Positions 1 to 20,000 of a stretch of 20,000 bases of DNA are shown one piece after another. The notes beneath the pieces are model-generated. The model made no database searches. It was not told where the DNA came from and was given only the letters and a program-made list of their open reading frames with translations. Source of the DNA: Chiloscyllium plagiosum (taxonomy: Eukaryota); the NCBI RefSeq assembly GCF_004010195.1, contig NC_057754.1, positions 8,703,790 through 8,723,789 of the forward strand, given 5' to 3'. The translations under genes and the position numbers were made by a program. Numbering within the stretch: the stretch's first letter is position 1; each line of letters begins with the position of its first letter.

Positions 1-232
1 ATTGAAATGGAAAATAGCAAATGTAACTCCTTTATTTGAAATGGGAGGGAGACAGAAATCAGTAAGCTATCAGCCTAGCATCTGTCACAGAGAAGATGTT
101 GGCACCTATTGGTAAAGACATTGGAGCAGGACACTCGGAAAAGTTCAAGGAAGTCAGGGAGAATTAATACGGTTTCGTGAAAAAGAAATAACGCTCAACA
201 AATTTATTGGAGCTCTTTGAGGAAGTAACATG
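1..232 (+). mobile_element. CR1-clade LINE ORF2 (RT N-terminal) fragment, decayed
   Basis: From nt 8 translates WKIANVTPLFEMGGRQKSVSYQP; downstream GFVKKK*RSTNLLELFEEVT. Matches CR1 RT motifs WKxANVTPLFKKG..NYRP and HGF..GKSCLTNLLEFFEEVT. Confidence 0.85.
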
Positions 233-239
233 TTATTTA

Positions 240-520
240 TTCCAGAGAGTGCGTGGAGAAAAGGCTATCAGACAAAGGGATTGGATCGCAAGTCAAGCAA
301 GATAGGTGATAACGGGGACTATGAGTTGAAAAATGGACTGACTGTACTGAAAGCAACAGGACGTGGGGTTGTGGGTAGGTAATAAACAAGGAACGGGGTG
401 TTCGTGCTCTGAAATAGTTAAACTTGAGTTGAGTCCCAGGATGGAGAATGAGGTGATATTCCTCCAGCTTGTGTTGACCTTTGTTGGAACACTACACAGT
501 AAAGACAAAGCACTATAGAT
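240..520 (-). mobile_element. Penelope-like element 3' fragment (end of GIY-YIG domain plus tail)
   Basis: Minus strand about 430-490 reads GQHKLEEYHLILHPGTQ, resembling the PLE endonuclease C-terminus (QRKLEEQHLIFRLGTLQP). Confidence 0.6.
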
Positions 521-744
521 ATTAAGGGGAGTGACCTGTAGCAAGTTGCCAGGATCCAGTGGCCTACATTCTATGATTTGTTTAAAAACGAGCTGCAGAC
601 CGAGTGGAATCATTGATTTCAATCTACTACTGCCCCCAAGACCTGCCTCAGCTGCCGCTCCCAAGATGACAGGCGGCCAGTCATTCCCTCGCCGGGTGAC
701 AGCTAGTTACCTGGGTAACCTTGGCCCTACTCTGAGAAAGCTAA

Positions 745-1240
745 AGATCACACAACACCAACTTATAGTCCAACAAGTTTATTTGTAAGTACTAGCTTTC
801 GGAGCACTGCTCCTTCATCAGGTAACTAGTGGGACAGGATCATAAGACACAGTATTTATAGTAAAAAATCAGTGTCAAACAACTGGTGCAATGCATTGAA
901 CAAATCTAGATTGCTGTTAAGCCTTTAATCACTTAGAATGGGGATGCAAGTTTCAATTGATTAATACGTAAATCCCAGAACTTCTTTCAAGTCACAGTCC
1001 TGAGGTTTTATTTAAAAAGTGACATCTCAACCCAAACAATGATTTAAAGGTATGAGGTTAGATTCTGTCTGTTTTCCAATCTTGAATCAGACTGGTTCTA
1101 TTTCCAAAGTAGGAATTTATAAGATTGACTACTATAAGACTGACTGCCTACGGACTGTGCACTTTTTGAACAAAATAGAATTATCTGCAAATACAAATTC
1201 ACCCCATAGACTTACGTGTACCTACACGTGTGTATGTCAG
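745..1240 (-). mobile_element. Penelope pLTR/3' tail copy in inverted orientation at the 5' side of the element
   Basis: Reverse complement aligns by eye with 5080-5548 (e.g. gtaaatcccagaacttctttcaagtcacagtcctgag vs ctcaggactgtgacttgaaagaagttctgggatttac). Contains a hammerhead core at 790-824. Confidence 0.85.
790..824 (-). ncRNA. Minimal type I hammerhead ribozyme motif (PLE family A)
   Basis: Minus strand: tac-CUGAUGA-A-GGAGC-agu-GCUCC-GAAA-GC-UA-gta. Intact core boxes, 5-bp stem II, tac/gta stem I, palindromic AGCU stem III. Confidence 0.8.
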
Positions 1241-1284
1241 TGAGCGCGCATGAACGAAAGAGAGAGCGCGCCCAACAAAGTTGC

Positions 1285-1646
1285 CAATATGCCAACATTT
1301 TCATGCACAAACTAAAACAAGATTTCTTTGCTGCAGAGGACTTCTAGCCAACAGTGTACACTAGATACATTGATGACATTTTCTTCTTCAGGACCCATGG
1401 CAAGGAATCACTGAAACAACTACACTGATATCACTATGTTTCATCCCACCACCAGACTTAATATGGACTACTCTTTAGAGTCAGTCTCATTCTTGGACAC
1501 ACCCATCTCCATCAAGGATGGACACTTCCGTACCTGACTCTACCGCAAACCCAAGGATAACCTCACGATGCTGCACTTCTCTAGCTTCCACCCGAAACAT
1601 ATTAAAACAGCCATCCCCTACAGACAAGCCCCATGCATGAAGATCT
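1285..1646 (+). mobile_element. Penelope-like reverse transcriptase fragment (domains 4-7 and thumb), decayed
   Basis: QYANIFMHKLKQDFF..YTRYIDDIFF (YIDD at 1366-1377)..SVSFLD..LYRKPKDNLTMLHFSSFHPKHIKTAIPY: typical PLE RT/thumb motifs, with stops and a frameshift. Confidence 0.9.
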
Positions 1647-2451
1647 AGACCTATCTACAAATATATTGTACTATGGGCATCCCTGGTAAGCCTTGTACCC
1701 TTTCAGATAGATCACGTAGTAAAAGAGACAAAGGGGGGATGGTATCCTTCACTAACAATTTGTTTCTAGAAACCCATAATAAAATATTTGGAGAGGATGT
1801 AGTAGTTTGTTATGCCCTTACTTCAGCAAGAGACTCCCTGACCCCTTTTATCCTTCCAAGTCCTATCATGGGGGTATAGAATAGTTCTAAAGTATTTACA
1901 GGATTATGGACGTCCTCCAATAAACTCACGCTATCCTATCCAAATTGCTACAATGGTAAGGGATGAGGGTGCAGTTACGTAAAAGTGCCTAAAATTATCC
2001 CCTGTGCTATGATAAAATGTATCAGTCATCATTGAGGGAGTGGACTCCGCCAATAAAGCTATGACTGGCACATCATAATCACCAATGAAACATATCAGTC
2101 TTAAAATTAAGTGGAATCAAACCAGTCTGAAACACAAAAAAAATTATAATGTTATCTTCCTCCATATTAAACTGATTTGAAATCGAATAAGGTTGGCTTT
2201 CATGTAAGGATAAAAGAGATTAATTAGAAACTGACAGTAAGGCAGTCGTGACCTGTAAAAAGATCAGGAGTTAATACTTTATAATCACTGAAGAATCCTT
2301 AACCTTAAAAGAAATCATGTTAAATTTCCAAAATGCAAATCAGATTCAAAGCATTCCCGGATCTCATGCTCCAGGGAACAAAGCACAAACATTCAATCAC
2401 CAACAAACAAACAACCGAATCACAAAGGGTTAAACTTTCTACTAGCTGTAC

Positions 2452-2453
<2 letters not shown>

Positions 2454-2494
<41 letters not shown>

Positions 2495-2505
2495 ACACAC
2501 ACACA
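2454..2505. repeat. (CT)n(CA)n microsatellite
   Basis: Direct reading of the sequence. Confidence 0.95.
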
Positions 2506-2677
2506 GTTTTTAGCTTGGGAGTTAAGTCTCAAAACTCCTGGCTGTGGCACAACATTGCTTAACCAAGTGTGCAAGAATTGTACCACTGGCCAGCCTTATC
2601 TTTTAAAAATCGAGAACAACGGCCACCCTCCATATTTCATAAACAAAGAACAATCACCAAAATGAACAAAAAAGCAA

Positions 2678-2706
2678 CAAGCCAAGCCAAGCCAAGCCAA
2701 GCCAAA
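2678..2706. repeat. (GCCAA)n pentanucleotide repeat, about 5 units
   Basis: caagccaagccaagccaagccaagccaaa. Confidence 0.9.
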
Positions 2707-2717
2707 CAGATACAACA

Positions 2718-2962
2718 GGTTCTGGATCAGTGGTGCTGGAACAGCACAGCAGTTCAGGCAGCATCCGAGGAGCAGTAAAATCGGCGTTTCGGGCGAAAGC
2801 CCTTCATCAGGAATAAAGGTAGAGAGCCTGAAGGGTGGAGAGATAAGCTAGAGGAGGGTGGGGGTGGGGAGAAAGTAGCATAGAGTAGGTGAGTGGGGGA
2901 GGGGATGAAGATGAGGAAATGACCTGGGAGTTGCAGTGGGAGGGGGACTCCCTGAGATTCTG
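2718..2962 (-). mobile_element. PLE family B 3'-tail insertion with hammerhead motif, nested in the retroviral segment
   Basis: Near-identical to 19828-19995. Hammerhead at about 2779-2814 (CUGAUGA-AGGGC-uuuc-GCCC-GAAA-CGCC; cleavage triplet mutated). Possible short TSD tacaaca at 2711-2717 and 2964-2970. Confidence 0.8.
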
Positions 2963-3009
2963 GTACAACACACAACAAAACTAATGAGTAGCCAACCATC
3001 GAACCTTTG

Positions 3010-4608
3010 GCTAGGGAAAAGGGATTATTTTGTGAGAAACTAGTGATTTGTCCTCTGCCTTTTGCTTGTGGAGGAGGGTGACTGTAATCAGGAGGTTTAC
3101 CCCAAGTGTCATAGGAGTTCTGAGGGTAATTCTCATGAAAACTTCCTTGGTTCCCCTGTGTGGCCCTTCGAGGGCAATTAGAGGTCCAATGGAAGGGACT
3201 GCCGGCAGTAAGACAATTTCGAGTCGGGCGATCACGAGCCCAGTGAGATAGGCTGTTACAATTAAAACAGGCCAGGAACGGATACCGAGGGAGGGTCCCT
3301 CTGCCACACCCACGACTGCAGCCTGGAATGGATACAGGGTCACTACTATTAAGCACGGGTAGTTGTTGAGGTGTCTCCTCTTGGACTACAAATTCTGATT
3401 TTACACGGATTGGTGGTCTGTCTTCACTCTGCTGATTCCACAAGGCATTAATAGAACGATGGAGTTGATTAGGGGTGGCTTCAACCCAGTCTAGATTGTT
3501 TGTTTTGACTGCTGTAACTACAGAGGGCAGCAGGCAGTTTAATAGCATTGAATTATACTGAGCATTAATAGCATTTAAATTCCAAACCCGATCGCCGGAA
3601 TAGGACTCATAACATTCTCTAAAACATTCCAAATATTGCTCAGCAGACTCCTTATTTTTAGGGTGAAGCTCAAGGATTCGAGTAAAGTCAATGGGCCTTG
3701 TTAATATAGTAGATGCAACAGCGAGATTATTATCTTGTCGCTGTTGTTCCTGGACTACAGCATTAGCGAAAGCAGTAAAATTATTGTGACCAATACATTC
3801 AGTAAAACAGGCATATTCAGAGCGGGTAAGCACTTACTGCAGAAGGTCTTTTGCATTACCATTATAAACTTTAATTGTGGTGTCTAAAAAAATCAATGAA
3901 CTGCTGGGGAGTCTTGTGGTGGTCCAGTGCATTACTGAGGATGGATATAATTTCATGGGGCTTCCAAGGACAATAAATACTGAGTGGTATTAGGGACAGC
4001 AGCTTCTGGGTTTGGTAGTTCCTTTACAGGGAACATTCCTAATGTGGGTGCTTTGCCTTCCGCATTTTCAGAAGAGGAATTTAAAGGGGTTTCTAATTGC
4101 TGCACGAGTCATTTACTTGAGGATCTGTGCTATTTCAATCTTCGCTGACTGGCAACAGGGTTAGTGAACTGGGGAGGGGGTGGGGGGACAGGAGTTTGCT
4201 TACCAGCCCCTAGTGACTTCTTCTTTTGTTTCTGTTGGTGTTTTGCTTGAGCGCATTCATTTTTGACGTCTTGAATAGATTTCAGACACCATCAGCTGTT
4301 AGTTCAATTCCCAATTTAGTGGCAGTATACTGCCTTGAACATAAAACAGATTCTTTATGAGTTTCACCACAATATAGTCTCCACAGTCTAATTAGTTTCT
4401 GTGTCTTGGAATTCTTCTTCCTTTGCCAAATCAGTTGCTGGGCTGATTTGATCAATTGAATATTTTTAAGGCCACTGAGTGGCCACTGCTCATCACCCAA
4501 TGCTTTAGTTAGGGTGGCAGAAAGTTTTCAGAAGTCTTTGGATTTTTCCAGAAACTTCTCACATATTTTTACTAACGGTGAAGATGGATCTTCCGTCTTA
4601 TCTATGTG
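3010..4608 (-). pseudogene. gag: Endogenous retrovirus gag, decayed (MA, proline-rich region, CA, NC with two zinc knuckles); class I/epsilon-like appearance
   Basis: MA-like ..GDEQWPLSG..KLIRLWRLY (4282-4600); PPPPP near 4170-4190; CA N-terminus YCPWKPHEIISIL..KTPQQFIDF; MHR-like FTRILELHPKNKESAEQYLECFRECYESYSG (about 3595-3687); knuckles CFNCNSLSHWARDR (3228-3269) and CLTAGSPFHWTSNC (3174-3215), each missing one Cys; several stops and frameshifts. Confidence 0.85.
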
Positions 4609-5590
4609 ATGCATGGTATATTGGTGAGACCAAACAGACGCTACAACAGATGAATGGACACTGCACAACAATCGCCAGCCAGGGATGTTCCCTTGAGTCG
4701 TGGAACACTTCTGTGGTCAAGGACATTCAGTCTCGAATCTTCAAGTGACCTTCCTCCAAGGCGGGCTTCAGGATATATAACAATGCAGTCACCAACAGAG
4801 GGGGATAGCCAAGTTTGGTACCTTGGGTTCATATCACAAGTTTGGTACCTTGGGTTCATTTCCTGAAGAAGGGCTAATGCCCGAAACGTCGATTCTCCTG
4901 TTCCCTAGATGCTGCCTGACCTGCTGCGCTTCTCCAGCAACACATTTCCATTTCATATCACACTACAAGTCACCCCACTAGATTATATACTCCCTCTGTC
5001 ACTCACACACCCTCTCTCATATACACATGCTCTCTCTCTCTCTCACAGGCATATACTGTCACACTCACGCACACACATAGACACACATATATGTGTCTAT
5101 GGGGTAAATTTGCATTTGCAGATACATTCTATTTTGTTCAAAAAGCACACAATCTGTAAACAGTCCATGCGACATTTTGTAAATTCCTATTTGGAAATAG
5201 AACCAGTCTGACTCAAGGTTGGAATACAAACCTCACACCTTTAATGCATTGTCTGAGCTGAGATGTCACTCAATGTTATATAAGACCTTAAGTTATCTCA
5301 GGACTGTGACTTGAAAGAAGTTCTGGGATTTACATATTAATCAATCGAAACCTGCATCCCATTCTAAGTGATTAAAGTCTTGAACAACAATCTAGATTTG
5401 GTCAATACCTCGCAGCAGTTGTGTGACACTTGGAATTTTTGCTATAAATCCTGTTTGCTATGATCCTGCCCCACTCGCTACCTGACCATGGAGCAGCGCT
5501 CCCAAAGATAGTGATTCCAAATAAACCTGTTGGACTGGTGTTGTGTGCTGTTGAACACAGTCCAGCCCCAGTCCAACACCTCCATCTCAT
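4609..5590 (+). mobile_element. Penelope-like GIY-YIG endonuclease fragment plus 3' tail/pLTR (family A)
   Basis: AWYIGETKQTLQQ (YIG at 4617-4625)..MNGH..EHFCGQGHS..IAKFGT, followed by a CT/CA-rich tract and the pLTR with a degenerate hammerhead at about 5479-5513 (CUGACCA..GGAGC/GCUCC..CAAAGAUA). Confidence 0.88.
4858..4950 (+). mobile_element. Short PLE family B tail insertion beginning at an intact hammerhead motif
   Basis: ttc-CUGAAGA-AGGGC-uaau-GCCC-GAAA-CGUC-gatt (core 4863-4890), then gatgctgcctgacctgctg tail; TSD ttcatatcaca at 4828-4838 and 4952-4962. Confidence 0.8.
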
Positions 5591-6040
5591 NNNNNNNNNN
5601 NNNNNNNNNNNNNNNNNNNNNNNNNNNNNNNNNNNNNNNNNNNNNNNNNNNNNNNNNNNNNNNNNNNNNNNNNNNNNNNNNNNNNNNNNNNNNNNNNNNN
5701 NNNNNNNNNNNNNNNNNNNNNNNNNNNNNNNNNNNNNNNNNNNNNNNNNNNNNNNNNNNNNNNNNNNNNNNNNNNNNNNNNNNNNNNNNNNNNNNNNNNN
5801 NNNNNNNNNNNNNNNNNNNNNNNNNNNNNNNNNNNNNNNNNNNNNNNNNNNNNNNNNNNNNNNNNNNNNNNNNNNNNNNNNNNNNNNNNNNNNNNNNNNN
5901 NNNNNNNNNNNNNNNNNNNNNNNNNNNNNNNNNNNNNNNNNNNNNNNNNNNNNNNNNNNNNNNNNNNNNNNNNNNNNNNNNNNNNNNNNNNNNNNNNNNN
6001 NNNNNNNNNNNNNNNNNNNNNNNNNNNNNNNNNNNNNNNN
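5591..6040. other. Assembly gap (450 N)
   Basis: Run of N. Confidence 1.
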
Positions 6041-6127
6041 GGAGAAGGAGGCGGGGGACCCGCAGGCTTCACACAGGGACTTTCGGGGGGCCCAGGCATC
6101 CCCCTCGGGAGGTGATAAAACTGCCAT
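6041..6127 (-). CDS. Candidate first coding exon of an unidentified gene (CxxC motif), truncated by the gap
   Basis: ATG at 6127-6125 gives MAVLSPPEGDAWAPRKSLCEACGSPASFS running into the gap, directly downstream of the CpG-island motifs. Confidence 0.35.
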
Positions 6128-6130
6128 CCG

Positions 6131-6157
6131 CCCATTCCCATTCCCATTCCCATTCCC
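6131..6157. repeat. (CCCATT)4 hexanucleotide repeat
   Basis: cccattcccattcccattcccattccc. Confidence 0.9.
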
Positions 6158-6789
6158 AACCTGTCTCGCTATCTCCTCCAGCCGCTCCAACTCGGGTTGC
6201 CTCCACGACTGACACTGAGCATGCGCGGGATGCAGCCCGCGCCTGCGCTCTGTCCTCCCGAGCCCATTGATCGGAATCTGGCGCAGCGCGAGCGTTCCGG
6301 AGCGACGTTCTCGTGGTGATCCCTTCAGCTGGTGACTGACAGTTTAGTGCTTTGGTCCCCCAGTTGATATTGGGACTACAGGCACAATTCACAACTTCGG
6401 TGGAAACCAAAATATGTAGACCCTCCTCACTGTTGCAATTTGTATAGTTCACCCTCCATCACCTTCACCGGCAATTTCAGTTTGGAAAAAGTTACAAAGT
6501 GATACTCCGCTAAGACCAATGCTCATACCACAGTCATTCATAACTTAGCTTAATAATATGAACGTGTGGCGAAGTAAATCAATATCAAAGTTATACAGGT
6601 GATATCAAGCTGAAGTAATATGCCTAACACTGGGGAAAAACACAAATGAAAAGAACAAAACGTTTAAAATAGTTGCAGACTGGATAGTAAATTGATTTTG
6701 CATAAAAAACACTGCTACAATGCACTTTGATACGAAATGAATAAACATCACCAACACCCTTTCACTGACAGTTTGGGTTTCTACAAGTT

Positions 6790-7005
6790 CAGGCGAAAGT
6801 GAGGACTGCAGATGCTGGAGATTAGAGTCGAGAGTGTGGTGCTGGAAAAGCACATAGGTCAGGCTGCATCCAAGGGGCAGGAAAATCAACATTTCAGGCA
6901 AAAAAGCCCTTGACTGCTGATGAAGGGCCTTTGCCCGAAACGTCGATTTTCCTGCTGCTTGGATGCTGCCTGACCTGCTGTGTTTTCCCAGCACCACACT
7001 CTCGA
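6790..7005. mobile_element. Fold-back (head-to-head) PLE family B tail insertion with hammerhead and 12-bp TSD
   Basis: TSD tttctacaagtt at 6778-6789 and 7006-7017; inverted arms about 6828-6911 and 6923-7005; core CUGAUGA-AGGGC-cuuu-GCCC-GAAA-CGUC at 6917-6944 (+). Confidence 0.88.
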
Positions 7006-7089
7006 TTTCTACAAGTTGACTCAGCTCCTGACCTCATTACAGCCTTGGTCCAAACATGACCATAAAATCAATGCTCCAGAAATAAAGTG

Positions 7090-7955
7090 AGAGGAAACTC
7101 CTTGCCCTCAATGTCAAGGCAACATTTGATTGAGTATTTCTTCAAGGAGCCCTCACTTCAAGGATCAATCAGATCCAATAGGAATCATGAGGAAAACATT
7201 CCACTGGTTGAAGTCATATCTAACACAAATTGAGGTGGTTGAGGTGGTCAGAGGTCAGTCATCTCAGTCCTGGGGCAGCATTGCATGAGTTCTTTAGGTT
7301 TAGTATTCCAGGCCCAACCATCTTCAGCCACTTCATCAAATGACCTTCCCTCCATAAGGCCAGGAGTTTAGATGTTCGGTCATAAATGCACAATGTTCAA
7401 CACTATCCACAACTGCTGATACTGATCCTGAAAACAGTCCAGGTGCAGAAATAGCAACACCTGGATAACATCCATGTTTGTGCTGATAAATGTCAAGTAA
7501 CATTTCTGCCATTGAAGTACTGTCAATGACCAATTGCAACACAAGAGAATCTAACCATCTCTTCATGAGATTCAAATTCACTACCATCTTCCACCATTAA
7601 CATCCTGAGAGTTACCATTGACCAGAAACTGAAGTTGACAAGCCATGTAGGTTAGAGCAGTTCAGAGGCTACTGCTGAGTTCAGAGGCTACTACTACTAT
7701 GGTCTCCCAAATTCCTGTCCACGGTCCACAGGCAAAAGTATACTGAATACTATCCACTTGCCTGCATTGAGTGCAGCTCCAAAAACACTGAAGAAGTTCG
7801 ACACTATTTAGGTCAAAACAGTCCACCTGACTGGCACCCATCTAATGCTTTGAATATTCGTTAACTTTACCACTGATACACAGGGGCAGAAATATGCACC
7901 ATTTACAAGATGCACTGCAGCAACTCACCTTGGCTCCTTTGATAACACATTCCAG
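7090..7955 (+). mobile_element. CR1-group LINE ORF2 RT to C-terminal fragment (second LINE family), highly decayed
   Basis: WLKSYLTQIEVVEVVRGQSSQ..GPTIFSHFI(N)DLPS = RT domains 3-4; 3' part (accatttacaagatgcactgcagcaactcacc) is shared with 10075-10375 and 19200-19575. Confidence 0.75.
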
Positions 7956-7959
7956 ACTT

Positions 7960-8060
7960 GGACACAGTACTCCAGAAGAGGCCTAACCAACATTCTGTAC
8001 AACTTCAACATGACTTCCCAACTCCTATGCTCAAATACTGAGCAATAAAAGCAAGCATGC
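7960..8060 (-). mobile_element. CR1 LINE ORF2 C-terminal fragment
   Basis: Minus strand VMLKLYRMLVRPLLEYCV matches the CR1 LYKxLVRPHLEYCV motif. Confidence 0.75.
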
Positions 8061-8269
8061 TTCTTCACCTGAATGATTTGTGTCAATACACTGGGATTGG
8101 ACCGAATGGCCTCTATTTATAACATAATCCAATGTAGTAGAGACAATTTAATGCTCATATCCATGCAGCTGATAGATCAATACTCCAGCTTATGCAAAAC
8201 CCCACAGTAGATTCTGTCTCACTCACCACCGACTCTATTTGCCTCTCTGACCATAAGCTGAGGATTAAC

Positions 8270-8495
8270 CACACCTTGGTTTCCTATATGATCTGGAGCC
8301 AAGCACCTGGCATGTCCTCTGCATCACTGACCTCTGTAATATTGTTTGCATGTATCCTACCTTAGCTCACTGCTGCTGAAAGACTCATCCATGTCTTTGA
8401 TACATCCTGATTTGAATACTTATGCTGTCCTGGCTGGTTCCTCCATTTCAACACTCCACACATTTGCACTCCTCCAAAAGCCTTCTGTCCTGTTA
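8270..8495 (+). mobile_element. L2 LINE ORF2 C-terminal fragment
   Basis: AAERLIHVFDTS*FEY..AVLAG..STLHTFALLQK resembles L2 AETLIHAFVTSRLDYxNALLAGLP..LQLLQN. Confidence 0.65.
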
Positions 8496-8499
8496 GTCA

Positions 8500-8794
8500 A
8501 CATTGTAAATAGTTTAGAATGTGTGCCTCAGTGCTTAATGGGTGAGAGGAAAGAAGTTCATGAAAGATGCATATTCAGCCTAAAACTGGATGTTTAGAGG
8601 CAGTTTGGCCCAGCAGACTAAGGAAACAGCAAAAGCTGAGCAGATGATCTGAACCTGAGAGACAAAGAAGTCTATGAGATCCTTGAACTTGTTGTTAGAA
8701 GTAAAAATGAAGAAGATAGCAATGAGGGAAAGAGCTTCAAAATGAATATATTTGATGGAGATGATAGAAAAACTCGACACACTATTGTTTACAC
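8500..8794 (-). mobile_element. L2-like LINE ORF2 linker fragment
   Basis: ORF track TSNNKFKDLIDFFVSQVQIICSA resembles the L2 pre-RT segment (..CEELMDFFVxKIETIRSA). Confidence 0.5.
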
Positions 8795-8806
8795 ACTGTT
8801 TCAGCA

Positions 8807-9239
8807 AGTTTTGGACAAACAGGCAGAAAACTAGCCACCAGGATACATGAACACCAACTAGCCGCAAAAAGACATGACCTTCTCTCACTAGTATCCTTAC
8901 ATACAGATGAGGAAGCTCACCACTTCGACTGGGACAACACATCCATCCTAGGACAAGCCAAACAAAGACACACATGAGAATTCCTAGAAGCATTCCAACC
9001 GGAACTCTATCAACAAACACATTGAATTAGACCCCATCTACCATCCCCTGAAAAAAAGAACAGGAAGTGACTTCACCACAGGAAATGACATCACTAACCC
9101 AAAGAAACCCAAATATATAAATAGAAAGCAGGACTTATCAGCAGTGCTTCACCTGAGGCCCACTGAAGATATTACCTAGTAGGGTGGCGAAATGTCTGGA
9201 AATGAACTTTCCAGCTCAGCAAGCAAACCTACATCCAGA
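8807..9239 (+). mobile_element. 5'-truncated PLE (family C) GIY-YIG C-terminus plus tail with hammerhead
   Basis: GQTGRKLATRIHEHQLAAKRHD..HHFDWDNTSILGQAKQRHT*EFLEA..SINKHIELDPIYHPL; probable TSD actgtttcagca (8795-8806) / actgttacagca (9240-9251). Confidence 0.85.
9160..9199 (+). ncRNA. Minimal hammerhead ribozyme motif (PLE family C), slightly decayed
   Basis: cca-CUGAAGA-U-AUUACC-uaguag-GGUGGC-GAAA-UGUC-ugg: core boxes, stem I cca/ugg, stem II with G-U pairs. Confidence 0.7.
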
Positions 9240-9320
9240 ACTGTTACAGCAGCAATAGACTCCAATGATATTGCTTCAGTCCTGTTTGTGATTTACAGTA
9301 TGTTGCAATGACTGATGTTA

Positions 9321-9536
9321 CAGATAGTTTTTCGATAACCCGATGATTGCATTCTCATGGAACACTACATTATAGAAAATTCGGTCTTCAGAAACAGCAC
9401 CAAAAGCGTTGGCGATGTAATCGCGTGATAGCCAATGCATGTTTTAAAGCTTTGCACTTGAGAAACAGTGTCCCTAATTAGTCAAACATATAGCAAATTT
9501 GTGTTAACGTAACATGCATTATGGCAGAACAACCTG
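9321..9536. mobile_element. Tc1/mariner-pogo (Tigger-like) MITE
   Basis: Flanked by TA at 9319-9320 and 9537-9538; ends CAGATAGTTTTTCGATAAC and (revcomp) CAGGTTGTTCTGCCATAAT form degenerate TIRs; no ORF. Confidence 0.6.
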
Positions 9537-9619
9537 TACTTGTGAACTTGCTAGTGTCTCAACATAGCATATGTCTGAGTGAATTATTAACACATTAAAA
9601 CATTACAACACACTTACAA

Positions 9620-10030
9620 AGGAGTCTCAAACAAGCAATTTCAGGATACCTGGATAGATGATCAATAGCTTGATTGGAAAGCAGTTTCAAACAAGCACCT
9701 TTAAGAATGAGAGAAGTCAAAAGGTTAGGGTGGGAATTTCAGAGTTTCAAACCTAGGCACGGCCACCAATGGTGAAATAATGAAAATAAGACATGCTAAA
9801 GAGGCCAGAATGAAAACAATATGGTTTCTCAGTGGGTTGTGGGACTGGAGGTTCCTGAGATGGGGAGGAGTAAGGTCACCCAGGAATATGGAGAGGAGGA
9901 TGCAAATTTCAAAATCAAGACATTTGTTGACCAATGTAGCTGAGGGTGAATGGAACACGGCATGAGAAAGCAAACAAATACTGGAGTTTTGGACAACCTC
10001 CAATTTCTGGGTTGATGGGGAAAGCAGGTG
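9620..10030 (-). mobile_element. L2 LINE 3' ORF2 fragment
   Basis: FEICILLSIFLGDLTPPHLRNLQSHNPLR resembles L2 FKILxLxFKSLHGLAPPYLxNLLQPYxPxR. Confidence 0.65.
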
Positions 10031-10074
10031 AAAGTCTGGCCAGGGAATCCAGACGTCTTACAGTGCAGAAGGAA

Positions 10075-10375
10075 CCCATTCCACAAGCTGCACTGCCGAA
10101 ATTCACAAAGGTTCTTTGGACAGCACCTTCCAAACACATCCAGCTACACAGGAACACCCTCACCTGCAAATACTTCTCAATCCACTCGCCATCCTGACAT
10201 GGAAATACATTGCCATCCTTTCATTGTTACTTGGCTCAAACTCCTGGAAATTCCTCCTCAGCAGCATTGTGAGTGTACTTGCATCAAATGGACTGCATCA
10301 AATGGCAGCAGCTCTTCACTGCCTTCTCCAGGGCAAATAGTAATCAGTGATAAATGCTGGCTAGCAACACATCCA
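10075..10375 (+). mobile_element. 3' end of the second CR1-group LINE family
   Basis: Shares ccatcctgac.tggaaat..attgcc.tcctt..gataaatgctggc with 19585-19792. Confidence 0.7.
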
Positions 10376-10502
10376 GAATTAAATTCCAGCCAGTTAGAGG
10401 GGGGTTGTTAGCAGCTGCAGCAGAAACAAACCAAATATTGTAAGACCATCAACTTTACAGGCAATTAACAGCAGCATTTACAGAAGTATCCAACCTCTGT
10501 AG

Positions 10503-10917
10503 TCACATATGGACTTGCTGATGTCTCAGCAGTTTAGCTGACTCTGTGAATACTTTCTGACAGAGAGCAGGCAAACGATTTCTCTCCACTGTGAGTGTGT
10601 TGATGTACCAAAAGATTCAAGGACTTCACGAATCCCTTCCCACATACAGAACAAGTGAATGCTGTCTCCCCAGTGTGAACACGCCTGTGTGTATTGAGGT
10701 CAGATGAAGATCTGAACCTCCTTGCACAGGAAGTGCAGTTGAATGGCCTCTGCTCAGCACGAATCCGATCCTGTAGCATGAGGCAGGCAGACTTATGAAA
10801 TCCTTTCCCACACACAGAGCAGGTGAACGGTTTCTCCCCAGAATGAACTCGCTGATGTGCAATCAGGGCAGATGACTGCATGAAGCTCTTTTCACAGACA
10901 GTACAACTGAACATCAA
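10503..10917 (-). pseudogene. C2H2 (Kruppel-type) zinc-finger array, about 5 fingers, probably pseudogenised and 5'-truncated
   Basis: CTVC..HQRVHSGEKPFTCSVC linkers; finger 2 lacks both His; finger 5 is frameshifted (shifted frame continues QKVFTESAKLLRHQQVHM* with TGA at 10505-10503); upstream abuts a CR1 fragment. Confidence 0.8.
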
Positions 10918-10989
10918 GCTCCCTCACTTTCTCAACATCTCTTGGCGGCCTCCCATTTATTGTGTTTTTTTTTGCTTTGTTTAATGAAA

Positions 10990-11720
10990 CACCTCTCATT
11001 TCTCCAGGTGGAATTCCACTTACCACTTTTTGCTCATCTGACTAGTTCATTGATATCTTTCCTGAATATTATAGTTACTCTCCTCACTATCAACTAAATG
11101 GCCTTCTTTTTATGTTTTCTGCAAATGTTTTTTATCATCCTACTACATAAAAGTCCAGATTGTTCATATGTTCCACAAAAAAGCAGAGGACCTAGCACAG
11201 AGCTCTGCAGAAGGTCACTGGAATCAGTCTACAAGGCACAAGAAACAATATTGAGAGTTTATGCCTGAAACGTCAATTCTCCTGCTACTCGGATGCCGCC
11301 TGACCTGCTGTGCTTTTCCAACACCACATTCTCAACTCTGATCTCCAGCATCTGCAGTCCTCACTTTCTCCCATAAGAAACAATATCTTTGGTTTCCTGC
11401 CACTGAGCCAATTTTGTATCCCATTTGCTATGTTGACCTGCATCTCATGGGTCGAGTTTTTATTTTGTTTTACAATGGTTTGCCATGTGAACTTCGCCAA
11501 AATGTTATGTCGACCACATCAATCTACCTTATTACTTTCTCAAAAAATTATGTTAAGTTAGTTAGACATGATCTTCCCTTAACACATTTATGCTAACTGT
11601 CCTGAATTATTCCATGCCTTTCCAAGTGATGATTTGTCCTGTTCTCCTGTTTCTTTCAATAGTTTGGGGTGCATTTCATCTGGCACTGGTGACTTGTTGC
11701 ATTTTGAAAGATAGTAATCC
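10990..11720 (-). mobile_element. CR1 LINE RT fragment, decayed, interrupted by a PLE tail insertion
   Basis: Minus strand resembles the GKSCLTNL..FFEKV segment; WIQNWLSGRK-like text in the ORF track (GIQNWLSGRKPK). Confidence 0.7.
11252..11374 (+). mobile_element. 123-bp PLE family B tail insertion, truncated inside the hammerhead, with 12-bp TSD
   Basis: TSD aagaaacaatat at 11240-11251 and 11375-11386; begins ..ttatgcctGAAACGTC and ends catctgcagtcctcactttctcc. Confidence 0.85.
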
Positions 11721-11789
11721 TATTAATATTCCCCCTCTTTATGCTTTTATTACATGAAATAATTCGCACTCCTCCTCAAGTACAATAAT

Positions 11790-11958
11790 CTTTGAATATT
11801 TTTAAAGCAGAGAAAAATGGATTCCTGATTACCAAAGGGCTGAAAGATGATCATGGGTTTCAGGAATGGAGAGTGGAGGTTAAAATTAGACCAGCCATGA
11901 CCTTATTGAACGGCAGAGTGGCCTTGAAAGGCCAAGTGGACCTACTCATACCCTGTTC
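11790..11958 (+). mobile_element. CR1 LINE 3' end
   Basis: LNIFKAE..FLITKGLK, followed by the cagccatgaccttattgaacggcagag..ggccaagtggacctactc 3' UTR pattern also seen at 13060-13135. Confidence 0.7.
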
Positions 11959-12035
11959 ATATCGCCAAGTTTTCAGATGACGCAAAAATAAGTGGGAAGG
12001 CAAATAGAATGACAAAGGAGCCTACGGACAGCTTG

Positions 12036-12167
12036 TGGGAGAAAGTGTGGACTGCAGATGCTGGACATCAGAGTTGATTCCTGATGAAAGACTCTTGCCC
12101 GAAATGTCGATTTTCTTGTTCCTCGGATGCTGCCTGACCTGCTGTGCTTTTCCAGCACCACGCTCGA
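12036..12167 (+). mobile_element. PLE family B tail insertion with an inverted 5' segment and decayed hammerhead
   Basis: 12037-12077 is the reverse complement of the family's 3' terminus (compare 11333-11372); 12081-12108 is CUGAUGA..GAAAUGUC with disrupted stem II. Confidence 0.75.
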
Positions 12168-12782
12168 CTACAGGCAGATATAAACAGCTTAAGGGAGTGA
12201 GCAAAAACTTGGCAGACAAAATATACTATGGGAAAGTATGCACATTCACAGGAAGAATAGAAGAACTCAGTATTATTTAAATGGGAAAATCTGCAGCACA
12301 GAGGGACTTGAAGGTCCAAGTTCATGAATCATAAGATGTGCCATCTAGGTTTAATGCAGTAATTGAGTACACAAAAAAGATGAACTCCTGGGACATGGAA
12401 ATGCTACCTTCGTCCTCCCCTCTGTGTGTATTCCATGTAATAGGGTAGACAAATAGAATATTGGCCTTTACTTGAAAAGGATTGGTGTATAAAAATAGGC
12501 ATATCTTTCTAAAACTGTTCAAGGCATTAATCAGACCACATTTGGAATGCTACGAGCAGTTTTGTTCCCCTTCATCTAAGGAAAGATATGCCGGTATTGG
12601 AGACAGTCTGGAGAAGATTCATTCTGTTGATCCTGAGTACGGAGGGATTTTCTTACGAGGTTGAATTTAGAAGGATGAGAGGTGATCTTCGTAAAGTATA
12701 ACACGATTCTTAGGGAACCTGACTGTGTCGGTGCACAGAGATTGTTTTCTCTTGGGAAGGGTCTAGGACCAGAGGGCATCAT

Positions 12783-12877
12783 CTAATGAAGAGCCATCTT
12801 GACTCAAAACGTGAGCTTGCTTTCTCTCGGTGGGTGCTGCCTGACCCACTGTGATCTTCAGCACTTATTGTTTTCAG
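12783..12877 (+). mobile_element. Short old PLE tail insertion with degenerate hammerhead
   Basis: CUAAUGA-AGAGCC..GACUC-AAAACGUG followed by the tgctgcctgacc..ctgtgatcttcagca tail. Confidence 0.5.
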
Positions 12878-13404
12878 CGTCAAAGTTGAGAATTGCCCAC
12901 TCAATGAAGAATTAGTTTTCCTCTGAAGGCGGTGAATCGTGGAATTTGTTATCCAAGAATGCAATCAAGGCTGTTAACTATGTGTAAGACTGAAACAGAT
13001 TTTTAATCAGTAAGGGCCTCAAAGGTTATGGCAATAAGGCAGCAAAGAAGGGTTGAGGTTTATCAGTTTAGCCATGGTCTCATTAAATGGCAGAGTGGAC
13101 CCGATGGGCCAAATGGCTTATTTCTGTTCCTACATTTTTATAGTTTTGTATTGACATCTTCCTCTTCTGTCCTTTATTTGTCCTAATCATCCTTTTGTTC
13201 AACTTCTCGAATTATTGTATTGATGAAACATCTGTGGGTTAATTTTGATTTTATTTGCCTCTACTCTTTCATGCTGTCCTTTCCTTTCATAATGTCTTCT
13301 GAGTTCTTGGTCATAAACGCTGCTCTTCTGCTTTATCTTATTCTGTAAGTTTCTTAATGTCCAGGGACCCAAGATTAGGCCATTCCATAGCTTTCCTTTG
13401 CGAG

Positions 13405-13790
13405 AGCACCGAGTCATCCAACACAGAAACAGACCTTTGAGCCAACCATAATCCCAAACCAAACTAGTCCCGCCTGCCTGCGCTTGGCCCATATCCTTCC
13501 AAACCTTTCTTATTTATGTATTTATCCAAGTGTCTGTTAAACTTTGTAGCATCCAGCACTTCCTCTGGAAATTCATTCCACACACGAACCTCTGTGTAAA
13601 AAATAAAATGCCCCTCATGTCTTTTTAAAATCGTTCTCAACTCACCTTTAAAAATATACCTCCGCATCTTGAAATCCTCCATCCTTGGCAAAGGATGCCT
13701 ACCATCAATCTTGTCTGTGCCCCCTTTATAAACCTCTATAAGGTCACCTCTCAACCTCCTATATTCTGGTGAAAGAAGTCCCAGCATCCA
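13405..13790 (-). mobile_element. CR1 (HER1-like) LINE 3' end
   Basis: ORF track LLSPEYRRLRGDLIEVYK..VRVWNEFPEEV..FNRHLDKYINKKGLEGYGPSAG. Confidence 0.9.
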
Positions 13791-13799
13791 GCAACATCT

Positions 13800-14260
13800 T
13801 GGTAAATCTCTTTTGAACATGTTTACCCTGAATCCTTTACATCTGTTCTTTGAATACCTCCCACTAAACAGACACGGATTTACCTTCAAGTAGCTGTTGC
13901 CAATCCACTATTACTAACTTTTACCTCAACTTAGACAAATTGATTTTACCCCAGTTTAGAACTCTGAGTCCTGTTCTATCTTTGTCCTTTTCTATAAATA
14001 TGTTAAAGGTAAATTATAATTACTCCTACCAAGACGCTCTCCTGCCTGCCCAGCTTCATTTCATAAAACAAAACCCAGAACTGCATTTTCTCTTGTTGGA
14101 TGTACTGGCCAAAATAGCACATCCGAATGCACCTCAGGAATCCTACTCCCTCTACTCGTTTTGCAATAAAACTATCGCAGTATACTCTGGTCAATTAAAA
14201 TCCCATGTTATTACTGCCCTACTGTTTTTTTCCACTACCCCATGACTTGTCTACATGTTT
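13800..14260 (-). mobile_element. CR1 LINE ORF2 endonuclease-region fragment
   Basis: Minus strand contains (G)DFN-like text and EGVGFLRCIRMCYFGQYIQQ, resembling CR1 EG.EFL.CIQ..FL.QYV. Confidence 0.55.
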
Positions 14261-14289
14261 ACTCTTCTATCTCTCACCAGAAGAGATTA

Positions 14290-15192
14290 CGCTTTATAAG
14301 GTTGAGGCTTTGCATAGGCCACCTCTACTTAGATCTGATGAGGTATTGGGACCAGATGAGTTATCCAAGGATACTGATGGAAGTGAACATGGATATTACA
14401 GTGGCACTATCCATGACTTTTCAGTTTTGCTGAGACATGAGGGTAGTACTAGAGAATTGCAAATGTTCAAAAAAAAGGTTAGGTGAGCACCTGGAGATCA
14501 GTCAGTTTAACTTCAGTGGTGGCTAAATTCCTCAAAGCAAGTTGTTTTAGGAATAAGTAATTCTGCAGATGGTTTTATTCATTTTGTTTGTATGACCCTT
14601 TATTGGTCAGTACATTGAGTATCAGAGATGGGAGGTCATATTGAGATTGTACATGACGTTGGTTAGGCCACTTTTGGAACTGCTTTCAGTTCTGATCTGT
14701 CTGCTGTGGGAAAGATGTTGTGAAACTTGAAAGGGTTCAGAAAAGATTTACAAAGATGGTGCCAGGGTTGGAGGGTTTGAGCTGTAGAGGGAAGCTGAAC
14801 AGGCTGGGACTATTTTTCCCTAGAGCGTCAGAGGCTGAGAGGTGACCTTTTAGAGATTTTTTAAATCTTGAGGGGCTTGGATAGGGTGAATAGCCAAGGT
14901 CTTTTTCCTAGGGTAGTGGAGATCAGTTTAAGTTGAAAGGGGAAAGATTTACAGGGGACGTGAGGGGAAACTTTTTCACGCAGAGCCTGGTGCATGTATG
15001 GAATGAGATGCCCGAAGTGGTGGTGGAGGCTGGGACAATTTACAACACTTAAAAGGCATCTAAAAAGGTACCTGAATAGGAATAGAGGGTTACAGGCCAA
15101 ATGCTCATAAATGGGACTGGATTAATTTACGATATCTGTTGGGCATGGATGAGTTGGACTGTTTCAGTGGTTAACATCTCGCGGACTCTGAT
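14290..15192 (+). mobile_element. CR1 LINE fragments ending in a 3' end
   Basis: GPDELSKDT-like RT start; ILRLYMTLVRPLLE; KLERVQKRFTKMVPGLEGLSCRGKLNRLGL; RLRGDL; ends gactctgatg. Confidence 0.85.
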
Positions 15193-15437
15193 GTTTTCAA
15201 AACAAAGAATTGGGATTTTGGAGTTACTGACAAGGCCAGTGAATTGGAGGCTGGGACAATTTACAACATTTAAAAGGCATCTAAAAAGGTACCTGAATAA
15301 GAATAGAGGGTTACAGGCCAACTGCTCGTAAATGGGACTGGATTAATTGGACTGTTTCAGTGGTTAACATCTCGCGGACTCTGATGTTTTCAAAGCAAAG
15401 AATTGGGATTTTGGAGTTACTGACAAGGCCAGTGAAT
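15024..15437. repeat. Local tandem duplication (221-bp and 193-bp units)
   Basis: 15024-15244 and 15245-15437 differ by a 28-bp deletion and about 5 substitutions. Confidence 0.95.
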
Positions 15438-15534
15438 ATTTCCAAACTCCAGTTCAAAGTGGAGGAGAGAATGTTCAACATTTTCAAATGCTGCAGTCCA
15501 TATAGTGATAAGCAGATTTCCGGTGGGTAAAGTG

Positions 15535-16050
15535 GTTGGTTTCAAGGATTATCTTAAAGGAGTGAAGCAAGTTGGAGAGACATCAGGATGAAATTCCTGC
15601 TTGAGGCATAAGTGGTGGGATTAAATGCTCAGGGGACTGGAATGAGATGATTTCAGGTTTCTCATCAAGCGTTGTTCAGCCTGGAGGAGATTGCAGAGAT
15701 AGGGAAGGACTTGGCCATGGTGAATTTTCAAGTTTGCTGCTTCTGAAACAAGAGCCATTTATGGTCAATGAGCACCCCACAAGGTTGCTGGGTGAATAAG
15801 ATTTTGTAATTACACACATAGGCAGCAAACCCTTTCAAGATTAGGGAGAGGTTGACGTAGGAGGCTGCCCGGGAATGTATTAGGATAGTTAAGTCTAGAA
15901 ACAAATGGGGGCATCAGCTACAGGTATGCTTACGCTCTAATGGAGTTGGTCCCTGTTACTGTAGTGTAAAAAGACAGTCTCGGTGACGGTACAATTTTGT
16001 AGTTGGAAGCTGACCTCTTGGTCAAATATTACTTCGAAGGTGAACAGTCA
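15535..16050 (-). mobile_element. Old L2 LINE fragment
   Basis: ggaggagattgcagagatagggaagg..ggccatgg parallels 9847-9890; strongly decayed. Confidence 0.5.
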
Positions 16051-16066
16051 GCATGAACCTCTGATG

Positions 16067-16112
16067 CTGGATTAGTGGTGCTGGAAGAGCACAGCAGTTC
16101 TGGCAGCATCCA
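16067..16112 (-). mobile_element. 46-bp PLE family B tail fragment with perfect 14-bp TSD
   Basis: TSD atgaacctctgatg at 16053-16066 and 16113-16126; insert matches 2723-2766 and 19830-19873. Confidence 0.85.
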
Positions 16113-16134
16113 ATGAACCTCTGATGGGTGATAG

Positions 16135-16732
16135 TAAGAGGGATGGATCTGTGGTGTTGCAGCTGGACAGGACATTGGTTAAGCCACTTTTGGAATGCTG
16201 CCTGCAGTTCTGGTCTGCCTGCTATTGAAAGGATGTTGTGAAACTTGAAAGGGTTCAGAAAAGATTTTAAAGGATGTTGTCACGGTTGAAAGATTTGAGC
16301 TATAGGGAGAGGCTGAATAGGCTGGGGTTGTTTTCCTTGGAGCGTTGGAGGCTGAGGGGTGACTTTTTAGAGGTTTATAGAATCATGAGGGGCATGGATA
16401 GGGTAAATAAATAAAGTATTTTCCATGGGGTGGGGGCGTCCAGAACTGGAGGTCTATGGTGAGAGGGGAAAGATATAAAAGGGATCTAAGGGACAACTTT
16501 TTCACACAGAGGGTGGTGTGTGTATGGAATGAGCTGCCAGAGGAAGTGGTGAAGGCTGGTATAATGACAACATTTTAAAAAGGCATCTGGATGGGTATGT
16601 GAATTGGAAGGGTTTAGAGGGATATAGGCCAGATGCTGACAAATGGGACTGGATTAGGTTAGGATATTTGGTCGGCATGGAAGGGTTGGACCGAAGGGTC
16701 TGCTTCCGTCCTGTACATCTCAATGACTCAAT
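16135..16732 (+). mobile_element. CR1 (HER1-like) LINE 3' end
   Basis: TLVKPLLECCLQFWSACY*KDVVKLERVQKRF; FFTQRVVCVWNELPEEVV; 3' UTR ggttggaccgaagggtctg..tctcaatgactcaatg. Confidence 0.9.
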
Positions 16733-17259
16733 GTCTGAAGGCTTGTAGCTTCAGTCTATTTAATGCTGAAATGGCAAAAAATTTCTATTCATTTGGTATT
16801 GGATGTCAGACTAGTCATATCGACATGGACGTTGGAGATGACGATCTTCACATTTGCCGGTTGCCCCCTGTCCTTCTAGGCATTAGAGATTGGTGGTTTG
16901 GGAGTTTATGTCAAAGGTAAGTTGGAGATATATAAAAGCCTCTCCTTTGACACCTGCCTCTCCAATCTCTCTCGGTCTCTCCTCCCAGCAAGGGGCATCT
17001 GATGTCACCCAGGCCATGCGGGAGAATCCTTTCCCTGAAGGGCATTAGCGAACCAGCCAAGTTTTTACAACTCACCCATAAGCTTCTCAGCTGCTACCTC
17101 TGCAAATTACCTGATCCATTCGACTCAGTCTCACTGCCTGCATCTGTGTTCTCACGGATTCTCTGGAGTTGCCCAATTTATTGCGACCTGAATAGTACCG
17201 GATTTTGAAGATGGAAGGAAAAAGCATCATTCATGGTTGAAAGGGACTACACGTGTGTG

Positions 17260-18208
17260 GAAACGATTTCAACCTCCAACAGGTACAAGGTAATTGCTCC
17301 CTGTGTGGATGAGGAATGGAGCTGGAGAGAGGCACGTGTGGTACGTTGACTTAGCACTGATGCCTCACAGCGCCAGCAACCCGGCTTCGATTCTCGCCTT
17401 GGGCAACTGACTGTGTGGAGTTCGCACATTCTCCCCGTCTCTGCATGGGTTTCCTCCGGGTGCTCCGGTTTTCTCCCACAGTCCAAAATATGTGCAGGTT
17501 AGGGTGGATTGGTCATGCTAAATTGCCGATAGTGTTAGGTGCATTAGTCAGGGGTAAATGTAGGGTAAGAGGAATGGGTCTGGGTGGGTGACTCTTTGGA
17601 GGGTCGGTGTGGACTTGTTGGGCCGAAGGGCCTGTTTCCATACTGTAGAGAATTTAATCTAAAATCTAATGAGCCGACTGACCACTGCACTGTCGGACAG
17701 GAAACCATCCAAGAAGGAGGAGCAAAAAGACAAGTGGTAGTCGTAAGGTATTCTATACCTGGGGAATAGATAGCATCCTTTGTAAGCAGGATTGAGAGTC
17801 CCACATGGTATGTTGCCTGTTCAGTGGGAGACATCTCTGACCAGGGTGAAAGGATATTGGAGAGGGAGAGGGAGGAATCAGTTGTTGCAATCCACATCAG
17901 CACACAAACAACATAGACAAGATAGGAAAGAGGGCCTGTTTATGATTCCAGGAACTAGGAACTAAATTAAACAGCAGATCCTCAATCTCTGGATTACTAC
18001 CCAAGCAAATTGACATGGGGCAGGAGAATAAAGGAAGTAAACATCTGGCTAAAGGAGTGGTGAGGGAAAGAGAGGGTTCCATTTCACTGGGCACTGGCTT
18101 CTGTATTGGAACAGGAGGGATCTGTACTGTTGGGATGGTCTCCACCTGAAGTGAGCTGGGGACCAATGTTCTAGTGAATAGGGTATTCAACAGGGACTTT
18201 AAACTAGA
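17260..18208 (+). mobile_element. CR1 LINE ORF1 (SGNH/GDSL esterase domain) fragment, split by the SINE
   Basis: SNRYKVIAPCVDEE..RQVVVVRYSI (GDS motif decayed)..MVCCL..VAIHIST..DGLHLK*AGTNVL: typical CR1 ORF1 esterase blocks. Confidence 0.8.
17331..17670 (+). mobile_element. HE1-like tRNA-derived V-SINE, full length
   Basis: tRNA-like head (ttagcactgatgcctcacagcgcc, B box gcttcgattc); V-domain tgtgtggagtt.gcacattctccccgt..gggtttcctccgggtgctccggtt; CR1-derived tail gggccgaagggcctgtttcc; (atcta)-type end. Confidence 0.9.
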
Positions 18209-18334
18209 AAGTCGGGAAGGGGGAGGCTAAAACTCCAAGAAGTCATAATGGCTAAGGAGAAACAAAACAGATTAACGTACGGGAGTGGATTTAACTGTGT
18301 GGAAAAATATGGGAAAAAAATGAAAAGAAAGGAG

Positions 18335-18580
18335 TACATCTGGACAGGTATATGAATAGGCGAAAGTGGGCACTGCAGATGCTGGAGATCAGAGTCAAAA
18401 TTAGAGTGGTGCTGGCAGGTCAGGCAGCATCCGAAGAGCAGGAAAAGCAACGTTTTAGGCAAAAGCCCTACATCAGGAATATGTGAACAGGAAGAAGTTA
18501 GAGGGATATGGGCCAAGTGCTGGCATGGGCGAGTTGGACCGAAGGGTCTGTTTCCGTGTCGTACATCTCTATGGTTCTGA
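18335..18580 (+). mobile_element. CR1 3' end interrupted by a PLE tail insertion
   Basis: HLDRYMNR..KLEGYGPSAG and 3' UTR gttggaccgaagggtctgtttccgtg. Confidence 0.8.
18361..18480 (-). mobile_element. PLE family B tail insertion starting at a decayed hammerhead
   Basis: Minus strand attc-CUGAUGU-AGGGC-uuuu-GCCU-AAAACGUU; degenerate TSD tatatgaatagg (18349-18360) / tatgtgaacagg (18480-18491). Confidence 0.8.
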
Positions 18581-18725
18581 CAGTACTCGACAGGTTATTA
18601 AAATCTCCAGAACACGCAATACGACAGTGTGTTTGGAAAAGGTTAGGAATCTAACTTCAAGCACATCGCACAAAGGGATGACAGTGAGAAGAGGGACGGT
18701 AAATACAGGACTGAAGGTGTTGCCG

Positions 18726-18980
18726 ACTGGGCCAGCATTTATTGCCCAGCATCACATGTCGGCCAGACCAGGGAAGGATGGCAGTTTCCTTATTAGTGAA
18801 TCAGATGCGTTTTTGTTTTCAACTATCGACAACTGGTTCATTTTCATCATTAGACTCTCAATCACAGATTTTTATTGAATTCAAATTCCGTCATCTGCAG
18901 GATTCAAACCCAGGTACCCAGAACATTACCTGGGTCTCTGGATTAACCCAATCCAGCAATAATACCAGCAGGCATTGCCT
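18726..18980 (-). mobile_element. tRNA-derived DeuSINE-like SINE (SacSINE1-like)
   Basis: Minus strand has a tRNA-like head (tggtattattgctgg..gggtttgaatcc), a Deu-like core (atctgattcactaat..aactgccatccttccctggtctggcc) and a tail gggcaataaatgctggcc shared with the LINE end at 19773-19790. Confidence 0.7.
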
Positions 18981-19199
18981 ACCCACAAGTAACTACAGTC
19001 ATTGACTTTGCTATTAATCATATCCAGGATTAAACCATGTTCTTTGGGGTCTCTTTCTGCTGATGTTAATAAGTTCTAACCCAATTATAGAAATTAACAT
19101 CTTGGACAGAAGTTGAACATATCTACTTTTGGTTAAACATTGGTGTGATGAGACTTTTTAATATCTTGCTGAATGCAAATTCTTTTTATTGTTGATTCA

Positions 19200-19575
19200 G
19201 AGGATATGGATATTGGCTAGGACAGCACTTGTTGCTCATCCCTAATTGCCCCTGAAAGAAGGTGATAAGTTGCCTGCCTGAACCGTTGCAAGCCTTGTGA
19301 TGTTGATGTGCCAACAGTCCCGATAGGGAATGAAGTTCCACAGTTTTGAACCAGTGTCAGTGAAAGCTCAGCAATATAATTCCAGGTCAGGATGGTACAC
19401 AGTTTTGTTGGGAACTTGGAGGTGATGGTGCTTCCACTGTCTTTGTTCTTCGAGGTGGCAGAGGTCATGGTTATTGAAGTGCTGTGTAAGGAGATTTGGG
19501 CACTTTCTGTATTGCATCTTGTAGACAGTACTCACTGCTGTTACTGAGCATCAGTGGTGGGGGGAGTGAATGTTT
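19200..19575 (-). mobile_element. 3' end of the second CR1-group LINE family
   Basis: Reverse complement of the pattern at 7860-7955, 10075-10375 and 19585-19792. Confidence 0.75.
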
Positions 19576-19584
19576 ATGTCTGTG

Positions 19585-19792
19585 ACACCACCTGCAATTT
19601 CTCCTCCAAGCCTCTCATCATGCCGACTTGGAAACTTATTGCCGTTCCTTCACTGTCATTGGGTCGAAATCCTAGAATTCTCTCCCTAAGTGCATTATGG
19701 GGTCTTCAGCACATGGCCTGCAGTGGTTCAAGAAGGCAGCTCACCGCCACCTTTATTAGGGCAACGTGGAATGGGCAATAAATGCTGGCCAG
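19585..19792 (+). mobile_element. 3' end of the second CR1-group LINE family
   Basis: caccacctgcaa..gacttggaaa.ttattgccgttccttca..ggttcaagaaggcagctcacc..gggcaataaatgctggcc. Confidence 0.75.
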
Positions 19793-20000
19793 GTAAAAAC
19801 AATGACTGCAGATGCTGGAAACCAGATTTTGGATCAGTGGTGCTGGAAGAGCACAGCAGATCAGGCAGCATCCAAGGAGTAGCGAAATCGACGTTTCGGG
19901 CAAAAGCCCTTCATCAGGAATAAAGGCAGAGAGCCTGAAGGGTGGAGAGATAAGTGAGAGGAGGGTGGGGGTGCGCTGAAAGTAGCATAGAGTACAATAG
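19792..20000 (-). mobile_element. PLE family B 3' tail with intact hammerhead motif (continues beyond the window)
   Basis: Minus strand attc-CUGAUGA-AGGGC-uuuu-GCCC-GAAA-CGUC-gatt at 19886-19921; near-identical to 2722-2886. Confidence 0.88.

Follow-up and report, generated by a model that had tools for sequence, protein, structure and literature searches.

Foreign DNA with a retroviral gag piece in the middle of a decayed Penelope-like element of Chiloscyllium plagiosum: probably a DNA-repair patch

How did a piece of antisense retroviral gag come to lie between the reverse transcriptase (RT) and the endonuclease (EN) of a Penelope-like element? The window analysed is a 20,000-nt stretch of the shark Chiloscyllium plagiosum (GCF_004010195.1, NC_057754.1, 8,703,790-8,723,789, forward strand), and all coordinates refer to it. 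The unit is one decayed Penelope-like element in which ~2.97 kb of foreign DNA replaces ~0.52-0.54 kb in mid-element. It has no intact coding capacity and is a dead element. The first-pass annotation had described an inverted arm, RT/thumb, foreign block, endonuclease and pLTR, and this layout is borne out by self-alignment and protein relatives. The block, which it had described as foreign sequence including gag, is indeed foreign and is composite, with a later mini-element nested inside. Our preferred reading is that the block is probably a one-off DNA-repair patch, a doubly truncated, non-classical insertion of an endogenous retrovirus (ERV) with target deletion. The parts of the unit are as follows.

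737-1270, minus strand: inverted Penelope arm (pLTR), truncated at its 5' end; the core 749-1211 is alignable and the inner part, to ~1270, is rich in microsatellites; both limits were taken from the sequence
1279-1646, plus strand: 5'-truncated Penelope ORF, end of the RT core (YIDD) and thumb; 2 stops and 1 frameshift in 115 codons
1647-2717, no strand assigned: multi-copy DNA of 1.07 kb, presumably the retroviral part downstream of gag
2718-2963, minus strand: later nested, hammerhead-bearing Penelope-type mini-element of 246 nt; core motif 2787-2810, 90.7% to 19823-19994
3009-4054, minus strand: epsilon-like retroviral gag, capsid and nucleocapsid part; C-terminus complete (~3018)
4055-4610, minus strand: putative 5' part of gag, matrix-like as judged from position only; paralogous-DNA homology stops at 4610
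4611-4822, plus strand: GIY-YIG endonuclease remnant starting with AWYIG; 1 stop, 1 frameshift and 2 one-codon gaps in 70 codons
4856-4947, plus strand: second nested hammerhead mini-element, at the ORF end; core motif 4863-4886, beside a short local duplication (4810-4858)
4948-5590, plus strand: direct pLTR and tail, running into an assembly gap (5591-6040, 450 N)

The host element has a pLTR with an adjacent inverted, truncated copy and a hammerhead motif. In the self-comparison of the window, arm 749-1211 aligned with inverted 5095-5547 at 78.8% over 480 columns (E 5e-113), with 13.3% substitutions (K2P 14.8%) and 10 gap openings. A minus-strand hammerhead core motif (797-821) is intact in the left arm; its counterpart in the right arm is decayed. 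All 39 protein relatives matched the RT/thumb piece within 1268-1639, and 10 of the 39 also matched the endonuclease piece; in relative P0015, residues 257-372 correspond to 1285-1630 and residues 555-627 to 4611-4822. Thus a Penelope-type RT is followed by a C-terminal GIY-YIG domain in the same proteins and in the right order, with the ORF broken. The two halves are collinear parts of one family and not of different families, an origin that the first-pass annotation had considered fatal to its proposal. On its sequence the element is Neptune/Nematis-type, endonuclease-bearing and Penelope-like, the two types being treated jointly here. A CX2-5CxxC motif is a feature of the RT-EN linker of such elements (PMC8557442). 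CX4CxxC occurs in six of the seven relatives with both anchors, and the linker region itself is deleted in the window copy. The linker had been noted as absent, and the 177-182 codons between the anchors in the seven relatives put the missing ORF at ~515-537 nt, as estimated from protein relatives and not from an empty site. The endonuclease resumes, as had been noted, at its YIG motif (A-W-Y-I-G at 4611), without the GIY half and two cysteines.

The minus-strand gag is confirmed by an open frame of 281 stop-free codons (2990-3833), a length reached by none of 500 shuffles, and by 26 protein relatives at E<=0.001 spanning 4054-3018. It is disrupted by two frameshifts (~3982 and ~3885), one in-frame gap (~3846) and one stop codon (~3834). 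A BFVD structure search gave only three matches at E<=0.001, the Gag proteins of WEHV-2, WDSV and a Rhinella marina ERV. Gag_p30 was matched by 6 of the 18 relatives scanned, all under the curated cut-off, and superposition on the MLV capsid C-terminal domain gave Z 10.1 with 86 residues aligned at rmsd 2.4, level with Copia and PEG10. A retroviral capsid fold and a CCHC knuckle, with gamma/epsilon viruses nearest, place the predicted protein in class I as an epsilon-like Gag. Ty3/gypsy gag, suggested by an atlas search (Retrotrans_gag clusters, 0.93), was set aside for the Gag_p30 matches and the epsilon-type fold matches. Capsid fold and zinc knuckle are shared with the epsilonretrovirus-like ERVs of fish and sharks (WDSV, WEHV; CmiERV lineages II/III, PMC4422223); unlike these, the shark cassette holds gag only and has no pol for placement in an RT phylogeny. 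Gag is putatively cut at its N-terminus, as had been proposed; no protein relative covers 4055-4610, though paralogous DNA extends to 4610. An atlas search of 4285-4527 returned no family and low recognition. No pol or env was recognised in the cassette in searches of limited reach. Comparison of gag with longer proteins yielded none of 476 candidates, and no gag locus turned up among 83 stretches of viral contigs and 72 of metagenome contigs. The window contains no second piece of the cassette, nor any retroviral remainder to the left of the unit or beyond the gap.

Within the multi-copy stretch 1647-2717 no protease or pol and no significant ORF was found (best frame P 0.12-0.16). The contig figures for paralogues given here and below refer to matches listed only, drawn from larger tables. 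Among the matches listed, 17-35 contigs per run differ at 1866, and pieces lie over 2029-2411. The summed contig depth of 2058-2431, considered as a possible LTR, is ~7- to >50-fold that of gag, depth being no copy number, and its profile is not a flat block, with lows at 2041 and 2412. Since the stretch has no assigned identity, it may contain a single LTR. The plus strand at 1650-2100 has cysteines and an RSKR-like motif, which we took to be env-like. This was not supported: the frame is at chance level (P 0.12 for stops, 0.16 for the longest run), none of 117 candidates emerged at 143-455 aa, there was no Pfam match in 15 stop-read frames, and the best PDB matches had E 1 and 0.57 (one frame of each strand). 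A candidate env start on the minus strand, whose frame lacks a strong hydrophobic stretch, is likewise unsupported. The mini-element at 2718-2963 is flanked by the 7-nt direct repeat TACAACA (2711-2717 and 2964-2970).

The left junction lies between 1639 and 1646, with an uncertainty of 7 nt. On the right, retroviral homology extends to 4610 and Penelope codons start at 4611; a few letters before 4611 fit both partners, and the overlap at 4605-4610 is imperfect. The right end of the insert thus falls within the start of gag, and the left end shows neither an LTR terminus nor a tail in the sequence. There is no LTR pair in the window and no recognisable integrase-type duplication of 4-6 nt, the two marks of an integrase-made provirus, and paralogous internal sequence reaches 4610. 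The earlier statement that the junctions have neither LTR nor target site duplication (TSD) holds for the LTR pair; a single LTR may lie in 1647-2717, and a direct 7-nt repeat, ATGCATG, does occur at both junctions (1633-1639 and 4609-4615; chance ~0.03 in direct, 0.05 in either orientation). Its core is the Penelope element's own sequence at both breakpoints. The repeat is borderline, and we rejected it as a TSD, which would require a prior Penelope deletion at exactly that spot; the chance is 0.03-0.05. Both retroviral paralogue contigs reaching 4610 among the matches listed (2 of 2) continue in non-Penelope letters (541 and 6 letters). None of 32 pieces among the matches listed bridges a junction; read support therefore extends neither to the junctions themselves nor to a mobilised chimera. 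None of the 15 joints listed involves a junction (1759 further joints exist). Protein P0033, which seemed to cross the left junction as a Penelope protein, proved to be ordinary Penelope sequence with a chance extension.

The anatomy shows that a Neptune/Nematis-type element first inserted as an inverted arm, a 5'-truncated ORF and a pLTR, which is the standard layout of Penelope family insertions. We propose that a double-strand break in the RT-EN linker then lost ~0.53 kb at its ends, and that ~2.7 kb from the interior of a multi-copy epsilon-like ERV served to close it. The template might have been cDNA, RNA or a genomic ERV copy, and end joining would have sealed the junctions at short microhomologies. 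A mini-element, whose insertion is evident from its own 7-nt duplication, would have entered the retroviral piece either at the locus or in the donor. In a single event, a break-repair patch would account for both truncated ends, the lack of LTR and integrase duplication, the random orientation of the insert and the loss of target sequence. The insert has the features of a non-classical insertion (both ends truncated, no classical TSD, no poly(A), target deletion), and such an insertion at a double-strand break probably accounts for every feature in one step, by a route documented for ERVs (PMC3625200) that the first-pass annotation had left aside.

Among 29 human-specific HERV-K loci, four are non-classical insertions, for which repair of double-strand breaks is held responsible (Shin et al. 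2013, PMC3625200). They share with the shark locus both truncated ends, the lack of a classical TSD, the target deletion and perhaps short junction overlaps, and one of them, K130, is of similar size. Donor (an epsilon-like shark ERV) and target (a Penelope ORF) set the shark locus apart from the human cases, of which three out of four measure <150 nt (PMC3625200). Class 2 templated insertions (PMC5110952) and endonuclease-independent L1 insertions (PMC1920257) are also similar in that a patch from a distant locus lacks TSD and poly(A) and is accompanied by deletion and by joint microhomology, a feature that the shark locus may share. Experimental templated patches measure 73-414 bp (PMC5110952), whereas the shark patch is ~2.7 kb and old. 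The patch looks like a type already known from human endogenous retroviruses, and a new mobile element is not the favoured reading. No paper on a Penelope-ERV chimera was found in literature searches, which reached few subscription journals.

The first-pass annotation had proposed capture by template switching during Penelope reverse transcription. A fuller form of this, in which the Penelope RT jumped to an epsilon-like ERV, copied ~2.7 kb antisense and jumped back, the hybrid perhaps being copied on in trans, is in our view unlikely. Two premises of that annotation stand: ordinary integration cannot give this structure, and both halves come from a single Penelope family. Capture as a one-off event, by the Penelope RT alone, is unlikely as well. 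Here the RT would leave its own RNA at 4611, copy ~2.7 kb of retroviral nucleic acid (tentatively antisense RNA, minus-strand cDNA or genomic DNA) and return 0.53 kb further on. The fold-back arm indicates that templates were changed during insertion, and Penelope elements of Adineta vaga have captured spacers, a 1.5-kb RT-EN insert and a gene mobilised in trans; jumps between templates and the use of antisense templates were put forward in that study (PMC3846280). These captures resemble the shark unit in the order of inverted pLTR, ORF and pLTR and in the foreign DNA inside, once between RT and EN. In Adineta vaga, however, an open ORF is retained, or else the pLTRs enclose the cargo, with TSD and empty site both demonstrated (PMC3846280), whereas the shark locus lost 0.53 kb of ORF. 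Capture also requires the RT to switch twice and to use an antisense or DNA donor, and it is weakened because the retroviral piece is antisense to the Penelope element; the only Penelope protein examined in vitro, that of the anole, copied a sense RNA, and the accessible part of that report describes no switch (PMC11167929). The two listed paralogues that reach 4610, which lack the Penelope junction, count against capture too.

Among the matches listed, 22 of 24 gag-region paralogue pieces differ by 10.5-19.5%, and disablements (5 in 185 Penelope codons vs 3 in 338 gag codons) show no significant difference (P 0.11). With 13.3% substitutions between the arms, the two partners are about equally decayed, and age therefore does not decide between the readings. 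Against the repair patch, this equal apparent age suits capture at insertion too, and a repair polymerase and the Penelope RT cannot be told apart by any test.

A normal provirus may instead have integrated into the linker, two later deletions each removing one LTR with adjacent Penelope and viral sequence. Nested insertion is common, as the two nested mini-elements of the unit illustrate, the Penelope copy has several indels, and short junction overlaps suit deletion ends too. This history is nevertheless improbable, since two deletions would have had to occur independently, each spanning one LTR and several hundred bases, and neither an LTR remnant nor a 4-6 nt duplication is recognisable. 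That the pieces come from different Penelope copies, or were wrongly joined in the assembly, is quite improbable. The arms are only 79% identical and gapped, the family is very abundant, a 450-N gap adjoins and no contig bridges the junctions among the matches listed, but the halves are of the same family, on the same strand, in the right order and non-overlapping. Furthermore, no long shared repeat lies at the junctions to mislead an assembler, and a second organism has the left flank and arm boundary (252-814), its gag piece differing by 5%, the same as the flank. A hybrid arisen once and copied in trans by Penelope proteins, with the window copy 5'-truncated, is very improbable: every part is multi-copy, most paralogue pieces stop short of the junctions and could be sisters, and trans-mobilisation between pLTRs is known (PMC3846280), but neither of the two listed pieces reaching 4610 has a Penelope continuation, none of the 39 Penelope proteins extends into the cassette, no junction is among the 15 listed joints, and the earlier argument that unique junctions count against a mobilised chimera applies, from two contigs only among the matches listed.

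If the repair-patch reading is true, this would be a clear shark case of an ERV piece serving as a repair patch, with no function of its own, and LTR-less retroviral fragments need not be deletion relics. Finding its junctions at other loci, or an excess of such mid-ORF replacements in Penelope copies over other repeats, would give the locus greater weight. Either result would point to a telomerase-related RT that switches template over kilobases and returns, a step in the Penelope cycle left open by in vitro work (PMC11167929). If capture and copying in trans were both true, a non-LTR enzyme would move retroviral gag through a vertebrate genome as an antisense cassette.

A locus scan for Penelope gave one 27% relative (L001), which was not used. 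An Rfam search gave two chance miRNA-like matches, both outside the Penelope/retroviral unit. No RNA holder was among the entries listed. Right of the gap, 6041-6350 is a CpG island (GC 0.63, CpG o/e 0.78).

The Penelope-like element is split between its reverse transcriptase (RT) and endonuclease pieces by about 2.97 kb of other DNA, and the linker that normally joins the two pieces is lost. From left to right the locus contains:

749-1211, inverted Penelope arm
1285-1630, RT piece, residues 257-372 of the Penelope protein relative P0015
about 2.97 kb of other DNA, including the minus-strand gag
2718-2963, hammerhead mini-element within this DNA, 246 nt, beyond gag, TACAACA on each flank
4611-4822, endonuclease piece, residues 555-627 of P0015
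5095-5547, the part of the direct pLTR that aligns with the arm; the pLTR ends in a 450-N gap from 5591

The arm alignment (78.8% identity, 480 columns) and the relatives matching both pieces confirmed the layout in the first-pass annotation, namely inverted pLTR, RT, foreign DNA with minus-strand gag, endonuclease and pLTR. The RT-piece search gave 39 proteins from 40 candidates, with named relatives in Chiloscyllium, Hemiscyllium, Heptranchias and Scyliorhinus, which points to a shark host; all 39 match the RT piece and 10 also match the endonuclease piece. An inverted truncated pLTR, ORF and pLTR are described as the usual layout of a single Penelope insertion (PMC3846280). In the seven proteins having both anchors, the RT-to-endonuclease spacing is 177-182 codons, and six of them carry a CX4CxxC motif in between, a linker motif reported to characterise Neptune and Nematis (PMC8557442), two Penelope clades. 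With this spacing and 9-16 nt retained past 1630, the Penelope loss is approximately 515-537 nt.

At the right junction, paralogous retroviral DNA can be aligned through 4610, and from 4611 onward the codons are those of Penelope; the preceding six letters also resemble the Penelope codons predicted from relatives, an imperfect overlap. At the left junction, Penelope similarity is clear through 1639 and possibly 1646 with a one-codon gap. The first-pass annotation saw no integrase-type target duplication, and this holds. The 7-nt repeat ATGCATG (1633-1639 and 4609-4615) is not counted as one; seven shared letters arise between two random 25-nt windows in 2.7% of 5000 draws (5.1% in either orientation), and each copy has a core that is native to Penelope.

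We moderately favour the ERV piece being a repair patch, i.e. a non-classical insertion with target deletion, as reported for HERV-K (PMC3625200). A double-strand break in Penelope would have been filled from an ERV template, with loss of the linker. Class 2 templated insertions (PMC5110952), endonuclease-independent L1 insertions (PMC1920257) and the 'deletion bridges' seen in human de novo variation (10.1101/2024.04.03.587925) are described as events of the same class. No paper on a Penelope-ERV hybrid was found in the literature searched, and PMC8672886 adds nothing, but this one dead locus represents a type of event that is already known.

Capture by template switching of the Penelope RT during insertion, proposed earlier, has a precedent in kind (PMC3846280) but is unlikely, as the donor would have to be antisense or DNA and the RT would have to jump back, and the anole Penelope protein is reported to have copied sense RNA (PMC11167929). 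The same protein nicked and extended both strands (PMC11167929). The arm divergence (13.3% of 436 sites with gaps removed, K2P 14.8%) is comparable to the differences of the nearest paralogues (11-14%). The 185 Penelope codons carry 5 stops and frameshifts and the 338 codons of gag carry 3 (P 0.11; 4055-4610, with no protein relative, is excluded). Age allows capture at insertion and does not favour it, because a patch templated by a genomic ERV carries the age of its donor. A nested provirus followed by two deletions is rather less probable still, since three events are required; as noted in the first pass, no LTR is seen at either junction, and neither an LTR pair nor an additional retroviral piece occurs within the window.

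Two Penelope copies or an artefact would be a quite improbable explanation. Assembly error is unlikely because the halves are collinear in one family and the joints lack a long repeat. Contigs from 4 of the 24 listed runs were aligned at 80% likeness, the listing covering 32 of 343,951 pieces and, for joints, 15 of 1,774; none of the 32 listed bridges either Penelope/ERV junction, which weighs neither way. Contigs of organism A differ from the window at 3 positions in 780 nt and 1 in 331 nt, and by sequence A is the same species or a very close one. A contig of organism B spans the left flank and arm boundary (252-814; 30 letters differ, 17 gaps), and a gag piece of B (3779-4098) differs by 5%, comparable to its flank. 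Because B has both at like difference, Penelope and the ERV piece, their adjacency in B aside, are probably older than the A/B split. A mobilised chimera is very improbable.

The donor ERV family is multi-copy. In 2962-4610, 22 of 24 listed pieces, several of them one locus in two runs, differ by 10.5-19.5% and two by 5%. Among the matches listed, two pieces reach 4610, where alignment ends, followed by 541 and 6 unlike letters. In two contigs of the gag region the depth, a weak measure, is about 6-7x that of the single-copy flank, hinting at a younger ERV subfamily of near-identical copies. The minus-strand frame at 2990-3833 is stop-free for 281 codons, equalled by 0 of 500 shuffles. HMMER found 26 gag relatives (closest 71% and 67% identity) spanning 4054-3018, and the gag C-terminus is complete because they share the terminal motif of the window frame. 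Gag_p30 was matched by 6 of the 18 relatives scanned, all under the curated cut-off. The structure model (mean pLDDT 64), in which roughly the first 140 residues are reliable, shows the fold of a capsid C-terminal domain, its score for MLV (Z 10.1, rmsd 2.4 over 86 aligned residues) being on a par with Copia (10.4) and PEG10 (10.3). Against viral models just three matches had E<=0.001, the Gag of WEHV-2, WDSV and a Rhinella ERV. We read the gag as epsilon-like; it has no pol, hence no phylogenetic placement. Epsilon-like ERVs are reported from a chondrichthyan (PMC4422223). In 1647-2717, past the intact gag terminus, neither protease nor pol is recognised, so the donor was probably pol-less and non-autonomous. 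Sequence, frame and structure comparisons gave no identity for 1647-2717, which seems to be shared more widely than gag.

The mini-element at 2718-2963 is a later, nested insertion and differs by 9.3% from the copy at 19823-19994. Hammerhead-bearing copies are numerous (also 4856-4947, 6835-7009, 11240-11371, 12032-12165, 16063-16118, 18357-18481 and 19790-19994), one is a fold-back pair (6856-6976), and the core motif has 9 matches in the window versus 2.2 expected. A short tandem duplication (4810-4858), lying where the endonuclease frame ends, adjoins the second nested mini-element.

A CpG island at 6041-6350 (GC 0.63, CpG o/e 0.78) is probably the promoter or first exon of a host gene; if that gene is on the minus strand, the chimeric locus would lie in its first intron. 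An open frame with C2H2 zinc-finger repeats (10534-10923, minus strand) is a candidate gene or pseudogene. Old fragments at 14680-15437 and 16198-16691, which we take to be LINE-like, come with a local duplication of 104-105 nt at 95-96% identity.
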